A stretch of DNA of 64,000 nucleotides from positions 6,016,001-6,080,000 of the forward strand of contig OY761158.1 in assembly GCA_963664405.1 (NCBI GenBank), written 5' to 3'. Source of the stretch: Thermoanaerobaculia bacterium. Its GTDB lineage: Bacteria; Acidobacteriota; Thermoanaerobaculia; Multivoradales; Multivoraceae. Below the pieces are notes generated by a model, which searched no databases, was not told the origin of the DNA, and saw nothing but the letters and a program-made list of their open reading frames with translations. Of the stretch, positions 1 through 64,000 are shown one piece after another; the stretch's first letter is position 1; every line of letters starts with the position of its first letter. The position numbers and the translations under genes are program-made.

Positions 1-181
1 AGGTCCAGGCCACCTCTAGCGGGTCGAAGTTGCCGGCATCGATCTGGTCGAGAGGCGAATACTTCGCGTTGCCGGGGTTGTTGCCGAAGTTCGGCCAGTC
101 GGTGCTCTGCGCGGCCGAGGCCGCTGCGAGGAGCAGCGGTGCCGCAGCCATGGTGAGGAGCAGGGTCTTTGGGTTGGTCAA
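1..181 (-). CDS. PQQ-dependent dehydrogenase (quinoprotein glucose dehydrogenase-like), N-terminal part, runs off window
   Basis: Manual translation of the minus strand gives a signal peptide followed by STDWPNFGNNPGNAKYSPLDQIDAGNFDPLEVAWT, the typical PQQ-dehydrogenase N-terminus. Start is TTG 181 or ATG 151. Confidence 0.75.
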   Translation of the reverse strand, partial: MTNPKTLLLTMAAAPLLLAAASAAQSTDWPNFGNNPGNAKYSPLDQIDAGNFDPLEVAWT

Positions 182-250
182 GACGAGAGAACAGCGTGTT
201 CAAGATCACGATTCGTCCGCCCGAGATGCCGGTGGGGCCGACTGCGGAGA

Positions 251-2377
251 TCACGGGGGGAGTCGCGGGGATGCGGTCGTGAAGCTCCACAGCGGACCGG
301 TACGTGACTTGCCGATCGTGTTGGTCACGGTGACGTACCACTCGTGCTCCGCCAGCTCCTCCAGACCCGGCCAGGAAACGGACGTTTTCGAACCGCTCGG
401 CACTGCGGTCGCGGTCCCGAGGTTCGAGAACTCCCGCATGGAGAAGTCGAGCGAGAACTCGCTGTTGACGTCGGTCTCGTACCGATCGAGCCACGGCGAG
501 TAGGTCTCGACATAGACCTTGTTCTCCGCGGGTACGAAGCGCAGAAGGCGGAGCCACCCGTCCCCGCCGTTGGGGCGGCGCTGGTAGTCCGCGAGCAACT
601 GATGGACCTCGCGCCCGTTGACGACATCGGTCCGCCGAGACTCTCCGTTGATGTGCCCACAGAATACGAAATAGACGTTCGGGTTCGGGACGACGAGGTC
701 ATCCCATATGTAGCTTGTTTCGGGGCAAAGACTACCGGCGCGGCGTTTGGCGTCGCGGTCAATGTACCCGTGGGTGGTGACCATTCCCGTGCGCTTCGGA
801 TGTGCCTTGAACACCGAGTCCGCCCAGGTGATCGCTCCGGCGGGAGGGCAGAACTCGAGGTGGACGATGATGAAATCCATGCCGCCGGCCGAGAAGAGCT
901 GGTAGTTGTTGTCGTTGTTGTCGGAGTAGTGCCCGCCATACCAGGACTCCGCCTCGTACCGGGCATAGGGGAAGTACACGTTGTAGAGCGTCGTTGGCTG
1001 TTCGTGGTTCCCCGGCCCCATCCCGTAGGGGACGACTGAGTCGAGCAGCGTCATGCTCGCGTTCGCACGGTCCCACTCGATCGTCTGATCCCAGTTGTGG
1101 ACGATGTCCCCTTCGTGCGTTACGAAGACAATATTCTCGGTCAACACGTTGTCGACGATCCACTGCGTTTGCGAGGTGTAGATCCCTGCGTTGGCGGCGG
1201 AGTCAGCGTAGTGTTGCGTGTCGGGCAACACGACGATCGTAAACTCTGGCACGGCGGTCTTGGGGCGACCGAAAAAGGTGACGTCGAGCGCGTCTCCGTT
1301 CGGGTCCCTGACGTCGACCTCCAGGACGGGCGACGTGAAAACTCCGGTGGCCCCATCCGCCAGGGCGATCGCGCTGGGCTCGTCTGGGGCGTTCCTGTCG
1401 ACGCTGACGACGGAATCGGGCCGGGCGTAGGACTGCTCTCCGAGCATGTTTGTGACAAGACAGTTCCACAGATAGTCCTGGTCATCGGGCAGAGTCGTGG
1501 TGAACGAAAGCGTGGCGCTGTTCCCGGAGATGCTCTTCGTGTCGATCGGTCGCCAGTCAGGCCTGAAGGTGACGGTCAGAACGGGAGGGCTCGCCGACTC
1601 GCTGCTGTCGAAATCGATGGTTTCCTCACCCGTGTCAATGAACAGAATGCCGTAGCTCGCGGAACCGAGGCTCCAGTTCTGGACGATCTCCGTGACGTCG
1701 ATCGACCGCAACTCGGTCGACGTGCAATCGGCCGGGTACGAGGCGGCGCCCCGAGAGTGGGCGCCGTCCGCTCCGGGCGAGGTCCACGACACTCCGGCCA
1801 GACGCTCGTTCCAGGTCACTTCGTCCTCGTCCCAGTCCTCCGTCAATGGGTAGATCTCCATGTCGGCGCGGTGGTTGGCACATTTCACCTCCAGGACCGC
1901 CGACGAGATGAGTGCTCCGGGCGGTACCTGACTCTCGTTGGACCCGATCATGTTCGGGAACTTCATCACGGCGTGCGCGTGAGCGGCAGGGTTGTCGTCG
2001 TCGATGCGTGGGTCGCTGCCGAAGTTCGCATCCGGCGTCTCGGCGGTGAAGTACGCGTCGTCGGTTTCTGTCGGTCCGCTGAAGGCGACCTTCGTGGAGC
2101 TGCTGCTGAGGTAGAGGGTCGTGTCCTGAAGCCCGGCGGAATCCGTCGCGGTGCACGTGAACGAGACCGTAGAGTCGTTGACCACGGCAGCATCAGCGGG
2201 AGAGTCGAGGGTCACGTCCGGCACGAGTACCTTCTGAGTGACTAGCTCGACCTGCGATGGCGGGTTTTGCCCGGCAGCTGTCTCATTGACCTTCGCGACG
2301 GGCTCAAGGTTGCTGCACCCCAGCACCAAGAGGGCAGCTGTGGTCGAGCTTCGACCGATCGTGACTGCTTTCCTCAC
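251..2377 (-). CDS. Secreted/lipoprotein calcineurin-like metallophosphoesterase with DNRLRE/Ig-like domains
   Basis: Motifs PDTQHY, HEGDIV, GNHE, TTHGY and CGHING. Lipobox VLGC follows GTG 2377. N-terminal DNRLRE-like WDEDEVTWN region. Confidence 0.75.
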   Translation of the reverse strand: MRKAVTIGRSSTTAALLVLGCSNLEPVAKVNETAAGQNPPSQVELVTQKVLVPDVTLDSPADAAVVNDSTVSFTCTATDSAGLQDTTLYLSSSSTKVAFSGPTETDDAYFTAETPDANFGSDPRIDDDNPAAHAHAVMKFPNMIGSNESQVPPGALISSAVLEVKCANHRADMEIYPLTEDWDEDEVTWNERLAGVSWTSPGADGAHSRGAASYPADCTSTELRSIDVTEIVQNWSLGSASYGILFIDTGEETIDFDSSESASPPVLTVTFRPDWRPIDTKSISGNSATLSFTTTLPDDQDYLWNCLVTNMLGEQSYARPDSVVSVDRNAPDEPSAIALADGATGVFTSPVLEVDVRDPNGDALDVTFFGRPKTAVPEFTIVVLPDTQHYADSAANAGIYTSQTQWIVDNVLTENIVFVTHEGDIVHNWDQTIEWDRANASMTLLDSVVPYGMGPGNHEQPTTLYNVYFPYARYEAESWYGGHYSDNNDNNYQLFSAGGMDFIIVHLEFCPPAGAITWADSVFKAHPKRTGMVTTHGYIDRDAKRRAGSLCPETSYIWDDLVVPNPNVYFVFCGHINGESRRTDVVNGREVHQLLADYQRRPNGGDGWLRLLRFVPAENKVYVETYSPWLDRYETDVNSEFSLDFSMREFSNLGTATAVPSGSKTSVSWPGLEELAEHEWYVTVTNTIGKSRTGPLWSFTTASPRLPP

Positions 2378-2979
2378 CGGGTAGCTGTCTGCTCGACTAT
2401 CGGAGCGATCTAGAGAGTGCCTGGCTACTAGCACGTCGGTACGGTGGCAGAGATGGCATTTTGTTGAGAACTTGAAGGTAGGATATCGCTTTCCTGAGCA
2501 GATGTGCTCTTGGGTTTGGATCGACGTTTTGGAGGCCGAGCCAGGGGACCTGAGCCTGTCCGGCAAGGGAGACCTTCTGATTGTCACGGGGAAGGCACAG
2601 AAGCTGCTAGTTGAGGGCGAAAACAGGCTTCCGAGGGCAATCGAAGGCTGGCCTTGGTACGCTCAGCAGGTATTTTGGTGCCTTCGTCGCCCTCCTGACA
2701 TCGCTTCTGATAGGGCGTCACACGGCTGGACATCGGTCGCGTTAGGTGAAGGCTGGCACCTTTTGGAGTGGAAGGTGCAATCGGGAACGTCGGCCAGTGT
2801 CACGAGCCCGGGCTCGACGACTCCCCGTAGTCGCGTGCTGTGGTACATGCTAAGAAGGATCTCATTTTTAGCCACCATAACAACGCCTCGCAAGAATGCA
2901 GGCGAGGAGGCCGCTCGTCTCCGACCCAACGCGGCCGAGCCTGTGGCGTTTTCTACCTTGGAAGGTGCCACAGTGTACG

Positions 2980-3096
2980 TCATGACGGGGTGCGGAGCAC
3001 GTCGAGGTACTCGCGGACCACGTTTGTGAGGCCCTCGAACACCGCGTGGCCGATGAGCGCGTGGCCGATGGAGACCTCGTCGAGATGCGGCAGCCT
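2980..3096 (-). pseudogene. pdxJ: 3' remnant of pyridoxine 5'-phosphate synthase
   Basis: The minus strand reads [38 protein letters not shown], the PdxJ C-terminus. The 5' part is missing, next to IS1380. Confidence 0.7.
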
Positions 3097-3138
3097 ACCG
3101 TCATCGGTAGGCACAGTTGTGTTTGTTACCAACACTAG

Positions 3139-4615
3139 CCCCAATTCGCGAATAAATCAGGCGGCTCGGAGGGCTTTAGCGACTCTTTGGAAGTCTTGTT
3201 GAGCGGCGGCTGAAGTGCCGAGGTCGAGGGTGATTCGGCCAGCAGGGTGAAGGAGGACGCCGGCTCGGCCGAGGAGTTTGAATCGCAGGGTGTGGATGGT
3301 TTCGAAGCGATGCAGAGTTCTCCGTTTGCGAGTCCGTGAGCGGGGCTGCGGGCGTGCCGCGACCTGAAACGACCGGGCGAGGTTGAAGGCGAGGACGCTG
3401 AGCACTTGCCAGGCAGCATTGGCCGCTGCCTTGAGACTGGGGACACAGTTGAACGCGAAGCCGTTGCGTAACTCAGCGTAGGCCTTCTCGTGGGTCCCTC
3501 GACCGTTGAGGAAGTGCCACAGATTCCGGCCGTTCAGCTGTTTGTTGGTGGTGATCGCCGAGTACTCGTAGTGGCCGTCGTCGGGGTCGAACAGGTCGAG
3601 CTGGAAGTTCTTGCGCGTCTCGTGAGCCACCCGCTTGCGGTAGAGCACGATGCGGCGCACCTGGTTCCAGGCGGCCACCCGAGTGCGGGTCTCACAAAAG
3701 CTCACCGTGTCGTCGATGCGGATCCACTTCGCAGCCTGAGCCACCGCCGTCTTCAGGTGCAGCCAGGGGTAGAACGGGACCTTGATCGCGTACTCCGCCC
3801 TCGCCGAGTCCAGGAACTCCAAGACATCCCGGCGAAAGAACGCCCCGTCCATGCGGAACTCCAGGCGTACGCCACGATCGACCGTGGCGCGAATCTGGTC
3901 GAGAAGCGCTGAGAGAAAGTTAAGAGACGCTTTTCCATCGTGCACGTTGCCTGGGCGGTTCTCGACCCGCAGGATCTGACCCGACTGCGCCTCGTAGGCG
4001 GTGATCGGGTAGTAGCTCGGAACCTTCCGGTGGTGAGGGTTGAAGCCACGCTTCGCTCCTTCGACCGTCTGTCCGGTCGACACCACCGAGCCGTCGACAT
4101 CGATCGTCAAACGCGCCAGTCTCGCCTTCTGAAGAGCCTCGCCCACCACCTCAGAGTTCAGCCGCACCAAACGCGCCACGTGACTCTCAGACAGTTGCGC
4201 CAGCCACCCGCTCACGGTCCTCGGCGACGGCAGTCGGCGGAGTCCGGCGAACCGGGCCAAGATCGGATCCGACTGCACGTAGCGAAGGTGCCAGATCCGC
4301 CGACCGCCGACCATCAGAAGGCCAAGCAGCACAAGGAGCATCGGAACGGTGCCGAAGTCGCTCGCGAAACCTCCGCCTCTGAAGGAAGTCCCGGAACAGC
4401 TCCAATCCGGCGTGCGAAGTAACTTGCTGCAGGCCGCACCGGTACCCGACCCGACCGTTGACCCGACCCCTGAGATCTGCTCTGCTTAACCGCACTGAGA
4501 GTGCCCTTTCGTTGTGGTGACTTCTTTCGGCTTTGACACCCGAAGTACACCACAGCGGAGGGCCCTTTCGCTTCTTAGACCACCAGATCAGACCGCTCTT
4601 TTTCGCGAATTGGGG
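3139..4615 (-). mobile_element. IS1380-family insertion sequence
   Basis: Terminal inverted repeats CCCCAATTCGCGAA at 3139 and ending at 4615; flanks CTAG and CTAA; DDE_Tnp_1_4-like transposase inside. Confidence 0.85.
3157..4495 (-). pseudogene. IS1380 transposase, frameshifted near the N-terminus
   Basis: The N-terminus (QQVTSHAGLELF) is in ORF 4187-4495 and the body (TIDVDGS, RMDGAFF, RGTHEKAYAELRNG) is in ORF 3157-4341. The frame changes at about 4350-4365. Confidence 0.75.
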
Positions 4616-4643
4616 CTAAGCAAGGAGCAAGCCTGTCTTTGCG

Positions 4644-5142
4644 TTAGTAGCCCGGGGCGTTTTCCACAAGATCTTTGAGATCTTGGGAACGCTGACGCGG
4701 CAGTAGCGAGTCTGGGGTGCGGGTGGATACCGAAATAACCTCCGCCAGCCGGGCGCGGTCACAGCGCCGCCGGGCCTCCGCGCCGGCCCTCCAGGTCCGC
4801 TCCGAGACATCCGCCACGCGCTGAATCGGCGGGAAGTGCAAGCTGAGCGCCCGAGCCGCCCCCGGAGAAAGTTCGGACCATCATTCGCCGTCAGAAACCC
4901 ATGCGCCCGCGTGGTGAGCGCCAGTTTGCACGCCGTCACGTTCGACACGATCTGGTCGTCCGAGGTGCGAGCGATCCATTCGTCCTGACTTCGGGCCCAG
5001 ATGACGCAGTTTTGACATGGTGTTGACGGGCGGCCTCACGGACGGATCGGCGCGCGCCGAGGGCGACGTAGGCGAGGAAGGCCGCGTAGGATTTAGTGGT
5101 TTCGTCGGCGCGGCGGTCCCAGAGTCGCGGGGTGTCGGTCAT
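4644..5142 (-). pseudogene. Degraded phage/plasmid-type protein (WDRRADETTKSYAAF N-terminus, terminase-small-subunit-like)
   Basis: Pieces in three frames (4936-5142, 4616-4948, 4644-4841) appear to be consecutive parts of one gene. Confidence 0.35.
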
Positions 5143-5408
5143 TCGGCGTGCCTCTAGCTTGCTAGTAAACCACGGCTACAAATACTTTCTGACGGCCCCG
5201 CGTTCGGCGGTCGCGCCCGCCGAGTAGTGAGCGACCATGCGGGCGCTTCCCCTTCCCCGCTGACCGGGAATACGCGAGCGCCGATTCCAACCCGGCCAAC
5301 GTGCGATTCAGCCCGGATTGAAACCCCGCCGCGCCGCCCGATCCCCGGTGGCTATCGAAGCGCGGCCCGAACACCGCGCCGGCCACCTACCCCGCCGAGC
5401 CACAATCG

Positions 5409-5437
5409 TTGACCCCAAACCTCCTGCATGCTAGCAT
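5409..5437 (+). promoter_or_regulatory. Sigma70-like promoter of the par operon, overlapping the CATG array
   Basis: TTGACC (5409-5414), 17-nt spacer, TAGCAT (5432-5437). Confidence 0.5.
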
Positions 5438-5472
5438 GACTGCATGCAAGCATGTTCGCATGTTTTCATGCT
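5425..5472. repeat. 8-bp-period CATG array 1 (candidate centromere/operator)
   Basis: CATG at 5427, 5435, 5443, 5451, 5459 and 5467. Confidence 0.8.
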
Positions 5473-5536
5473 ACTCCCTTCAAGGCCCGGATCGGCCTCC
5501 CCTCTCTCGGTATCAACAGCAACAGGAGTTTTCATC

Positions 5537-6193
5537 ATGGCTATCAAAGTAGCCGTCGTTTCCCAGAAAGGCGGTGTCGGAAAAAGCACCATCGCCCGTC
5601 TGATTGGCCGCGAGTTTGCCCACAATGGCTGGCTTGTCAAGATCGCGGACATGGACGTGCAGCAAGGAACCAGCTACCACTGGTACAAACGCCGAGCTGC
5701 CAATCAGGTAGTACCGGAGATCCGCACCGAAACCTTTACGAGCGTCAACATAGCCCTGACCGAAGCGGACAATTTCGATCTGTTCATCTTTGACGGTGCG
5801 CCCCACGCCACTGCTGCTACCCGAGACATGGCCCTTGCCTCCGATCTGGTGATCCTGCCTACGGGCCTTGCTGTTGATGATCTGCACCCGCAAATAGGGC
5901 TTGCTCACGAACTAACCCACCAGCACGGCCTGGAACCGGACAAGCTCGCCTTTGTCCTCTGGCGGGTAGGTGACAGCGAAATCGAGATACGGCACGCAAG
6001 GGAGTACATCGAGACAGCAGGCTACAGCGCCCTTGCCGGTGACGTGCCGGAACGCACCGCCTATCGTCGTGCAAGCGACGCCGGACGCACTGCCACCGAA
6101 ACGCAGTACAAAACCCTCAACCACCGCGCCGACATAACCGCACAGAGCATCATCGACGCAATCACCAAGATTGCCAACAGAAAGGCCGCTTAA
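5537..6193 (+). CDS. parA: ParA family partition ATPase (short, type Ib)
   Basis: Deviant Walker A SQKGGVGKST, DMDVQQG, DGAP; RBS AGGAG; no N-terminal HTH. Confidence 0.9.
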   Translation: MAIKVAVVSQKGGVGKSTIARLIGREFAHNGWLVKIADMDVQQGTSYHWYKRRAANQVVPEIRTETFTSVNIALTEADNFDLFIFDGAPHATAATRDMALASDLVILPTGLAVDDLHPQIGLAHELTHQHGLEPDKLAFVLWRVGDSEIEIRHAREYIETAGYSALAGDVPERTAYRRASDAGRTATETQYKTLNHRADITAQSIIDAITKIANRKAA

Positions 6194-6430
6194 ATGAGCA
6201 AGATAGATGGACTTAAAAAGCCCACAAACAACCCCAAGGGAGCGCCACCCGGACCAGCCGAGGCACCGGCGAACCTTCTGCGACCCCCGATAGGGGAGAG
6301 CGTACCGTTTCAGGTCCGAATACCCGCCACCTACAAGCGCGACTTCAAGACAGATGCAGCAGCCAGCGAAATCACTTCCAGTCAACTGTTCTTAAAGGTG
6401 TACGACTTCTACAAAGAACACCATGCATGA
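6194..6430 (+). CDS. Small ParA partner (ParG/RHH-like centromere-binding protein)
   Basis: 78 aa, abuts the parA stop; disordered N-terminus then VPFQVRIPATYKRDFK (beta-alpha-alpha pattern). Confidence 0.65.
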   Translation: MSKIDGLKKPTNNPKGAPPGPAEAPANLLRPPIGESVPFQVRIPATYKRDFKTDAAASEITSSQLFLKVYDFYKEHHA

Positions 6431-6463
6431 CAGCATGCTTGCATGCAATCATGCTTGCATGAT
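6424..6463. repeat. 8-bp-period CATG array 2
   Basis: CATG at 6426, 6434, 6442, 6450 and 6458, directly after the par operon. Confidence 0.8.
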
Positions 6464-6550
6464 ACAACATGGAAATGGTTTGTTAAGACTTTTCCTGTAT
6501 CAATGAAGGGGAAACACAGTCTCGTTGTGAACAGTGGAGAAGGGGAGCAC

Positions 6551-6742
6551 ATGGCGGATTTGGAAGACTTCTACTACGACCAAAAAGCTACAGAGCTGGC
6601 AGAGAAGCTAGTACGGACGCTCCAACAGGACCGCGACGAACTCGGCAACGAAGCGCGAGCCAATCTCAGCCGCGAACCGAATCGAAGAAACATCCATCAT
6701 CCCAAAGACACGGCCAAAATCGCCCTTCAACTTGGCTGCTGA
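6551..6742 (+). CDS. Hypothetical protein (possibly truncated)
   Basis: RBS GGGGAG before the ATG; no recognisable domain. Confidence 0.35.
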   Translation: MADLEDFYYDQKATELAEKLVRTLQQDRDELGNEARANLSREPNRRNIHHPKDTAKIALQLGC

Positions 6743-6852
6743 TACATCTGCCACTGAAGTCCTCCAACCCCCGCCAGCCCTCAAGCCGGAGCCGCCTGGA
6801 CCCACAGGACCGTGATTTACCGAATCCAGACGGTAAAGGAGAACCGAAAATC

Positions 6853-7338
6853 ATGAAACATAATCCATTCCTCCTAGCTCCCATCATGCTTCTCTTTCTT
6901 GTCAATCCTGCCAATGCTGCCATTTCAGGGTCTAGCTACATGAACGACTTAGACGATGTGCAGCGCGAAGCGTTTCTGTTTGGTGCCCTAGAAATGGCCA
7001 TCTCCATCTATTCCAAAGAGGAGAGAGGTGAGAAGGCGGTTTGTGTGGGCCAGTGGTTTTCCAGTTCGAGAGAGGACGCTGAGAAGGAGATAATGGATTT
7101 CATGTCCAATCCCAACAATGGAAAATACACCGCATCAGGTCTTATAGGAATTAATTGTGGTGGATCGGCATTGCCCCGACGATCCGAAAACCACAGCGCA
7201 GCCGAGTGGGGGAGGGGAGTACAACAATTTGACCCACTGCAAGGCGATCATCAAACTAAACAGCATGCAAGCATGAATACATGCAACCATGCTGGTTTGT
7301 GGACACCTGCACGTTGTCGGTTGACGGGTTTAGAGTAA
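6853..7338 (+). CDS. Hypothetical secreted protein (C-terminus may be frameshifted)
   Basis: RBS AGGAG; signal peptide MKHNPFLLAPIMLLFLVNPANA. Confidence 0.45.
   Translation: MKHNPFLLAPIMLLFLVNPANAAISGSSYMNDLDDVQREAFLFGALEMAISIYSKEERGEKAVCVGQWFSSSREDAEKEIMDFMSNPNNGKYTASGLIGINCGGSALPRRSENHSAAEWGRGVQQFDPLQGDHQTKQHASMNTCNHAGLWTPARCRLTGLE
7262..7293. repeat. 8-bp-period CATG array 3
   Basis: CATG at 7264, 7272, 7280 and 7288, upstream of repA. Confidence 0.7.
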
Positions 7339-7486
7339 CCCTGCACGATCGAGCAGTAGAAAATACGGATATGCACGCATTAGGCGTGGTTTAGATCTGT
7401 GAACAACTAGAAGTTGAGTATTGACGAGCGCAGAAGAAGCATGCCACCATCGCATCTGATACAACGCCAAGCGGGAAGAACAAGGT

Positions 7487-7783
7487 ATGACCAAACAGAG
7501 GGATCGGGGAGAAGGGTTTCAAGAGATCGGCGGACTGATTCAGAACGTTGTGAAGGAGTACAAGGAGTACAAGCCTCTTAGTCTGGTGGAGAAGCGGCTA
7601 ATCAAGAATTCCACCGAGATCAGGACATTTCCACCCGAAGAAGTAAACTTCCTGCACTCGCTCTTCTGCCAAACTATCTTGCCCTATCGCAGCCTCCCTG
7701 AGCGCGTTTGGGAACATGCCAATGGCCGAGCAAATGTCCGCGTCGAAGCGGGGAGCGCCTATCACCCGGACAGCGACAAATTC
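7487..7783 (+). pseudogene. repA: Plasmid replication initiator (RepA_C/IncW-like), 5' fragment fused to IS110 sequence
   Basis: FLHSLFCQTILPYR...WEHANGRANVRVEAG...HP motif. From 7784 the sequence switches to the internal IS110 segment identical to 11163-11216. Confidence 0.65.
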
Positions 7784-8186
7784 GTGGTCATGGAGGCCTG
7801 TGGCTCCGCGCACTACTGGGGCCGGGAAATAGGAGAGTGAGAGTGAGCACGATAATCGATGGCGGTCCGATCACGATAAGTGATGGTCGCGTAGCCTTTT
7901 GAAGGACTTAGCCGAAGCTGCGTTTCGCTGCCACTTGCCTCAGACGGTCTTGTTCACAGTATTTGATGGCGATTCGAGGAAACCCGATCACGTTGTCTGG
8001 TGGGAATGGGTGTTCCGTTCAAGGTATCTGAGGGCGCAACCAGGGGCCCAAGCGCGATGGAAGCTCGGCGAACCGCCTCGATCGCCCATCAGATAGCGTG
8101 CCGTTCATCCCATCGCTGCGTGTCAGCCCTCGTTCAGCGTGATCAGCGAAAGAACAAGTATGGACTGCGCGTCAGGCCCCGACGGC

Positions 8187-9550
8187 GGATGTGTCCCGTT
8201 TTTTGTGGAAATGGGTTCAGGCGTAGTCCTCCGAGTCGTCTTTTGCTAAATCCTACCGTTTACGCGGCCCTCTCAACCTCGAGCAGGAGCTGAAGCGCCC
8301 GGTAGCCGTTAATCCTTCGCAGGTGTATCTGCCCGAAGGCGACGAGCCCCCAGAGGAGCGTGACGCCGGCAGCCTCGGTGGCAAAGGAGCCCTGGGTTTT
8401 AGTGCGGCGACGAAACTCGCGGTTCAGGTTCTCCAGAGCGTTGGTCGTGCGCACCGAACTCCACAGCGATTTGGGGAGCTCGTAGAAGGTCAGTAGCTGG
8501 AACCCTGCCTCCTCAAGGCTGCGAGCCACCGCCGGGACTAGTCGCGACCACTTGGTGACGAACGCCGCGTAGGCCTTGCGGGCCTGTGCCGCGTCCTCGG
8601 CTCGTACGATCGAGTGCCAGTCACGCCGCAGCTCGTCGTGTGCGTGCACCGGGCAGTGTTTCTTCAGATTCTCCCACTTGTGTTGGACGCAGCGCTGGAC
8701 TTTGACCTCAGGCCAAGCCTTCAGCGCCGCGGCCAGCCCTTTGTGGCCATCCGTGACCAGGTAGCGCGGAGCCTGAAGACCTCGGGCCTTCAGATCCTCG
8801 ATCAGCCACTTCCAGTGCTCGGCGGCCTCGCTCGCGGCTAAACGTAAGGCCACCAGCACCTTGGTGCCGTCCGGAGTCACACCCAGCACCACCAGCACCG
8901 GTACCGAGACCACTCGACGGGCCAAGCGGACCTTCAGGTGAAAGCCATCGAGAAACAGAAGCACGTAGGACTCCTCCGACAGATCGCGCTCACTCCAGCG
9001 AGCAAAAAGCTCCTTCAGCCGAGACACCACACGCGAAACTGCGCTCTTGGACAGGTGCTCCTCACCCAGCAGCGGAGCCAATGCCTTCTTGATCCGGCGG
9101 CTGTTAGCGCCAGCCAGATACGCACCCAGGATCGCGTCATCGACCTCCTGCGTACGACGAGCGTAACGCGGCACGATCGCACTGCGAAACTCTACGCTGG
9201 CCCCATCCTCGCCGACTAGCCGTCCTCGTGGAATGTCCAGTTCCTTCGACCCACACGCCGTCGTGATCAGACGACGCTGCTTGCCGTTGCGATAGCCCGC
9301 ACGCTCGCCTGAACGCTCGTAGGCGCTGCAGCCCAGCGCCTCGGACAGCTCTTCCTCGAGTGTGATCTCGATCGCCGCACGAACACGCTCGCGTAACAAC
9401 GAACGAATGTCCTGACGGAAGCGTGCAGCTTCCCCTTCCTCGTTGATATTCTCCACCATGGCGTAATCCTCCGTTCGCCCTAACCGGCGATGTGTTTGAC
9501 CACTAGGAGGTTACGCCATTCTCAATTTCCACAGCATTCGGGACGGATCC
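8187..9550 (-). mobile_element. IS256-family insertion sequence
   Basis: Imperfect TIRs (GGATGTGTCCCG...TGTGGAAAT); 8-bp direct repeat CCGACGGC (8179-8186, 9551-9558). Confidence 0.9.
8260..9459 (-). CDS. IS256 transposase
   Basis: GYRNG, LFLDG, VTDGHKGL, QRCVQHK and RTTNALENLNREFRRR motifs. Confidence 0.93.
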   Translation of the reverse strand: MVENINEEGEAARFRQDIRSLLRERVRAAIEITLEEELSEALGCSAYERSGERAGYRNGKQRRLITTACGSKELDIPRGRLVGEDGASVEFRSAIVPRYARRTQEVDDAILGAYLAGANSRRIKKALAPLLGEEHLSKSAVSRVVSRLKELFARWSERDLSEESYVLLFLDGFHLKVRLARRVVSVPVLVVLGVTPDGTKVLVALRLAASEAAEHWKWLIEDLKARGLQAPRYLVTDGHKGLAAALKAWPEVKVQRCVQHKWENLKKHCPVHAHDELRRDWHSIVRAEDAAQARKAYAAFVTKWSRLVPAVARSLEEAGFQLLTFYELPKSLWSSVRTTNALENLNREFRRRTKTQGSFATEAAGVTLLWGLVAFGQIHLRRINGYRALQLLLEVERAA

Positions 9551-11018
9551 CCGACGGCCCGCCTTCGGCGGGGATGATGCCGACGGACCTAGTCTTGAGC
9601 ACACTACTTGAGGGACCAAACACCCTTCCCTCACCTACCGTGCTCAGAATGGCCAACATTCCCATCGATTATCGTGCTCACTCTCAGAGAGCTCGGCCAC
9701 TCGGTCGTCCTGCTGCCACCCCACCTGACCCACCGCTATGTCGGCGCCCACAAGACCGATCGAACCGACACCAAAGGCATGCTCGAGGCGTATCGCAACG
9801 AAGACATCCTGCCTGTCCCTGTCAAGTCGCTCGAGCAACAAACGCTCACCACTCTGCATCGGATGCGCGCGGCCTACATCGGCGATCGTACGGCTCACTG
9901 CAACGCTCTACGCGGGCACTTGCGAGAATTCGGACACTTCATCCCTCTAGGACGTGCGCGCGTCGTGCCGAGGGTCCGAGAGCTGATCGCCGACGCCGAG
10001 ACGGACATCCCCATGGCATTGCGCCCTCACTTCGCAGCGCAATGCGATCAGATCGAGCAGTTCCACGAGCGTATCGCGGAGATCGACAACCACATCCAAG
10101 CGCTCGCCAAACAGCTCGAAGCCGTGCAGCTGCTGATGACCATTCCTGGCATCGGGGTCCTGACCGCCACGGCCCTGGTGGCCTGGATCGGAGATGTCTC
10201 TCGCTTCAAGAGCGGACGCCATCTTGCCAGCTATCTCGGGCTCACGCCGCGCGAACACTCCAGTGGCGCACGACGCTGGCTCGGACGCATCAGCAAACGC
10301 GGCGACGGCTATCTGCGCACGCTCCTGATCCACGGGGCCCGCTCCGTGCTGTCGTGGGCGAAGAGAAAACAACCCCAAGGCCGCCTCCAACAGTGGGCGC
10401 TGCACGTCGATACCCGCCGAGGACCCAACAAAGCCGCCGTTGCCCTCGCCAACAAGTTGGCCCGCATTGTCTGGGCCGTGTGGACCCGTAAGCGCGCCTT
10501 CGAGCCCAAGCCGTTGCTCGCTGCTGCCTAAGACGACCGAACGACCACAACCTACTCGTAACCCCCATCCACTCACAGCTCGATCCAAGGACTTTGATGG
10601 TTTCCAGTCAGACTGGCGTGAGGGCACAAGCCGCTAGGAGCGTTGGCCCTCGAGGCCGTTTTCTCGGACGATTCGGCTCCCTCACGCGCACTTTTCCATC
10701 ATGGCCCGGCGTGCACACATCGTCACGCCAATCTGAGGCCGGAGATACGTCTGCTGTCTGACCTACCACTCTCAGCCCGAAGACCGAGAAAACCAGAATC
10801 TCTCTATGAGTTGAAATCAACTACTTGACACGGGAGTCCAGATACACGCTCCTAGCCCCAGAAAACGCGCCTTCGGCCCGTTTTCCGGCCCATCCCCGCC
10901 TGAGAACTACTCGCCTGTCCGATACTCGGATGATGAAATGGACTCCCTGGCGACTTCGATCGGCATCTGTGTGCCGCGGGTCGCCCAAACCGAAACTCTA
11001 GTACTGGAAGGGAGCCCC

Positions 11019-12056
11019 ATGAAGCATACCGTTATCGGTGTCGACCTGGCCAAGGATGTGTTCGAGATCGCCGTGTCGCATGAGCCGGGAAAGGTGGCGG
11101 ACCGGCATCGAGTCCGAAGAGCTGGCTTTTTGTCTTTCTTCGCACAACGCAAGCCCACGACGGTGGTCATGGAGGCCTGTGGCTCCGCGCACTACTGGGG
11201 CCGGGAAATAGGAGAGCTCGGCCACTCGGTCGTCCTGCTGCCACCCCACCTGACCCACCGCTATGTCGGCGCCCACAAGACCGATCGAACCGACACCAAA
11301 GGCATGCTCGAGGCGTATCGCAACGAAGACATCCTGCCTGTCCCTGTCAAGTCGCTCGAGCAACAAACGCTCACCACTCTGCATCGGATGCGCGCGGCCT
11401 ACATCGGCGATCGTACGGCTCACTGCAACGCTCTACGCGGGCACTTGCGAGAATTCGGACACTTCATCCCTCTAGGACGTGCGCGCGTCGTGCCGAGGGT
11501 CCGAGAGCTGATCGCCGACGCCGAGACGGACATCCCCATGGCATTGCGCCCTCACTTCGCAGCGCAATGCGATCAGATCGAGCAGTTCCACGAGCGTATC
11601 GCGGAGATCGACAACCACATCCAAGCGCTCGCCAAACAGCTCGAAGCCGTGCAGCTGCTGATGACCATTCCTGGCATCGGGGTCCTGACCGCCACGGCCC
11701 TGGTGGCCTGGATCGGAGATGTCTCTCGCTTCAAGAGCGGACGCCATCTTGCCAGCTATCTCGGGCTCACGCCGCGCGAACACTCCAGTGGCGCACGACG
11801 CTGGCTCGGACGCATCAGCAAACGCGGCGACGGCTATCTGCGCACGCTCCTGATCCACGGGGCCCGCTCCGTGCTGTCGTGGGCGAAGAGAAAACAACCC
11901 CAAGGCCGCCTCCAACAGTGGGCGCTGCACGTCGATACCCGCCGAGGACCCAACAAAGCCGCCGTTGCCCTCGCCAACAAGTTGGCCCGCATTGTCTGGG
12001 CCGTGTGGACCCGTAAGCGCGCCTTCGAGCCCAAGCCGTTGCTCGCTGCTGCCTAA
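11019..12056 (+). CDS. IS110/IS1111 DEDD recombinase/transposase
   Basis: GVDLAK, VMEACG, KTDRTD, LGLTPREHSSG and ISKRGDGYLR motifs. Confidence 0.95.
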   Translation: MKHTVIGVDLAKDVFEIAVSHEPGKVADRHRVRRAGFLSFFAQRKPTTVVMEACGSAHYWGREIGELGHSVVLLPPHLTHRYVGAHKTDRTDTKGMLEAYRNEDILPVPVKSLEQQTLTTLHRMRAAYIGDRTAHCNALRGHLREFGHFIPLGRARVVPRVRELIADAETDIPMALRPHFAAQCDQIEQFHERIAEIDNHIQALAKQLEAVQLLMTIPGIGVLTATALVAWIGDVSRFKSGRHLASYLGLTPREHSSGARRWLGRISKRGDGYLRTLLIHGARSVLSWAKRKQPQGRLQQWALHVDTRRGPNKAAVALANKLARIVWAVWTRKRAFEPKPLLAAA

Positions 12057-12140
12057 GACGACCGAACGACCACAACCTACTCGTAACCCCCATCCACTCA
12101 CAGCTCGATCCAAGGACTTTGATGGTTTCCAGTCAGACTG

Positions 12141-12290
12141 GCGTGAGGGCACAAGCCGCTAGGAGCGTTGGCCCTCGAGGCCGTTTTCTCGGACGATTCG
12201 GCTCCCTCACGCGCACTTTTCCATCATGGCCCGGCGTGCACACATCGTCACGCCAATCTGAGGCCGGAGATACGTCTGCTGTCTGACCTA
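12141..12290 (+). ncRNA. Predicted bridge/seek RNA in the IS1111 3' non-coding region (identical copy at about 10616-10765)
   Basis: Stem GCGTGAGGG/CCCTCACGC encloses an internal loop carrying CTAGGAGCGT and CTCGGAC, which match the two strands of the insertion target. The RNA ends are not determinable from sequence. Confidence 0.7.
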
Positions 12291-12380
12291 CCACTCTCAG
12301 CCCGAAGACCGAGAAAACTAGAATCTCTCTATGAGTTGAAATCAACTACTTGACACGGGAGTCCAGATACACGCTCCTAG

Positions 12381-12500
12381 GTTGGGTAGGTCTGGGAATG
12401 GTGATTGCCATTCCCAGACCTACTGATGCCGTTTGGCGCCGCGGACGGCGCGCGTCGCCCATCCGGAGGACCGGATGGCCTCCCTGCTTCGGAAGGGGTG
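12381..12500. repeat. Multi-hairpin REP-like repeat (family A)
   Basis: GTAGGTCTGGGAATGG/CCATTCCCAGACCTAC hairpin, then TTTGGCGCCGCGGACGGCGC, then CCATCCGGAGGACCGGATGG. Confidence 0.7.
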
Positions 12501-12553
12501 CCTCTTGCGGATTGAGCATTTCCAGGCTCCTGGGATATATGCTCCGGTGATCC

Positions 12554-13258
12554 GTGAGCTGGATTTCCGATCCCAATGCCTGGATCGCCCTGGCGGCGCT
12601 GACGTCGATCGAGATCGTTCTCGGTATCGACAACATCATCTTCATCACGATTCTCGTCGGCCGCCTGCCCGAGGCCGAGCGGGGTCGTGCGCGCACGTTT
12701 GGGCTACTGCTGGCGATGCTGACCAGGATTGCCCTGCTCTTCTCACTGACCTTCTTCATGGGCCTCACCGAGCCGCTGCTGGTGGTCCTGGGGCACGAGA
12801 TCTCGTGGCGTGATGTCATCTTGATTGCTGGGGGTCTCTTCCTTTTGGGCAAGAGCACCTTCGAGATTCACGCCAAGCTCGAGGGCGGTCACGGGGCTCC
12901 ATCGTCGGGCTCGCGTGGTGGCTTCTTGATGGTGATGGGCCAGATCGCCCTTCTCGACATCGTGTTCTCCATCGACTCGGTGATCACTGCCATCGGTTTG
13001 GCCGACCAGGTGGTGATCATGGTCATCGCCGTTGTTGCGGCAGTGCTCGTCATGCTAGTTTCGGCAAGACCCATTGGAGATTTCGTCGAGCGGCACCCGA
13101 CCTTGAAGATGCTCGCGTTGAGCTTCTTGCTCTTGATCGGAACAACGCTCGTGGCGGATGGCCTCGGGTTTCACTTCCCGAAAGGCTATGTCTATTTCGC
13201 GATGGCGTTCTCGGTGTTTGTCGAAATGCTCAATCTGCGCTTGCGCAGAGTGTCGTAA
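12554..13258 (+). CDS. TerC family membrane protein
   Basis: EIVLGIDNIIFI and DIVFSIDSVITAIG motifs. Confidence 0.92.
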   Translation: MSWISDPNAWIALAALTSIEIVLGIDNIIFITILVGRLPEAERGRARTFGLLLAMLTRIALLFSLTFFMGLTEPLLVVLGHEISWRDVILIAGGLFLLGKSTFEIHAKLEGGHGAPSSGSRGGFLMVMGQIALLDIVFSIDSVITAIGLADQVVIMVIAVVAAVLVMLVSARPIGDFVERHPTLKMLALSFLLLIGTTLVADGLGFHFPKGYVYFAMAFSVFVEMLNLRLRRVS

Positions 13259-13300
13259 GCTCCACACCAGCGAAGAAATTTTTAGAAGAGGAGAGCAGGT

Positions 13301-14335
13301 ATGAAGGTCCTATCTAGAATCGGTGCAGGTGCGTTCAGCCTCTTGACTCTGGCGACCTCGGTGCCGGGTCCCGCCCGGGCGCAGAACGTCGGGCTTTGCG
13401 TGGCGAATGCATTTGCGGATCAAGTGGCTGACTTGATTGAGGAGCACGACGGTGCGACCCTGATCCGCTTTGGCAACCTGCCGGACTTGGTGGAAAAGGT
13501 CGGGGGTTGTGACGCCGTTATCGCCGTCCCAGGTGGAGGCACCGACCAGGTTCTCCGCGCCGGGTCCCGCTTACAGTGGCTACAAACCGCGAGCGCTGGG
13601 GTCGAGACCCTACTCCGCTCCGACGAGCTCGTTGCTTCGGACGTGACACTGACCAACGCAAAGATCCTGCAGGGCCCGGAGATCGCCGATCACGCTTTCG
13701 GACTGCTGTTGACGCTCACCCGTGACATCCGTTTCTTCAACGCGCAGACCTCATGGAACCGCGCAAACTCTCTTCCAATCATCGAGCTGCGCGGCAAGAC
13801 CGCTCTCATTATCGGCCTAGGGGGCATCGGTACTCAGATCGCGCAGCGTGCGGCGGCGTTCGAGATGCGCGTCATCGCTGTCGATCCCAAGGACATTCCG
13901 CTCAGTAGGGATGTAGCCTATGTCGGCAAACCGGACCAGCTCGACGAGCTCTTGCCGCAGGCCGACGTCGTCTTTAGCAGCGTCCCGCATACCCCCGCTT
14001 CTCGCGGCATGCTCGGCAAGGAGCAGTTTGCGCGGATGAAGGAAGGTGTCTATGTGGTCAACGTGTCGCGCGGCCCGATCATTGACACCGACGCTCTGGT
14101 TGCCGCGCTGCGCTCCGGCAAAGTGCGTGCAGCGGGTCTCGACGTCACCGACCCCGAGCCATTACCCGACGGTCATCCTCTGTGGTCGATGCACAACGTC
14201 GTCATCACGCCGCACATAGCGACTGTGTCTGACCATTCCATCGAGCGGCGAGTCGAACTGTTCCGCGACAATATCGGGCGTTTCCTCGATAACCGTCCCT
14301 TGCGCAACGTGGTCGACAAGAAGAAGGGGTACTGA
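13301..14335 (+). CDS. D-2-hydroxyacid dehydrogenase family protein with signal peptide-like N-terminus
   Basis: GLGGIG, NVSRG, LDVTDPEPLP and ITPHIA motifs. Confidence 0.88.
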   Translation: MKVLSRIGAGAFSLLTLATSVPGPARAQNVGLCVANAFADQVADLIEEHDGATLIRFGNLPDLVEKVGGCDAVIAVPGGGTDQVLRAGSRLQWLQTASAGVETLLRSDELVASDVTLTNAKILQGPEIADHAFGLLLTLTRDIRFFNAQTSWNRANSLPIIELRGKTALIIGLGGIGTQIAQRAAAFEMRVIAVDPKDIPLSRDVAYVGKPDQLDELLPQADVVFSSVPHTPASRGMLGKEQFARMKEGVYVVNVSRGPIIDTDALVAALRSGKVRAAGLDVTDPEPLPDGHPLWSMHNVVITPHIATVSDHSIERRVELFRDNIGRFLDNRPLRNVVDKKKGY

Positions 14336-14445
14336 GTCTGAGAGTGGTGAATACCACTCTCAGACTCAGTTTGTTGTTTGGCGCCGCGGACGGCGCGTGT
14401 TGGCCATCCGGAGGACCGGATGGCCAACTGGCTTCGGAGCAGGCG
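14331..14445. repeat. Multi-hairpin REP-like repeat (family A), possible bidirectional terminator
   Basis: Perfect 18-bp stem at 14331-14370, followed by the same two downstream hairpins as at 12431-12478. Confidence 0.7.
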
Positions 14446-14540
14446 ATCTTCGGAAGACCTGCTGTTTGGCGCTGCGGTGGCGCGCGTTGCTGATCAGGCG
14501 GACCGGTGGGACCCCTGGCTTCGAAGGAGCGATCTCCTTC

Positions 14541-15473
14541 CTAGCGGGCCTTGCTGGTTGAGGCCTGGGAGGCCGTTGCTCGAGAGGGCCCGGATCGGGC
14601 TTCGCGGTAGGTGATGTAGGTGGTGCTGGCGAAGATGATGGCGCCTCCGATCCAGGTCGGGAGCTCTGGGACCTCGCCAAAGATGAAGAACCCCAGCAGG
14701 CTGGCCCATACCAGTCGGGTGAAGTCGACCGGAAGCACCGCGCTGGCGTCGGCCTGAACGAAGGCCTCGGCCATGCACAGGTGGGCGAGGGTTCCTACGG
14801 CTCCCATCAGGACCAGCCAGGGGTAGTCACCTGGCGCGGGCCAGGTCCATACGAATGCGGCAGGGATCAGGGAGAGAGGCGCCATGAAGATGCCCATCCA
14901 CAGCCCGAGAGTGAGGCTGGAGTCTGTGCTCGAGATCGTCTTGATGACCAGGAGTGCGATTGCCCACCCGGCGGAGGAGAGGAGCACGAGGAATAGACCC
15001 GTGTCAATTTCGGCGCCCGGCTGCAGCACGATCATGGCACCGGCGAAGCCGAGAGCGAGCGCTGCGATGCGGCGCCTGTGGAGGGCTTCGCCAAGAAAGA
15101 GGACAGCTCCGATCGTGGCGAAGAGAGGCGCTGTGAAGCCCATCGCCGAGACTCTGGCAATGGGAGTCAGGGTGAGCGCGGTGAAGAAGAGCAGCATCGA
15201 TCCCATCTGGAGCACAGAGCGTAGAGCGTGCAACGGCAGGCGGGTCGTGTGAAGAGGGGCGATTCCCCTGCGTACAAGCACTGGGGCAAGAACCAAGAGT
15301 CCGAAGAAGTTGCGGAAGAAGGCGATCTCGAAGGGATGGAGATCTGCAGAGAGAATGCGGATCAGGGCGTGCATGGTGGAGAAGCCAACGGCGGCAATAG
15401 CGACGAGGAGCATTCCGCGCACTTGGTTCGGAGCGCGCACAGACCCCTGTGCCTGCGGAGGAAGCGTGCTCAT
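14541..15473 (-). CDS. DMT/EamA family transporter
   Basis: About ten hydrophobic segments; FEIAFFRN, LFLGE and IFGE motifs. Confidence 0.88.
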   Translation of the reverse strand: MSTLPPQAQGSVRAPNQVRGMLLVAIAAVGFSTMHALIRILSADLHPFEIAFFRNFFGLLVLAPVLVRRGIAPLHTTRLPLHALRSVLQMGSMLLFFTALTLTPIARVSAMGFTAPLFATIGAVLFLGEALHRRRIAALALGFAGAMIVLQPGAEIDTGLFLVLLSSAGWAIALLVIKTISSTDSSLTLGLWMGIFMAPLSLIPAAFVWTWPAPGDYPWLVLMGAVGTLAHLCMAEAFVQADASAVLPVDFTRLVWASLLGFFIFGEVPELPTWIGGAIIFASTTYITYREARSGPSRATASQASTSKAR

Positions 15474-15495
15474 TTTCTGGAGGGACGACAGGATC

Positions 15496-16458
15496 TCAGA
15501 CGAGAGCTTCGAGGAGGGCCTCGAGAGATCGGAGACGCTCGGTGCTTTGCGCGCCGGGAACGGAGCCGCGCACGATAAGGTGTGTCATGCCGAGCTCCTC
15601 GCGGTAGCGCGCGACCTCATCGGTGACCTGGGCCGGCGAGCCGACCAGGGCCCAATCCTCGACGGCGAGCTCGGCCCTGCGTCGGAGAATCGTAGACGTT
15701 GATGCCCTGAGCTCCTGAAGCTGAGCCTCGAGGGCCTCTCTCACTCGGCGCAAGGAGTCCGAGCTGGGACTGATGAAAAGGGTGCGCATGATCGGGACCG
15801 GAAGGTCGACGGCGTTGCCGTGCTCGACCAGCATCTCGCGGTGCAACTGGTAGTTCGAGGAGAGTCGGTCGAAGGACTCCATCGGGGAGGCGAGGTAGGG
15901 GAGTCCCAGTCTCCCGGCCTGGGTCAGAGCTTTGGGTCCGAAGGCCGCAACCCAGAGAGGCGGATGAGGCTGCTGAACCGGTAGGGGGGAAAGGTGCTTG
16001 GGCTCGTCGCCGTTGGTTGGGAGGGCCGCCCCCGACCAAGCTTGCTTCATCACCCTCAGAGCCGCTTCGAAGCGATCCCGCTTCTCGGCCGGCGGGACCT
16101 CGAAAGCCTCGAAGAGAGCGCGACGAAAACCGCGACCGAGGCCCAGAATCACCCGTCCCCCGGAGATGCGGTCGAGAATGGCGACGTCCTCTGCCACTTG
16201 CAGGGCGTTGCGGATCGGTAGCAGGTAGGACGTGGTGCCCAGGCCCAGGGTCGAGGTACGAGCCGCCGCGGCGGCGAGGATGAGGAGGGGGTTGGGGCAG
16301 GAGCCCTTTGCAACGAAGTGGCTTTCCGGTAGCCAGAGCGACTCGTAGCCCATGCTCTCGGCCGTTGCCGCCTGATCGGGGATGAGGTCTGCGGCGCCGG
16401 CGAGATCGCCGACCCACGGTGTGAGACCGAGGTGAAGGGGAGGAGGGTTATCAGACAT
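15496..16458 (-). CDS. Luciferase-like (LLM) flavin-dependent oxidoreductase
   Basis: WLPESHF, AEDVAILDRISGGRVILGLGRG and PVQQPHPPLW motifs. Confidence 0.88.
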   Translation of the reverse strand: MSDNPPPLHLGLTPWVGDLAGAADLIPDQAATAESMGYESLWLPESHFVAKGSCPNPLLILAAAAARTSTLGLGTTSYLLPIRNALQVAEDVAILDRISGGRVILGLGRGFRRALFEAFEVPPAEKRDRFEAALRVMKQAWSGAALPTNGDEPKHLSPLPVQQPHPPLWVAAFGPKALTQAGRLGLPYLASPMESFDRLSSNYQLHREMLVEHGNAVDLPVPIMRTLFISPSSDSLRRVREALEAQLQELRASTSTILRRRAELAVEDWALVGSPAQVTDEVARYREELGMTHLIVRGSVPGAQSTERLRSLEALLEALV

Positions 16459-16720
16459 CGTTTTCGTGCCGGCCCTCCGACCTTACTCTACCCGGCCGCC
16501 TCGTCGAGAGCTTGCTGCCACCACCACTTTCACGGCAGACTCGTTAAATGATGTTGTTGCGGAGGGTAGCGCTGGCACGGTCTCGTATCGAGCGAGCCAG
16601 GGGGAAGGACATTTGAGCTTCGACGTCGACGCCCTCCGCGCCCTTCTGTTGGTAGCTGTCGTTGCCGCCACAGTGTTCTTCGCGCTCTACAGGCACAAAG
16701 CGCGCCACTTCGAGTCCTTA

Positions 16721-18725
16721 GGGTCGGCGCGGAAATAAGTTTCCAGTATCTGGGGTGACCATACCACTGCCCCCTTCTTCAGCCACCGCATAATCCTCCG
16801 GTACGCGCCTTGTTTGCAAGGTTTAGAGCTAGCATAGCCCTGCCCGCATTTGGTATAGTTTTCCCTGTCACCTCTTTTGGAAGGGGAACTATACCAAATG
16901 GTACGAGCCGAAGATCGTGATGCAACAGTGCGCGAGCTCTTGATGAGCGAACAGATGGCCACCATGGATGAGCTCAAGGACGCCATGGGAACCCGAGCCA
17001 CCATGACGGTCTACCGTTCGCTGTCTCGATTGGGCTATTTGGCCAGCTACTCGGATCGAGGGCGGTTCTATACCTTGAACGAGATTCCCGATTTCGACGA
17101 TCTGGGTTTGTGGTCGTGCGGTTCGGCGAGGTTCAGTCGGCATGGCAGCCTCCTCGAAACTGCGGTGGCTGCCGTGGACCGGTCCGCTGCCGGCTATACG
17201 GCTTCTGAACTCGAGCTCCTGCTGCAGGTCGAGGTCAAGCACGCGATGTTGCACCTCGTTCGTCGCAAGAGAATCGTACGATCCAGAGTTGGGAAGAGGT
17301 TCGTATACTTGTGCTCGGAAACAGGGCGCCGTCGTCAGCAGAAGCTGATGCGCAACGAACGGCAGGCTCTCCAGGATGTAGCTGCCAGCCTCGTTCCAGA
17401 AGTGCTCCCCGAGGAGCTCAGGGCTGCCATCGTTTTATTCTTCAGCCTGCTAGACGAACGCCAGCGGCGGCTCTTCGCTGGCCTGGAAGCGACCAAGCTC
17501 GGGCATGGCGGCGACCGGAAGATCGCCGATCTTCTGGACCTGGACCCTCATACAGTCGCAAAAGGACGTCGCGAGCTCTTCGGCGGCTCCGTGGAGCGCG
17601 GAAGAGTTCGAAGAGCAGGCGGTGGCAACCAACGAGTGGAAAAAAAACGCCCGAGATAGTCGATGGAATCCATTCCATACTCGAGGCCGATATAGCTGGT
17701 GATCCCATGTCATCAAAAAGATGGACGCACGAGACCGCTGCAAAGGTGGCCCAATGCCTTGCCGAACGCCTTGACATCATCGTATCGGCTACGGTGGTGC
17801 GTCGATTGCTCGCAGACCTGAACTATTCCCTCAAGAGCAATAGGAAATGTCTGTCTTCGGGGAACTCCCCAGATCGTGATGCACAGTTCAAGGCCATCAA
17901 GCGACTGCGCGAGGATTTCACAAGCGCTGGCGACCCGATCATCAGCGTCGATACGAAGAAGAAGGAGCTGATCGGTCGGTTCAAGAACCAGGGACAGACA
18001 TGGTGCCGCGAGGCCAAGCGGGTCAAGGATCACGACTTCCGGTCCGAAGCTCTCGCCATCGCCTCCCCCTATGGGATCTACGATCTTCAGAGGAACTTCG
18101 GCGTTCTCGTCCTCGGACAGTCGTCGGACACGCCGGAGTTCGCTGTCAACAGCATCGCGACCTGGTGGCTCAAATACGGTCGATCTCACTATCCGGCGTC
18201 TCAGCGTCTCCTCATTCTTGCCGACAGCGGCGCAAGCAACGGCGCACGGCTTCGAGCCTGGAAGAAGTACCTCCAGGAGAAGCTCGTAGACAAGTGCGGC
18301 CTCATCATCACCGTCGCCCACTATCCAACTGGCACCAGTAAATGGAATCCCATCGAGCACAGGATGTTCAGCGAGATCAGCAAGAACTGGGCCGGAGTTC
18401 CTCTCGAGAGTTTCGAGATCCTCGTCAACCTCGTCCGCAACACGACGACATCCACCGGACTGCGCGTCGAGCCGTGCCGTGATCAACGCCAATACCAGAA
18501 AGGAGTCAGGGTATCGGACAAGGAAATGCTGCAGCTCGCGGTGGCCAGGAGCGACTTCCTAGGAAAGTGGAACTACACCCTCTCGCCGAGACCGCGAACC
18601 GAGCAGGAAGAGCTTGCCCCACAGCCTGGGCTCAGCTCACCACCACCTCCAATGCAGCGACCGCCCTGTGGCGCCTCGGCCTCACACGCTCCGGCGATAA
18701 TGTGAAGTTATTTCCGCGCCGACCC
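16721..18725 (+). mobile_element. ISAzo13-family insertion sequence
   Basis: 18-bp perfect TIR GGGTCGGCGCGGAAATAA; 3-bp direct repeat TTA. Confidence 0.9.
16898..18705 (+). CDS. ISAzo13 transposase, two ORFs joined by a -1 frameshift at A8 (17640-17647)
   Basis: ORF1 ends LDERQRRL...RVEKKRPR*; the -1 frame continues KTPEIV...ISVDTKKKELIG...SKWNPIEHRMFS. Confidence 0.85.
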
Positions 18726-19195
18726 TTAGTCGCTCGTTTCGAGGGTGGGGTCTCGGAAGCCGCCGCTCGACGGGGCATGGAGCTTTTCGACGAATGGAAG
18801 GAAACGGAGATGGCCAGGCTCCAGAGCGAGCTCGGCAGCCTGGAGAGGCAGCGGGCAGGGAATGAGCTCGAGGCCCACAAACGGGAGTTCGAGAGCGAGA
18901 TCCGGCGAGACGCAGTAGCTCGCAGCGATGCCGGCACCCGCGGAAGGATGTCGGAGAGCCTGGCGCCCTACCTACCAGGGTTCGAGTTCGAAGTCAGAGA
19001 CGCCAGGTTCCTCGGCTCGCCGATCGACTTCGTGGTCTTTGACGGCCTTCATCGAGATCGGTGTGATCGCGTGGTCCTGGTCGAGGTGAAGAGTGGGCGC
19101 TCCACTCTCAGCACCCGAGAACGACGGGTTCGTGATGCGGTTCTGGAGGGGAGGGTCGAGTGGAGGGAGCTTCACGTCGAGTTGGAGGAGCCGGA

Positions 19196-19705
19196 GTGAC
19201 GGCGAGAAGATGGAGCGCCTCGGTCGCACTTCTGGCCCTGATCTGTCTGGGCTGCGCGACGCCGATTGCGATTGAGACGGTGTCGTCCGCGGGGCCGAGA
19301 CTGGCGCGGGCGAGAGGGGTTTTTGTGGATGGCGCCGTGCTATCTTACAAGGGCGAGTCCTCGACAACCGAGGCAGAACTTTGGAGCGCGCTCGAGCGCG
19401 AGCTAGGCCGCAAAAAGAAGCCGGTCAGATTGATGCCTGAGCGCGAGCAGTCCGATCTCGGCCTCTATTTCGAGCAGGCCGACTACCTCGCCTGCTTCAG
19501 CTGTCCTCAGTCAGACCAACGCTGGTACTGGTGGGGCCTGATTCTCGACGGCCGAGGACGCGAGCTTGCGTCTCTTCACGGCGAGGTGGGCAAGGAGGGG
19601 CGAGCGCCGTATCTGAGCTTTGTCAAAGAGGTGCGGCGGTTGGTTCGGCGCAGCCGACGGAGTTTCCCCGAGGCCGGTCACAGCAATCGCGAAGAGAGGC
19701 CCTAA
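19196..19705 (+). CDS. Hypothetical lipoprotein
   Basis: GTG overlaps the upstream stop; lipobox LICLGC. Confidence 0.6.
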   Translation: MTARRWSASVALLALICLGCATPIAIETVSSAGPRLARARGVFVDGAVLSYKGESSTTEAELWSALERELGRKKKPVRLMPEREQSDLGLYFEQADYLACFSCPQSDQRWYWWGLILDGRGRELASLHGEVGKEGRAPYLSFVKEVRRLVRRSRRSFPEAGHSNREERP

Positions 19706-19727
19706 TGAGTTAGGCTAGCCTTTGGAT

Positions 19728-20201
19728 ATGACGATCACCAAACATCGAAGGCGGTTTGTCGCTTTAGCCGTCGCCGCCCTCTCCACCAGTTTTCTGGTTT
19801 CTTATGCGCTTGCTGCCGTGGCCGGGGAGATGAGGTTCGAGGACGTTCGTCGTCAGACGGCCGAGTTCATCGGTTTTCACAAGAGCATCAGGCTCTCAGC
19901 GGCCCAACAGGCGATCTATCAAGAGGCGCTGGAAGCTCTCCCGGCTCCGTGCTGCAGCGACAACTCCGCCTATACCTGCTGTTGCCCCTGCAATGCAGCT
20001 CGTGCTTGGTGGGGTCTTTCCAAGCACTTGATCGCCGACCTTGACTACGATGTCGAACAGGTAAAGGAGAAGGTCAACGAATGGTTCGTCTTCACCAACC
20101 CCAAAGGCTACAGCGGTGACATCTGCTACACCGGGGGCTGCGGCCGCTCTTTTGCGAACAACGGCTGTGGCGGTATGAGCGAATCCAGCCTGGTGTTCTG
20201 A
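19728..20201 (+). CDS. Secreted cysteine-rich hypothetical protein
   Basis: Signal peptide; PCC...TCCCPC...C..C..C pattern. Confidence 0.7.
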   Translation: MTITKHRRRFVALAVAALSTSFLVSYALAAVAGEMRFEDVRRQTAEFIGFHKSIRLSAAQQAIYQEALEALPAPCCSDNSAYTCCCPCNAARAWWGLSKHLIADLDYDVEQVKEKVNEWFVFTNPKGYSGDICYTGGCGRSFANNGCGGMSESSLVF

Positions 20202-20269
20202 ATGCCGCTGATCGGTGGGTTCGAGAGTCTCGCTGCTGTCCAAGGTCCAGTGATCGTGGTGGGGGGGCC

Positions 20270-21178
20270 TTGATGTTCCGGGTGCTGGTAGCCGACGACT
20301 CGAGCGCCGATAAAGAGATGATCGGCGGCCTCCTAGCCGAGGGGGGCGAGATCGAAGTCAGTTATGTGGGAGACGGAAAGGAAGCGCTGCATCATCTCGA
20401 GCAGGCGACCGTCGATCTGGTCATCACCGATCTGGTGATGCCCGATCTCAGCGGTCTCGAGCTCGTGTCCGAGGTCCGCGAGCGCTTTCCATTGGTGCCG
20501 GTGATCATCTGCACAGCCAAAGGTAGCGAGGAGTCGGCGGTTGAGGCTCTCCAACATGGCGCCGCGAGCTACGTTCCGAAGCGGGCCCTCGCTAGCGATC
20601 TACTCGACACCGTCGACACAGTACTGTCGTCGGCAGCCCAGCAGCAGTGCAGGAGCGAGGCGATGGAAGCGATGGCGAGCTGCACGACCTCTTGGCAGCT
20701 CAAGAACGATCGCAGACTGTTTACGCCACTGATCAGCTATCTTCAGGAGAGCCTGGGTAACCTCGGCCTGCTGGACAACGCGGACCGTACACGGGTCGGT
20801 GTGGCGCTAGAGGAGGCCCTGGTCAATGCTGCCGAGCATGGCAACCTCGACCTCGACTCGAAGTTGCGGGCCACCGATCGTCGGGCTTATCTCGAGCTGG
20901 CCGAAGAACGAAGGTCTCTCGAGCCGTTCAAAGATCGTAGGGTCCACCTGCAGGCCTTGCTTTCACGCGATGAAGCCGTCTTCGTTGTCCGCGACGAAGG
21001 CAGCGGCTTCGACCCGTCGTCATTGCCTGATCCGACGGACCCGGAGAATCTGCTCAGAGTGAGTGGGCGAGGGGTGCTGATCATGCGGACGTTCATGGAC
21101 GAGCTCCGCTACAACGATAGTGGTAACGAGGTCACCATGGTCAAGCGTGCTCCCGCACGCGAAGGAGGTTCCACATGA
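20270..21178 (+). CDS. Response regulator receiver fused to anti-sigma-type HATPase_c (RsbW-like)
   Basis: VLVADD and TDLVMP in the receiver; [18 protein letters not shown] and GRGVLIM in the HATPase. Confidence 0.87.
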
Positions 21179-21822
21179 GTTTTCTCAGTGCCAAGCAGCA
21201 TGTGATCAGTCCCGAAGCGGCCCTCCCGGGTCGCGAACAGACGATGCCGGTGGCCTCTCGCCACTATGTGCTTGACGCTCGCCTTGCCCCGCCATACCCC
21301 GACACGACCGAGCTCGCTGTCTTCGGGCTTGGCTGTTTTTGGGGGGCGGAAAGGAAGTTCTGGGAGGCTTCCGGTGTTTACAGCACTTCTGTTGGTTATG
21401 CGGGAGGCTTCACTCCGAATCCGACCTATGAAGAGGTGTGCTCCGGGCGCACTGGCCATACCGAGGCGGTGCAGGTGGTGTTCTGGCCGGAGAGGACCTC
21501 TTATCAGGAGCTGTTGCGAGTATTCTGGGAGACCCACGATCCGACCCAGGGTATGCGCCAGGGTAATGACATGGGAACCCAGTACCGCTCGGCGATCTAT
21601 ACCTTTGGAGAGGGCCAGCTCGAGGCTGCTCGCGTATCCGAGGCGATCTTCGAGGAGAGTCTGCGCGCAGCGGGGTACGGTGAGATCACCACTGAGATTC
21701 GATCGGCGACGGAGTACTTTTTCGCCGAGGATTATCATCAACAGTATTTGGCGAAGAACCCGATGGGGTATTGCGGGCTCGGCGGTACCGGAGTCAGTTG
21801 CCCGGTCAGTGTCGAGGTCTGA
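21175..21822 (+). CDS. msrA: Peptide-methionine (S)-S-oxide reductase
   Basis: [23 protein letters not shown] and AEDYHQQYL motifs. Confidence 0.96.
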
Positions 21823-21876
21823 TTCCCCGCTGAGGCCGAGCAGTCGAGTTGCCGGGCGGGTAAGGATCATCGCAGG

Positions 21877-22650
21877 ATGCGTATCGCTAGCTGGAACGTC
21901 AACGGGCTCCGCTCGCGCATCGACTTCGTCTTGCATTGGCTCCGGGCTAGGCAGCCTGACGTCGTGGGTATCCAAGAGCTCAAGCTCGAAGATGAGCACT
22001 TCCCTCATGCTGAGCTCGCGGCTGTCGGCTATCAGGCCCTGACCCATGGGCAGAAAAGCTGGAACGGCGTTGCCATTCTCAGCCGTCATCCGATCGAAGT
22101 CGTACAGCGAGGTCTTCCAGGCCAGGAGGAGATGGGCGCCCGCCTGATCACGGCGCGCACCGGCGACATCCTGTTTACGACCGTGTACTGCCCCAACGGT
22201 AAGAGCCTCAGCCATGAAGACTACGCGCGTAAGCTGCTCTGGTACGAAGATCTGCGCAGCCATCTCGAGCAGAATCAAGATCCGGCCGGTTCCGCCGTTC
22301 TATGTGGAGATTTCAACATCTGTCCAGAGCCTCTGGACAGCTGGAACGAAGACGCGCTGGTAGGGCATATCTTCCACACCGAGGCCGAGCGAGAGCGATT
22401 CCAAGCTGTTCTCGACTGGGGGCTGACTGATCTCTTCCGACGCCTCGAGCCCGAGCTACAGGCCTTTTCGTGGTGGGACTATCGTGCGGGTGCTTTTCAC
22501 AAGAACATGGGGCTGCGTATCGATTTCCTGCTTGCAACCGCAGCGCTCGCCGAGCGGGTCCAGGCGGTCGAGATCGATCGCGAATATCGCAAAAAGAAAG
22601 ACGGTCTCACCGCTTCGGATCACGCTCCCGTGATAGCGGACTTGGGCTAA
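21877..22650 (+). CDS. xth: Exodeoxyribonuclease III
   Basis: SWNVNG, QELK, GDFNI, WWDYR, RID and SDHAP motifs. Confidence 0.95.
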   Translation: MRIASWNVNGLRSRIDFVLHWLRARQPDVVGIQELKLEDEHFPHAELAAVGYQALTHGQKSWNGVAILSRHPIEVVQRGLPGQEEMGARLITARTGDILFTTVYCPNGKSLSHEDYARKLLWYEDLRSHLEQNQDPAGSAVLCGDFNICPEPLDSWNEDALVGHIFHTEAERERFQAVLDWGLTDLFRRLEPELQAFSWWDYRAGAFHKNMGLRIDFLLATAALAERVQAVEIDREYRKKKDGLTASDHAPVIADLG

Positions 22651-22686
22651 ACAACGTGGCACCGAGGACGACGCACCCGGACCGAG

Positions 22687-22844
22687 TGTCCTGTACCAGT
22701 AGTTCGTCACATAACTCGCTGGCCCTTTTGCGTCCTGCCGTCGTTGCACCTCCTCGAAATATTCCCAATATGACTTCGTCGGCGCGCCTTGGCAGCCCAC
22801 AAAATGACTGCGCGATTTATGCAACGAACCACTGATACAGGACA
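22687..22844. mobile_element. MITE-like long palindrome M1 (TGTCC-ended, IS630-like CTAG context)
   Basis: Arms TGTCCTGTA(C/T)CAGT(A/G)GTTCGT..CATAA.TCGC; flanks CGAG and CTAG. Confidence 0.7.
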
Positions 22845-22851
22845 CTAGGAA

Positions 22852-23580
22852 ATGATCGCCGAGCCTGAGGCCTCCGACCTATTGAGCGTGGCTCGCACTC
22901 TGCGGTCGCATCGCGTCTATCTCTTCTACAAGCACGCCGCCCACTTCTGCAACCCGCTGGTGCCGGTGGAGTGGAAGGCGCTGCAGGACGATCCTGTGCT
23001 GGTCGACGAGCAGGTCCGGAGGGTGGTGCTCGAGCTTCTTCCCGAGCAGCTCCCGAGCCTGGAGGCAGGCATCTACTCTCCGGTTCCTATCGCCAGAGGG
23101 CTGGCGGAGGGGCGCTCACTCGGGTCGCTCTTGGCAGACTTTCGTTACGAGATGATTCAGGTCGACGAGGATCAGCGCTGGACCTGGCAGGGTCGACCGG
23201 TTGCGACCAAGGTTCGAGCCTTTCTTCTCGAGAACCTCGCCTACGAGCCGGCGCTCGAGCTCTACTACTTCGAGTACAAGGTCAATGCGGACTGGTGGGA
23301 CAAGAGCTATCTCGAGACTGCGACGACACCACTGACTGCAAGGACCCTGGGGCTGGTCGAGAGCGGAGCTCGGGTCGATCTCGACAACCTCCGCTCGGAC
23401 CTGTTGGTGCTGGAAACCTTTCGCCTCGACGACAGAGAACGTCTCTACTGTGAGACGGCAGAGCACGGGGAGGTGATGCTCAGCGATTCTGTGCGCTTCT
23501 CGCTGCTGAGCACGGTCAACGAGGCTTGTGATGCTTTGCAGGTGGGTGAAGCGTGGTACCCACTACGCTGGCCTGAATGA
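22852..23580 (+). CDS. Hypothetical protein
   Basis: 242-aa ORF with host-like codon use; no domain recognised. Confidence 0.65.
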   Translation: MIAEPEASDLLSVARTLRSHRVYLFYKHAAHFCNPLVPVEWKALQDDPVLVDEQVRRVVLELLPEQLPSLEAGIYSPVPIARGLAEGRSLGSLLADFRYEMIQVDEDQRWTWQGRPVATKVRAFLLENLAYEPALELYYFEYKVNADWWDKSYLETATTPLTARTLGLVESGARVDLDNLRSDLLVLETFRLDDRERLYCETAEHGEVMLSDSVRFSLLSTVNEACDALQVGEAWYPLRWPE

Positions 23581-23612
23581 CGACGAAGGAGTCGTCGTGG
23601 AGCGAGGAGGTC

Positions 23613-24566
23613 TCAGCCGCTTCCCAGGTAGGCTCGATTGAGGATCTCCGCGAGGGGATCCGGAGAGCTGCGGCCGCTCAGACGGCGCATCGCCTGGAAG
23701 TATGGCGGCTGGTATCGCAGCCGCTTAGGCAAGTGCGGTAGGACGCGGCGGATCACGTCGGTGGCTCTGGCCGCTGCTCGACGCTCCTTCTCGCCGTAGG
23801 CGAAGCCGAATTTGTCACGAACAGCGGCCGGCAAGAGGCCGATGGTCAAGGTGCGCAGGCCAACCATGAGTGGAGCGAAGAGCGGGTCGGAGGGCACGAA
23901 GAGGTAGGCCGCGATCTCTCGTGCTGCCTTGCCGATGGCCAGCTCCTCGGAGTTCCACATTTCTTGGTTGTAGGCCTGAAAGTCGGACCAAGAGTGCGGT
24001 ACATCCCCGTCCGCCAGGCCGAAAAGCCGGGCAAATACCCGGGTCTCTTGGTAGTAGCTCTCCTTGGTCTCGTCGGAGAGCGGTGCATAAAAGGTTTCGT
24101 ACATGGCGATCGAGCTCTCCCAGAGGGTGGCGTGCACCCAGACGAGACCGCGCCGATCGTTGGCGTCGTAGCGATCGCCAGGTGAGTAGGCGCCGACAGT
24201 CTCGTCGAAGGTGCCGTGGATTGCCTGATGGACTCGGTGCACATGGCGGGCTGCATTGAGGGCCGAGTCGAGGTCGCCCCAAACCATCGGAAAGATCTGT
24301 CTGAAGGTGCGCTGAAATCGGCCACGAGGATCTGTCTTGGTTCTTGAGTGCTCCGCGATGCCCTGCGCGACCTGCGGGTGTGCGATCTGGAGAAGGGCGG
24401 CCCGACCGGAGCCGAGGAAAATCGCCGCGTGTCGATTGACTTTCCACATCTCGGATGCGGAGCCGAAGATTCCCTCGACGGGCTCGTGCACTCCTGCAGC
24501 GACGATCTCGAGTTGTCGCTCTAGCTCGTCGGTTCGGACGAGGTGGGGGTGTTCTGGTGTCGCCAT
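23613..24566 (-). CDS. Oxygenase MpaB/DUF2236 family protein
   Basis: GRAALLQIAHPQVAQG, VHRVH, YDAND and WVHATL motifs. Confidence 0.85.
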   Translation of the reverse strand: MATPEHPHLVRTDELERQLEIVAAGVHEPVEGIFGSASEMWKVNRHAAIFLGSGRAALLQIAHPQVAQGIAEHSRTKTDPRGRFQRTFRQIFPMVWGDLDSALNAARHVHRVHQAIHGTFDETVGAYSPGDRYDANDRRGLVWVHATLWESSIAMYETFYAPLSDETKESYYQETRVFARLFGLADGDVPHSWSDFQAYNQEMWNSEELAIGKAAREIAAYLFVPSDPLFAPLMVGLRTLTIGLLPAAVRDKFGFAYGEKERRAAARATDVIRRVLPHLPKRLRYQPPYFQAMRRLSGRSSPDPLAEILNRAYLGSG

Positions 24567-24632
24567 CGGGTGAGGCCTCCAATTCAGCGGCTTGCGCGGT
24601 AGCTGAGCGGATCGTTCGCTGGGTCATGTTAC

Positions 24633-24764
24633 CTAGGCTCCAGAAATGATGGCTATCATTTCCTCCGCCTAGTTGTCTTTTGGCGCCGAGGACGGCGCAC
24701 TCAGGCGTTGCTTCCTATTCGCTCCGGGAAACGGCTCTGGCCGAATACTCGGACACGCTCCTAG
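24633..24764. repeat. CTAG-bounded 128-bp repeat unit (family B)
   Basis: Near-identical to the units at 28105-28364; ends GAATACTCGGACACGCTCCTAG. Confidence 0.85.
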
Positions 24765-24953
24765 CCTGGATTATTCATGAAGCTCCTACTACGGTGCCGC
24801 AGCTGCCTGAATCTACTGCGTTGCGCTCTGACTGGGCGTCCCCGTCGCGCCCCTCGACGTATTGCCCAATACGCCTGCGGTGCTCTCGGTCGCGACGCCT
24901 TGTATCTTCAGGCATCTGCGGCACCTTGCTACGGACCTCATGAATAGTCCAGG
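24765..24953. mobile_element. MITE-like long palindrome M2 (CCTGG-ended)
   Basis: TIR CCTGGA(T/C)TATTCATGA; CTAG on both sides (24761, 24954). Confidence 0.75.
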
Positions 24954-25003
24954 CTAGAGAACGCGATAGCATCGACCTTCTCGCCCCGAGGAGGTCCGAT
25001 CGA

Positions 25004-25903
25004 ATGCGTTTCTCTTTTTGGCCCACGCCCACTCAATCGTGGAGCGAAGTTCTCTTTCTCGCGAAGCATGTCGAGAAGACCGGCTGGGACGGCTTCTGGT
25101 ATGCCGATCACTTCATGCCGAACAGCACCGATCTCGACGTTCCGATCAACGAATGTTGGACTGTTCTGGCCGGAATTGCTGCTGCCGTGCCGCGTCTCCG
25201 TTTGGGCCCGCTGGTCACCGGCAACACTTACCGGCATCCTGCTGTACTGGCGAAGATGGCGGCGACGGTGGACCAGATCAGCGGCGGAAGAGTGGTGCTC
25301 GGCCTCGGCTCAGGCTGGCAGGAGAACGAGCACAAGGCTTACGGGATCGAGTTCTCGACCATTCCCGGTCGGCTGGCCCGCTTGGACGAGGCATGTCAGG
25401 TGATCAGAGGTCTCTTCAGCGGGGATCGGACCGACTTCGACGGTAAGTATTACCAACTGAGAGGGGCGCCGCTCTCCCCCAAGCCGGTTCAGAGCCCCCT
25501 GCCGCTGCTTGTTGGCGGCGGCGGCGAGAAGGTCACCTTGCGGATTACCGCCAACTATGCCGATGAGTGGAACGTTTGGGCCGACGTCGAGACGTTGAAG
25601 CACAAGATGGCCGTCCTCGACGCGCATTGTGAGGATTTAGGTAGGGATCCAGCCGAGATCAAGCGCTCCGCGCAGGCTATGGTTTTCCTCAGTGACGACC
25701 CAGCCGAGGTCGAGAAAGCGAGCTCGCGCCCGGGCCTTCCGGTGATGGCGGGAAATGTGGAGGAGGTGCGCGACACAGTTGCGGCATATGCCGCTACGGG
25801 TCTCGACGAACTGATCGTTCCCGACTTCGTCATGGGGCCGCGAGAGCGGAAGCTGCCGATGTTGGATCAGTTCATCGAAGAGGTGGCCTCAGTTGCCCGT
25901 TGA
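25004..25903 (+). CDS. LLM-class (probable F420-dependent) oxidoreductase
   Basis: ADHFMP, GNTYRHPAVLAKMAATVDQISGGR and GGGGEKVTL motifs. Confidence 0.88.
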   Translation: MRFSFWPTPTQSWSEVLFLAKHVEKTGWDGFWYADHFMPNSTDLDVPINECWTVLAGIAAAVPRLRLGPLVTGNTYRHPAVLAKMAATVDQISGGRVVLGLGSGWQENEHKAYGIEFSTIPGRLARLDEACQVIRGLFSGDRTDFDGKYYQLRGAPLSPKPVQSPLPLLVGGGGEKVTLRITANYADEWNVWADVETLKHKMAVLDAHCEDLGRDPAEIKRSAQAMVFLSDDPAEVEKASSRPGLPVMAGNVEEVRDTVAAYAATGLDELIVPDFVMGPRERKLPMLDQFIEEVASVAR

Positions 25904-25910
25904 AAGGGTG

Positions 25911-26582
25911 ATGAAGGTGGCTGTCGGCGGTAGCGCTCTCTTTCTCGCTCTGGCGGCGTCGAGCCCCGCTGCAGAGCAGCCTCGGCGGGTTTCCTTCGAC
26001 ACCACCGACGGCGGGGTCATCGTTGCCGATCTCTACCCGGGAGGAGCGCACGGCGTCGTGCTCGCCCACGGTGCAGTTTTCGATAAAGAGAGCTGGAGCA
26101 AGCAGGCCGTCGCGTTGGTGGCCGAGGGCCTGACCGTGCTGGCCATCGACTTCAGGGGCTACGGCAAATCACAGGGCGGAAGCGCGAGGGATGATCTTTC
26201 GTTGGACGTGCTCGGCGCAGTCGCCTATCTCCGCGAGCAGGGCGCCGAGCAGGTCTCTGTGCTGGGTGGAAGCATGGGCGCCGCGGCTTCCGCTTCAGCC
26301 GCACGCCGGGCCGATGTGGGCTCGATTCACAAGCTCATTCTTCTGGCTCCGCCTCCCTTTGGCGGCGCCGAGAATCTGCGCGCAACGGCGACGCTTTTCG
26401 TTGTGAGTCGAGGCGACGGTCTCAGGTCGTCGGTAGAGAAGCACTTCGAAGCGGCGCCGGAGCCAAAGAGGCTCGTCGTTCTGAAGGGAAGCGCCCACGC
26501 CCAACATATCTTCAAGACCGGTCGAGGCGCCGAGCTGATGAGCCTCCTGGTCGAGTTCCTCGTCGAAGAACCGACTCAATAG
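25911..26582 (+). CDS. Secreted alpha/beta hydrolase
   Basis: LAHG, DFRGYG, GGSMG and HAQ motifs; signal peptide. Confidence 0.82.
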   Translation: MKVAVGGSALFLALAASSPAAEQPRRVSFDTTDGGVIVADLYPGGAHGVVLAHGAVFDKESWSKQAVALVAEGLTVLAIDFRGYGKSQGGSARDDLSLDVLGAVAYLREQGAEQVSVLGGSMGAAASASAARRADVGSIHKLILLAPPPFGGAENLRATATLFVVSRGDGLRSSVEKHFEAAPEPKRLVVLKGSAHAQHIFKTGRGAELMSLLVEFLVEEPTQ

Positions 26583-26665
26583 TTGCAGATCGTGTCCTGG
26601 CTTTGCTTGGAGGTGATGAGCTAGAACTGCGCCTCTCATGTTGGGTGATCGCGGGTGTGAGCCGT

Positions 26666-28090
26666 TCAGAAGGGGGTCCTTTCGGCCCAGGGGCGTGCCT
26701 TCTCGAGCTGGGCCGCCAGTCGAAAGAGAGAAGCTTCGTCGCCGAAGGGGGCGGCGAATTGAATGCCGATCGGGAGACCGGCGGCGCTCCAGGCGAGGGG
26801 AACCGACATCGCCGGATTGCCCGCCACGTTCATGAGCTGGGTGAAGGCGATGGTCTGGAAGAGGTGAATCATGGTGTCGTCGACATCATCGGTGGAGAGA
26901 GACAGCAGACCCAGCTTCTTCGGCGGAGTCGCCATGGTGGGGGAGAGTAGGACGTCCCAATTGTCGAAGAATTGGGCCACCTGGCGGCCTACTCGGTGCA
27001 CGACCCTGATGGCGAGCGCGTAGTCGGCACTGGTAGCCTGCTTCGCGTTCTCCGCCATGGAATAGGTGACCGGCTCGACATCATCCTCGGTGTATGCCCT
27101 CCCGACCACTTTCGCGCGCTCTTCGAGATTGGCGCGGATGTTGGCGCCGACGATGGTGCCGGCGGCTCTGGATAGGTCCTCTCGATCGAGCTCGGGCGCC
27201 GCCTCTTCGACTTCGTGTCCGAGCTCTTGGCATAGGCGGGCGACTTCCTCAGCGGCGGCAATGCACTCCGGGTCGACCTGCGAGTTGTTGAAGGCGCGGG
27301 TAGTGAGAGCGATGCGTAGTTTGCCGGGAGGGCGGGAAAGCTCTCCCAGGTAGGGGCGAGTGGGAGGCGGCGCCCAATACGGATCGCCGGGTTCGGGTCC
27401 GGCGGCGATGTCGAGCAGGGCGGCGCTGTCGCGAACCGAGCGACTGACTACGTGCGCCGTGCTCAGGCCACTCCAACCTTCGCCCAGGTCGGGCCCGGAG
27501 GAGACGCGGGCGCGGCTGGGCTTGAGACCGAAGAGTCCGCAGCACGATGCCGGAATACGGATCGAGCCCCCGCCGTCACTGGCGTGTGCTGCCGGGAGGA
27601 TGCCGGCCGCGACCGCGGCGGCGGCGCCGCCCGACGAACCTCCCGCGACGTGCTCCAGGTTCCATGGATTGCGGGTTACGCCGAAGAGGACCGATTCTGT
27701 GGAAGTCGTGAGCCCGAACTCGGGAGATGCGCTCTTGCCGAAGACCACCAGGCCCGCGTTCTTGTAGCGGCGCACCAGGTAGCTGTCGTGATCGGCGACC
27801 TGGTCGGCGTAGAAGCGACATCCGTGGGTGGTGATGGCGCCCTTGTAGTAGACACCCAGATCCTTGAGCAGGAAGGGGACCCCTCGCAGTGGACCCGCGG
27901 GCAGATCTCCGCGCGTCCGCGCTCTTGCCTCATCGAACATGGGGATTGCAATGGAGTTGAGATCCGTGCCGACTTCCTCCGCCCGGGCAATGGCGGCTTC
28001 GAGGATCTCGGTGGTCTCGAAATCCCCCGCGGCGATATGCGAGGCAAGGGCTAGGGCATCGAGCTTTGCGTACTCTTCGAACGACAACAT
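26666..28090 (-). CDS. Amidase signature family enzyme
   Basis: FLLKDL, GGSSGGAAA and SDGGGSIRIPA motifs. Confidence 0.92.
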   Translation of the reverse strand: MLSFEEYAKLDALALASHIAAGDFETTEILEAAIARAEEVGTDLNSIAIPMFDEARARTRGDLPAGPLRGVPFLLKDLGVYYKGAITTHGCRFYADQVADHDSYLVRRYKNAGLVVFGKSASPEFGLTTSTESVLFGVTRNPWNLEHVAGGSSGGAAAAVAAGILPAAHASDGGGSIRIPASCCGLFGLKPSRARVSSGPDLGEGWSGLSTAHVVSRSVRDSAALLDIAAGPEPGDPYWAPPPTRPYLGELSRPPGKLRIALTTRAFNNSQVDPECIAAAEEVARLCQELGHEVEEAAPELDREDLSRAAGTIVGANIRANLEERAKVVGRAYTEDDVEPVTYSMAENAKQATSADYALAIRVVHRVGRQVAQFFDNWDVLLSPTMATPPKKLGLLSLSTDDVDDTMIHLFQTIAFTQLMNVAGNPAMSVPLAWSAAGLPIGIQFAAPFGDEASLFRLAAQLEKARPWAERTPF

Positions 28091-28104
28091 GAGGTTCTCT
28101 CCTT

Positions 28105-28420
28105 CTAGGCTCCAGAAATGATGGCTATCATTTCCTCCGCCTAGTTGTCTCTTGGCGCCGAGGACGGCGCACTCAGGCGTAGCTTCTTATTCGCTCCGGG
28201 AAACGGCTCAGGCCGAATACTCGGACACGCTCCTAGCCTCCAGAAATGATTGATATCATTTCCTCCGGCTAGTTGCCCTTTGGCGCCGAGGACGGCGCAC
28301 TCGGGCGTAGCTTCCTATTCGCTCCGGGAAACGGCTCAGGAGGAATACTCGGACACGCTCCTAGCCTCCGGGAGTGATCGCTATCTAGTTTCTGTTTGGC
28401 GCCGAGGACGGCCCATTCGG
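28105..28420. repeat. Tandem array of family B units (two full 128-bp units plus one partial), separated by shared CTAG
   Basis: CTAG at 28105, 28233 and 28361. Confidence 0.88.
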
Positions 28421-29212
28421 AGTCCTCTGACCTGGACTCCGGCGCTCGCCGAGGCGACCGATGATGGCGCGTAGGGCCTCCAGACCTTCGACGAGTCGCG
28501 GGGAGGGGCGACCGAGGATCGCTTCAGGGACCACGAAGACCCTTTTCTTGCGCAACGCCGCGAGATCCTTCCACGCTGGGTTCTCGTAGATCAACTCGGG
28601 ACGGATCTTGTCGGTCTTGATGCCGCACCAGGAGAGCACGATGGCGTCGGGGTCGAGCTCTCGGACCTCGTTATCGGTCAGCGGGCGACTCTTTACTTCC
28701 TCGTTAGCGAGCGGATTGCTGCCTCCGGCGGCGACGATCAAGTCGTGGGTCCAGCTGCGGCGACCCGGTGCAATTACCGGTTTGGGCCACCATTGGACCA
28801 GGACGGAGGGTGGATTCTCGTAGGGGTGGCTGCCGGGTTCCAAAGCGTCGCGCAAGCGAGCAATCAGGGCAGCCCCCTCCGCTGGGTGCCCAAGATGCTC
28901 GGCGATCTGGGTAATGCTCTCGAGCACATCTCCGATCGATGTGGGCTCTGGCGCAAGGAAAGGGAGCGCGGCGGCTTGAAGCTTCTCGATGACCACTTCG
29001 TGACCGGGGACGGTGAGCGAGGCCAGGACCAGGTCGGGCTCGAGGGCGGCGACCTTCTCGATGTCGGGGCTCAGATCAGGGCCGACGCGGGGGAGCCCGT
29101 CTACGACCTCGGCGGGGAAGTCACTATGGTCGTCAACACCGACGAGGCAACTAGCGAGCCCGAGCTCACAGAGGATCTCGGTGTTCGAGCAGGCCAGAGA
29201 AACAACGCGCAT
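28385..29212 (-). CDS. Cobalamin/iron-chelate helical-backbone binding protein (BtuF-like)
   Basis: RVVSLACSNTEIL, LEPDLVL and GRPSPRL motifs; the C-terminus runs into the repeat array. Confidence 0.82.
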   Translation of the reverse strand: MRVVSLACSNTEILCELGLASCLVGVDDHSDFPAEVVDGLPRVGPDLSPDIEKVAALEPDLVLASLTVPGHEVVIEKLQAAALPFLAPEPTSIGDVLESITQIAEHLGHPAEGAALIARLRDALEPGSHPYENPPSVLVQWWPKPVIAPGRRSWTHDLIVAAGGSNPLANEEVKSRPLTDNEVRELDPDAIVLSWCGIKTDKIRPELIYENPAWKDLAALRKKRVFVVPEAILGRPSPRLVEGLEALRAIIGRLGERRSPGQRTPNGPSSAPNRN

Positions 29213-29255
29213 CGAGACTTACTGTATCGTCGAGGGGAGAGCTTTCGATTTGGCG

Positions 29256-30008
29256 ATGCGATTGGCGGGTTTGCGCTGGGTGCTTGGTAAGACGTTCTGG
29301 GGAGCCGTCTTACTCGTTGGCGTGTCCTGGTATTTCAAGGGTTCGCCGGTTCCCCCGGAGGCCGTCGACCCTCGGCTGCTCGAGCCGCCTCGGCAGCTCG
29401 CCACCGACCGTGCGGCTTTCGACTTCGAGTACAAGGGGAAGCAGTGCCGTGTGCGCCCGGTCGCTGATTACGAGATTCACGGCCTGGTTGTCAGCCACAA
29501 CAATATCGAGAGCCTTGCCGACATCTACCATGACAGCACCTCGGTCGACACCAAGGATCTGTGTGTGCTGTGGGGAAACAACCTGCGCAGTGATGATTTT
29601 CACCAAGTGCGTTTTTCGAGCGGTCCTTTCACTTGCTACTTTCGCTACCCGGCCGCAGTCTCCTTTGATCATGAAGGGCTCTCCAATAACCACCTCATTA
29701 CCGACGATCTCCTAGTGCGACAGCGTATCGGGCAGGTCAATGTGGGTGACCAGGTTCGCCTCAGAGGCTTCCTGGCGAACTATCAGATGGAGGACTGGGA
29801 GTCGTTCTGGAGGGAGACGAGCACGACCAGGAAGGATTCTGATTGTGAGGTGATGTTTGTCGAAGAGGTGGAGATCCTACGGCGAGGAACGCCGGGGTGG
29901 TACGCCGCATACAGGCTCGGTTGGGTTCTACTCGCCGCGATTCCGGTGCTCTTTGTGATCGCACTGTGGCTGGAGTCGGCCCCTCCGTCGGCGGCCACGC
30001 GCGGTTGA
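29256..30008 (+). CDS. Hypothetical membrane-anchored protein
   Basis: N- and C-terminal TM helices; KDLCVLWG and SNNHLI motifs. Confidence 0.7.
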   Translation: MRLAGLRWVLGKTFWGAVLLVGVSWYFKGSPVPPEAVDPRLLEPPRQLATDRAAFDFEYKGKQCRVRPVADYEIHGLVVSHNNIESLADIYHDSTSVDTKDLCVLWGNNLRSDDFHQVRFSSGPFTCYFRYPAAVSFDHEGLSNNHLITDDLLVRQRIGQVNVGDQVRLRGFLANYQMEDWESFWRETSTTRKDSDCEVMFVEEVEILRRGTPGWYAAYRLGWVLLAAIPVLFVIALWLESAPPSAATRG

Positions 30009-30013
30009 CGCTC

Positions 30014-30532
30014 TCAGCTCACCACGAAAGTCTGCGCGGCACGATCCTTCTTGGGGCCGGGGAAGGCGAGGGCGCGGCCGTGGGCGACGACCCAGACTCC
30101 CGGTTGCAGAGTGCCGGTCGCGAAGATCGCTTCAGTGAGGTTCTGTAGGGCGTCGGAGCGCTTCATCTCGAAGGGGCGGATGGCCCCGGTGAGAATGACC
30201 GGAATCTCGATGGGGTTCAGGCCACCGCGGAGTAGCTCTCCGGTCTGGGTGAGGGTGTCGGTGCCGTGAAGGATGACGACACCATCGCTGCCAGTGCTCC
30301 TGTTTTCGGCGCCGGCGAGTCGTGCGGCTTCCAGGATTCGTTGGCGATCGGTATCGGTCATCTCCAGGGAGTCCTTGGACATCAGTTCGATTACCGAGAT
30401 CTCAGTGTTCTCGAGGCGAAGCTCGGCCAACATTCGGCGGACCTGACTGGAAAGGTTGACCAATTCGCCGCTGTTCTCGTCGTAGGTCTTCTCTATGGTG
30501 CCACCCGTGGTGATGATAGTGATCCGCCTCAT
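30014..30532 (-). CDS. Short asparaginase-domain protein
   Basis: TTGGTIEK, HGTDT, LTGA and SDALQN motifs. Confidence 0.85.
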   Translation of the reverse strand: MRRITIITTGGTIEKTYDENSGELVNLSSQVRRMLAELRLENTEISVIELMSKDSLEMTDTDRQRILEAARLAGAENRSTGSDGVVILHGTDTLTQTGELLRGGLNPIEIPVILTGAIRPFEMKRSDALQNLTEAIFATGTLQPGVWVVAHGRALAFPGPKKDRAAQTFVVS

Positions 30533-30580
30533 CTCGAGATCCTATCGGAGGCGGGGCCCTTCGCCAGGACGGCTTGGTCT

Positions 30581-33500
30581 CTACCGGAAGTCGTGGCTCG
30601 GGATCTCGGCCAGGCTCTCGAGAGGCCACAGACGATCGGCTCGGATGGAGAGAGAGCCGTCCCGCTTTTGTAGTAGCCCCTCGATGATGAGAGCCGACGA
30701 CCCAACGATGGTCTTGCGGTACTTTTGGAGCAGTTGAGGGCTCACCATCGCCTGCACCATTCCGGTCTCGTCTTCTACAGTGACGAAGAGAAGGCCTTTT
30801 GCTGTCCCCGGGCGTTGACGCACGATTACCGACCCTGCTGTGCGCACCTGTAGATTCGCCGGTAGTTTGTCGAGACTTGCGGCACTGCGGATTCCCTTCT
30901 GATCGAGACTCTTTCTCCAGTACTCCATGGGATGTGGACCGACGGTTACATCGGTTGTGACGAAGTCGGCCACGGTCTCTTCCAGCTTCGACATCTCCGG
31001 CAGGGGAGAGGGGCTGCGGTCGGCAGAGTCGTCAAAGAGAGGGCCGGTGGCGCGTGAGACTCGGGCGACCTGCCACAGGGCCTTTCGCCGGGTCAGCTGC
31101 AGTGAAGCCATAGCGCCGGCATGAGCGAGAGCGACCAGCTCGTTCTCTCGCAGCCCGCAACGCCGGGCGAGATCCTCGGGATTGTCGAAAGGGGCTCGGT
31201 GGCGTTCCTTCTCGATCGTCTGTCCCGCTACTTTACGCAGGCCCTTGATAAAGCGGAGGCCGAGTCGGAGAGCTCCCTTTGCTTGTCGTTGCCTGCCTCC
31301 GGACTCTGTGCCGTTGACATTCGGCTCCCAAGTGCATTTCCACCCTGACAGGTTGACGTCGATGGGTCGAGCTTCGACACCGCGACGCTGGGCATCCTTG
31401 ATCAGGGTTGCGGGGTGGTAGAAGCCCATCGGCCAGGCATTGAGTAGCGATACATAGAAGGCGGTGGGGTGGTACACCTTGAGGAAGGCGCTGGCGTAGG
31501 CGATGAGGGCGAAGCTGGCCGAATGGGATTCGGGAAAGCCGTATAGAGCGAAGGAAGTGATCTGCTGGACGACCTCGTCTTGGGCTTTGCCGGTAATCCC
31601 TCGTTCCGTCATCCCTACTCTCAGTCGATTCTCGATCTTTTCCATCCGCTCCATGGAGCGTTTGAACCCCATCGCGCGGCGCAACTCTTCGGCTTCACCG
31701 CCGGAGAAGCCGGCGGCGACCATGGCGATCTTGAGGATCTGCTCTTGAAAGATGGGCACGCCGAGAGTGCGTCGGAGAATGGGCTCCAGGCTGGGGTGTG
31801 GGTAGCGCACCTCCTCTCGGCCCATGCGGCGTTCGAAATAGGGGTGGGCCATCTTGCCGACGATGGGTCCGGGGCGGATGATGGCGATCTGGATGACCAG
31901 ATCGTAGAAGCGGCGGGGATCATTGCGGGGAAGAGAGGCCATCTGAGCACGGCTCTCGACTTGGAAGAGGCCGACGGTGTCGGCTTGACGGAGAAGGCGG
32001 TAGATCTTCGGGTCATCGGCGGGGAGCTGGGCATAATCGACCTTGACCCCTTCGCACTGCCGGATCATCGGTACGGCTTCTTCTAGAGCGTTGAGCATGC
32101 CGAGGCCGAGAAGATCCACTTTGATGATGCCGAGGTCGGCGCAGTCGTCTTTATCCCACTGCACGACGACGCGCCCCTCCATCGATGCGGGCTCGAGGGG
32201 TACGACTTCGTCGAGACGTCCGGCAGCAATCACCATCCCGCCCGAGTGTTGACCTAGATGGCGGGGAAGGTTCTGGATTGCGTGCCACATCTCGGAGAAG
32301 AGCCGGATGCGAGAATCCCCGGGATCGAAGCCGGCGGATTTGAGCTCTTCACTCATGTCCTTCGAGTCGCCGCGATGGATGTCGTAGCGCCAGCTACCGA
32401 GTTGTTTGGAGAGGCGGTCGACTTGGGCTTCGGAGTAGCCGAGCACTTTTGAGACCTCGCGCGCCGCCATGCGATCGCGATAGGTGATGACGTTGGCGGT
32501 CATCGCGGAGCCATGGACGCCGTAGCGCTGATAGACGTACTGAATGACCTTTTCTCGTGGATCGCCCGAGGGTAGGTCGAGGTCGATATCGGGCCATTCG
32601 CCGCGTTCTTCGGAGAGGAAACGCTCGAACAGGAGCTCCATCTTGACCGGATCGACCGCGGTGATCGACAGTGCGTAGCAGACTGCGCTGTTGGCCGCTG
32701 AGCCACGGCCCTGGGCCATGATCCTGTTCCTCTGGCAGAAACGTACGATGTCCCAGACAATGAGGAAGTAGCCCTCGAGCTCGAGCTTCTCGATCATGGT
32801 GAGCTCTTTCTCGATCTGCGCTTGTGCTTTTGCTGTGAGGGGACGAAAGCGAGCTCGAGCTCCGTTCCAAGTGATCTGACGCAGATAAGAACCGGGAGTT
32901 TCTCCGGCGGGCAGAGGGTAATTGGGGAAGCGGTAGCCGAGGTCGGCGAGGGTGAAGTCCAGATCGTGGGCGAGCTCCAGGCTGTGCTCCACCGCTTCAG
33001 GACAGTCGCGAAAGAGCTCAGCCATAGAAGCGGCTCCCTTGAAATGACGTTGGCGTTCGAGATGGAGCAGTGCGCCTGCTTCGTCGAGTTTGGTGTGATG
33101 GCGGAGACAAGTGAGGATGTCGAAGAGGTTCTTGTCACTTTCCTGGGCATAGCGCACGCCATTGGTGGCGAGCAGGGGGAGGCGCAGGCTATGGGCGAGA
33201 TCGACCAGTGCCTTATTGCGCTCCTCCTCCACACGCAGCGAATGTCGCTGCACTTCGATCGAGAGTCTGTCGGTGAAGAGGTCGGTGAGTCGTTGGAGAA
33301 GGGTTCGTGCGCCGGAGATGCCTCGGTGACGAAGCGCGCTTGCGAGGAGGCCCTCTTCGCCTCCGGTGATGCAGTAAAGCCCTCCGACGTGATCGTGCAG
33401 ACTTTCCCAGGTGACTCTGGCTTCGCCCTTGGGGTGGTTGAGGGCAGAGGCGGTGATCAGCTTGCATAGATTCTTATAGCCCTCGTCGTTGGCGACGAGG

Positions 33501-33925
33501 AGAGTGAGGCGGGGCTCTCCGCTCTCGTCTTCGACGACGACCTCCGAGCCCACCAAAGCTTTGATGCCCGCCCCTCTCGCTGCCTTGTAGAAGCGGGGAG
33601 CGCCGTAAACGCCGTTACGGTCAACAAGTGCAACTGCCGGGATTTCCAGCTCAGCAGCTCGCGCTACGAGGTCTTCGGGGAGGGAGGCGCCGCCGAGGAA
33701 AGAGAAGGCGGAGACACAGTGAAGCTCGGCATAGCGTTGTCGAGTCGCTTTAGGAAGGCGATAACTCCTTTGGCGCAGCTTTTCCTTCCGTGCCCCGGGG
33801 GATAGGTAGTTCTTGCGATCGAGCCACGTACCGATGTCCTGGTCTGGCGCCTTGGCGAGGACCGGCGGATTGAGCACGCTTTCGTTGGTAGGAGGTGCAA
33901 TAGGTGTCGGCGGCTTGCGGTACAT
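30581..33925 (-). CDS. dnaE2: Error-prone DNA polymerase III alpha
   Basis: YAELHCVSAFSFL, GRGSAANS, PDIDLD, YGFPESH and VRQRPGTAKG motifs; C-terminal SHDFR. Confidence 0.95.
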   Translation of the reverse strand: MYRKPPTPIAPPTNESVLNPPVLAKAPDQDIGTWLDRKNYLSPGARKEKLRQRSYRLPKATRQRYAELHCVSAFSFLGGASLPEDLVARAAELEIPAVALVDRNGVYGAPRFYKAARGAGIKALVGSEVVVEDESGEPRLTLLVANDEGYKNLCKLITASALNHPKGEARVTWESLHDHVGGLYCITGGEEGLLASALRHRGISGARTLLQRLTDLFTDRLSIEVQRHSLRVEEERNKALVDLAHSLRLPLLATNGVRYAQESDKNLFDILTCLRHHTKLDEAGALLHLERQRHFKGAASMAELFRDCPEAVEHSLELAHDLDFTLADLGYRFPNYPLPAGETPGSYLRQITWNGARARFRPLTAKAQAQIEKELTMIEKLELEGYFLIVWDIVRFCQRNRIMAQGRGSAANSAVCYALSITAVDPVKMELLFERFLSEERGEWPDIDLDLPSGDPREKVIQYVYQRYGVHGSAMTANVITYRDRMAAREVSKVLGYSEAQVDRLSKQLGSWRYDIHRGDSKDMSEELKSAGFDPGDSRIRLFSEMWHAIQNLPRHLGQHSGGMVIAAGRLDEVVPLEPASMEGRVVVQWDKDDCADLGIIKVDLLGLGMLNALEEAVPMIRQCEGVKVDYAQLPADDPKIYRLLRQADTVGLFQVESRAQMASLPRNDPRRFYDLVIQIAIIRPGPIVGKMAHPYFERRMGREEVRYPHPSLEPILRRTLGVPIFQEQILKIAMVAAGFSGGEAEELRRAMGFKRSMERMEKIENRLRVGMTERGITGKAQDEVVQQITSFALYGFPESHSASFALIAYASAFLKVYHPTAFYVSLLNAWPMGFYHPATLIKDAQRRGVEARPIDVNLSGWKCTWEPNVNGTESGGRQRQAKGALRLGLRFIKGLRKVAGQTIEKERHRAPFDNPEDLARRCGLRENELVALAHAGAMASLQLTRRKALWQVARVSRATGPLFDDSADRSPSPLPEMSKLEETVADFVTTDVTVGPHPMEYWRKSLDQKGIRSAASLDKLPANLQVRTAGSVIVRQRPGTAKGLLFVTVEDETGMVQAMVSPQLLQKYRKTIVGSSALIIEGLLQKRDGSLSIRADRLWPLESLAEIPSHDFR

Positions 33926-33936
33926 GAGGGGGAACG

Positions 33937-33966
33937 AGGATAGGCGTAAATAAGGCGTAATGTCAA
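33937..33966 (-). promoter_or_regulatory. dnaE2 promoter with a direct-repeat operator candidate in the spacer
   Basis: TTGACA, 18-nt spacer, TATCCT; TTACGCCT occurs twice at an 11-bp period. Confidence 0.6.
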
Positions 33967-34142
33967 CGTCGAGCTCACGCCCAAGCACCGAGTCTCGGCG
34001 TTCTCGTTCACAGTGCCACCCTCCTTGCTATCTAGAGCTCTCCGTCAGAAGATCGGTGATTCTTGTAAGAGGGTGGAACGTAAGAGCTCGCCGTGGCACG
34101 TCTTGACGACGGTGCCGAGCTGGGCAAGGGGCCCGCGGACGA

Positions 34143-35600
34143 TCAGATCCGATCGGGGAAGGTGGCGGTGCCGGGATTTTGAAGCGCCCGTTGTGCAGCG
34201 ACGCGAAGGTAGTGATCTGGCGCGACGCCATGCAGCCGCGCAGTCTCGCAGAGCGAGTAGAGAATGGCTCCGACCTCGCATCCTCGGCGAGATCGAAACT
34301 GTAGATAGTTCTTTCGGCCGACGACGGGTCCTCGCAGCGCGTTCTCGGCACGGTTGTTGTCCAGCGGTAGCCGTGCATCCTCGAGGAAGCGAGTCAGCCC
34401 CTCCCAGCGAGCCAGGATGTACTTGACCGCCTTGATGAAGTCGCTGCGCGGAAGCCCCGTTTGCGACAGCGCCCAAGCCTTGATCGCCGCAATCACCTTC
34501 GATGAGCGCTTCACTCGAGCCTCCGCCCGGCGCAGCAGAGTGTCCGCCGGTTCAAGATCCAAGGCGTCGATCTCGCGCTCGATCTCGTAGAGCTCTCCGA
34601 TCAACTTCAAGATCTGGGCGCACTCCCGCGGCCGATGCTTCTGCGCATCGCGGAATTTGCGCAAACTGTGAGCCCAACAATTCGCCAGACGCAGGGGCCC
34701 GGCCCGGGAAAGCTGCTCGTACACTGGGTAGCCGTCCGCGATCACGATTCCGTCGTAAGCGCCGAGGATCTCCTCGCCCGCAGCGAAGCTCTTGCGCCCC
34801 AGCGTGTACCAGGCATGCTGATTCGTGCTGAGCACCCAGAGAGTTTCTCGTCTCGAGTGCTTGCCCTGCGTCAGCAGGAAGCCCGTCTCGTCGGCATGGA
34901 GGAAGTCAGATCCCAGGATCTGCTCCTTGAGCGCTGCATAGGTCGGTCGCAGCACCTCGGCTAGGGCTTGCTCCTGGTCCCACAGCGTCTGCTTCGTCAC
35001 TCGTAGACCGCTGCGGCTGAGCTCCTTGACCTGGCGATGCAGAGGCATGTGATCGACGATCTTCGACGTCGCCACCGAGACCGCAAACTCCAGCGAGTAC
35101 CGACCGCCGGGCACCAGCCGCGGATGCGGATTCGGCGCCGTCCCAACTGCGCTGTTGCAAGCGCAACGGTACTTCTGGCGCCGATGCACCAGACGCACCA
35201 CGCGCTTCATCTCGATCGTGATCTCTTCGGAGTCTTGTGTCTCGACGCCCAAGGGCTGAAGCGTCGGGTCTCCACAGGCCGGACACGTCCGCTCGCCCTC
35301 TCCCAGCACGTGCTCCAGGACGACCACCGGTAGGTCCGGTTGCGGCGTCGGCCCGTGGCCGCGCTGCTTGCGCGGTCGCGCTTCCGAGTCGGGGAGCTCC
35401 CGGGCCTGGCGCTGGATCTCGAGCTTGCCAAGACCCAGAAGCAACTCGAGCTCGGCCTGATCGGCGTCCTCGCCGCGCAGGCTCGCATTCTCTCGCTTCA
35501 GCTGGCGGACCAGGTCCAGCAGACGGTCGTTTTCCGTGCTCAGAAGCGAATAGTGCGCGAGTACGACGTCGAGAGAGGCGATCGTTTCGGGCACCTGCAT
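34143..35600 (-). CDS. tnpC: IS66 transposase TnpC
   Basis: CPACG zinc finger; HADET, ADGY, CWAH, LDNNRAENALR and GRKN motifs. Confidence 0.92.
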   Translation of the reverse strand: MQVPETIASLDVVLAHYSLLSTENDRLLDLVRQLKRENASLRGEDADQAELELLLGLGKLEIQRQARELPDSEARPRKQRGHGPTPQPDLPVVVLEHVLGEGERTCPACGDPTLQPLGVETQDSEEITIEMKRVVRLVHRRQKYRCACNSAVGTAPNPHPRLVPGGRYSLEFAVSVATSKIVDHMPLHRQVKELSRSGLRVTKQTLWDQEQALAEVLRPTYAALKEQILGSDFLHADETGFLLTQGKHSRRETLWVLSTNQHAWYTLGRKSFAAGEEILGAYDGIVIADGYPVYEQLSRAGPLRLANCWAHSLRKFRDAQKHRPRECAQILKLIGELYEIEREIDALDLEPADTLLRRAEARVKRSSKVIAAIKAWALSQTGLPRSDFIKAVKYILARWEGLTRFLEDARLPLDNNRAENALRGPVVGRKNYLQFRSRRGCEVGAILYSLCETARLHGVAPDHYLRVAAQRALQNPGTATFPDRI

Positions 35601-35616
35601 CGGATGCCCCTTTCTC

Positions 35617-35997
35617 TCATGCCGGTGAGCGAATCGCAAGCTCTTTTTTGTCTAGATTCTCAGGAACAAGTCGTTTTCTACCAACGGCTTGGCTTCCTTC
35701 GAGAAACAGCCCAAGCTCAGCCCGAGACAGACGCAGTACGGGACCTCTTCGATCCCGCCAGAGGCACGCAAATCGGCCCTTCTCCAGACGTTTTGCCAGC
35801 AGACAAAGGCCCGATCCATCGAAGACCAACACCTTCGCCCGCACACGGTTGCGAGCTACGAAGAGGAAGAGATCTCCCGACAAGACGTTTTGATCGAGAT
35901 CCTGCTCCACCAGAGCCGCCAGGCTGTCGTACCCCTTGCGCATGTCCACCGGGCCCGCGTACGCGAAGACCTGCCGGCCGGGAAGCAACTCCATCAT
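35617..35997 (-). CDS. tnpB: IS66 accessory protein TnpB
   Basis: PVDMRKGYDSL and KRLEKGRF motifs. Confidence 0.92.
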   Translation of the reverse strand: MMELLPGRQVFAYAGPVDMRKGYDSLAALVEQDLDQNVLSGDLFLFVARNRVRAKVLVFDGSGLCLLAKRLEKGRFACLWRDRRGPVLRLSRAELGLFLEGSQAVGRKRLVPENLDKKELAIRSPA

Positions 35998-36326
35998 CCG
36001 AGGCGACTCACATACTCGATCGCCTGGTCCGCGCTCAGGCCCTCGACCCGGTAGCCACTCGGACTCACCAAAGTCACCTCCGACGCGGCCGGCACGGCCT
36101 CGACACGCACGAAGCCCGAGTCTCGACTACGCCAGCGCTCGAGAGTCGTCTTGCCCACTCCCAACTCCTCGGCGATCGCCGACACCCGAGCACCCTCCCG
36201 TCGGCGCAACTCGAAGTAGCTCATTGCCTCCAACCGCTGCTCTTCTGTGAACCGACGACGGCCCGAAACCTTACCCACATTTCCCTGCCGTACCGACTCC
36301 CGAAACTGAGCTGCTTGTCCAGCCAT
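35994..36326 (-). CDS. tnpA: IS66 TnpA (HTH)
   Basis: RRRFTEEQR...IAEELGVGKTTLERW motif. Confidence 0.8.
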   Translation of the reverse strand: MAGQAAQFRESVRQGNVGKVSGRRRFTEEQRLEAMSYFELRRREGARVSAIAEELGVGKTTLERWRSRDSGFVRVEAVPAASEVTLVSPSGYRVEGLSADQAIEYVSRLG

Positions 36327-36416
36327 CGTTGTCCCCTTCGAAACGACAACGACAACACGGATCCTCGAACCAAGCTAGACGGGCTACGGCGAACTCTTAC
36401 GGTGGAACCGCTCGCT

Positions 36417-36508
36417 TTACTCGAGCTCGTAGCTCTCGTCTAGCCCCGGCGAATAGATCGGCGGATTGCCGCGCCAGTGGCCCTGCAGAAAGCGGACCGA
36501 TGACTCCA
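36417..36508 (-). repeat. Orphan 92-bp copy of the 3' end of gene 37952-38974
   Basis: Matches 37952-38043 apart from two substitutions. Confidence 0.9.
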
Positions 36509-36646
36509 CCCTGGTGCACCCTGGAACGGTGCCACCCTCTTGGTCCAGGAGCTACCTCCGAAAGCCAACTAACCCGTCGACCCCAGCCTCCTGCAAGGTG
36601 TTCGCCCCGGATCGCGTCCTCTACTTTCAGGAGGACCCAGGCACCA

Positions 36647-37582
36647 GTGCGAAGACCCAGAGGATTAGTTGCAGATCGCCTCGTCGAAGTCACCACACGG
36701 ACATCTCAGGGTCGCTACCTACTCAGCCCCTCCCCCGAAGTGAATCGGACCATAAAGGGTGTCATCGGCCGGGGCCAGAGACGGACCGGAATCGACATCT
36801 GTGGCCTCGCCTTCATGTCCAATCACGCCCACATGCTCCTCGTCCCGGAGAGCACTGAACAGCTCAGCGAGTTCATGGGATTCGTGAACGGAAACATTGC
36901 TCGCAAGGTCGGCCCTCTCCAGGGCTGGCGGGGCAGGCTCTGGGAGCGGCGCTACCAGCACATCATCATCTCCGACGAGCCCGAAGCTCAGATCGCTCGT
37001 CTGAAGTACCTCTTCTCCCAAGGCACCAAAGAGGGCTTGGTACGCCATCCCTTGGATTGGCCCGGGGTTCATTCTGCCGGCGCGACCCGGCGAGGCTATC
37101 GAGAGATGACCGGTGGTGTTTGGCATGACCAGACCGCAGAAGGCAAGGCTCGAAGAGCCGGTAAAATACTGACGCCACAGGAGTTCCTCATCGAAGAGGT
37201 GATCCGGTTGAGTCACGTTCCGTGTCTGGAGGACTGGAGATGGGAGCCGAGGTTGGAGCTCATCGAGCAGCTCCTACACGAGTGCGAGCAGATGGGCCGC
37301 CAACTTCGGGAGGACACCGGCAGACCTCCGATGGGGGCGAAGAAGATCCTCATGCAGGTCCCCGACTTCCGGCCGAAAGAGCTGGATCGATCCCCAGCTC
37401 CAGCCTTTCACGCGGTTTCGAGAGAGGCCTTCCAGAAGCTCAGAAAAGAGCAGAGAGAGTTCGTGAGCCTCTACCGCGAGTCCGCGGAGAAGCTCAAAGA
37501 AGGGGGGCTCGAGGTGGCCTTTCCACCCGGATGTTTCCCACCCCACCTACCCTACGTCCCCGAGGTGCGGGCAGGTCCGTAG
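36647..37582 (+). CDS. Y1 HUH transposase (IS200/RAYT-like)
   Basis: VEVTTRT, FMSNHAHML (HUH), LWERRY, LKY...KEGLV and WPGVHS motifs; RBS AGGAGG before the GTG. Confidence 0.85.
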   Translation: MRRPRGLVADRLVEVTTRTSQGRYLLSPSPEVNRTIKGVIGRGQRRTGIDICGLAFMSNHAHMLLVPESTEQLSEFMGFVNGNIARKVGPLQGWRGRLWERRYQHIIISDEPEAQIARLKYLFSQGTKEGLVRHPLDWPGVHSAGATRRGYREMTGGVWHDQTAEGKARRAGKILTPQEFLIEEVIRLSHVPCLEDWRWEPRLELIEQLLHECEQMGRQLREDTGRPPMGAKKILMQVPDFRPKELDRSPAPAFHAVSREAFQKLRKEQREFVSLYRESAEKLKEGGLEVAFPPGCFPPHLPYVPEVRAGP

Positions 37583-37799
37583 CCGCCTAGTCTGACCGCA
37601 GTTGAAGAAACTCCCGCGGCTTCTTCTGATGGGCTGCTCGGTAGGGGTGTGCCTAGAAACGGGGTTTTGGGTGGCCTGGCGGCCACTCCGGTCCGTCATG
37701 GGGGTTGGGGCCTTAGAAGCGGCGAACTCGAGCCTTACTTTTCAACTTCATCGAGTCGAAAGACCTTCTGAGATGTGTCACGGTGGCCGTCAGGGGATA

Positions 37800-37901
37800 T
37801 AGGTGGGAAAGAGGGTGACACTTTTCTGGGGATGGAGCTTTGCCTCAGCTAGGTGGGAAAGAGGGTGACACTTTTCTGGGGATGGAGCTTTGCCTCAGCT
37901 A
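37800..37901. repeat. Perfect tandem 2 x 50-bp repeat containing GAAAGAGGGTGACACTTTTC
   Basis: Direct inspection. Confidence 0.9.
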
Positions 37902-37951
37902 CTTCACCAACTGGCAACACCATCAACTCGATCAGCTGTTCGGGCGCCGCC

Positions 37952-38974
37952 TCACTCGAGCTCGTAGCTCTCGTCCAGCCCCGGCGAATAGATCGGCGGA
38001 TTGCCGCGCCAGTGGCCCTGCAGAAAGCGGACCGATGACTCCAGGGTGAGATCCCCCCGCCTTCGCAGTGCCTCGACGCAGGCGTCGTAGGCGGGGCCGT
38101 CACCGCCGAGCTTGACCATCACCGGCGGGCGCGTCGCCTGCCAGTGCTCGTAACTGACGTAGCGCACCATCATGTAGGCCTCGTCGTAGCTGGGGTCTTC
38201 GGCGGGCAGGTCGCTTCCACCGGTCGTCGGCGTATTCGCTTCCAGACCCTCGCTCTCACCCGGCAGCGGATAGACCCTCAGCCATTGACCGACGATGCGC
38301 GCTCCCATCTTCTCGAAGTAGGGCCACACTCCGTCTTCGCTCAGGCTGCGGACCTGTGCAAAGGTCCCCTTCTTGATCCTGAAACGCCGCAGGGTGACGA
38401 TTTCTTGGCCCGGCTTGTAGCGACCGTGGCGCACCGGATGCACCGAGGACTCTCCCTCGACCTTTCGATAGCTCTCGTCGAGAGGGGGAAAGTAGTAGGG
38501 CACATTGGGCGCCATCGCTCCCTCCAGGTAGATCGGCCCGTCGGAGCCAGTGGTCACACTGCGTCGTATGGCCGCGGCCTCGCGCATCGCATCCCAGTCT
38601 GGGCCGTTGCCACCAAGCTCGGCACCACGTCGCGTCGCAGCCCAGTGGTTGAAACTGCGGTATCGCGCTATCCGATAGCCCTCGTCGTCACCGGCCGGCT
38701 TGCCACCCTGCGGGTAGACCACTTGCCACTGACCGACGTTGCGATTTCCGAGCTTCTCGTAAAACGGCCACACTCCGTCTTGCGACGCTCTCAGGTAGGT
38801 GTCGTGCGTTCCCGGCTTCAGTTGCTGGTGACGAAGAACCAGAAACTCGGTCCCAGCCTGGGATGTGCCATGGCGAACCGGGACGGGCTCCTGCGCTGTG
38901 ACGTCGGAGGACATGGTTGCGAACCCGAGAAGAACACAGATCCACCCACGAACTAGTCTTTTATCGCGCGACAC
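37952..38974 (-). CDS. Secreted protein with two NIPSNAP-like repeats
   Basis: Internal duplication of LR...K.GT...S.DGVWP..EK.G...VGQW...Y.S..HW.ATR. Confidence 0.7.
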   Translation of the reverse strand: MSRDKRLVRGWICVLLGFATMSSDVTAQEPVPVRHGTSQAGTEFLVLRHQQLKPGTHDTYLRASQDGVWPFYEKLGNRNVGQWQVVYPQGGKPAGDDEGYRIARYRSFNHWAATRRGAELGGNGPDWDAMREAAAIRRSVTTGSDGPIYLEGAMAPNVPYYFPPLDESYRKVEGESSVHPVRHGRYKPGQEIVTLRRFRIKKGTFAQVRSLSEDGVWPYFEKMGARIVGQWLRVYPLPGESEGLEANTPTTGGSDLPAEDPSYDEAYMMVRYVSYEHWQATRPPVMVKLGGDGPAYDACVEALRRRGDLTLESSVRFLQGHWRGNPPIYSPGLDESYELE

Positions 38975-39032
38975 TCTCACCTCCCCAGCGTTTGACCGAA
39001 GAATGTTACCTTGCCGGGGAAAACGACGCGAC

Positions 39033-39576
39033 TTACGCGGCTCGTGAGCCGGCCCGTACCCTAGCTTCCCATCGATCGATTGGAGCCCAGAGGCCGGGAC
39101 AGGGCTCGAGCACGGTTGCCGCACCTCCGCGGAGGCGCGCCAGGAGGAAGGGAATCACTCGCATCTCGCATCCCGGGATGCCGATCACGGCGGCCAGCAG
39201 GTGGCAGAGGCCCATATGGAGATGCACCGTGAGGGTCAAGAGAAGGGCGTAGGTCGCCACTGTGGGGTCCCCAGAAGGCTCCGCTCTGTAGCCACTGAAT
39301 CCCGGATAGGCCGAACCCCACGACCAGCGCGACCCCGGCCGGGGCGTTGCCCACCGGGAGCACCCGATGCAGGCCGAGCCGAATATTGAACGAAACCAGG
39401 TAGAACGCAAGGGCAACGAAGACCCAGAGACCCGTGCTCCAAGTGGCTTCTCTCAGCCCAGAGAAGTGGGCGATGATGGAGACGACGCCCTGGATCTGGA
39501 ACAAACCGACGAGAAGCTTGCCGATGCGTCCAACAATCGATGCCGGAGGCATGCCCTCGGCCGTCACCGTCGCCAC
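39033..39576 (-). pseudogene. Membrane protein (GCE motif, DUF6410-like), frameshifted at about 39265
   Basis: The N-terminal TM segments are in one frame up to AFWGP; the C-terminus TVATYALLL...GIPGCEMRVIP...PIDRWE is in the next frame. One extra C in a C4 run. Confidence 0.6.
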
Positions 39577-39586
39577 ACCACATCCC

Positions 39587-40669
39587 CTAGCGCGCTGCCA
39601 CCCTGACTTCGAAGTTAGCGCTGAAGCTCGCCAGCACCTCTTCGCGGGACTTCTGGCCGACGAGCTTCTCGAGCAGGCGTCCTTGGGCGTCGAGGAAGAA
39701 GTAAACCGGCACGAGATGACTCTCTACCAGGTCCGCCAGACTCGGATCGTTGAACCCCCAGATCTCGAACCTCGGCTCGAGCTCGGGCAGCCAGGCGTTC
39801 AGATCCTCGATGGATCCGCTGTTGATGTAGACACCGACCACGTTGATGCCCCTCGGACCGTAGGAGTCGGCAAGATGGTTGAGGATCGGTAGCGAGTCGA
39901 GAGAGTGACGGCAGTGAACGGCCAGGAAGACGAGGAGCGTCTCGGAGCCTCGAAGGCCGCTGAGACTGACTTCCTCGCCGGCCACGCTGTGGGCGGCGAA
40001 CTCCGGCAGAATGAAGTTCTCGAAACGCTGGCCATCCTCGGCCTTCTCGGTCACATACATGTCGAGGATCTCTCCGGTGGCTCCCGAGAGGTCGCCGTAG
40101 ATGGAGCACGCTTCATACTGTGCACAGCGGCTACCTGCGAGCAGATCGCCGAGGGCGCCCATCTCTTCCAGTTTGTCCATGACCGCATTGGTGAGCACGG
40201 CGCGATGATCCTCTGCGACCCTGACTGCGGTCGCTTCGAACACTTCGCTGTCTTCGAAGGCCGGGCTGCCGGTCTGAATAATGCGCTTGGCCATCCAATC
40301 CGCCACCCGATCGAGCTCCTCTGAGGAGAGATCGCCTCTCGAGGTCGCCGGGGTGCCCTCGCCCTGGAGTTGGGTTGGGTAGCCCACCTTGTTCACCACA
40401 TCGACCAAGTGCTGCGCGCTGACAGTCTTGGCCTGGATTCGCGCGATCGCTTCGTTCTTCGTGCGATCCACCGAGATCACCTCGACCCCGTCGACTCCCG
40501 CCAAGGCTCCCTTGACTTGAAGCTGACACATGGAGCTCGACATTCCCCGCACCTCGAGCACTACGGTCTCTAGATCCGCCTCCGCCGCGGACCAGATTGG
40601 AATTAGCGCGAGCAAGGTTGCCAGGAGTAGCAGTCGACCAAGAAATCTGTTGCTGGTAAATAGCGTCAT
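39587..40669 (-). CDS. Secreted HMA-domain + TlpA/redoxin fusion protein
   Basis: Signal peptide; HMA VRGMSSSMC; C-terminal redoxin LLVFLAVHCRHSLDSLP...VPVYFFLD. Confidence 0.78.
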   Translation of the reverse strand: MTLFTSNRFLGRLLLLATLLALIPIWSAAEADLETVVLEVRGMSSSMCQLQVKGALAGVDGVEVISVDRTKNEAIARIQAKTVSAQHLVDVVNKVGYPTQLQGEGTPATSRGDLSSEELDRVADWMAKRIIQTGSPAFEDSEVFEATAVRVAEDHRAVLTNAVMDKLEEMGALGDLLAGSRCAQYEACSIYGDLSGATGEILDMYVTEKAEDGQRFENFILPEFAAHSVAGEEVSLSGLRGSETLLVFLAVHCRHSLDSLPILNHLADSYGPRGINVVGVYINSGSIEDLNAWLPELEPRFEIWGFNDPSLADLVESHLVPVYFFLDAQGRLLEKLVGQKSREEVLASFSANFEVRVAAR

Positions 40670-40682
40670 CGTTCTCTCCTTG

Positions 40683-40997
40683 CTAGCTTTGCTTGAGAAG
40701 GGTCGACAGGACCTTGGTGACTCGGTCCAGTCGCTCGTCAGCATCACCGGTCATGCAGGTCTGGACGCACGACTTGAGCTCGTGATCGATCAGCACAGCA
40801 CTGAACTTATTGAGCGCCGCCTTCAGCGCGGCGACCTGGAGCAGGATCTCGTCAGCGCACCTCTCCTCCTCGACCATGCGCTGCACCGCTCCAACGTGTC
40901 CCTGGAGCCGTGCCAAGCGATTCGAGAGCGCCTTCTTGGAGGCGGCGTCGAGGTAGCCGGTCCCTGCTTTAGCCGCGGCCAGCTCTGCTGTTGTCAT
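40683..40997 (-). CDS. CsoR/RcnR-family metal-sensing repressor
   Basis: RLARLQGHVGAVQRMVEEERCADEILLQ...HELKSC motif. Confidence 0.9.
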   Translation of the reverse strand: MTTAELAAAKAGTGYLDAASKKALSNRLARLQGHVGAVQRMVEEERCADEILLQVAALKAALNKFSAVLIDHELKSCVQTCMTGDADERLDRVTKVLSTLLKQS

Positions 40998-41024
40998 GAT
41001 CGGTTCTCCAGAGTAGTAGATGGA

Positions 41025-41780
41025 TCAAGGCTGGTCTAGGTGGTCGAGCTCGCGGGCAAGCTCTTTCGCCTCGATGAAGCCTACGTGGCGAAAGAGCTCT
41101 TCGCCCTTGGGCGCCAGGACGACGATTGTGGGCAGGCCGAGTGCTTCGTAGTAGTTGGCCGCGACAGGATGTTCGTCGGTGTCGATTCGAAGGAACACAT
41201 TTCGTCCCAGGAACTCTTGAATCCCCACCTCGGAGATGGTTCGCTCTTCGAGCACTTTGCACGGGGCACACCACTCGGCCCAGAAGTCGAGAAAAAGGAG
41301 CTTTCCTTCGCGCTCTGCGGTGGCCAGCGCGACGGATATCGGCGGCGGAACCGGGCCGCTTCTCTGTTTCGCCTGCGCACTGTCTCCAGACGGAACGATC
41401 TCGGGCTCGAAGTCGAGCTCCGTGATTGCTTCCAGCATCTCAGTGGGTGCCACCTCGCCCGGGTCGTATCCCACCGTGAAGAGATCGGTGTCCAGATCGA
41501 CTCGGACTGCTTCGACTCCTGCGAGCCCTTCCAGGGCCGCTTCCACGCTGTCGGGTCAGCCCATTCACGTGGCGCCGCTGCGACTCTTCATCATGCCCCG
41601 CACGACGATGCGAACGGTCTCGCTCGAATCCTCTGGGCTCCCGCCGCGCCGGATGGGAATGTCGAGGACGATTCTGCCGCCGAGATCCTCCTGGGCGGCG
41701 GCCGTTTCCCGGTGGTCGACTGCGAGGAGTAGGAAGGCCACGACCGTGGCCGCGACTAAGGGCTTGTAGCGATACTGCAC
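41025..41780 (-). CDS. Predicted selenoprotein: signal peptide + HMA domain with UxxU + thioredoxin (WCAPC)
   Basis: ORFs 41565-41828 and 41025-41546 are in the same frame, separated by TGA-ATG-GGC-TGA at the CxxC position of the HMA fold. A hairpin lies just 3' of the UGAs. Confidence 0.78.
41521..41540 (-). other. Candidate bacterial SECIS hairpin
   Basis: GCGGCCCU-GGA-AGGGCUCGC, with a G-led apical loop 23 nt after the second UGA and 32 nt after the first. Confidence 0.5.
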
Positions 41781-41830
41781 GGATCGGCTCGTCTTCTTTT
41801 CCGCTATCTCCAAGAAGGCTCCCCACATAA

Positions 41831-41849
41831 TATCCCCTACGGGGGGATA
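41831..41849. promoter_or_regulatory. CsoR/RcnR-type operator
   Basis: TATCCCCTACGGGGGGATA: a G/C-tract palindrome with AT ends, adjacent to a TATTAT -10 on the minus strand. Confidence 0.75.
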
Positions 41850-41937
41850 CGGATGAAGGTTACAGACGGATTGGGAATCCCGCCCCTCCTCTTCTACAAT
41901 TACGCCTCATGGAGCTCAGCCCCAGCCCGATCACCCC

Positions 41938-42336
41938 ATGAGCCGACCCCTCGATGCAGGCGCCGCAGCCGAGGTCGCCCGGCAACATCGTATGGCGGAC
42001 AGCGTCGGGGTGCCCGTCGCGCGCCGCCACATCTTTCTCTGCGCCGATCAGACCAAGCCGCAGTGTTGCGAGAAAGAAAGGGGCCTCGAGGCTTGGAGCT
42101 ATCTCAAAAGGCGTCTCCGTGAGCTCGGCCTCTCCGAGGCCGGTGGCGTACTGCGAACGAAAGCGAACTGCCTGCGCATCTGCGAAGGCGGGCCGGTCGC
42201 TGTCGTCTACCCGGAAGGCACCTGGTATCGGCGATGCGATCCGCCCGTGCTCGAGCGCATCATCCAGGAGCATCTCCTCGGCGGCCGAGTGGTCGAGGAC
42301 TACCTGATCGTAGATCGCCCCCTCGACCCCTCTTAG
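41938..42336 (+). CDS. Thioredoxin-like (2Fe-2S) ferredoxin
   Basis: HIFLC...KPQCC...[20 protein letters not shown] motif. Confidence 0.9.
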
Positions 42337-42361
42337 CTCAGCGCTGAAGTCTGGCAACACG

Positions 42362-45169
42362 ATGAGCGACGAAGGCGCGGTCCGGGTCGTCAAGGCGACG
42401 ACGCACAACCTCAAGGCTATCGACTGCCGCGTACCCCACCGCAAGGTTACGGTAGTGACCGGGCCTTCGGGCGCGGGCAAGTCGTCACTGGCCTTCGACA
42501 CTATCTACGCGGAGGCACAGCGGCGCTTCATCCAGTCGATGTCGACCTACGCTCGCCAGTTTCTCGAGCAGATGGAACGCCCACCGGTCGAGGAGATCGA
42601 AGGCATCCTGCCCGCGGTAGCCCTCGTTGCAAAAAACTCGGTGAAGAACGCCCGCTCGACGGTCGGCACCATCAGCGAGGTCTACGATGTGCTTCGGCTT
42701 GTCTTTGCCCACCTCGGCAAGGTCGAGTGCTCCCAGGGCCATGGCCCGATGTCTTCCTCGACCGCAGGGGAGGCGGCCGAGAGTCTGATCTCCACTGCCG
42801 ACGACGTGCAGCTGACCGTTTTGGCGCCCCTCCCCCGACCCGCAGAGGGCGCCGATCGCATGCTCCAGGAGCTCATCCGTCAAGGCTTCTTTCGTATCCT
42901 GAGAGACGGGGCGACCGAGCGTTGGGAGGCCGGGGCCGATTGGCCAGAGGCGCTCGATCCCCTGCCGCTGGTTCTCGGCCGTTTTCGCGCCCACATCCAG
43001 GCCCGTTCGCGCCTCACTGCGGCGATCGAGGAGGCCTACCGTCTCACTGGCGGCCAGGTAGAGATCCAGGGAAGCAGCCTCCTGCACTTCGGGCGACGAC
43101 TCACCTGCACAACCTGCGGCGAGACCTCGGCGCGGCCCCAACCCGCTCTCTTTTCATTCAACTCTCCGCTCGGTGCCTGCCCGGCCTGTCAGGGTTTCGG
43201 TCGCATCATCGGCATCGATCGCGCGCGCATTATTCCCGATCCGCGAAAAACTCTGCGGCAGAAACCGATCGCCCCCTGGAACAGCCCGGCCTATGAGAAG
43301 CACTACGGCGGTCTGTGGAAGGCGTGCAAGGAGCACGGCGTGCCGCTGAATCGACCCTTCGAGGAGTTGAGCGACGAGGCTCTCGATCTGGTCTGGCGAG
43401 GTCGCGGCTTCGTCAATATCGAGCGCTTCTTTGCCTGGCTCGAACGGCGTAACTACAAAGTGCATGTCCGCGTGCTCTTGTCTCGCTACCGAGCCTACGA
43501 AGAGTGTCGTCGCTGCCAAGGCCGCCGACTACGGCCCGAGTCGCTGAGAGTGCTCCTCAAGGGCCGAAACGTTTCGGAGCTGGTCCAAAAGAGTGTCGAG
43601 GACCTGCGATCCTGGCTCTCCGATCAGAGTTGGGAGGGGTGGGAACGCGAGCTCGCCGAGCATCTCCTTGGCGAGCTCCAAGGGCGCCTCGAAACTCTCC
43701 ATCGAGTAGGTCTCGACTATCTCGCCCTCGATCGGCAGGCCCGCACCCTTTCCGGAGGTGAGACTCAGCGTATCCAGCTAGCCTCGGCGCTCGGTACCGG
43801 CCTGACCAACACCCTCTACGTGCTCGACGAGCCCACTATCGGCCTCCACCCCCGAGACTCGCAGCGCCTGGTCGATCTGCTCAAGAACCTGGCGAGCCAA
43901 GGGAACACGGTCCTGGTGGTAGAGCACGACCGTACGATCATCGAAGGAGCCGATCACGTCATCGACCTGGGGCCCCGAGCTGGCGAGCACGGGGGGGAGG
44001 TGGTGGCCGAGGGCTCTTTCGATGAGGTGATCGAGAGCGAGACCTCTTTGACGGCGGCTTACTTCCGAAAAGGCTTGCACCAATACTCCGCAGAAAACGG
44101 CGAGGCCGGATCCGCGTCAGCGCTCCTAGAGGGCTCTAGACGTGTCGAGGAGCTCCCGAAGATCGGCATCCGCGGTGCTCGCGAGAACAATCTGCGGAAC
44201 TTCGACGTGGAATTCCCCTTGGGTTGTCTGGTCGTCGTGACTGGAGTCTCGGGCTCGGGTAAGTCCACCCTCGTGCAACAGGTTCTCCACGGAACTTTTC
44301 AGCGCTCCCAAGGCGTTGTCGATGTGGAGCCGGGGCGCTGCGACGAGTTGGTGGGAGTCGAGGCCCTTGCCGACATCGTGCTCGTGGATCAGCGACCTCT
44401 CGGTCGCTCGAGCCGTTCAAACCCAGTCACCTACATCAAGGCCTACGACGACATTCGAAAGCTCTTCGCTGCTACTGCCAGGGCGAAGCGCGAAGGGATT
44501 ACCGCAGCGCATTTCTCGTTCAACCTCGATCGGGGGCGTTGTCCCGAATGTGAGGGCACCGGCTTGCAGGAAGTCGACATGCAGTTCATGGCTTCGGTGC
44601 TAGTGACTTGCGACCGTTGTCAGGGCCGTCGCTTCCGACCGGAGATTCTCAGCATCATCTTTGATGGTCGCAATATTGACGAAGTTCTAGAGCTCACGGT
44701 CGAGCAAGGGCTCGACTTCTTCGCCGGCCACACCCGGCTGTGTCGAAGGCTTCAGTCGCTTCAGGATGTCGGTCTCGGCTACCTCCGTCTAGGCCAGCAG
44801 ACAGCGACTCTCTCCGGCGGAGAGGCCCAGCGCCTGAAGCTCGCAACCTTCTTGCAGGCGCCGGGCAGGCGGTCGCGCTCAGAACCCCGTCTTTTCATCT
44901 TCGACGAGCCTACGACCGGACTCCATATGTGTGACATCGATCTTCTTCATCAGACACTGCGCCGCCTGCTCGAGGCGGGGCACGGAGTGGTGGTCGTCGA
45001 GCACAGCCTCGACCTCATCGCGCGTGCCGACTGGATCGTCGACCTTGGTCCCGGCGGCGGCGAGCACGGCGGCCACCTTCTCTTTTCGGGACCGATGATG
45101 GCGTTTCTCGAAACTGCGGACGGCCCGACGGCATCCGAGCTGCGACGTGCCCTCGATCCTGCCTCGTGA
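42362..45169 (+). CDS. uvrA: Excinuclease ABC subunit A paralog (UvrA-like)
   Basis: Two ABC modules (GPSGAGKSS, LSGGE, LDEP; GVSGSGKST, LSGGE, FDEP) and zinc fingers. Confidence 0.92.
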   Translation: MSDEGAVRVVKATTHNLKAIDCRVPHRKVTVVTGPSGAGKSSLAFDTIYAEAQRRFIQSMSTYARQFLEQMERPPVEEIEGILPAVALVAKNSVKNARSTVGTISEVYDVLRLVFAHLGKVECSQGHGPMSSSTAGEAAESLISTADDVQLTVLAPLPRPAEGADRMLQELIRQGFFRILRDGATERWEAGADWPEALDPLPLVLGRFRAHIQARSRLTAAIEEAYRLTGGQVEIQGSSLLHFGRRLTCTTCGETSARPQPALFSFNSPLGACPACQGFGRIIGIDRARIIPDPRKTLRQKPIAPWNSPAYEKHYGGLWKACKEHGVPLNRPFEELSDEALDLVWRGRGFVNIERFFAWLERRNYKVHVRVLLSRYRAYEECRRCQGRRLRPESLRVLLKGRNVSELVQKSVEDLRSWLSDQSWEGWERELAEHLLGELQGRLETLHRVGLDYLALDRQARTLSGGETQRIQLASALGTGLTNTLYVLDEPTIGLHPRDSQRLVDLLKNLASQGNTVLVVEHDRTIIEGADHVIDLGPRAGEHGGEVVAEGSFDEVIESETSLTAAYFRKGLHQYSAENGEAGSASALLEGSRRVEELPKIGIRGARENNLRNFDVEFPLGCLVVVTGVSGSGKSTLVQQVLHGTFQRSQGVVDVEPGRCDELVGVEALADIVLVDQRPLGRSSRSNPVTYIKAYDDIRKLFAATARAKREGITAAHFSFNLDRGRCPECEGTGLQEVDMQFMASVLVTCDRCQGRRFRPEILSIIFDGRNIDEVLELTVEQGLDFFAGHTRLCRRLQSLQDVGLGYLRLGQQTATLSGGEAQRLKLATFLQAPGRRSRSEPRLFIFDEPTTGLHMCDIDLLHQTLRRLLEAGHGVVVVEHSLDLIARADWIVDLGPGGGEHGGHLLFSGPMMAFLETADGPTASELRRALDPAS

Positions 45170-45229
45170 TCCTCATGGTAGAATTTACGCCTCTACAGCG
45201 TCCCCACCGCCGGGAAACCGTATCCGCAC

Positions 45230-47501
<2,272 letters not shown>

Positions 47502-47507
47502 TCGCAT

Positions 47508-48353
47508 ATGGACGAAACTTCCTCGAGTCTGGTCTTCGGCGGGCACCAGAAGTTCTTCACCCACGCCTCCGAGGTGCTCGGGTGCGACATGAACTTCGCG
47601 GTCTTCCTACCCCCCGCGGCGCAGAACCTCGAGTGCCCGGTGCTCTACTGGCTCAGTGGCTTGACCTGCACCGAGCAGAATTTCGTTACCAAGGCCGGTG
47701 CGCAGAGGTATGCCGCCGAGCAGGGGCTCATCATCGTCGTTCCGGATACCAGCCCACGTGGCAGTCAGGTTCCCGACATCGACGACCCCTACCTGGGCTG
47801 TGGCGCCAGCTTCTACATCAATGCCACTCAGCCTCCCTGGTCTGACTACTACCTCATGCACGAGTACTTGGTGAAGGAGCTCACAGGTCTGGTTGAAGGC
47901 AGCTTTCCCGTCGCAAAGGACCGCAAGGGAGCGATGCGGGGAATCAGCGGGCATTCGATGGGCGGCCATGCCGCGATCATGATTGCGCTGCGCAACCCGG
48001 GTCGCTATCGCTCGTTGTCCGCTTTTGCTCCGATTTCATCTCCCTCGAATAGCCCGTGGGGGGAGGCCGCCTACTTGCACTACCTGGGGGAGGATCGCGA
48101 GAGCTGGAAGAGCTGGGACGCTTCGTTTCTGGTCAAGGATGCGACCGAGAAGTTACCCATCCTCATCGACCAGGGCGAGGAAGACCCCTTTCTGCTCGAC
48201 CAACTCAAGCCCACCGTCTTCCAGAAGGCCTGCGCTACCGTAGATCACCCTCTACGGCTGCGAATACACGAGGGCTATGACCACAGCTACTTCTTTGTCG
48301 CCAGCTTCATCAAAGAGCACATCGAATACCACGCCGCGGCGCTGGCCGGGTAG
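47508..48353 (+). CDS. fghA: S-formylglutathione hydrolase
   Basis: WLSGLTCTEQN, PDTSPRG, GHSMGGH and GYDHSYFF motifs. Confidence 0.93.
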   Translation: MDETSSSLVFGGHQKFFTHASEVLGCDMNFAVFLPPAAQNLECPVLYWLSGLTCTEQNFVTKAGAQRYAAEQGLIIVVPDTSPRGSQVPDIDDPYLGCGASFYINATQPPWSDYYLMHEYLVKELTGLVEGSFPVAKDRKGAMRGISGHSMGGHAAIMIALRNPGRYRSLSAFAPISSPSNSPWGEAAYLHYLGEDRESWKSWDASFLVKDATEKLPILIDQGEEDPFLLDQLKPTVFQKACATVDHPLRLRIHEGYDHSYFFVASFIKEHIEYHAAALAG

Positions 48354-48405
48354 CTCTACCCAGAAGCGGACCCTGACCCGAACTCACACCGAGGAGATTG
48401 CCTCA

Positions 48406-49866
48406 ATGCTCAGAACCAAGTTCCTACCCGCGGTTTCGATCAGCCTGACAGCGCTGCTAGCTCTCCTCGCAGCGGTGCCGGTCGCCTCGCTCGAGACCGA
48501 CAACTGGCCTTCTTTCCGCGGTGGGGATGCCCTTTCCATCGCCGACGATAATCCCGGGCTTCCGATGACCTGGAGCACGACCGAGAACGTTGCCTGGAAA
48601 ACTCCGATCGAGGGCCTCGGCTGGTCGTCACCCGTAGTCTGGGGCAACCGAATCTTCGTCACCACAGTCGCCAGCGAAGGCGAGATCGAAGAGCCACGGA
48701 TGGGCCTTTACTTTCCCTACGGCTCTCCCGAGTCGGGAGGAGCCCCAGTCAAGGAGGGTGTTCTGAAGAAGCGCGACCGCGATGTCCATCACTGGCTGGT
48801 CTATGCCATCGATTTCGACAGCGGCGATGTGCTTTGGAAGACCGACGTCAACGCCGAGTCGCCCGGCTTCGATCGCCATCTCAAGAATACCTACGCCTCC
48901 GAGACACCGGTGACCGACGGCGAGCGCATCTATGCCTACTTCGGCAACGTGGGTGTCTTCGCCCTCGACATGAACGGCAAGCCGGTCTGGGAGAGGCGCT
49001 TCGAGGCGCGCGCAACGCGGCTCAGCTGGGGTACCGCGGCGTCGCCCGTGCTCCACGAGGACAAGCTCTTCATCGTCAATGACAACGACGATCAGTCGTA
49101 CGTCCTCGCCCTCGATAGCAAGACGGGGAAGGAGCTGTGGAGGGCGAATCGCGAAGAAGGGACGAACTGGGCGACTCCCTTCGTCTGGAAGAACGAGAAA
49201 CGAACGGAGCTGATCACCGCCGGCACAGACGAGGTCCGCGCCTACGGCCTCGACGGCAACCAGCTCTGGCACTTCCGTGGCATGAACTCGATCTCGATTC
49301 CGCAGCCCTTCAGCGAGCATGGTCTGCTCTACGTCACCTCCGGATATGTCGGCGACAAGGTCAAGCCGGTGTACGCGATCCGTCCTGGCGCCAGCGGTGA
49401 CCTGACTTTGAAAGAGGGGCAACAGAGCAGCGAGTTCATCGTCTGGTATCAAGATGGCGCTGGGCCCTACCACCCGACGCCGTTGGTCTACGGCGACTAC
49501 TACTTCACGCTCCTCGATCGTGGCTTCTTCACCGTTCACGACGCCAAGACCGGTGAAGAGCTCTACTTCACCGACGATCAGAAGGAGACCAAGCAGGTTC
49601 GCCAGCGCGTTTCCCGCGGCTCCGGAGGCTTCACCGCGTCGCCGTGGGCCTACAACGGCAAGATCTTCATGCTCAGTGAGAGCGGTGACACCTATGTGGT
49701 CGACACCAAGGATGACTTCAAGGTCGTCGGCACCAATTCGCTGGAGGAGGTCGCGATGTCGACTCCGGCGATGGCGAGGGGGAGCTTGTTCATCCGCACC
49801 CGATCGCATCTGTGGCGTCTCACCGAAGGTGGCGGCTCCGGCGCAGCCGCGCGTACAGGACGCTAG
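48406..49866 (+). CDS. Secreted PQQ-binding-like beta-propeller protein
   Basis: NWPSFRG, WKTPIEGLGWSSPVVWG and ASETPVTDG motifs. Confidence 0.85.
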   Translation: MLRTKFLPAVSISLTALLALLAAVPVASLETDNWPSFRGGDALSIADDNPGLPMTWSTTENVAWKTPIEGLGWSSPVVWGNRIFVTTVASEGEIEEPRMGLYFPYGSPESGGAPVKEGVLKKRDRDVHHWLVYAIDFDSGDVLWKTDVNAESPGFDRHLKNTYASETPVTDGERIYAYFGNVGVFALDMNGKPVWERRFEARATRLSWGTAASPVLHEDKLFIVNDNDDQSYVLALDSKTGKELWRANREEGTNWATPFVWKNEKRTELITAGTDEVRAYGLDGNQLWHFRGMNSISIPQPFSEHGLLYVTSGYVGDKVKPVYAIRPGASGDLTLKEGQQSSEFIVWYQDGAGPYHPTPLVYGDYYFTLLDRGFFTVHDAKTGEELYFTDDQKETKQVRQRVSRGSGGFTASPWAYNGKIFMLSESGDTYVVDTKDDFKVVGTNSLEEVAMSTPAMARGSLFIRTRSHLWRLTEGGGSGAAARTGR

Positions 49867-50025
49867 TGTCCCGTGCGGGAAGTTCGTTGACCACCGAGAG
49901 CGTCGAGGCGCCCGCTGGGCAAGGCGCTCCGACGCAGGCATATCGGGGACTATGTCGAGGAGGAGCAACGCCGCCCAGAGGGATGCATCGGCGCTCGAAT
50001 GGCAACGCACTTCCCGCACGGGACA
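49867..50025. mobile_element. MITE-like long palindrome M3 (TGTCC-ended)
   Basis: TIR TGTCCCGTGCGGGAAGT; CTAG at 49863 and 50026. Confidence 0.8.
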
Positions 50026-52647
50026 CTAGGGCGTCGACCCGGCCGGAGCCGACATAGAAGGGGACGGCAACCCCACCCAGAATGGGCTCGACCATGCCCG
50101 GCCACCGTCGAGCTGTGTAACCCTCACGTAGTAGTAGTCGCTGTCTCCGGGCTCGCCGAGATCGACCCACTCGAACTCGCGGTCGAAGGGCCCTTCGGGA
50201 TCGAGGACATGGACGGTGACGAGATCGGTATGAACGTCGACGGTCAACGGATGCTCGAGCCGGCCGGCCACGAGGTCAGCGAGATCGAGGCGGATCTCGA
50301 TGGCCGGGATGGTCGCCGGCCGTCGCACGGGTACTTGAGCCGTCCCCCGTTCGACGGTCTCCTCCAGGCGAACCACGAAGCGGGTCGAGGGGCTCGCGCC
50401 GTGCAGTCGTAGCAGGAAGCTGTCGCGCCGGCCCCGAGTATCTATTTTGAACAGCACCCGTTCTGCTCCCGTTCCCTCGAGGCGGACGTAGTCCGAAGGG
50501 ACGTTGTAGAGGCCGGTGGTCGCGACGTACAGGCCCGAGCCCGCGACCTCCACTAGGCTCGCACCTTGCACCTCTAGGCTTCCCTTCCATTGACGAAAGC
50601 CCCGCGGGTTGTCGCGCTCGCCCGCCTGTACGACAGTCGAGGACTCGAAGCCGATTTGAACCCATGCGTCGGAACGCAGCGGAGCTGTCAGATAGTCTCG
50701 GCCATACGCGAGCTCCCCATTGCGTACGACATCGATGCGCTCGATCGGCGACGTGCCGGCAACCCGCACCTTGAGCCGCCGCTCGGCACTCGCCGGTTGG
50801 CGGGTACCCATCGCCGATCCGTTGAGCTCGGCCTCGAGCACGATCCGTTCGCCCGACGTGGCATAGGAGCTCATCGACCTCAGCCCGTCGAAGATCGCCC
50901 CCGGCGTGCGCTCGGGCACCCAGAGTGCCGCCAGACCGTCGGATCCGGGTTTGGCGCGATGATCGTCCGAAGCGCCGACGAAGCCGACCATCCAGCCGTT
51001 GCGAAGGTACTCGTTGCCGAACGACTCGAAGCTTCCATGCGCCGAGTGGATCTCCACCGCGCGCTCGAGATCCGGGTCGCTCTGGGTCCAGTCGCCAGAT
51101 TGATGAGCGTGCGGGATCACGATCACGTCTTCCGGGCGGGAAGTGGCGCGCAGCCCACGATAGAGGTCAGCAAGCTGGGGCGCATCGTGGGACCACACTC
51201 GCTCCTGGTCCGGGTTGCGAAAAAATACGTTGTGGTGTCCGCCGAGGGCGCGCTCCACCGTCCACTCGTATCCCAAGAACGCAACGAAGCTCCCGGACTC
51301 TCTGCTGTCCTGGACCAGGCGTGTGACCGTAGCCCACTCGCCAGCGTCCATGGCCGCGTCATGCTCCGAATAGCCCAGAAAGTCGAGGCGCGCGTCCTCC
51401 TGAGCGAAGCGATAAACCTCCTCGGCAGTCCCTTGCCCCTCCGCGTAGCCTGAGTGGACGTGAGTCTCACCCCACACCAGCCGGGTGTCCCCATCGCGGA
51501 CCAGAATCGGGTTCGCAAGAGCACGGTATCGTCGATCCTCCGAGACGATCTCCAAGCGATGCACGCCGGGCTCCGCGAGGCGCAGGTTCTCGACAACGGT
51601 GAGCGCCGGCCCCCCCGCCTCGATCCGCTGCACTCGCTCGCCGCCGCTGAGAACCTCCCAAGCCGGCAGCGGACCGGTAGCGCGGTTCCCCCAACGATCC
51701 TCCGCCCGCACGGTGATCGAGAACGGCTCTCCTGGCGCGACGACGGAGGGCGCGAACGAGCCTACACCCGCGAGCTCCGCGCCCAACACTTCGAGACCCG
51801 GCCAGCGAGAGCTCAGCAGAAGACCGTCGGCGTCCAGGGCGACGTAGATGGGAAGCAAGAGCTCGGCGGTCGAGTAGGGCTGGATCTCGAGACCAGGCCC
51901 TCCCCCCGAAGTATCACCGTAGGTGACGGTGATGGTTTCGCCATCCTCGAGCGTCGCACCCTCGATCTCGAAGGCCGGGCTCGCCGGGCCGGCACCGTGG
52001 ATCGCATTGAGCGCCGCCTCAGTCTTGTTGAAGCGGGCGCTTGGGCTCGAGGAACGAACGGTGACGAAATTCTTGCCCGTCGGGTCGTCGATCTGGAGGC
52101 GGCCCGGAATCGAGGCCGTTCGCTGCATGCCGAGGGCGACCATGCCACCGGGGCGCATCGGCACCGAGCCGACGGTGTAGACCTGCTCGATGGTGGCGAA
52201 GCTCCCAGCAACCAGGGGCCGGGCGTCCGGGAACGAGAGCGTGCCGACTGCTCGCGGGTCGTCGTCTCTCAGCGAGAGCTCGGCGATGTAGTCGTCGAGG
52301 GTCGAGAGCATGTCCCCGGGCGGCGTCTCCGCCAGCGCGACGATCCGGTGGATCGACGCCACCATTCCGGAGAGCAGAACCGGCAGTGGCCCGCCATCCA
52401 GCGCATAGGCGTTCGCCCAGTCCCAGAGGACGTCACAGCGCTCGAGGGCATTCTCGGCGGAGGTCGGCTGGTCGCGAGCCTGCGCCTTCAAGGCGTCTAC
52501 TCGCGCGCGTAGATCCGGGTCGAGGTAGTCGGTGTCGGCTGGGGATCCGCACCCCAGAACGGCCACCACCGCCACCATGGCGCCGGCATGGAGAGCTCGC
52601 CTCCCAAGACAGGGGCCGGTGAGCGCTTCCTTTAGGTTCAATGTCAT
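50026..52647 (-). CDS. DUF3604/PHP-like metal-dependent hydrolase, lipoprotein
   Basis: WGETHVHS, SEHD, GYEWT, GHHN, IPH, GASDDH and YATSG motifs; lipobox VLGC. Confidence 0.78.
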   Translation of the reverse strand: MTLNLKEALTGPCLGRRALHAGAMVAVVAVLGCGSPADTDYLDPDLRARVDALKAQARDQPTSAENALERCDVLWDWANAYALDGGPLPVLLSGMVASIHRIVALAETPPGDMLSTLDDYIAELSLRDDDPRAVGTLSFPDARPLVAGSFATIEQVYTVGSVPMRPGGMVALGMQRTASIPGRLQIDDPTGKNFVTVRSSSPSARFNKTEAALNAIHGAGPASPAFEIEGATLEDGETITVTYGDTSGGGPGLEIQPYSTAELLLPIYVALDADGLLLSSRWPGLEVLGAELAGVGSFAPSVVAPGEPFSITVRAEDRWGNRATGPLPAWEVLSGGERVQRIEAGGPALTVVENLRLAEPGVHRLEIVSEDRRYRALANPILVRDGDTRLVWGETHVHSGYAEGQGTAEEVYRFAQEDARLDFLGYSEHDAAMDAGEWATVTRLVQDSRESGSFVAFLGYEWTVERALGGHHNVFFRNPDQERVWSHDAPQLADLYRGLRATSRPEDVIVIPHAHQSGDWTQSDPDLERAVEIHSAHGSFESFGNEYLRNGWMVGFVGASDDHRAKPGSDGLAALWVPERTPGAIFDGLRSMSSYATSGERIVLEAELNGSAMGTRQPASAERRLKVRVAGTSPIERIDVVRNGELAYGRDYLTAPLRSDAWVQIGFESSTVVQAGERDNPRGFRQWKGSLEVQGASLVEVAGSGLYVATTGLYNVPSDYVRLEGTGAERVLFKIDTRGRRDSFLLRLHGASPSTRFVVRLEETVERGTAQVPVRRPATIPAIEIRLDLADLVAGRLEHPLTVDVHTDLVTVHVLDPEGPFDREFEWVDLGEPGDSDYYYVRVTQLDGGRAWSSPFWVGLPSPSMSAPAGSTP

Positions 52648-52681
52648 CCAATACCTTCCCGCTCCTTCCGTCGCCGGCGGC

Positions 52682-54886
52682 CTAGCGTGACGAACCCCCC
52701 GGCACGCCTTCGAGCACGGTGCGAGATTCGATATGACCCACCAGCTCCTCGGGCTGCCATCAGCTCGGTTTGAGCTGACGATGGCTGAAAGGCCCAGCGG
52801 CTTGATCGCTGTAGTGCGGCGAGTCAGGCCGATCGCTCTGGCCCAGCGGCACATAGATCCAACTGCGTGGCGGGTCGGTCAGGACTACGACCTGGGTCGA
52901 AGTCTGCCCACTCTCACCCCAGACCGTGCCGTCCTCGCGCTCGGGTAGGTAGCGCACCACGCGCAACGTGCTCGTCCCGAGCAGGCCGCTGCCGCCGCCA
53001 CCACCCACCGGCCAGGAGCGGTCGCCTCGGCCGACACGGTGGCGGTCCCCGTAGACGGCGGTGAGGTCACCGTGCTGCCCGACCAAACGACCCGCCGCGG
53101 TCGCGAACGAGCTGAGGAACGCCCGTTCGGCGTCCTCCGTTACGGTCAGCGGCGACCGCGTCTCGCCTTCGACGATCGCATACCAATCGTCGATGCCTGA
53201 TGCGATCTCACGCAACCTCTCCTCGCCGAGGTCCTCGAGCAGCTGACGTCGCCAGAAGTCGTAGACCAGAGCGCCCGTCGAGTCGGCCTCCAGCTTCCGG
53301 TCCCAGCTCAGGATCTCATCGAGCGCCTCGCGGTAGAAGGGGGTGCCGGCTTTCTCACCGGCCAGCTTCTCGTCTGCGCGCCGCAGCGCCTCGATCCAGC
53401 GATCCGCACCATAGGGCACGACGTCGTTGGCGATCGCGATCGCGTCGGCGGCGGTCACCGAGTCGTCTGGCGCCAAGAGCTCCAGCGCCCGCGCCCCACG
53501 TTGGTTTGTCCACCCGGAGAGCTCCGCGCCGTAGGCATGGCTCGCGAAGAGATAGGGAAGGTGATCCTCGGGGTCGAAGGGCGAGTCCACGATCATCGCA
53601 TCGGGCGGAATGTTACAGTTCTGCATATAGCCCTGTTTGGGATTGAGAACTTGAAGGTTGTCGGAGGATGGATGAAAGCCGAGCCATTCAGTCGCCGATG
53701 TCGAGCCATCCACCGGAAGGGACCAGTCGTAGCCCGGAGGGCGGCGCGGGACACGACCGGCGCGGTGGTAGTAAATGTTGCCGGAGGTGTCGGCGACCAT
53801 CACGTTCTGAGAGACCATGGTCTGGGCTCCGAGCCCTCTCACCGCCGCTTGGTAGTCGGTGCCGAAGTTCAGCTCGTGGGTGAGCTCGTTGGCGAACAAG
53901 ACATCGACGTTGGAGATCTTCGCCGCGTAGGCCTTGCCGTCGTGCCGGGCAACGATCGGGCCGTGGTGCGAGAACCACACGGTGTGGCTCTGGGTGGCTG
54001 CGCCCCTGACCTCGATCTCCAGCTGACGCGAGGTCATCGCCCGCCACTGCCCGTCGTAGAGGTAGTGGTGGGGGCGATCGTCGTCCACAACGAGCTCGTA
54101 GACGTCGGCAATGTCCGGGCCGCCCGTGGTGTACGCCCACGCCAGGTGGCGACTGTGTCCGATGGCGATGTAGGGGCCTCCAGCCATGTTGACGCCGCTG
54201 CCCTCGAGCGAGCCGGCGTGGATGCGGAACTCCCACCAGCGGGTCTGCCCATGCCAGCCGAGGTGCGGATCGCTGGCGAGGATAGCAGCGCCCTCCGCCG
54301 AGCGCGACGGGGCGATTGCGAACTGGTTCGAGCCGCGCGATTCCGCGATCGGACCCGCTTGTATTCCAGCCCTGCGCAGGTCGCCGTAGGCCTCGTCCAT
54401 CGCCCAGACGAAGTGGGTGAAACGGCCGACCGCGAGCACCATGGCGGGCTCCGCCTGGCGCCCGCGCCACCACTCGGGCACATCCTCGGGGTGCGCCGCG
54501 TAGTAGTCGTTGATGCCACGCGTAAAGGCCTCGAGTTGCCCGAGATTCTCCGGCTGCAGATCCCCCAGGTGGCTCTTGATCACCGCGTAGTGATCCCAGA
54601 TGCGCCCGCTCAGGTCGAGCTGCACGCCCTCCTCGCCCATCGCGGTGGCGTACTCACCGATGCCCATGAGTAAATTCAGCGCCACCTGCTCCGGGCGGTC
54701 CTCCGTCTGTGCCCAACCCTGGGCGTAGAGTCCATCCGCAACGGTTGGAGCATAGATGTGCGCGATGCCCCAGGTGTCGCGGTAGATCACCGTCTTGTCG
54801 GCATCGGCTCCGCTCCCCGGGAGATCGACGCCGGAGGAGCACCCTAGCAGCAGAGCTGTAAAGCAACCGGCGAAGACTCGTCGCAT
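52682..54886 (-). CDS. Penicillin acylase family (Ntn hydrolase) lipoprotein with a premature TGA at 52760-52762
   Basis: IYRDTWGIAHI, GSNQFA, DPHL and GQS..PDSPHYSDQA motifs. The frame continues past the TGA as WQPEELVGHIESRTVL to TAG 52682. Confidence 0.82.
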
Positions 54887-54915
54887 CCCCTCGGTCCGCC
54901 AGTAACGAAGGCTGC

Positions 54916-56562
54916 TCAATCCTTCCTCCCCTCTCCGTTGCCCGTCGGCGAGCCGCCGAGGCGCCGGCGCGCCAGCTCGCGGGCTCCGGCGTAATCGACT
55001 TTTCCCGACGGCGACCGCCCGATCGATTCCATGAGGAGAACTTCCCTGGGCGCCTTGTAACTGGCGAGTCGGTCTTTGGTCCAGGCGATCAGATCGCCCG
55101 CCTCGGGCGCGCGGCGAGGCTCGGGCTCGACCAGCGCTATAAGGCTCTCGCCGAAGCGTTGGTGGGGAAGGCCCACTACCACTGCGTCGCGCACCTCCGG
55201 GTGCTCCTTGAGCACCTCCTCTACCTCCTCGGGAAACACCTTTTCGCCGCCGGTGTTGATGCACAGCGAGCCTCGGCCCAACAGAGTGATCGACCCATCC
55301 GCCTCCACCGTGGCGTAGTCCCCGGCGACCGCCCACCTCACGCCGTCGTAGACCGGGAAGGTCTGTGCCGACTTCTCTGGATCTTTGTAGTAGCCGACCG
55401 GTATATAGCCACGCACCGCGATCCGACCGACGGTCTTCGAGCCCGGAGCGACCGGCTTGCCCTCATCGTCGAGGACCGCGGAGGAGTCACCAAGCTTGAA
55501 TCTGGCGGTGCGCTCGGTCACCTCGCCGCTGGACTCGGACAGCGCCATCCCGAAAGACTCCGAAGAGCCCAGTGCGTCGAGCAGGAGCACGGACGGGTTG
55601 TAGCGCAGGAGACCACGCTTGACTTCTTCGCTCCACATCGCCCCCGAGGAGGTGATTCCGAAGAGCGAAGACAGGTCCCAGCGGTCGGGATGGGCTGCAA
55701 TGGCCTCCAGTAAGGGGCGGGCGAATGCGTCACCGACAATCACCGTGAGCTCGACCTTGAAGCGGGTGATGGCATCGAGCATCTCGGTCGGGTCGAAACG
55801 CCGCGACTCGAGGGTGACGACGGTGCCGCCGTCGATGAAGGTCGAGATGCCTGTCATCAGGCCGTTGCCGTGCATGAGCGGGCTCGCAGGCAGAGTGACG
55901 CGACCCGGACCTTCTCGTCGCTTTTGCTCGACGACGGCATCCAGCCCGTGGTCGAGGTCGTACGGACCGAGTGGTCGATGGCTGTTGTAGAGCCGGAGGA
56001 AATCGTCGTGCCGCCACATCACCCCCTTCGGCATCCCGGTAGTGCCTCCGGTGTAGAGCAGCAGGAGATCGTCACCGTCGCGCTTCCACGGCGGCGTCGC
56101 CTCGCGGCCACAGTCGGCGAGCTCTTCGAATGGGATCGCCCAATCCGGACAGACGCCGCTCGAGTCGTCGACGCAGATCCAGCTGTGGATCGCCGGCAGT
56201 CGCGAGCGCAACGGCTCGATCTGCTCCGCGAAGGAAGCGTGGAAAAAGACGGCGACGACGTCCGCGTTTTCCCACAGATAGAAGAGCTCGGCTTCCTGAT
56301 ACCGGTAATTCGTATTGACCGGCACCAGCGACGCGATAAAAGCGCCGACCAGGGACTCCATATACTCCGGGCAGTTGTACATGTACTGCGCAACCTTGTC
56401 CTGACGCTTGACCCCTCGCTCGAGGAGGGCTGCGGCGAGTCCGTTCGACCGCCGATAGAGATCGCCCCAGGTGGTACGCCGGGTGCCCTGAATCTGCGCC
56501 ACAGCGTCTGGATGGGCGCGCGCCGACGCTTCGATCAGGTCCGCGAAGCTCAATCCACTCAT
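54916..56562 (-). CDS. Acyl-CoA synthetase (FadD19-like)
   Basis: YTGGTTGMPKGVMW, GYYKDPEKS and INTGGEKVFPEEVE motifs. Confidence 0.9.
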   Translation of the reverse strand: MSGLSFADLIEASARAHPDAVAQIQGTRRTTWGDLYRRSNGLAAALLERGVKRQDKVAQYMYNCPEYMESLVGAFIASLVPVNTNYRYQEAELFYLWENADVVAVFFHASFAEQIEPLRSRLPAIHSWICVDDSSGVCPDWAIPFEELADCGREATPPWKRDGDDLLLLYTGGTTGMPKGVMWRHDDFLRLYNSHRPLGPYDLDHGLDAVVEQKRREGPGRVTLPASPLMHGNGLMTGISTFIDGGTVVTLESRRFDPTEMLDAITRFKVELTVIVGDAFARPLLEAIAAHPDRWDLSSLFGITSSGAMWSEEVKRGLLRYNPSVLLLDALGSSESFGMALSESSGEVTERTARFKLGDSSAVLDDEGKPVAPGSKTVGRIAVRGYIPVGYYKDPEKSAQTFPVYDGVRWAVAGDYATVEADGSITLLGRGSLCINTGGEKVFPEEVEEVLKEHPEVRDAVVVGLPHQRFGESLIALVEPEPRRAPEAGDLIAWTKDRLASYKAPREVLLMESIGRSPSGKVDYAGARELARRRLGGSPTGNGEGRKD

Positions 56563-56648
56563 GAGATCTCCAACGGCGACCGAGATAAGGGCAAGGCCGC
56601 CTGCCACGGATGCATAGCTGCGCAGGTCTTGGTCATGAAATCAGCATC

Positions 56649-57503
56649 TCAGCGAAGGGTGATCGTAGCGTTGCCGAGGACGGCGGAGGGCGGCTCACCA
56701 GCCGTCGCGGTGAGAAGGAGCCTGCCGTTGTCCCGCCATATCGACGTCACGATCGTCTGCCCCGGATAGACCACGCCAGAGAATCTCGCACGATAGCCGG
56801 CAACCCGCTCGACGTCACCGTCCAAAGCGGCGTCGATCACCGCCTTGCAGACGATGCCGTAGGTGCAGAGCCCATGCAGAATGGGCCGCTCGAAGCCGGC
56901 CTTCTTCGCGAACTCGGGATCGACGTGCAGAGGATTCGTATCGCCGCTCAGCCGATAGAGCAGAGCCTGGTGCTCGGCGGTTGGCGTTGAAGAGACGAGG
57001 TCGGGCTCCCGGTCCGGAACCCCGTCGGCCGCGCGAGGGCCCGACTCTCCCCCGAAGCCTCCTTCGTCACGAGCGAAGATCGAGAATCGGTTGGTGAACA
57101 GCGCCTCCCCTCCCTGCTCGTGGGTCACCGTCTCGACGACGATCAGCGCGGCGCTACCCTTGTCCCAGATCTCCGCGATGCGGGCGCGAGTCTCGGTCTT
57201 CGCCTGCGCCGGGATCGGGCGATGCAGCTCCAGCGACTGCTCCCCATGGAGCACGAGCGCGAAGTTGATATCGACACCTGGCGCCCGAGTGAGCCCCCCG
57301 ACAGCGCCGCCTACCGGGATCACGCCAAAACTAGGCAACACCTTCAAGCGGCTCTCGTAGGTGTACTCGAGCTCCTTCGGGTCGCGTGCCTTGCCAACGC
57401 CGGCGCCCACTCCGAGGTGGTAAAGGATCACATCGTTGGCGTTCCAGGAGGTCACCCGCGTTTCCAACTCGGCACCTAGCGCCTTTTCGAGATCGATTGG
57501 CAT
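56649..57503 (-). CDS. MaoC double-hotdog enoyl-CoA hydratase 2
   Basis: LHGEQ, YRLSGDTNPLHVDP and ILHGLCTYG motifs. Confidence 0.9.
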   Translation of the reverse strand: MPIDLEKALGAELETRVTSWNANDVILYHLGVGAGVGKARDPKELEYTYESRLKVLPSFGVIPVGGAVGGLTRAPGVDINFALVLHGEQSLELHRPIPAQAKTETRARIAEIWDKGSAALIVVETVTHEQGGEALFTNRFSIFARDEGGFGGESGPRAADGVPDREPDLVSSTPTAEHQALLYRLSGDTNPLHVDPEFAKKAGFERPILHGLCTYGIVCKAVIDAALDGDVERVAGYRARFSGVVYPGQTIVTSIWRDNGRLLLTATAGEPPSAVLGNATITLR

Positions 57504-57528
57504 CGAGGCTCCTCCCGCTCACGGCTCG

Positions 57529-59580
57529 TCAGTTAGCTGGGTGGGGGCCCGGCGCGCGCCGCGTGGCTGCCCCCCCGGGCTCGTACCAGATCGGGGAGGT
57601 CCAGGCGCGCTCCTGAACCGTCTTGGGTACGGTGGGATCGGCACAGTGTGCCGGCTGGCTCCCAGGGGCAGTCCCGATACATTCATAAGAGCTGTATCGA
57701 CAGCTGGGGTTCTCGACCACCCGGGCGTAATAGAAGGCCCTTTTCGCAGGCTCGAAGTCGGGGTCCCGCCACACCGCGCAGGCAGAAGCAGAACCGGGGC
57801 CGCGCGGGGTACAAGTTTCGAGGTCGACGCTCGCTCCATTGTCGGCCGAGCCCGCGACATCAAGGACGGACTGGCGCGCACGACCCTCGCCGTCGACCCA
57901 CCCCTTGATGATCTGAAGCCGTTGCAGCAGGCTGCCTGGAAGCTCGGCGGTGCCAGGGTCGCGCAGCGCCGAAACGACGAAAATGGGCGCCTCGGCGTGG
58001 TCCGGACGTGGCGGCAGATCTCCCCCCATCGGCACGCCTTCCGCGTACCCGCGCGCGACCATTTGAGCGTCCTCGCACAAGTCGTCCGGGTAGGACCAGC
58101 CGCCGAAGAAGCGAGCGGAAATGCGAGGACCGCTGGTGCCGTAGGTCTCGCGCCGCTTCATGCCGGAGAAGATCGCGTCCCTCGAGTTCTCGGTTGCCCA
58201 TACCGCAACCAGGCCGCCCGGGCTGCGGGTCTTGTCCAAGCTCTGGTAGGCCGCTTCGTCGACCCGGCCCGGGGTGCCGTCATGCGTGTCCGTGCTCCCT
58301 ATGATGCCCAGCTTGTAGGGATTGACACCGATCCGATCGGCCTCCAGCAACCCTTCTGCAAGCACGTTGCGGACGAAGTCCAGGCGCGATACGCATCCTC
58401 CTTTGCCGATCGCGCTGAGGATTCCACCCACCACTGGCTCCCAGTTGCCGCTCCCAGGGTCCACCGCGTCGAAATCACCAGCCGAGGTGTCGCCTCCACC
58501 CTCCGGGCATTCCACGATGGGGAGATGAACAGGCGGGATCTTCTCGAAGTCGCAGAGCTCATCCGCCGCTCCGATCAGCCCACCGAGGCCGTTTCGGCAC
58601 TCCGAGTCGCCCTTGATCTGCATGATCTCGACAAGCGGCTCCATCTGCGCTCTGAAAGCGGCTTGCTCGGCCTGCTCGGCAACGGTGCGGGCCCCCGGAT
58701 ACTCGACCGCAAACATGCGACCGTGGCTATAGTTCGAATTGTGGGGGATGGTCAGCACCTCGCAGCCCCCTTCCGCGTCCGTGCAAGTGGCCTTCAGTTT
58801 TTTCCAGAGCCCCTGGGGTGTCGACTCCTCGACGTAGGTGACCGGCATCGCGGGCACCGACGAGTTGCGGAAGATGACGTTGCGATGAAGATTGTGCCCC
58901 CCAGGGCTCGCGGTGTACTCGTATCCAGCGAAGGTGGTGAAGTGACAGGGGTCGTTCCAGCGCTCGGCGGCCTCGAGCGTCTGCCGCCAAGCGTCCGACA
59001 CGGCGGCGCGGCAGCGGGACCCGTCGGCTCCGCAGATCGAGGCGAAGCGGGCAGGGCGCTGCGATATCAAGAACTGCCCAAGCACAAACATGCGAGTGCG
59101 GGTGCTCACCTTCCCATCTCCATCGCTGCGGTACGCCGAGCAGGCGCTCCTGTCATAGACAGCAGAGGTCGGATCCGTGCAGAGCAAGGTCTCGGCGAGC
59201 AGCTCGCCATGGTCCGTCACCGCGGCAAAGTCGAGCGGTCGGGCGAGGCGCGTGGACGAGCTGCCGATCGCTTCGCGGTCGAGTGCGGACAGACGAGCCT
59301 CGTCTCGTCGAGCGATGGCGTACGCACGATCGGGAGTCACTCGCGTATCGAAGGTCCACGCGTCGAAGGAAAAGGAGGTGTGCACATGCAGGTCGCCGAA
59401 GTAGGGGTTGCGAAGCTCGGTCGCGCCTGGGCAGGCGTCGTTGGCTTGCACCGCAGCCCCCGTCTCTGGGGCGGTTGCTTCCGCCGCCTCGCTGGGCTGT
59501 CTTTCCTCATTCGGGGAAGGCAGGGCCAGCAGGCCAAAGGCGAGACCGAGCGCGAGGACGGCAACGATGAAACCGCGCAT
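57529..59580 (-). CDS. DUF3604 domain protein
   Basis: YFGDLHVHTSFSFDA, DFAAVTDH, NLHRNVIF, IPHNSN, GSTDTH and QERAWTSPIW motifs. Confidence 0.88.
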   Translation of the reverse strand: MRGFIVAVLALGLAFGLLALPSPNEERQPSEAAEATAPETGAAVQANDACPGATELRNPYFGDLHVHTSFSFDAWTFDTRVTPDRAYAIARRDEARLSALDREAIGSSSTRLARPLDFAAVTDHGELLAETLLCTDPTSAVYDRSACSAYRSDGDGKVSTRTRMFVLGQFLISQRPARFASICGADGSRCRAAVSDAWRQTLEAAERWNDPCHFTTFAGYEYTASPGGHNLHRNVIFRNSSVPAMPVTYVEESTPQGLWKKLKATCTDAEGGCEVLTIPHNSNYSHGRMFAVEYPGARTVAEQAEQAAFRAQMEPLVEIMQIKGDSECRNGLGGLIGAADELCDFEKIPPVHLPIVECPEGGGDTSAGDFDAVDPGSGNWEPVVGGILSAIGKGGCVSRLDFVRNVLAEGLLEADRIGVNPYKLGIIGSTDTHDGTPGRVDEAAYQSLDKTRSPGGLVAVWATENSRDAIFSGMKRRETYGTSGPRISARFFGGWSYPDDLCEDAQMVARGYAEGVPMGGDLPPRPDHAEAPIFVVSALRDPGTAELPGSLLQRLQIIKGWVDGEGRARQSVLDVAGSADNGASVDLETCTPRGPGSASACAVWRDPDFEPAKRAFYYARVVENPSCRYSSYECIGTAPGSQPAHCADPTVPKTVQERAWTSPIWYEPGGAATRRAPGPHPAN

Positions 59581-59599
59581 GCCCCCTACCCCTGTCTCA

Positions 59600-60397
59600 T
59601 CAACGATTACGGTACACCGGGGCACGTTTCTCGAAGTAGGCCTTCAGGGCTTCCCTGTGGTCTTCGGACTCGAAGAGCGTGTCGAGCACCTGCATCGCGT
59701 ACTCGTCGAGATGCCGGGGATCCGCACTGAGCCCGTGCCGCACGATGCGCTTGATCGCGCGTTGCGCCATGGGCGTTCCCAAACGCAGCTCGCCGAGGAA
59801 GCTCTCTACCGTTTCTTGCAAGGATTCCTGGGGCACGACCTTCGAGAGGAGGCCGAGCTTCTCCGCTTCCTCGGCCTCGACCGTCCTGCCGGTGAGAAGG
59901 AGCTCGTACGCGCGACTGAGGCCGACGATGCGCGGGAGGTAGTAAAAGCCGGCGATGGTGCCGATCAAGCCCCTACGAACGTAGAGCCATCCGAACTTCG
60001 CCGTGTCCGCACCGATGCGTATGTCGCAGTAAAGGGCAAAGTCCATCCCCAAGCCCACGGCGAGGCCGTTCACCGCTGCGATGACAGGTTTCTCGCAGTC
60101 GATAATGAAGTCTCCTTCGACAACGTGGGGTTTGCGATACCGGTCAAACTCTCGCTCCTTCATCCGTTCCTCGAAATCTTCGGCCGCCCAAACCTGCTTC
60201 ATGTCGTCGCCGGCACAGAACGCCCGGCCGGCCCCGGTGAGCACGATGAATCTCACCTCGGAGTCGCTGTCTGCACTCTTGAAGGCGTCGCGGAGCTCTT
60301 CTCCTGTCTGCCAGCGCAGCGCATTGAGCACCTCGGGCCGATTCATCGTTATCCACGCCGTGTCGTCCTTCACCTCGAAGCGGATGTCCTCGTACAT
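59600..60397 (-). CDS. Enoyl-CoA hydratase/isomerase (crotonase)
   Basis: NRPEVLNAL, FCAGDD and KPVIAAVNGLAVG motifs. Confidence 0.9.
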   Translation of the reverse strand: MYEDIRFEVKDDTAWITMNRPEVLNALRWQTGEELRDAFKSADSDSEVRFIVLTGAGRAFCAGDDMKQVWAAEDFEERMKEREFDRYRKPHVVEGDFIIDCEKPVIAAVNGLAVGLGMDFALYCDIRIGADTAKFGWLYVRRGLIGTIAGFYYLPRIVGLSRAYELLLTGRTVEAEEAEKLGLLSKVVPQESLQETVESFLGELRLGTPMAQRAIKRIVRHGLSADPRHLDEYAMQVLDTLFESEDHREALKAYFEKRAPVYRNR

Positions 60398-60761
60398 AGA
60401 CTCGCTCTCCCCTCAGCGGTAGCGTGCCGCTAAGACTTTCTTCAGTTCGTTGTTGAATTGCATCACTCGCCCACAGCAGACCAGACCGGAGCGTTCGCTG
60501 CGGAGCCGGCAGGATCTTCACCCTCGCCAGCGCAGCCGCTCCTAGGCGCTCGACATCGGACGGTCGAAACGCCAAAGAGAGTAGGACGTTGCGTGAGCAT
60601 CATAGCAATCTGGCATCACTGTCAATTTATTAGTACGCTGCCTGATGGCAAGTCATCGGCCCGCGCAGACAAGGCACGCCCACTGGTCGGACGGAAGAAA
60701 GGCGCGAGCCGCATCGACCTTGCGCAGAACGACAAAGACGTGACAAGGGGGACGATCGCAG

Positions 60762-60956
60762 ATGGACTTCCACGACACCGCAGAGGACGCCGAGCTCCGC
60801 GCCAGAGCCCGCTCGTGGCTAGGTGAGCAATATCGGCCCAACGAAGCGGAAGACGCCGTCTTGTTGGATCGCGAAGACGAACCGCTCGATGTCGAGCGCG
60901 CCAAGGAGTTCCAGGTAAAGCGTGCAGATGCCAAGATCCCGCGGGGCCGCATCTGA
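60762..60956 (+). pseudogene. Acyl-CoA dehydrogenase remnant (large internal deletion)
   Basis: The ACAD N-terminus MDFHDTAEDAELRARARSWL is joined directly to a short KIPRGRI* tail. Confidence 0.55.
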
Positions 60957-61240
60957 TGACCGACACGTCGCTCCTGTTCAGCGTCGAGAATCACGTCGCA
61001 CGAATCACTCTCAATCGTCCCCAGGCTGCGAACTCCCTGAACCTCGACCTTGCCAAGAGTCTGTTTGACGCCGCCGTGACTTGCGACGAAGACTCGGACA
61101 TCCGGGCTGTCGTGTTGACAAGCACCGGGAAGATGTTTTGTGCGGGTGGCGATCTCAAGAGCTTCTGGAAGCACGAGCAGGATCTCGGTCGTCACCTAGA
61201 AGAGGTCGCCGCCCCGCCGAGCCGAGCCATGACATGTTGA
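60956..61240 (+). pseudogene. Enoyl-CoA hydratase 5' fragment
   Basis: ARITLNRPQAANSL...FCAGGDL, then homology is lost at about 61205. Confidence 0.7.
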
Positions 61241-62835
61241 CAACCGCACCACACGAAGAGAGCCAAGAGATAGTGGACCCAATCAAGGGGCCAGAGGCGA
61301 CCTCGAATTCCTTATGCACCCGTAGAGCGGTGTTGACGGCCGCCGCCGGCGGAGTACTGCTCAACACTCTGTCGGCGTGCCGGAGAAGCGCGTCCGGCGA
61401 GCGAGCCGACCGACCCCCGCCCACTAGAACCGCGGCCGCCGCCGGGGCGAGTGCCGGTGACCGCTCGCTCTTGTCCGCGCCCGTCACCACATTGCTCAGG
61501 GCACTGCGCGCAAGAGAGATCTCGTCGGAGGAGCTGGTTCGCCACTGCCTGGAGCGCATCACCGAGGTGAATCCGGTGCTCAACGCCGTCGTCACACTGG
61601 CCGCCGACCCGGCCCTGCGGGCCGCGCGCGACGCCGACCGTCTGAGCGCCAGTGGACAGTTCAGCGGTCCTCTCCATGGGCTACCGATGACGATCAAGGA
61701 CTCGCTCGACACCGCGGGAATTGTTTCGACCTGGGGCACGCTCGGCCGGGCCGGCTTCGTCCCCGAGGCGGACGCTACCGTGGTCGCGCGGCTGCGCGCA
61801 GCAGGTGCCATCGTCCTCGGCAAGACCAACACGCCTGAGCTCACGCTCTCTTACGACACCGACAATCTCATCTTCGGCCCGACCCTCAACCCCTACGACA
61901 TCACCCGCAGCCCCGGCGGGTCGAGCGGTGGCGCCGCCGCTATCGTCGCCGCCGGTGGCTCACCCTGCGACATCGGCAGCGACACCGGTGGATCCATTCG
62001 TTGGCCCGCCCATTGCTGCGGCATCGCCGGGCTGCGCCCGACCAGCGGCCGGGTCCCCAGGACCGGCCACGCGATCGGGTTCGGAACGGTGGTCGACCGG
62101 TGGACCACCCTGGGCCCGCTGGCGCGCTCCGTCGACGACCTCACGCTCCTCTTCTCGATCATCGCAGGACCCGACGATGTCGATCCGTCGATCGTGCCGG
62201 TGCCGATTGGAGATCCTCGCGCGGTGGACCTCACCGCTCTGCGAGTCGCCTTCCACACCGACAATGGAATCGCAACGCCCACGCCGGAGATCCAAGAGGC
62301 GGTGCGACGGGCAGCGAGCGTGCTTGGAGAGCGGGGCGCAGTGGTCGAAGAGAGCCGACCGACAGGAATCGAGAACACCCGACTCGCGCATGGCGCGATA
62401 CGCGCCGCCGACGGTGGGCACTGGATCCTGCAGCTTCTCGCCGAGGCCGGAACCAAGCGGCACGCGTTCGAGGCGCTGGAGCCGCGGCCCGTCGGCACCG
62501 CCATCGACCTCGAGGACGGGATCCGACGCTCGGACGAGCTACGGCTGCAGATGACCGCCTTCTTCGCCGACTACGACCTGATCCTATCGCCGGTGAATGC
62601 CGGACCCGCACCCGAACGGCCCTTCGACCTCCAGCAGGCGCTCCCCAGCTTCAGCTACACCCAGACCTACAGCCTCACCGGTTGGCCGGTTGTCGTCGTC
62701 CGCATCGGGACCTCGCCCGAGGGCCTGCCGATCGGCGTTCAAGTCGTCGCACGGCCGTGGCGCGAGCACGTCGCCCTCGCCGTGGCCAAGCAGCTCGAGG
62801 AAGATCTCGGAGGCTTCGTGCCGCCGGCAATCTGA
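61234..62835 (+). CDS. Amidase with Tat/lipoprotein signal (start uncertain)
   Basis: TRRAVL...LSAC signal; IKDS, GGSSGG and SDTGGSIR motifs. Confidence 0.85.
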   Translation: MLTTAPHEESQEIVDPIKGPEATSNSLCTRRAVLTAAAGGVLLNTLSACRRSASGERADRPPPTRTAAAAGASAGDRSLLSAPVTTLLRALRAREISSEELVRHCLERITEVNPVLNAVVTLAADPALRAARDADRLSASGQFSGPLHGLPMTIKDSLDTAGIVSTWGTLGRAGFVPEADATVVARLRAAGAIVLGKTNTPELTLSYDTDNLIFGPTLNPYDITRSPGGSSGGAAAIVAAGGSPCDIGSDTGGSIRWPAHCCGIAGLRPTSGRVPRTGHAIGFGTVVDRWTTLGPLARSVDDLTLLFSIIAGPDDVDPSIVPVPIGDPRAVDLTALRVAFHTDNGIATPTPEIQEAVRRAASVLGERGAVVEESRPTGIENTRLAHGAIRAADGGHWILQLLAEAGTKRHAFEALEPRPVGTAIDLEDGIRRSDELRLQMTAFFADYDLILSPVNAGPAPERPFDLQQALPSFSYTQTYSLTGWPVVVVRIGTSPEGLPIGVQVVARPWREHVALAVAKQLEEDLGGFVPPAI

Positions 62836-62897
62836 GCGCGTGAGAAGGCCCCCTAAACTCTCGATGACCAGACTCTGAGCATATAATCCAGCGCGAC

Positions 62898-64000
62898 ATG
62901 CTCGACCGCGATCTCGTTCTCCCCCATCTGCTCGCCAAGTTGGCGCGTGAACACCCCGACCGGATCTTCGTCCAACAGGTCGACGGACCCGAGCTGACGT
63001 ACGCGGAGCTGCACGAGCGGAACCTGCTGTGGGCCGATGCCTTCCGTCGCTTGGGCGTCGGGCCCCAGCACAGGGTTGCGACCATGCTGCCGACCACCGT
63101 CGAAGCCTACAACGCCTGGATGGGGCTGTCGTGGCTGCGAGCCATCGAGGTGCCGCTGAACTCAATGTACCGCGGGCGCATGCTCGCCTACGTTGTGGAC
63201 AACTGCGACGCTACGGTTCTCGTGATCGGCAAGGACTACATCGACCGGCTCGCGGACGTTGCCGCGGACCTGGGGAATCTCGAGACCGTCGTAGTTCCCG
63301 ACGGCGACGAAGTGAACTTGCAGCTCCCATTCGAGGTGATGACGCGAGCTGAGTTCCTGGACGCGGCGGCTCCGGCCGCTGATCTGGAGGGGCCGGCCCA
63401 CAGCGACGTGGCTTGCATCATCTACACCTCCGGGACCACAGGGCCATCGAAGGGCGTCCTCGTACCCTGGGCCGAGCTGTACTGGTTCGACCTGCTTCTC
63501 CCCGACACGCTGGACGCCGACGGCGCGTACTATACGTTCTTCGCGCCGTTCCATGTGTCCGGCAAGCTGAGCCTCTACATTCCTGCCAAGCGCCAAGTGC
63601 GCCTGGTGCTTCGTGACGGCTTCAGCCGCAGCGAATTCTGGAACGACGTGCGACGCTACGCCTGCACGGCCTGCGGTCTGGTGGGGCCGCTGGCGCGCCT
63701 TCTCCTGCTCAACCCCGAGCGGCCCGACGACTCGGATAACCCACTTCGCTCCGCGAGTTGTGGGCCCTTGTTCCCGGAGATCGACGTCTTTCGCGAGCGG
63801 TTCGGAGTCGAGGTCGGCACCGGCTACGGGATGACCGAGATCGGGGCGGTGACAGCAACGGAGGGCTTCTCGATCGAGGACTGGCGGAGCTGCGGGAAGG
63901 CCCGCACCGGTCGTCCCGGCTACGAGCTTCGCGTCGTCGACGAGCAGGACGAGCCCGTCGAGGAAGGCGTCATTGGGGAGCTGATCGTCCGCTGCGACGA
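62898..64000 (+). CDS. AMP-dependent CoA ligase (CaiC-like), runs off window
   Basis: Open frame from ATG 62898 with IIYTSGTTGPSKG and YGMTE; TATAAT at 62882. Confidence 0.88.
   Translation, partial: MLDRDLVLPHLLAKLAREHPDRIFVQQVDGPELTYAELHERNLLWADAFRRLGVGPQHRVATMLPTTVEAYNAWMGLSWLRAIEVPLNSMYRGRMLAYVVDNCDATVLVIGKDYIDRLADVAADLGNLETVVVPDGDEVNLQLPFEVMTRAEFLDAAAPAADLEGPAHSDVACIIYTSGTTGPSKGVLVPWAELYWFDLLLPDTLDADGAYYTFFAPFHVSGKLSLYIPAKRQVRLVLRDGFSRSEFWNDVRRYACTACGLVGPLARLLLLNPERPDDSDNPLRSASCGPLFPEIDVFRERFGVEVGTGYGMTEIGAVTATEGFSIEDWRSCGKARTGRPGYELRVVDEQDEPVEEGVIGELIVRCD

Follow-up and report, generated by a model that had tools for sequence, protein, structure and literature searches.

An IS1111-group insertion sequence in an Acidobacteriota-like genome with a predicted 3′ guide RNA that matches its repeat-end target

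The window analyzed here, a stretch of 64,000 nucleotides, carries an intact IS1111-group insertion sequence on the + strand at positions 10931–12369 (1439 bp), which we call IS-A. Its extent was obtained by comparing occupied sites with 61 empty sites, and its probable boundaries, TGATG...CCAGATA, were placed by homology of the ends with a sister element (in G001) whose ends are unambiguous; base 10930, an A, could be assigned to either the target or the element. The left end (10931–10950) begins with an 8-nt extension, TGATGAAA (10931–10938), followed by the left subterminal inverted repeat, TGGACTCCCTGG (10939–10950). The right end (12350–12369) comprises a TTGACA −35 box (12350–12355), the right subterminal inverted repeat, CACGGGAGTCCA (12354–12365), and a GATA extension (12366–12369). 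The two repeats pair over 9 perfect bp, or 12 bp with 2 mismatches (relatives were examined by an inverted-repeat scan), and the terminal extensions measured from the TGGAC core are 8 + 4 nt (9/3 or 8/4, depending on where the ambiguous A is placed). Between the ends lies a transposase/recombinase gene encoding 345 aa (11019–12056, + strand), with 313 nt of non-coding DNA on its 3′ side (12057–12369) versus 88 nt on its 5′ side (10931–11018).

The transposase matches PF01548 (DEDD_Tnp_IS110) over residues 6–146 with an E-value of 9.6e-14 and PF02371 (Transposase_20) over residues 212–289 with an E-value of 8.6e-29. The catalytic D/E/D/D residues are presumably those within GVDLAK, MEACG, and KTDRTD, which we take as candidates by motif. 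Residues 212–330 of the 345 align to the IS621 transposase (8wt6; E-value 8.6e-10), an alignment that covers only the C-terminal domain, including the SG region, and in which GLTPREHSSG, starting at residue 249, represents the GL-P----S(T)G motif and is aligned to GLTPRRYESG of IS621. The DEDD and PF02371 domains, the GL-P----S(T)G motif, the subterminal repeats, and the long 3′ non-coding region place IS-A in the IS110 family, IS1111 group.

IS-A is present in additional copies, and all of them, along with those of a second element, occupy one target. A second full copy lies at genome positions 5487778–5489217, there is a 233-nt 5′ fragment, and a sister element that is 71% identical to IS-A (IS-B) has three copies. 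Another copy of IS-A (copy 1) is split into three pieces, which include a 3′ part at 9687–10844 (element nt 283–1440, with its own copy of the RNA at 10601–10767) and a 54-nt piece at 7784–7837 (element nt 234–287), both on the + strand. Mapping the genomic copies and their flanks, a check that the initial annotation had proposed, placed all copies of IS-A and IS-B in CTCGGA/CACGCTCCTAG (the slash marks the joint), in a single orientation relative to the site and with none at unrelated sequence; three right and three left ends of IS-A share the site. The intact copy in the window (copy 2) is flanked on the left by ...ATACTCGG and on the right by CACGCTCCTAG. Its left half-site, ATACTCGGA (10922–10930), is the end of an 85-nt repeat unit (10845–10929), and its right half-site occupies 12370–12380; both are on the + strand and were read directly and compared among copies. 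The right flank of copy 1 (10845–10855) is identical.

The uninterrupted site, CTCGGACACGCTCCTAG, had been annotated initially at three repeat ends in the window, and it is indeed found there, starting at 24748, 28220, and 28348 (24748–24764 at the end of a 128-nt repeat, and the same sequence at 28220–28236 and 28348–28364, all on the + strand). Genome-wide, there are 61 exact copies at repeat ends and 85 within 2 mismatches. The target is the conserved 3′ terminus of two repeat families resident in the genome, about 87 and 128 nt long and ending in CTCCTAG. Comparison of the IS-A and IS-B insertions with the 61 empty sites gave no duplicated target bases. The contigs of four public runs confirmed IS-A together with its repeat flanks.

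The 3′ non-coding region carries a conserved predicted RNA structure with covariation support. The predicted structure, of the bridge or long-seekRNA type, is about 156 nt long (12132–12287, + strand) and was derived from folding, a covariance model built across homologs (R1), and RNAalifold. An outer stem, P1 (12132–12138/12281–12287), encloses a target-binding arm and a donor arm. The target-binding arm (12141–12212, + strand) is built from P2 (12141–12149/12204–12212, with strands GCGTGAGGG and CCCTCACGC), P3 (AGCCG at 12154–12158 and CGGCT at 12199–12203), and P4, a GGCC hairpin (12170–12173/12179–12182), with compensatory changes in every pair of P2, P3, and P4. The donor-arm hairpin (12228–12265, + strand) is built from P5 (12228–12231/12262–12265) and P6 (12233–12238/12249–12254). 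The positions given in the initial annotation for the stems, the loop segments, TTGACA, and the flanks all agree on direct reading.

The covariance model that had been called for gave 80 matches in 86 sources. Most of them lie immediately after the transposase gene, on its 3′ side; a weak match (L045:708–817) and a second match in L065 do not. In the genome that carries IS-A, R1 has seven matches, all of them within IS copies, and there are no solo copies of the RNA. In the R1 alignment, 84.2% of the cells are paired versus 65.9% in shuffles, and compensatory changes affect 31 of the 34 pairs versus 14–21 when the pairing partners are slid, with 0 of 500 shuffles reaching the observed values; the alignment used for these counts was fitted to the R1 model, which favors the structure. 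RNAalifold alone recovers P2, P4, P5, and P6, where 17 of its 20 pairs are compensated, and the many G-U pairs are consistent with an RNA on the + strand. A scan of 10500–12700 against Rfam with E-values up to 1 returned no family, and a promoter scan of the integrated copy returned no promoter-like site. Among the listed public runs that contain the element, none is recorded as an RNA run. One terminator-like match, formed by the P4 hairpin and a U run, occurs at chance rate.

Two segments in the internal loop of the target arm match the target. The right target guide, CTAGGAGCGT (12159–12168, + strand, within a feature of 12159–12169), is complementary over 10 nt to the top-strand sequence ACGCTCCTAG, and its pairing starts at the second base past the joint, so that one C is skipped. 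U12169 might act as a handshake base, pairing with the A that precedes the joint. The left target guide, (TT)CTCGGAC followed by GAT (12186–12197, + strand; CTCGGAC at 12188–12194), has the same sense as the top strand of the target, and its GAT matches bases 2–4 of the left end. Its match to the empty sites extends over 9 nt (TTCTCGGAC) in 35 of the 61 and over 7 nt in the remaining 26. Within the IS-A RNA, the match to the top strand comes first (5′), ahead of the match to the bottom strand. When the 313-nt non-coding region was shuffled 20,000 times with dinucleotides preserved, 10 shuffles produced a right-flank match of 10 nt and 1 produced both guide matches together. A 7-nt match to the left half-site arose in 3644 of the 20,000 (18%), and the 7-nt left guide match is therefore weak when taken alone.

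The target guides also covary with the flanks among relatives. For 36 distinct relatives, the mean longest match between right guide and right flank is 6.50 nt in cognate pairs versus 3.35 nt in non-cognate pairs, with matches of at least 7 nt in 19 of 36 cognate pairs versus 12 of 1260 non-cognate ones. The left guide, compared with the left flank only, gives 5.39 nt versus 3.38 nt. For each guide, 0 of 2000 permutations reached the observed mean, although these tests overstate independence because shared ancestry gives related elements common guides and flanks. IS-C (L008) was usable for the right guide and flank only, since its left end is missing. The nearest relative, L011 (55% amino-acid identity), has the guide CAACGUCCGU and the flank A/CGGACGTTG and by this comparison is a retargeted element. 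Occupied L011 sites are enriched for the base paired by the left guide, which is T in 8 of 10 occupied sites versus 6 of 26 empty sites (Fisher p 0.003).

One metagenome contig (run X14) has a right junction, ...CCAGATAC/GCTCCTAG, that is two bases shorter than that of IS-A here. A pattern scan of metagenomes yielded three loci (L129, L130, and L131). The RNA is present in L130 alone, and L129 and L131 gave 0 matches to the RNA model and no TTGACA/subterminal-repeat motif before the matched end. Because L130 keeps the longer spacing, CAGGCTCCTAG, we leave the short junction as a single unverified observation; the right guide of L130 is unreadable because the locus is cut within the target arm. 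We also considered whether the X14 junction is the "ideal" site that the guide would predict, CTCGGA/CGCTCCTAG, and rejected this, as that site has 0 matches in the genome carrying IS-A.

The donor segments flank the second hairpin. The right donor guide, CATCAT (12222–12227, + strand), is complementary to A/TGATG at the predicted circle junction, and the left donor guide, AGATA followed by C (12268–12273, + strand; AGATA at 12268–12272), has the same sense as the right end, ...CCAGATA. The C after AGATA matches the flank and not the left end; both the left target guide and the left donor guide have C where the left end has T. Joining of the ends would also place a predicted −10 box, TGAAAT (10934–10939, + strand), 17 bp after TTGACA, a spacing that exists only in the circle. 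The joined ends have 0 matches in the genome and none in the contigs of the four runs, although contigs cannot show rare forms.

The reading that we favor, with a probability of roughly 0.87, is that IS-A is an active-looking IS1111 element whose 3′ non-coding region specifies, on the transposase strand, an approximately 156-nt guide RNA of the bridge or "long seekRNA" type, with guides for both target and donor. The guide role is supported because the RNA is conserved, the guides covary with the flanks, and a donor guide covaries with the junction. We infer that IS-A expresses this RNA, that the transposase binds it, and that it steers recombination, with the two guides in the internal loop of the target arm directing the recombinase to CTCGGA/CACGCTCCTAG. 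The donor segments would sit in a multiloop on either side of the second hairpin, CAUCAU reading the top strand of A/TGATG and AGAUA the bottom strand of ...AGATA/, so that both would read the joined ends of an excised circle. Formation of that circle would create the TTGACA-17-TGAAAT promoter. We would place the crossover between the A and the C of the target site and, on the element side, at the junction of ...GATA with TGATG..., probably with no true shared core.

The last point departs from the initial annotation, in which an apparent 1-nt core was described. On a full core model, the shared A (10930/12369) would be required in both donor and target and would be read by all four guides, as is the CT of IS621. 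The six full IS-A and IS-B insertions, compared with the 61 empty sites, do leave exactly one ambiguous A. This A is included in the left target guide (CUCGGA), the left donor guide (AGAUA), and the right donor guide (CAUCAU), and bulging of one C would allow U12169 to pair with it; in several relatives, moreover, the boundaries inferred share 1–3 bases at the joint. Against this, 10 occupied and 27 empty sites of the sister element in G001 show donor and target with no base in common at the joint: the target is ATCTTCN/CGGACG, the element is TGATGAG...CCAGATA, and among the 10 occupied sites and the 26 simple empty ones N is always T or C, with no A. Furthermore, the base shared in the relatives is the first base of the left end, a position at which IS-A carries T and its target C, and IS1111 elements are reported without duplication in the accessible part of PMC11187229. 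In the closest relative for which occupied and empty sites can both be compared, no base is shared. It is more likely that the A is the last base of the left half-site and equals the last base of the right end by coincidence, and we consider a required core of one nucleotide in IS-A doubtful and, as a mechanism, unlikely.

A staggered 2-nt core with a C/T mismatch was considered as well and rejected; it predicts opposite alleles at the two junctions in half of the insertions, which is seen in 0 of 6 copies here and 0 of 10 in G001, and the alternative junction strings of this model are absent from the genome. A search of the supplementary files of PMC11208160 turned up no table of core lengths for IS1111 elements; the extended-data figures of that paper give cores for three IS1111 elements and may bear on the question. 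A further, speculative and rather unlikely suggestion is that the subclade of IS-A, IS-B, IS-C, and the L011 type recombines without any base shared between donor and target at the joint. In this subclade, the two bottom-strand guides carry a conserved C at the position of the left-end T, and the right target guide and left donor guide together would read the inserted right junction at least as well as the free substrates. Outside the IS-A subclade, the left donor segment has, just past the joint, the base with which the left end begins (C or T). If the suggestion were true, it would imply a strand-exchange geometry with no core requirement, for example transfer of the top strand only, as was recently proposed for IS621 (bioRxiv 10.64898/2026.08.31.748434, available portion), and the subclade could then serve as a natural starting point for bridge recombinases that are not bound by a core dinucleotide. 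The crossover details themselves (no convincing core, a skipped base, and a conserved C for T) could inform how strict the core rule is in this branch.

A very unlikely alternative is that the RNA is a seekRNA for the target only, the ends being recognized by protein through the subterminal inverted repeats and the CATCAT and AGATA matches being due to chance or structure. The donor matches in IS-A are short (6 + 5 nt), and the right donor segment has almost no covariation across the family (4.84 nt in cognate versus 4.63 nt in non-cognate pairs, as means). Long subterminal repeats are present in IS1111 elements (PMC11187229), and the published short seekRNAs of 82–96 nt would span the target arm alone (PMC11187229 and PMC13604230, in the parts available). 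However, the left donor segment, compared with the predicted circle junction in 37 relatives, matches 7.08 nt on average in cognate pairs versus 4.88 nt in non-cognate pairs, and it varies with the right-end extension (ACA, ATA, AGA, or GATA) as well as with the initial base of the left end. The right donor segment, although its match across the junction is 6 nt in IS-A, spans the joint with matches of 8 nt in IS-B, 7 nt in L011, and 8 nt in L081, and donor-binding bases in the multiloop are reported for IS1111 in the accessible text of PMC11208160. That there is no functional RNA at all, the stems arising at the DNA level or by chance and the matches being a captured piece of the target repeat, is exceedingly improbable: the fold of the single sequence is indeed unexceptional (z −1.40), but the compensatory covariation is strong and includes G-U pairs, the match to the repeat ends after 10 nt with no continuation into repeat sequence, and the guides differ among relatives, each following its own flanks.

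The preferred reading, an IS1111 element with a two-part guide RNA, agrees with the identification of an IS1111 bridge/seek RNA made at first annotation, and it draws on the domains, the RNA covariation, and the covariation of guides with flanks and of a donor segment with the junction. Its features match those published for IS1111 seekRNAs and bridge RNAs (PMC11187229, PMC11208160), and we therefore consider IS-A a known kind of system; the comparisons that follow refer to the accessible parts of the papers cited. ISEc11, ISPa11, ISKpn4, and ISPst6 (PMC11187229) likewise have a DEDD transposase of 330–350 aa with GL-P----SG, subterminal repeats, a long 3′ non-coding region, no duplication, and a junction promoter, the last being predicted in IS-A. 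ISPa11 also targets repeats, and in the IS1111 seekRNAs (section "A seekRNA finds the target") the top-strand match again lies 5′ of the bottom-strand match. Long forms of seekRNA measure 148–172 nt (PMC11187229; Table 1 of PMC13604230), a range that includes the predicted size of the IS-A RNA. The published IS1111 extensions are 7 + 3 nt as opposed to 8 + 4 in IS-A, and the published target matches overlap, whereas the two of IS-A abut (PMC11187229). For the elements of that paper, seekRNA co-purification, transposition, and reprogramming were shown, whereas the case for IS-A comes from sequence comparison.

IS621 (PMC11208160, PMC11208158) also has an RNA in two parts, in which target and donor are each read on opposite strands by a left and a right guide, and extra bases adjoining its right guides can form a handshake with the base of the partner that immediately precedes the joint; IS-A has candidate bases of this kind. 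In contrast to IS621, IS-A has its RNA at the 3′ rather than the 5′ end, its guides come in the opposite order, those for the donor lie in a multiloop, and no CT-like dinucleotide core is evident; a shared core belongs to the IS621 model and not to the description of IS1111 seekRNAs. ISPpu9 and ISPpu10 (PMC12288879; bioRxiv 10.64898/2026.03.19.712850) insert repeatedly at one conserved position of an intergenic repeat and leave many sites empty, as IS-A does, but in another host and in other repeat families. Extra copies of ssr9 are reported for ISPpu9, in contrast to the absence of solo RNA copies in the Acidobacteriota-like genome of IS-A. The novelty that the initial annotation attached to the element does not stand, since targets of the REP type, 3′ guide RNAs, and multiloop donor guides have all been described already for IS1111 elements. 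IS-A is a clear and well-documented but ordinary example of an RNA-guided IS110/IS1111 element. It brings recombinase, guide RNA, donor ends, and target together in one complete natural example from an Acidobacteriota-like genome, in which 61 empty sites and two sister elements make every part of the IS1111 model readable and usable for a reprogramming assay.

The reading of IS-A (the element at 10931-12369, copy 2 of its kind) as an IS1111 insertion sequence with a bridge/seek RNA is supported by its transposase domains, by covariation in the RNA and by guides that track their flanks. The initial annotation's coordinates proved accurate on direct reading of the sequence. The 1439-bp element has an 88-nt left end, a 345-aa transposase gene (11019-12056), a 313-nt 3′ non-coding region and subterminal inverted repeats at 10939-10950 (TGGACTCCCTGG) and 12354-12365 (CACGGGAGTCCA). 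The transposase carries PF01548 and PF02371, both IS110-family transposase domains, and its C-terminal part, GLTPR..SG stretch included, aligns with the IS621 transposase (8wt6, E 8.6e-10). Once the ends are joined, TTGACA would lie 17 bp before TGAAAT as a putative junction promoter, and a promoter at the circle junction is known for the IS1111 family (PMC11187229).

The host genome is a single 6.78-Mb contig, with the window at 6016001-6080000. It holds a second full copy of IS-A (genome 5487778-5489217), copy 1 in three broken pieces (genome 5984689-5984921; window 7784-7837 and 9687-10844), three copies of its sister IS-B (71% nucleotide identity to IS-A) and one 5′-truncated copy of a third element, IS-C. 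The left flanks of IS-A and IS-B all end in (A or T)(A or T)CTCGG and the right flanks all start with CACGCTCCTAG; mapping of copies and flanks, as the initial annotation had advised, puts every IS-A and IS-B copy in the same site. The empty 17-mer site, CTCGGACACGCTCCTAG, has 61 exact matches genome-wide (85 at ≤2 mismatches), always where a repeat from either of two families (~128 and ~87 nt; 24633-24767, 28105-28367, 10845-10929 and genome-wide) has its 3′ end, and the three empty sites claimed for the window are indeed there. Copies 1 and 2 each lie at the end of one of two neighboring repeat units. As single strands, the 128- and 87-nt repeats fold to hairpins (z -3.8 and -2.3, respectively). 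Both families start with CTAG, end with CTCGGACACGCTCCTAG and commonly form tandem arrays. A further short repeat family, GTTTGGCGCCGCGGACGGCGCG...CCATCCGGAGGACCGGATGG, lies directly right of IS-A (12422-12493, 14367-14438, 14463-14525), its core in common with part of the 128-nt repeat.

Copy 2 differs from the 3′ part of copy 1 solely by T (12319) versus C (10794), at a non-coding position that the RNA structure does not include; contigs of all four runs compared have C there. Copy 1 is interrupted by a 1849-bp insertion sequence (7838-9686) with 25-bp terminal inverted repeats (TGAGAGTGAGCACGATAATCGATGG), a 5-bp duplication (GAGAG) and, on the minus strand, a 399-aa Mutator/IS256-type transposase (PF00872, E 2.2e-87). 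Its nt 233 and 234 are also ~38.9 kb apart (genome 5984922-6023783, ending at window 7783), a gap for which a large insertion or some rearrangement could account; we looked for a duplication at its two joints and none was visible. Unrelated to IS-A are an exact 50-nt tandem duplication (37800-37899) and a 96-nt direct repeat with copies 1.5 kb apart (36413-38043).

The non-coding segment 12132-12287 folds into an outer stem around two arms. Folded on its own, the sequence has an ordinary energy (z -1.40); the argument for the RNA therefore rests on comparison. We built a covariance model across homologues, also advised initially, from IS-A, IS-B, IS-C and L011, a relative with 55% identity in a Terriglobia assembly. 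It has 80 matches in 86 sources and, in its own genome, matches the seven IS copies only. The RNA is conserved: 84.2% of cells pair versus 65.9% in shuffles, and 31 of 34 pairs have compensatory changes versus 14-21 with partners slid 1-3 columns, in an alignment fitted to the structure and of sequences related to each other. RNAalifold alone recovered four of the six helices, and 17 of 20 pairs showed compensation. An Rfam scan of 10500-12700 (E up to 1) gave no matching family.

The proposed target guides match the insertion site. Both lie in the first-arm internal loop, the right guide (CTAGGAGCGT, 12159-12168) being the reverse complement of ACGCTCCTAG and the left guide (CTCGGAC, 12188-12194) having the left half-site's own sense; the left match grows to TTCTCGGAC at 35 of the 61 empty sites, those reading TTCTCGG. 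Shuffling the non-coding region 20000 times produced the 10-nt match in 10 cases, the 7-nt match in 3644 and the two jointly in one. Comparison across relatives is a stronger test. An inverted-repeat scan covered some 80 loci, of which 54 passed the filters (repeat score ≥10, expected position, model match, no N); with the window element and IS-B added by hand, there were 39 distinct guide pairs, or 36 after removal of three with a loop segment <8 nt. In the same loop columns, right guides match 6.50 nt of their own flank versus 3.35 nt of others', and left guides, against the flank only, 5.39 versus 3.38 nt; none of 2000 permutations reached either value. L011, with guide CAACGTCCGT and flank A/CGGACGTTG (slashes mark joints, the predicted crossover points), is a natural retargeting.

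The candidate donor guides, CATCAT (12222-12227) and AGATA (12268-12272), lie in the multiloop on either side of the second hairpin, where the donor-binding bases of many IS1111 elements sit (Durrant et al., PMC11208160). Circle junctions were predicted by a homologous end rule (4 nt past GTCCA, 8 nt ahead of TGGAC). Of the two segments said to match the junction, that of AGATA tracks it in 37 relatives (mean match 7.08 nt cognate versus 4.88 nt non-cognate), down to the C or T with which the left end starts. The CATCAT segment hardly covaries overall (means 4.84 versus 4.63 nt), but in IS-B, L011 and L081, another relative, it matches 7-8 nt across the joint.

The apparent 1-nt core is doubtful. 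In IS-A just one base, A, can be assigned to either element or target. The genome of L011, G001, has 11 full L011-type copies (94-100% identity); a second type (74-77%) is present there in six or more full-length copies. Ten of the 11 could be parsed, with the site ATCTTC(T 8, C 2)/TGATGAG...CCAGATA/CGGACGTTGAG, and 26 of 27 empty sites, in the same repeat, have the sequence ATCTTC(C 9, G 11, T 6)CGGACGTTGAG. These boundaries are unambiguous, and donor and target have no common base at the joint. In occupied sites the left flank is enriched for a final T (Fisher p 0.003), the base paired by the L011 left guide (UUCU/CGG). By homology, IS-A would span TGATGAAA...CCAGATA, and the ambiguous A would thus be the last base of its left half-site; that the right end also finishes in A would be a coincidence. 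The single ambiguous base is probably no true core.

In IS-A and IS-C, right guide pairing begins at the second base past the joint, one C being skipped. The left target and left donor guides of IS-A, IS-B and IS-C, and the L011 left donor guide, have C directly past the joint, though the left end begins with T. One contig from a metagenome run (X14), covering 11403-12370, carries a 99.5%-identical element with a right junction two bases shorter (...CCAGATAC/GCTCCTAG...), with which the right guide would pair as far as the joint.

As a system, IS-A is no new kind, and the novelty first suggested for it falls away: guide RNAs and repeat targets are already described for IS1111 (PMC11187229, PMC11208160). 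Guide RNAs at the 3′ end were shown experimentally in four members (PMC11187229) and predicted for 93% of catalogued IS1111 elements (PMC11208160), whose reference list points to insertion into resident repeats as a long-known habit. We infer that the IS-A guide RNA is expressed and functional. Its layout is the IS1111-group layout of Siddiquee et al. (PMC11187229), and its guide order, top-strand match 5′, is that published there for seekRNAs. The crossover details are the sole part a specialist might wish to pursue. In IS621, the handshake position is read after strand exchange by extra bases beside the right guides (PMC11208158); the ambiguous A would occupy the equivalent position in IS-A, where U12169 and U12227 are placed such that they may act as handshake bases.

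Follow-up and report, generated by a model that had tools for sequence, protein, structure and literature searches.

The window, a stretch of 64,000 nucleotides, carries on its minus strand a gene cluster that is predicted to be a soft-metal-induced envelope defence operon, with Hg(II) as the most probable metal and with metal capture and thiol repair taking place outside the cytoplasm. The probability of this reading is put at about one half. As part of it, the best reading is that the module stands in for MerT, MerP and MerA. The evidence supports the original prediction of an undescribed extracytoplasmic metal-capture or redox module controlled by a repressor of the CsoR family. The parallel that it drew with copper CsoR regulons is misplaced, as the ligands, the operator and the genes around the repressor's orthologues (merT/merP/merA, not copZA) differ.

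Gene cluster and its boundaries

The genes lie in the order HMA(UxxU)-Trx, a csoR-family gene, HMA(SxxC)-redoxin(CxxS), a GCE-motif membrane protein and a NIPSNAP-like protein, with intergenic gaps of 27, 13, 10 and 58 bp (Table 1). The predicted order and tight spacing are borne out, but the GCE gene, while in the cluster, is frameshifted in the present assembly. The complete gene order is found in this genome only and in no other genome examined. Conservation of the neighbourhood in relatives, which had been proposed as a check, does not extend to the complete order; a two-gene core is found in two other genomes.

Table 1. Features of the cluster and its flanks (positions in the window)
Feature	Position	Strand	Remarks
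Predicted secreted protein, two NIPSNAP-like repeats	37952..38974	-	Weak Pfam match
GCEMR/CP membrane protein, ~180 aa	39033..39576	-	One-base frameshift at ~39264-39272 in this assembly
Predicted exported HMA(GMSSSMC), helical linker with RCxxYxxC, ResA/TlpA-like redoxin with CxxS (VHCRHS)	39587..40669	-	
CsoR/RcnR-family repressor	40683..40997	-	PF02583, 73.2 bits (cut-off 22.8)
Predicted exported double-selenocysteine HMA-thioredoxin, GMMKSRSGAT-U-MG-U-P ... WCAPC	41025..41828	-	HMA and Trx domains
SECIS-like hairpin GGCCCT-GGA-AGGGCT	41524..41538	-	Loop 23 nt past second UGA, 32 nt past first
Two in-frame UGA codons	41556..41567	-	U88 41565-41567, U91 41556-41558
Operator, ATCCCC-N5-GGGGAT type	41831..41849	.	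Predicted site, 2 nt upstream of first ATG
Divergent thioredoxin-like 2Fe-2S ferredoxin	41938..42336	+	Resident family gene

The NIPSNAP-like gene is probably a neighbour outside the module. Its product, which had been described as a double-NIPSNAP secreted protein, does contain an internal duplication, but the Pfam NIPSNAP match (E 0.027) is under the cut-off. Only 3 of 200 genomes have a homologue; the 3-4 kb loci around these contain no operon gene, and two of the three adjoin an ankyrin gene. A transposase is located 0.4 kb past the NIPSNAP gene. The divergent ferredoxin is present on the plus strand as claimed, but it is a resident gene of the whole family and falls outside the module: it occurs in 22/22 same-family genomes, and none of 19 of its loci contains an operon gene (uvrA is present in 3/19).

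No efflux pump was found within the cluster, in agreement with the original prediction, but CopA, a second P1B-type ATPase and CusA-type RND pumps are encoded elsewhere in the genome. A canonical C-H-C CsoR with TAC-X9-GTA operators is also located elsewhere (G000:2075409). The search for merA in this genome gave a best TIGR02053 score of 390.7 vs 454.45, and none of the five matches ends in a CC pair. The search for Mer transporters covered merT alone, with PF02411, and gave nothing.

The predicted double-selenocysteine HMA-thioredoxin

Judged from its sequence, the first gene satisfies every selenoprotein criterion tested. U88 and U91 occupy the CxxC positions of the HMA loop, and the HMA profile match spans both. 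Both TGA codons are kept in all six homologous loci (7/7 with the window). In one more database protein both positions are W, which points to a TGA read as Trp by a gene caller. The SECIS-like hairpin has a GGA loop, a 6 bp stem and an energy of -13.0 kcal/mol for the 24-nt segment, and it folds at the same place in 7/7 loci. A strict hairpin rule retains 5/7 loci, compared with 4-15% of synonymous recodings of those five, and two hairpin pairs show a compensatory change. The hairpin agrees with the bSECIS model, which specifies a 3-9 nt loop with G, a 4-16 bp stem, a distance of 16-37 nt from the UGA and an MFE of <=-7.5 (PMC13188914). Of the Sec machinery, the analysis covered tRNA-Sec and selA, and the genome has both, selA above the cut-off; selA is present in all five genomes with the UxxU gene. 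A tRNA-Pyl call in the genome was rejected since pylS was not found.

A hydrophobic stretch at the N-terminus of both HMA proteins is consistent with the signal peptides claimed for them. In the first protein, a GTG at 41780 may be an alternative start that would give a typical signal peptide. The claimed domains were also recovered by Pfam, as HMA and Trx in the first protein and AhpC-TSA in the second. A C-terminal WCAPC thioredoxin and a predicted signal peptide are present in 7/7 UxxU loci, and the AlphaFold model of the HMA-thioredoxin has a pLDDT of 83.7 and a pTM of 0.73.

The closest described proteins are the UxxU metal-binding (seleno)protein NF041115, which is the "putative mercuric reductase" row in a table of PMC13188914, and the MerT/CopZ selenoprotein NF045683. 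These share the HMA fold, two Sec at the CxxC positions and a predicted heavy-metal role. Unlike these, the proteins of all 7 UxxU loci have a predicted signal peptide, the WCAPC thioredoxin and an extended loop (KSRSGAT) ahead of the first Sec. The NF041115 profile gives 42.5 bits for the window protein and 46.9 and 39.9 bits for two homologues, all below the curated cut-off of 95. A two-TGA homologue was not found in 250 genomes of the class. In a HMMER search of 1.84 billion representatives, multi-HMA proteins dominate and three rows are useful. Gene callers break the selenoprotein into fragments; therefore, it has been overlooked, although the protein or its neighbourhood could have been described in earlier literature.

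In 2/6 other UxxU loci the HMA-redoxin gene is also present; these lie in two distant genomes and beside MerR-type promoters. A MerR-family gene adjoins the UxxU gene at a third locus, which brings the association with a MerR-family gene or a MerR-type promoter to 3/6; merT-like genes are present in 2/6. No metal regulator was seen in the other 3/6 loci, one of which is near a contig end. The MerR-family protein of locus L168 has Cys at 82, 117 and 126, the Hg-ligand positions of Tn501 MerR. The MerR-family neighbours score alike for ZntR, CadR and MerR, all under the cut-off, and their CueR scores fall below those for ZntR and MerR. Other Trx-like Sec domains are fused to, or adjoin, the UxxU gene in L168, L169 and L059. 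No merA above the cut-off was found in the five UxxU-gene genomes, and the C47-E73-C77-C81 repressor is absent from the four of them other than the present genome.

HMA-redoxin and GCE membrane protein

Pfam detects the HMA domain of the SxxC protein only weakly (E 0.013), whereas NCBIfam and the fold show it clearly. The model of this protein aligns with ResA with a Z of 18.6 and an rmsd of 1.8 over 138 residues, and with an ATP7B metal-binding domain with a Z of 13.9. The C-terminal domain resembles the extracytoplasmic thiol-disulfide reductases ResA and TlpA, but the protein differs from these in its CxxS active site, the extra RCxxYxxC domain and the N-terminal HMA. Among 14 database homologues, C182, C188, H252, C253 and H255 are nearly invariant, and the HMA ranges from CxxC through SxxC to absent. 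When GTDB contigs were scanned with the HMA-redoxin, the only match was an unrelated HMA. Among 60 relatives the full-length protein occurs in G052 only, with no other operon gene.

The GCE protein has 11 full-length homologues in which H, GCEMR, CP and DRWE are conserved. One of these, an intact database protein, is 92-95% identical to the split protein. Two metal loci contain distant homologues, and in one of these loci both Cys positions are TGA. As read from translation, one homologue is located downstream of a P-type ATPase gene end, alongside genes for HMA and CopZ-NT. With the GCE half as query, no match of at least 0.9 came from the ESM Atlas, and Pfam DUF6410 matches one homologue faintly (E 0.026).

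Repressor and predicted operator

The second gene belongs to the CsoR/RcnR family, as claimed, but it does not encode a canonical copper-type CsoR, since the His, the Tyr and the TAC-X9-GTA dyad are all absent. R46, C47, E73, C77 and C81 are invariant in 24/24 subfamily sequences. E73 aligns with His61 of M. tuberculosis CsoR, and the adjacent His72 is retained in just 9/24 members. The x-C-H-C copper ligand set is broken by Glu73 at the Y position in 24/24. Cu(I)-sensing CsoR is defined by a second-shell Tyr preceding the X Cys (PMC4235346), and this A position is Arg46 in all 24. The repressor shares with the Cu(I) CsoR/copZA system the PF02583 fold, the two G/C tracts of an operator that is AT-rich at its ends, and the location of the repressor gene within its own operon. 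It differs in the residues at Y and A, the extra Cys81, an operator of the ATCCCC-N5-GGGGAT type in place of the type 2 TAC-X9-GTA, and an operon without copA. The pattern that does apply is x-C-x-C (C47 and C77, without His), which is that of the CstR persulfide sensors; however, the invariant Glu at Y and the third Cys are unlike CstR.

The operator palindrome claimed at the head of the cluster is present (TATCCCCTACGGGGGGATA); it reads TAT-X13-ATA. With at most one mismatch, the ATCCCC-N5-GGGGAT motif is found in 19 of the 23 loci of the repressor subfamily, whereas shuffling gives a mean of 1.0. By chance, 0.76 copies of the exact 12-base core are expected per genome, so the evidence is the position of the operator and not its uniqueness. 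In L192 and L197 the motif directly follows TTGAC, and the operator probably overlaps the promoter spacer. A sigma-70 scan did not find a promoter or terminator above chance.

On sequence evidence, the subfamily heads true merA operons with its own ligand set and operator. The regulator encoded in a csoR-merT-merP-merA operon shows the top identity to the repressor (68%), and by identity and tree path the repressor is closest to merA-linked members (only 1 of 22 branches of the tree is starred). Among the 23 loci, merT-like genes are present in 20 and true merA in 8, while 13 have merT-merP-like genes and a CopZ-N-terminal Fe-S protein without merA. The UxxU gene and the full redoxin gene are absent from all 23. 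Neither 31 same-family genomes nor a plasmid collection (E 1e-10) gave a match to the repressor. In 5/5 tested genomes with merA-less loci, no merA was found anywhere; therefore, Hg as the metal is not proven. Together with the 13 loci that have the CopZ-type gene and lack merA, this means that the repressors of the subfamily may respond to a broader soft metal, for example Cu(I) or Ag(I).

Proposed function and alternative explanations

The cluster resembles mer operons in having a predicted periplasmic HMA metal binder, a small Cys-bearing membrane protein and a predicted metal-responsive regulator whose orthologues head real merT-merP-merA operons. Unlike mer operons, it has a CsoR-family repressor instead of MerR, its HMA is a UxxU domain with a fused thioredoxin, and no merA or merT was found in the genome. 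In the proposed mechanism, the His-less, three-Cys repressor would hold ATCCCC-N5-GGGGAT until metal binds. C47 of one subunit and C77/C81 of another may form a thiol-only, MerR-like Hg(II) site. The predicted exported products would then act outside the cytoplasm, trapping the metal and repairing thiols, with no import for reduction. Selenolate has a high affinity for Hg, and the U-x-x-U loop may bind the metal by its selenolates in place of MerP. The fused WCAPC thioredoxin would keep the selenols reduced or release the adduct. The single active Cys of the CxxS ResA-like protein could attack metal-bridged or oxidised thiols, with RCxxYxxC as a possible resolving pair. The GCEMR/CP protein, if intact in the living strain, may move electrons or metal over the membrane in the place of merT.

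A more specific version is a reductase-free mercury defence, which is tentative. Here a new Hg(II)-sensing branch of CsoR would turn on a di-selenolate trap in the periplasm, served by a thioredoxin and a membrane partner of its own, and selenium-rich bacteria would sequester Hg at the envelope rather than import and volatilise it; the same effectors under MerR-type regulators elsewhere would then reflect regulator exchange. For the main reading with Hg, the mer-type links of the repressor subfamily, the MerR association of the UxxU gene, its occurrence with the HMA-redoxin gene, the selA-positive UxxU genomes in which merA was not found and the selenolate affinity for Hg were counted in favour; copper is already covered by the canonical CsoR, CopA and CusA elsewhere in the genome, which was counted likewise. 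The merA-less loci, the weak tree, the unspecific scores of the MerR-family neighbours, the UxxU loci where no metal regulator was seen, the unique order and the frameshifted membrane gene were counted against this main reading.

A less probable explanation is a copper or general soft-metal envelope system, in which the three Cys of the repressor detect Cu(I) or Ag(I) and the exported HMA-redoxins are periplasmic chaperones and thiol protectants feeding CopA or CusA. The HMA domains fit CopZ models about as well as MerP, both pumps are present, and both the CopZ-type Fe-S genes of the merA-less loci and the GCE homologue near a P-type ATPase gene agree with it. However, the repressor lacks the His and Tyr required for Cu(I) allostery, a Cu-type CsoR is already present, copA is in the same operon in none of the 23 loci vs eight for merA, and the low CueR scores of the MerR-family neighbours do not point to copper. 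It is rather unlikely that the repressor is instead a CstR-like oxidant or persulfide sensor over envelope disulfide repair, with the HMA folds as redox modules and not metal binders. The x-C-x-C pattern, the thioredoxin folds in both effectors, the additional Trx-like Sec domains at three UxxU loci and a non-MerA flavoprotein disulfide reductase in 5/23 repressor loci are consistent with such a role, but the frequency of merT-like and merA genes in the subfamily and the MerR-type control over the same effectors elsewhere argue against it. The neighbours that were seen in the 23 loci are mer-like, unlike the sulfur-detoxification genes described for CstR, and no sulfide-detoxification gene (rhodanese, CoA persulfide reductase) lies in the cluster itself.

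The cluster might also be a recent mosaic without coherent function, in which a repressor and operator came from a mer operon, were placed next to the ferredoxin together with mobile redox genes and are now decaying. The unique gene order, the absence of the subfamily from the same-family genomes, the frameshift and the nearby transposase would fit, but the operator is matched exactly where it would be expected, the three main genes are unbroken with only short gaps between them, near-identical database proteins (membrane protein included) are intact, and the effector pair recurs in two distant genomes. This explanation is considered improbable.

Significance

Selenium-mercury antagonism is usually seen as chemistry or as mercury poisoning of selenoenzymes. 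If the soft-metal defence reading is true, this antagonism would become a purpose-built defence, given a regulated, exported metal binder with two Sec in genomes in which no merA was found. The uncharacterised CsoR clusters that have been surveyed (bioRxiv 2021.07.25.453692) may include the repressor subfamily. Since a CsoR-type mercury sensor was not found in the literature searched, the subfamily is a candidate for a new metal specificity in the CsoR family and a possible biosensor part.

Organization of the cluster

The palindrome and the gene order of the original prediction, HMA(UxxU)-Trx, csoR, HMA-redoxin, GCE and NIPSNAP, are both present (Table), with gaps of 27, 13, 10 and 58 bp between the five reading frames downstream of the palindrome. 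Since the N-termini of proteins 1 and 3 contain hydrophobic stretches, both are predicted to be exported. The proposed synteny is only partly shared; the HMA-redoxin and UxxU genes occur together in two other genomes (G571 and G457), but the complete order is seen only in G000, the Thermoanaerobaculia genome. The NIPSNAP gene and the divergent ferredoxin gene of the original prediction are not tied to the cluster order.

Table. Features of the cluster in window coordinates; the window corresponds to G000:C1:6016001-6080000
Feature	Position	Strand	Description
Palindrome, 19 bp	41831-41849		2 bases ahead of minus-strand ATG
Gene 1, UxxU gene	41025..41828	-	HMA with GMMKSRSGAT-U-MG-U-P across two TGA codons, then WCAPC thioredoxin
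Gene 2, repressor	40683..40997	-	PF02583
Gene 3, HMA-redoxin	39587..40669	-	HMA (GMSSSMC) and AhpC/redoxin (VHCRHS)
Gene 4, GCE protein	39033..39576	-	Membrane protein; one-base shift near 39264-39272 splits the frame
Gene 5, NIPSNAP	37952..38974	-	Weak NIPSNAP match; internal repeat
Ferredoxin gene	41938..42336	+	Divergent from cluster

Copies of one transposase-like gene flank both csoR-family loci of G000 (36329-37582 in the window and G000:2073998-2075010, 89% DNA identity; a third copy has 80%). The final 100 bp of the NIPSNAP gene region (37945-38043) are repeated at 96% beyond the transposase (36409-36508), and an exact 52-bp tandem repeat (37800-37901) lies immediately downstream of the NIPSNAP gene.

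The repressor and its operator

Judged by its sequence, the window repressor is not a copper CsoR. The available parts of PMC4235346 and bioRxiv 2021.07.25.453692 define copper CsoR by an x-C-H-C ligand pattern and a second-shell Tyr, and by that definition the window repressor has neither. Alignment with solved structures places Glu73 opposite the Cu-binding His of M. tuberculosis CsoR. The operator of the subfamily, ATCCCC-N5-GGGGAT, also differs from the copper CsoR dyad TAC-X9-GTA (PMC3902906, available part). The earlier comparison with CsoR regulons of the CopA/CopZ type therefore does not carry over. In G000 the TAC-X9-GTA site precedes another csoR, of the canonical C-H-C type, and a permease-HMA gene. 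That locus (G000:2075380-2076952) has tandem TAC/GTA operators, and the permease-HMA fusion carries CSCG and is not copA.

The subfamily was sampled from 9 of 300 phylum genomes and 18 of 250 class genomes, five overlapping, which gave 23 loci in 22 genomes. R46, C47, E73, C77 and C81 are invariant in all 24 sequences, the window's included. The operator, with at most one mismatch, is present in 19 of the 23 loci. By comparison, 40 shuffles averaged 1.0 and peaked at 4, and 8 of 78 control loci having twice the bases contain it. It lies immediately upstream of the first gene in most subfamily loci.

Over a span of about 6 kb, or as far as the contig reached, a merT-like gene is present at 20 of the 23 loci and a gene for a CopZ-N-terminal Fe-S protein at 13. 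Eight have merA (two above the TIGR02053 cut-off, six by 43-53% identity and an SCCA[GE] tail), and five further loci have a non-MerA flavoprotein disulfide reductase. The window repressor shares 68% identity with the one encoded in a csoR-merT-merP-merA operon. All five rows nearest to it are merA-linked, but tree support is poor. An operon of operator, merT-like, merP-like, CopZ-N-terminal Fe-S protein and repressor genes recurs in L194, L196, L198, L199, L225-L232 and L236; the merP-like gene is absent from its usual position in L231 and L232. None of the five genomes tested from this group has merA.

The UxxU selenoprotein and associated genes

The prediction that the UxxU gene encodes a selenoprotein holds up in every test applied. 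G000 has both tRNA-Sec and selA, and selA is found in all four other UxxU genomes. Two-TGA homologues occur in 4 of 400 phylum genomes and none of the 250 class genomes searched, with 2 among the 80 metagenome loci listed. All seven UxxU loci share the motif G[MLF]xK[ST]x[SG]GA[TV]-U-x-x-U-P and a WCAPC thioredoxin, and in all seven a hairpin folds at an equal distance after the UGA codons. Five satisfy a strict hairpin rule; synonymous recodings of the same five do so in 4-15% of cases. Compensatory changes are seen at two stem pairs. The hairpin agrees with the bacterial SECIS model in the available part of PMC13188914, a review whose table lists NF041115 as a UxxU row. NF041115 is the closest curated family to the window protein (42.5 bits, 95 needed). 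The predicted structure is confident across the HMA and thioredoxin domains.

A second small stem (41543-41558, minus strand) pairs the second UGA itself (TGACC...GGTCA); it is present in most homologues and weaker in the window. An ARAGORN call of tRNA-Pyl (G000:3207503-3207584) is probably spurious, since pylS was not found in G000. G000 has two other predicted exported HMA selenoproteins. One near 3942758 (L023:1261-1773, minus strand) has UxxU (GLT-U-PL-U), a C-terminal extension and no NCBIfam match at E 1e-12. The other, near 3325700 (L021:1381-1740, plus strand), has UxxC (GMI-U-GG-C) and lies downstream of two genes, one of the MerR family and one glutaredoxin-like, with CxxC and an apparent frameshift.

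The effector genes in other genomes point the same way as the repressor evidence. In G571 the UxxU gene comes directly after the HMA-redoxin gene and is followed by merT-like and MerP-like HMA genes, with a putative MerR-type promoter ahead of the group. G457 groups the HMA-redoxin gene, a MerR-family gene (Cys at 82, 117 and 126) and a three-Sec fusion ending in UxxU-HMA-Trx, with three putative MerR-type promoters. Upstream of the UxxU gene in L059 lie a MerR-family gene and, divergently oriented, a CopZ-NT-MerT-HMA fusion recognized from its translation. No metal regulator was seen at the remaining three other UxxU loci.

The three-Sec fusion in L168:7680-9689 joins aspartyl-protease-like, SPT-U-PG-C thioredoxin-like, UxxU HMA and thioredoxin domains; in L169 the SPT-U-xx-C protein, which matches nothing in Pfam or NCBIfam, is encoded by a gene of its own. 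The L059 protein (3465-4922) extends UxxU HMA-Trx by a PDZ domain and a GAET-U-U segment, with four TGA codons in one frame.

The 14 database homologues of HMA-redoxin, whose predicted structure is ResA-like, conserve an RCxxYxxC pair and an HCxHS site; their HMA has CxxC or SxxC or is absent. The GCE protein has 11 full-length homologues, including one of 92-95% identity whose frame is unbroken. Two metal loci contain distant homologues, and in one of these both Cys positions are TGA codons. The latter protein (L232:8520-9077; PG-U-EMR, G-U-P) is a candidate uncatalogued selenoprotein and lies 2 kb downstream of a repressor of the subfamily.

Possible function

A mercury-led reading of the cluster has roughly an even chance (about 0.5). 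Hg(II) is the likeliest effector, since the repressor and operator are those of true merA operons, but it is not the sole candidate. Metal at the three-Cys site would release the repressor. The di-selenolate loop, predicted to be exported, would replace MerP yet retain the metal at the envelope. The fused thioredoxin, the CxxS redoxin and the membrane protein with its Cys residues would either maintain selenols and periplasmic thiols in the reduced state or pass the adduct on.

No merA above cut-off or with a CC tail, and no merT by PF02411 search, was found in G000 (one contig, 97% complete), and no merA above cut-off in the four other UxxU genomes (90-100% complete, fragmented). The absence of an efflux pump in the original prediction is true of the cluster but not of the genome, which elsewhere encodes CopA, a further P1B-type ATPase and two RND pumps that score above the TIGR00914 cut-off. 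Mercury import without a reductase would be harmful, and merA is absent from all five tested genomes with merA-less subfamily loci; the clade concerned therefore probably deals with a different soft metal. Against the mercury-led reading, the complete order was seen in G000 alone among the genomes and loci compared. A copper or general soft-metal system is unlikely, though the strongest of the alternatives; oxidant sensing is improbable, and a decaying mosaic slightly more so. The mercury-led reading is preferred.

Novelty

Among the papers listed by full-text searches for CsoR with mer genes, no description of a CsoR-type mercury regulator was found, and the available part of PMC8261052 does not mention CsoR. 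The UxxU HMA-thioredoxin fusion was found described neither among the papers listed for UxxU or Sec-MerP proteins nor in the available parts of PMC13326102 and PMC1976440. The parts of the cluster belong to known folds. Two elements appear to be new and are separately testable: the repressor-operator subfamily and the predicted exported SGAT-UxxU HMA-thioredoxin family.

What the first reader, a model, noticed from the sequence alone, without database searches (positions are those of the whole stretch)
41025..41780. Hidden double-selenocysteine (UxxU) heavy-metal-associated domain fused to thioredoxin
Seen: two ORFs the caller split are one frame, reading ...VRIVVRGMMKSRSGAT-TGA-MG-TGA-PDSVEAALEGLAGVEAVRVDL..., then WAEWCAPCK. 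The two TGAs (41565-41567, 41556-41558) sit where the CxxC of an HMA/CopZ/MerP fold belongs, after a 6-aa insertion (KSRSGA) in the GMxCxxC loop. A hairpin with a G-led apical loop follows at SECIS-compatible distance. TGA is an ordinary stop elsewhere in the window, so this is not a genetic-code change. Inference: an exported Se-based metal chaperone or scavenger with its own thioredoxin domain to re-reduce a diselenide. I do not know of this family being characterised.
Basis: partly seen in the sequence, partly recalled or inferred. Interest (0 to 1): 0.92.

Follow-up and report, generated by a model that had tools for sequence, protein, structure and literature searches.

The report
Two-selenocysteine metal-binding domain fused to thioredoxin
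Two "stop" codons split what is really one gene for an exported protein, in which a metal-binding domain carries two selenocysteines instead of cysteines and is fused to a thioredoxin-like domain; it is a real but unannotated variant of a selenoprotein type already listed in databases.

Summary
On the minus strand, 41828..41025 is one frame: signal peptide, HMA domain reading GMMKSRSGAT-TGA-MG-TGA-P, linker, WCAPC thioredoxin domain.

- **Both TGAs are almost certainly selenocysteine.** Ten homologues in other genomes (30-51% identity to the window over the HMA part) keep TGA at both positions, with invariant residues on both sides. I found no Cys form.
- **SECIS.** A hairpin with an invariant GGA loop shows compensatory changes. 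Its loop lies 23 nt after UGA2 and 32 nt after UGA1, inside the published 16-37 nt range.
- **Machinery.** The genome has tRNA-Sec, selA, selB and selD, and TGA is an ordinary stop elsewhere in the window.
- **The "insertion" is a conserved motif:** G-x-x-K-S-[RK]-S-G-A-x-U-x-x-U-P.
- **Fold.** The thioredoxin domain is closest to the periplasmic DsbD gamma domain.
- **Neighbours.** Here they are a CsoR-family repressor and an HMA-redoxin protein; in three other loci they include MerT, MerP-like or zf_CopZ genes.

Most likely this is a periplasmic selenolate-based soft-metal binder kept reduced by its own thioredoxin domain. That function is inferred, not shown.

Stand-alone UxxU HMA selenoproteins are already catalogued (NCBIfam NF041115). 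This protein scores below that family's cut-off, so I call it a new variant of a known kind.

The parts
41025..41828 (-). Whole gene: 267 codons plus a TGA stop (41027-41025). The ATG at 41828 has AGGGGA 4 nt upstream.
   Evidence: full-length homologues
41691..41765 (-). N-terminal hydrophobic segment (about residues 22-46, ...PLVAATVVAFLLLAV...ETAAA|Q). It reads as a signal peptide or signal anchor. The A-x-A cleavage site is my reading, not a tool prediction.
   Evidence: all 7 aligned proteins start with a hydrophobic leader; helix 24-38 at low pLDDT
41391..41621 (-). HMA (ferredoxin-like beta-alpha-beta-beta-alpha-beta) domain, residues about 70-146
   Evidence: Pfam PF00403; AF2 secondary structure with block-mean pLDDT 94-98 over residues 71-140; Foldseek match to ATP7B metal-binding domain 6a71_A, TM 0.93 normalised to the target
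41571..41591 (-). Family-specific loop segment M-K-S-R-S-G-A (residues 80-86) between beta-1 and the first Sec. K81, G85 and A86 are invariant in 11 of 11 homologues; S82 and S84 are in 10 of 11.
41565..41567 (-). UGA1 = Sec88, first position of UxxU
   Evidence: TGA in 11 of 11 family members
41556..41558 (-). UGA2 = Sec91, second position of UxxU, followed by invariant Pro92
41521..41540 (-). SECIS-like hairpin GCGGCCCU-GGA-AGGGCUCGC. The core helix is 41538-41524 and the loop GGA is 41532-41530. The loop begins 23 nt after UGA2 and 32 nt after UGA1.
   Evidence: model criteria from the Fig. 2 legend of PMC13188914
41037..41339 (-). Thioredoxin-fold domain (residues about 164-264) with active site W-C-A-P-C (residues 186-190, 41273-41259)
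   Evidence: Pfam; W186, C187, P189 and C190 invariant; best structural matches are DsbD C-terminal (gamma) domains
40683..40997 (-). Next gene downstream, same strand: CsoR/RcnR-family metal-sensitive repressor (104 aa)
   Evidence: Pfam PF02583, 73.2 bits
39587..40747 (-). Following gene, same strand: exported HMA-like domain (GMSSSMC) plus AhpC/TSA-redoxin domain (HCRHS), 386 aa. A 388-aa protein of the same architecture with CxxC in both domains sits next to the homologue in L214.

Best explanation
Window 41828..41025 (minus strand) is a single selenoprotein gene. Shown or strongly supported (about 0.9): both in-frame UGAs are decoded as selenocysteine by the SelB pathway. One hairpin with a GGA apical loop, 23 nt after UGA2 and 32 nt after UGA1, is placed to serve both. 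The product has a cleavable or anchoring leader, an HMA domain whose metal loop reads G-M-M-K-S-R-S-G-A-T-U-M-G-U-P, a linker that is less confidently modelled, and a DsbD-gamma-like thioredoxin domain (WCAPC). Inferred (about 0.55): after export, the two selenolates bind a soft metal ion, Cu(I), Hg(II) or Ag(I). This would be analogous to MerP or CopZ, but presumably with the higher affinity of selenolate ligands. A UxxU pair should be easily oxidised outside the cytoplasm. The fused thioredoxin domain would keep or return it to the reduced state, taking electrons from a DsbD/CcdA-type membrane protein encoded elsewhere (one DsbD_TM gene in the genome). The downstream CsoR-family repressor and the HMA-redoxin paralogue suggest a small metal-responsive operon.
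For: One frame, with HMA and Trx domains. Sec machinery: tRNA-Sec at 72.4 bits, called SeC(tca) by ARAGORN; selA 423 bits, selB 340 bits, and selD 362 bits with its own in-frame TGA. Homologues: 6 of 6 genome-contig loci spanning the HMA part have TGA at both positions. In the phylum search, 5 of 5 full-length matches among 401 genomes have 2 TGAs. That makes 11 genomes including this one. Residues are invariant on both sides of the TGAs: G78, K81, G85, A86 | U88, U91 | P92, L99, E100. Of 43 hits in the 5.8-billion-protein search, 0 span the UxxU position. The 15 nearest (32-92% identity) are 156-199 aa fragments that begin at or after MEAALEGLAG, just past UGA2. A pattern allowing TGA, TGC or TGT at both positions hit 4 of 401 genomes, all TGA/TGA and none TGY; one of the four is a chance hit. 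Hairpin: 98.5% of cells paired in 11 sequences. 3 of 6 pairs change on both sides. One of these is a synonymous Ala GCU/GCC change coupled to a Glu GAG/Gly GGG change, paired in 11 of 11. RNAalifold finds the hairpin independently. It meets the published bSECIS model: 3-9 nt loop, 4-16 bp stem, G in the first two loop positions, 16-37 nt spacing (PMC13188914 Fig. 2 legend). Fold: AF2 block-mean pLDDT is 94-98 over residues 71-140 and 161-260, dipping to 80-87 in the linker. The Trx domain is nearest to DsbD gamma (1vrs_D, 2fwe; 30-34% identity) and the HMA domain to the ATP7B metal-binding domain. Context: CsoR-family and HMA-redoxin genes here; MerT and zf_CopZ in L133, zf_CopZ in L132, and HMA-redoxin, MerT-like and MerP-like genes in L214. 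One DsbD_TM gene is present in the genome.
Against: There is no direct evidence of selenium incorporation, metal binding or electron transfer. The window hairpin alone is not more stable than shuffled sequence (z -0.85 and 0.12). Its loop lies in the invariant Leu-Glu codons, so protein constraint contributes to its conservation. Co-occurrence with selA is weak evidence: 10 of 10 homologue genomes have it, but so do 69 of 81 sampled genomes of the phylum. Metal-related neighbours appear in only 4 of 11 loci; the other 7 sit in unrelated contexts. This genome has no MerT, and no DsbD/CcdA gene lies next to any locus examined. Most selenoproteins have Cys-form homologues (PMC9312934), whereas none with the KS[RK]SGA loop was found. 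I could not inspect whether the two active sites face each other in the model, because no coordinates are available.
Confidence: 0.6

Rival explanations
1. It is a redox relay rather than a metal binder. The UxxU pair would be a low-potential diselenide/diselenol centre taking electrons from the fused DsbD-gamma-like domain, in the way the alpha domain of DsbD does. It would pass them to a periplasmic substrate, for example reducing Cu(II) to Cu(I), reducing partner proteins such as the neighbouring HMA-redoxin protein, or reducing oxidised metalloids. The HMA fold would serve only as a scaffold.
For: The Trx domain is most like DsbD gamma, and the best NCBIfam hit is the DsbD C-terminus. In DsbD that domain hands electrons to another domain. 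A second HMA-plus-redoxin protein lies in the same operon here and in L214. The conserved KS[RK]SGA loop departs from every classical metal-binding GMTCxxC loop seen. 7 of 11 loci have no metal genes nearby.
Against: The HMA family is, as far as is known, a metal-binding family. MerT, MerP-like, zf_CopZ and CsoR neighbours in 4 loci point to metals. The catalogued UxxU relatives are named metal-binding. The two readings are not exclusive.
Confidence: 0.25
2. It is specifically a selenium-based MerP replacement. It would capture periplasmic Hg(II) and hand it to a MerT-type importer for cytoplasmic detoxification.
For: MerT lies directly upstream in L133. A MerT-like gene and a MerP-like HMA gene lie directly downstream in L214. 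Sec-containing MerP and MerT proteins are already listed as selenoproteins (PMC2398784 table; bioRxiv 10.1101/2022.07.06.499078 passages).
Against: No MerT was found in this genome, which is 97% complete in one contig. The regulator here is CsoR-family rather than MerR. The MerP model TIGR02052 scores 23.6 bits against a cut-off of 92.55. 7 of 11 loci lack mer genes.
Confidence: 0.15
3. It is not a selenoprotein. It could be a pseudogene with two nonsense mutations, a sequencing error, or two separate genes: an 87-aa leader peptide and a 173-aa thioredoxin starting at GTG 41546.
For: Every public gene call found is the truncated C-terminal piece. The window hairpin is not thermodynamically exceptional.
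Against: Two TGAs sit at exactly the CxxC columns in 11 of 11 genomes from several lineages, at only 30-51% protein identity to the window over the HMA part. Motifs are invariant on both sides and signal peptides are conserved upstream. The hairpin covaries. The C-terminal piece alone would lack beta-1 of the HMA fold and the export signal.
Confidence: 0.03
4. The UGAs are read as another residue (Trp, Cys or Gly), either through a code change or by near-cognate suppression.
For: None specific. Low-level near-cognate read-through of UGA is known in bacteria (recalled, not from a call).
Against: TGA terminates uvrA, the ADH-like gene and this gene itself. selA and selB read as open frames of 469 and 669 aa with no internal stops. 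The full Sec machinery and a SECIS-type hairpin are present. The positions are the two metal or redox cysteines of the fold, where Sec is the standard substitute.
Confidence: 0.02

Closest known systems
NCBIfam NF041115 UxxU_metal_bind, 'metal-binding (seleno)protein'. [quoted passage not shown]
   Same: An HMA-type domain with selenocysteine at both positions of the CxxC motif. It is predicted rather than biochemically characterised.
   Different: NF041115 is a 74-position stand-alone model. The window protein scores 42.5 bits against a cut-off of 95, and only from profile position 11, that is, after the loop. It has the invariant KS[RK]SGA loop, a signal peptide and a fused thioredoxin domain. 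No sequence in this genome reaches the NF041115 cut-off.
MerP / CopZ (classical HMA metallochaperones, GMTCxxC)
   Same: The same fold (6a71_A TM 0.93). It is exported like MerP. Some homologues sit beside MerT.
   Different: Sec replaces both Cys, the loop is 7 residues longer, and a Trx domain is fused. Scores are far below the equivalog cut-offs: MerP 23.6 against 92.55, CopZ 40.7 against 91.
C-terminal (gamma) domain of DsbD
   Same: It is the best structural match to the Trx domain (1vrs_D, 2fwe, 2fwf; 30-34% identity, TM 0.73-0.77 normalised to the target). It is the best NCBIfam hit, aligning to DsbD positions 467-572. Both are periplasmic CxxC electron-transfer domains.
   Different: There is no DsbD membrane or alpha domain in this protein. 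It scores 59.5 bits against a DsbD cut-off of 330. The presumed electron source is encoded elsewhere.
UxxC HMA-thioredoxin fusions in two relatives of the same family (G005 = P0002, G002 = P0003)
   Same: The same architecture: signal peptide, HMA, then a WCGPC thioredoxin domain. They are about 30% identical, with Sec at the first motif position.
   Different: They have a single Sec (UQSC), no KS[RK]SGA loop, and a different SECIS with a GGUC loop (GCGCGGC-GGUC-GUCGCGC) close behind the UGA.
Eukaryotic selenoprotein L (UxxU diselenide in a thioredoxin-like fold). This is recalled from the literature, not from any call.
   Same: A UxxU motif read with a single SECIS. It was proposed to form a diselenide.
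   Different: SelL is eukaryotic, its SECIS is in the 3' UTR, and its motif lies in a Trx-like fold rather than an HMA fold. No homology is implied.

Membership tests
Bacterial SelB/SECIS-dependent selenoprotein | In-frame UGA conserved in homologues, with sequence conservation on both sides | tested here: met
   11 of 11 family members have TGA at both columns. G78, K81, G85 and A86 are invariant upstream; P92, L99 and E100 downstream.
Bacterial SelB/SECIS-dependent selenoprotein | Stem-loop downstream of the UGA fitting the bSECIS model: 3-9 nt loop, 4-16 bp stem, G in the first two loop positions, 16-37 nt spacing (PMC13188914 Fig. 2 legend) | tested here: met
   The stem is 6-8 bp, the loop GGA is invariant, and the spacing is 23 nt from UGA2 and 32 nt from UGA1. 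98.5% of cells are paired and 3 of 6 pairs show compensatory changes. Caveat: the z-score of the window hairpin alone is not significant. bSECISearch itself was not available.
Bacterial SelB/SECIS-dependent selenoprotein | Host has selA, selB, selC and selD | tested here: met
   selA is also present in 10 of 10 homologue genomes, against a background of 69 of 81.
Bacterial SelB/SECIS-dependent selenoprotein | Cys-containing homologues at the Sec position | tested here: inconclusive
   In the wider HMA family the aligned positions are Cys (Pfam match; six of the best 150 hits read, all with Cys at the motif and 5 of 6 with GMTCxxC). A UxxC form exists. Within the KS[RK]SGA fusion subfamily, no Cys form was found. 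One search lists only the best 150 hits.
Bacterial SelB/SECIS-dependent selenoprotein | Selenium shown in the protein | not testable with these tools
   Needs 75Se labelling or mass spectrometry.
Pfam HMA (PF00403) | Profile score above the gathering threshold and a beta-alpha-beta-beta-alpha-beta fold | tested here: met
   34.9 bits against 24.8. AF2 elements are E70-77, H90-100, E105-111, E116-121, H128-136 and E141-145. 6a71_A gives TM 0.93.
Pfam HMA (PF00403) | Canonical GMxCxxC metal loop | tested here: not met
   The loop is G-M-[MKSRSGA]-T-U-M-G-U: 7 extra residues and Sec for both Cys. The Pfam alignment starts only at profile position 5.
NCBIfam NF041115 UxxU_metal_bind | Score at or above the curated cut-off (95 bits) | tested here: not met
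   42.5 bits, residues 84-145. The six-frame search of the genome gives 32.3 bits at this locus.
NCBIfam NF041115 UxxU_metal_bind | UxxU in an HMA-type domain | tested here: met
Thioredoxin superfamily, DsbD-gamma-like | Thioredoxin profile above cut-off, WCxPC active site, thioredoxin fold | tested here: met
   PF00085 at 42.9 bits against 23.5. WCAPC is invariant apart from A/G at position 188. DsbD gamma structures are the top Foldseek hits.
DsbD (NF001419) | Full-length score of at least 330 bits with the membrane domain present | tested here: not met
   59.5 bits, C-terminal domain only.
MerP (TIGR02052) | Score of at least 92.55 bits and a mer operon context with MerT | tested here: not met
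   23.6 bits. No MerT in this genome. MerT or a MerT-like gene is adjacent in 2 of 11 loci.

The most novel reading that the evidence does not exclude
This may be an obligately selenium-dependent periplasmic module in which a diselenide/diselenol pair, framed by the invariant KS[RK]SGA loop, forms a metal or redox site with chemistry that cysteine cannot supply. That would explain why no Cys form was found, which is unusual for selenoproteins. The site would be recharged by a DsbD-type electron relay through its own gamma-like domain. Both UGAs, 9 nt apart, would be decoded from one SECIS hairpin. That would make it a natural bacterial test case for two successive SelB deliveries from a single element.
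Probability: 0.3. Interest if true: 0.75.

Novelty: new variant of a known kind. Interest (0 to 1): 0.55.

Why it matters
- **Annotation.** All 15 nearest relatives in the 5.8-billion-protein collection are C-terminal fragments that begin at or after the second TGA. The family is therefore invisible to annotation, and a metal- or redox-handling function is being missed in several environmental lineages.
- **Chemistry.** Two selenolates in an HMA loop should bind Hg(II), Cu(I) or Ag(I) far more tightly than a CxxC pair (inference from general chemistry). That bears on mercury and copper handling in sediments and soils.
- **Design principle.** The fused DsbD-gamma-like domain suggests how cells might keep an easily oxidised Se-Se site functional outside the cytoplasm.
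- **Sec biology.** The family offers a compact natural system for asking whether one bacterial SECIS can serve two UGA codons three codons apart. It also appears to be a rare selenoprotein family with no Cys counterpart found.
- **Limit.** It is an extension of catalogued UxxU HMA selenoproteins, not a new category.

Tried and rejected
**Things tried that gave little or nothing**

- Thermodynamic test of the window hairpin alone: z -0.85 and 0.12, not significant. I relied on the comparative analysis instead.
- A second hairpin that includes UGA2 (UGACCG-GAAA-CGGUCA) is clear in L133, L136 and L137. It is imperfect in L134 and L135 (loop-closing pair lost) and is poorly kept across the set: 80% of cells paired, 3 of 6 pairs depart only by unpaired cells, and it is absent in the window. 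I do not claim it.
- Metagenome scan: 80 loci kept, and 0 of 80 reach the HMA part.
- Exhaustive representative search with the HMA-part profile: 11,422 hits at E up to 0.001. The best 150 are mostly long proteins matching in 3-9 stretches. I read six of them. Five carry classical GMTCxxC repeats, one (P0162) has variant loops, and none has the KS[RK]SGA loop. Single-domain Cys forms could lie below rank 150, so the absence of a Cys form is not proven.
- Pattern search: one of its four hits (G273) is a chance match in a frame that translates to nonsense.
- selA co-occurrence is uninformative because the phylum is Sec-rich.
- One search's G014 match (query residues 64-258, no stops): the read-through shows no signal peptide or HMA loop ahead of its WCGPC domain but two CxxC pairs. 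By recall that resembles thioredoxin-2. I set it aside as not a member.
- The 2007 Olavius symbiont paper (PMC1976440, passages only) contains no occurrence of 'UxxU' and no 'heavy metal'. I could not trace the first description of the UxxU metal-binding family beyond the review tables. Supplements are closed and may hold it.

**Literature searches behind "not catalogued"**

- selenoprotein / heavy metal-associated / UXXU.
- Olavius / selenocysteine / pyrrolysine / selenoproteome.
- selenoprotein / MerP / MerT / thioredoxin / selenocysteine.
- Passages read in PMC13188914, PMC9312934, PMC2398784, PMC1976440 and bioRxiv 10.1101/2022.07.06.499078.
- None mentions an HMA(UxxU)-thioredoxin fusion. 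I read passages and tables, not whole texts.

**Unpublished genomes**

Unpublished genomes were among those searched: G209, G108 and G083; G108 and G083. One search did not flag them, but they appear in its genome list. Only the denominators of those tallies rest on them. In one search each also counted among the 317 genomes with Trx-only matches, and G108 and G083 counted among the 69 with selA. None is a family member.
Full report
**1. The observation**

The minus strand of the window reads ...GGC GCC ACG TGA ATG GGC TGA CCC GAC AGC GTG GAA GCG GCC CTG GAA GGG CTC GCA....

The ORF list shows two pieces in one frame:
- 41828..41565, 87 aa, ending GMMKSRSGAT.
- 41546..41025, 173 aa, starting MEAALEGLAG.

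Read with TGA=U they form one 267-residue protein that ends at a third TGA, the real stop. Pfam finds HMA at residues 84-138 (34.9 bits, cut-off 24.8) and thioredoxin families at residues 166-262 (PF00085, 42.9 bits). TGA is an ordinary stop here: uvrA, an ADH-like gene and this gene all end in TGA.

**2. Can the host make selenoproteins?**

Yes. The genome is a single 6.78-Mb contig, 97% complete.

| Component | Result |
|---|---|
| tRNA-Sec | 72.4 bits; ARAGORN calls SeC, anticodon tca |
| selA | 423 bits |
| selB | 340 bits |
| selD | 362 bits, with its own in-frame TGA |

**3. Homologues**

*Predicted proteins.*
- A search of 5.8 billion predicted proteins returned 43 hits at E up to 1e-5. 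None spans the UxxU position.
- The 15 nearest (32-92% identity) are 156-199 aa pieces that begin at or after MEAALEGLAG, just behind UGA2.
- The same truncation across all of them is what conserved stop codons would produce.

*DNA.*
- Six of 80 loci from the species-representative genome collection span the HMA part. By their record titles they come from Krumholzibacteriota, Acidobacteriota and two MAGs auto-named 'Heliomicrobium'. All six read G[MF]xKS[RK]SGAxUxxUP.
- A profile search of 401 genomes of the window's phylum gave five full-length matches including the window, all with two TGAs. Every other listed match covers the thioredoxin domain only.
- Their loops are GFMKSRSGAVUMAUP, GMMKSRSGATUMGUP, GMQKTASGATULGUP and GMQKSRGGATUFGUP.

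*Summary of the family.*
- 11 of 11 genomes carry TGA at both columns. Identity to the window is 30-43% over the whole protein and 34-51% over the HMA part.
- Across all 11 HMA-part sequences these residues are invariant on both sides of the TGAs: G78, K81, G85, A86 | U88, U91 | P92, L99, E100.
- W186, C187, P189 and C190 are invariant in the 25-sequence alignment.

*Search for Cys forms.*
- A DNA pattern allowing TGA, TGC or TGT at both positions matched 4 of 401 genomes. All four are TGA/TGA.
- Three are family members. One is a chance hit in a nonsense frame.
- I found no Cys form of this subfamily. The exhaustive profile search lists only its best 150 hits, mostly long multi-stretch HMA proteins, so absence is not proven.

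**4. SECIS**

I aligned the 58 nt starting at UGA1 from all 11 genes. The main findings:
- RNAalifold predicts an 8-bp hairpin.
- For the 6-bp core, 98.5% of cells pair. Three of six pairs change on both sides. The GGA loop is invariant.
- The clearest covariation links the third base of the Ala98 codon (U or C, synonymous) with the second base of codon 101 (GAG Glu or GGG Gly): U-A in 6 sequences, C-G in 5, paired in 11 of 11.
- L212 sits within the otherwise U-A group yet has C-G, so at least two independent switches are likely (my inference).
- The loop starts 23 nt after UGA2 and 32 nt after UGA1.
- Both distances, the loop size, the stem length and the leading G fit the bacterial SECIS model quoted in the Fig. 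2 legend of PMC13188914.

Caveats:
- The window hairpin alone is no more stable than shuffled sequence.
- The loop lies in invariant Leu-Glu codons.
- That one element serves both UGAs is an inference.

**5. Anatomy of the protein**

- *Leader.* All aligned members begin with a hydrophobic leader. The signal-peptide and A-x-A cleavage reading is mine.
- *Model quality.* AlphaFold2 on a 25-sequence alignment gives mean pLDDT 82.3 and pTM 0.70. Block means are 94-98 over residues 71-140 and 161-260, and 80-87 in the linker.
- *HMA domain.* It is a beta-alpha-beta-beta-alpha-beta fold whose beta1-alpha1 loop carries the extra MKSRSGA. It matches an ATP7B metal-binding domain (6a71_A, TM 0.93 normalised to the target).
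- *Thioredoxin domain.* It best matches the periplasmic C-terminal (gamma) domain of DsbD (1vrs_D, 2fwe and others; 30-34% identity, TM 0.73-0.77). The best NCBIfam hit is also the DsbD C-terminus.

**6. Context**

In the window the gene is followed, on the same strand, by:
- a CsoR/RcnR-family repressor (PF02583, 73 bits);
- a 386-aa exported protein with an HMA-like domain (GMSSSMC) and an AhpC/TSA redoxin domain (HCRHS);
- two ORFs with no Pfam match, then IS200-like and IS66 transposases.

In the other loci:

| Locus | Neighbours |
|---|---|
| L214 | 388-aa HMA(CxxC)-redoxin(CxxC) protein upstream; MerT-like and MerP-like genes downstream |
| L133 | MerT directly upstream; a zf_CopZ protein further upstream |
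| L132 | zf_CopZ protein upstream |
| Other seven loci | Unrelated neighbours |

The window's genome has no MerT. It has one DsbD_TM gene far away.

**7. Mechanism**

*Strongly supported (about 0.9).*
- It is one gene, with two Sec inserted co-translationally.

*Inferred (about 0.55).*
- The protein is exported, which rests on my reading of the hydrophobic leader rather than on a prediction tool.
- The two selenolates bind a soft metal, Cu(I), Hg(II) or Ag(I).
- The DsbD-gamma-like domain keeps the easily oxidised UxxU pair reduced, using electrons from a DsbD/CcdA-type membrane protein.

*Main rival (about 0.25).*
- The UxxU pair is a redox relay, an analogue of the DsbD alpha domain, rather than a metal site. 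The two readings can coexist.

*Effectively excluded by conservation.*
- Pseudogene, sequencing error, two separate genes, or a code change.

**8. Comparison with what is known**

- NCBIfam already has NF041115 'UxxU_metal_bind, metal-binding (seleno)protein', a 74-position stand-alone model. The window protein scores 42.5 bits against a cut-off of 95, aligned only after the loop. No locus in this genome reaches the cut-off.
- Two review tables list that family with UxxU and two Sec.
- The GOS selenoproteome table lists a Sec-containing MerP.
- A preprint mentions MerT-family selenoproteins.
- Two relatives in the same family carry a UxxC HMA-thioredoxin fusion without the loop and with a GGUC-loop SECIS.

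A two-Sec HMA domain is therefore known. Three things I did not find catalogued in three literature searches and the passages read:
- the fusion to a DsbD-gamma-like domain;
- the invariant KS[RK]SGA loop;
- the apparent absence of Cys forms.

**9. Verdict**

This is a real, unannotated selenoprotein gene and a new variant of a known kind. It is of moderate interest in three ways. It is a compact natural case of two closely spaced UGAs apparently served by one SECIS. It carries a selenium-based metal or redox site with a built-in reductase domain. Public gene calls truncate it in every case I saw.

Noticed in passing
G000:C1:3942752-3942961 (minus strand; outside the window): A second exported HMA protein with two in-frame TGAs (motif GLTUPLU). 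It is followed by an extra domain of roughly 95 aa with no assignment. It scores below the NF041115 cut-off (28.2 bits).
   Followed up: partly
G000:C1:3325724-3325912 (plus strand; outside the window): An exported HMA protein with a single in-frame TGA in the motif GMIUGGC (UxxC). It is the best NF041115 hit in the genome (54.8 bits, below the cut-off of 95).
   Followed up: partly
G000:C1:388007-388930 (L018): selD itself carries one in-frame TGA, so SelD is probably a selenoprotein in this organism.
   Followed up: no
L216:1-2031 (G258, contig end): The frame of the UxxU HMA-Trx homologue stays open for about 526 codons upstream. That stretch contains a further TGA in the motif SPTUPGC. This may be a larger fusion with three Sec, or an upstream selenoprotein gene in the same frame.
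   Followed up: no
L028:1480-2175 (G005) and L038:1516-2187 (G002): A sister subfamily: exported HMA(UQSC)-thioredoxin(WCGPC) fusions with one Sec and no KS[RK]SGA loop. The hairpin GCGCGGC-GGUC-GUCGCGC lies shortly after the UGA. By recall, its GGUC loop resembles that of E. coli fdhF.
   Followed up: partly
window 39587-40747 (-) compared with L214:2221-3387 (-): The window's HMA-redoxin neighbour has one Cys left in each motif (GMSSSMC; HCRHS). Its counterpart in L214 has full CxxC motifs in both domains (GMTCGSC; HCSHC).
   Followed up: partly
window 39061-39576 (-) and 37952-39124 (-): A 171-aa ORF has a hydrophobic N-terminal half and an Arg/Pro/Gly-rich tail. It overlaps the start of a 390-aa ORF with no Pfam match that contains an internal duplication (...VRHG...GVWP(F/Y)(Y/F)EK(L/M)G... 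occurs twice). This could be a frameshift or mis-set gene boundaries.
   Followed up: no
window 34143-37582: An IS66-family transposase (34143-35639, minus strand) and an ORF with an IS200-like Y1 transposase domain (36329-37582, plus strand) lie between the operon and dnaE. This suggests a mobile-element insertion near the locus.
   Followed up: no
L214, directly after the TGA stop of the homologue: A MerT-like membrane protein (...SLCCILPL...) continues in the same frame after the TGA stop of the HMA-Trx gene. I read the TGA as the stop and the MerT-like gene as separate, but I did not examine read-through.
   Followed up: no
window 41938-42336 (+): A divergently oriented 132-aa ORF has a Cys-rich pattern ([12 protein letters not shown] ... 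NCLRIC) and no Pfam hit. It lies between the selenoprotein gene and uvrA.
   Followed up: no
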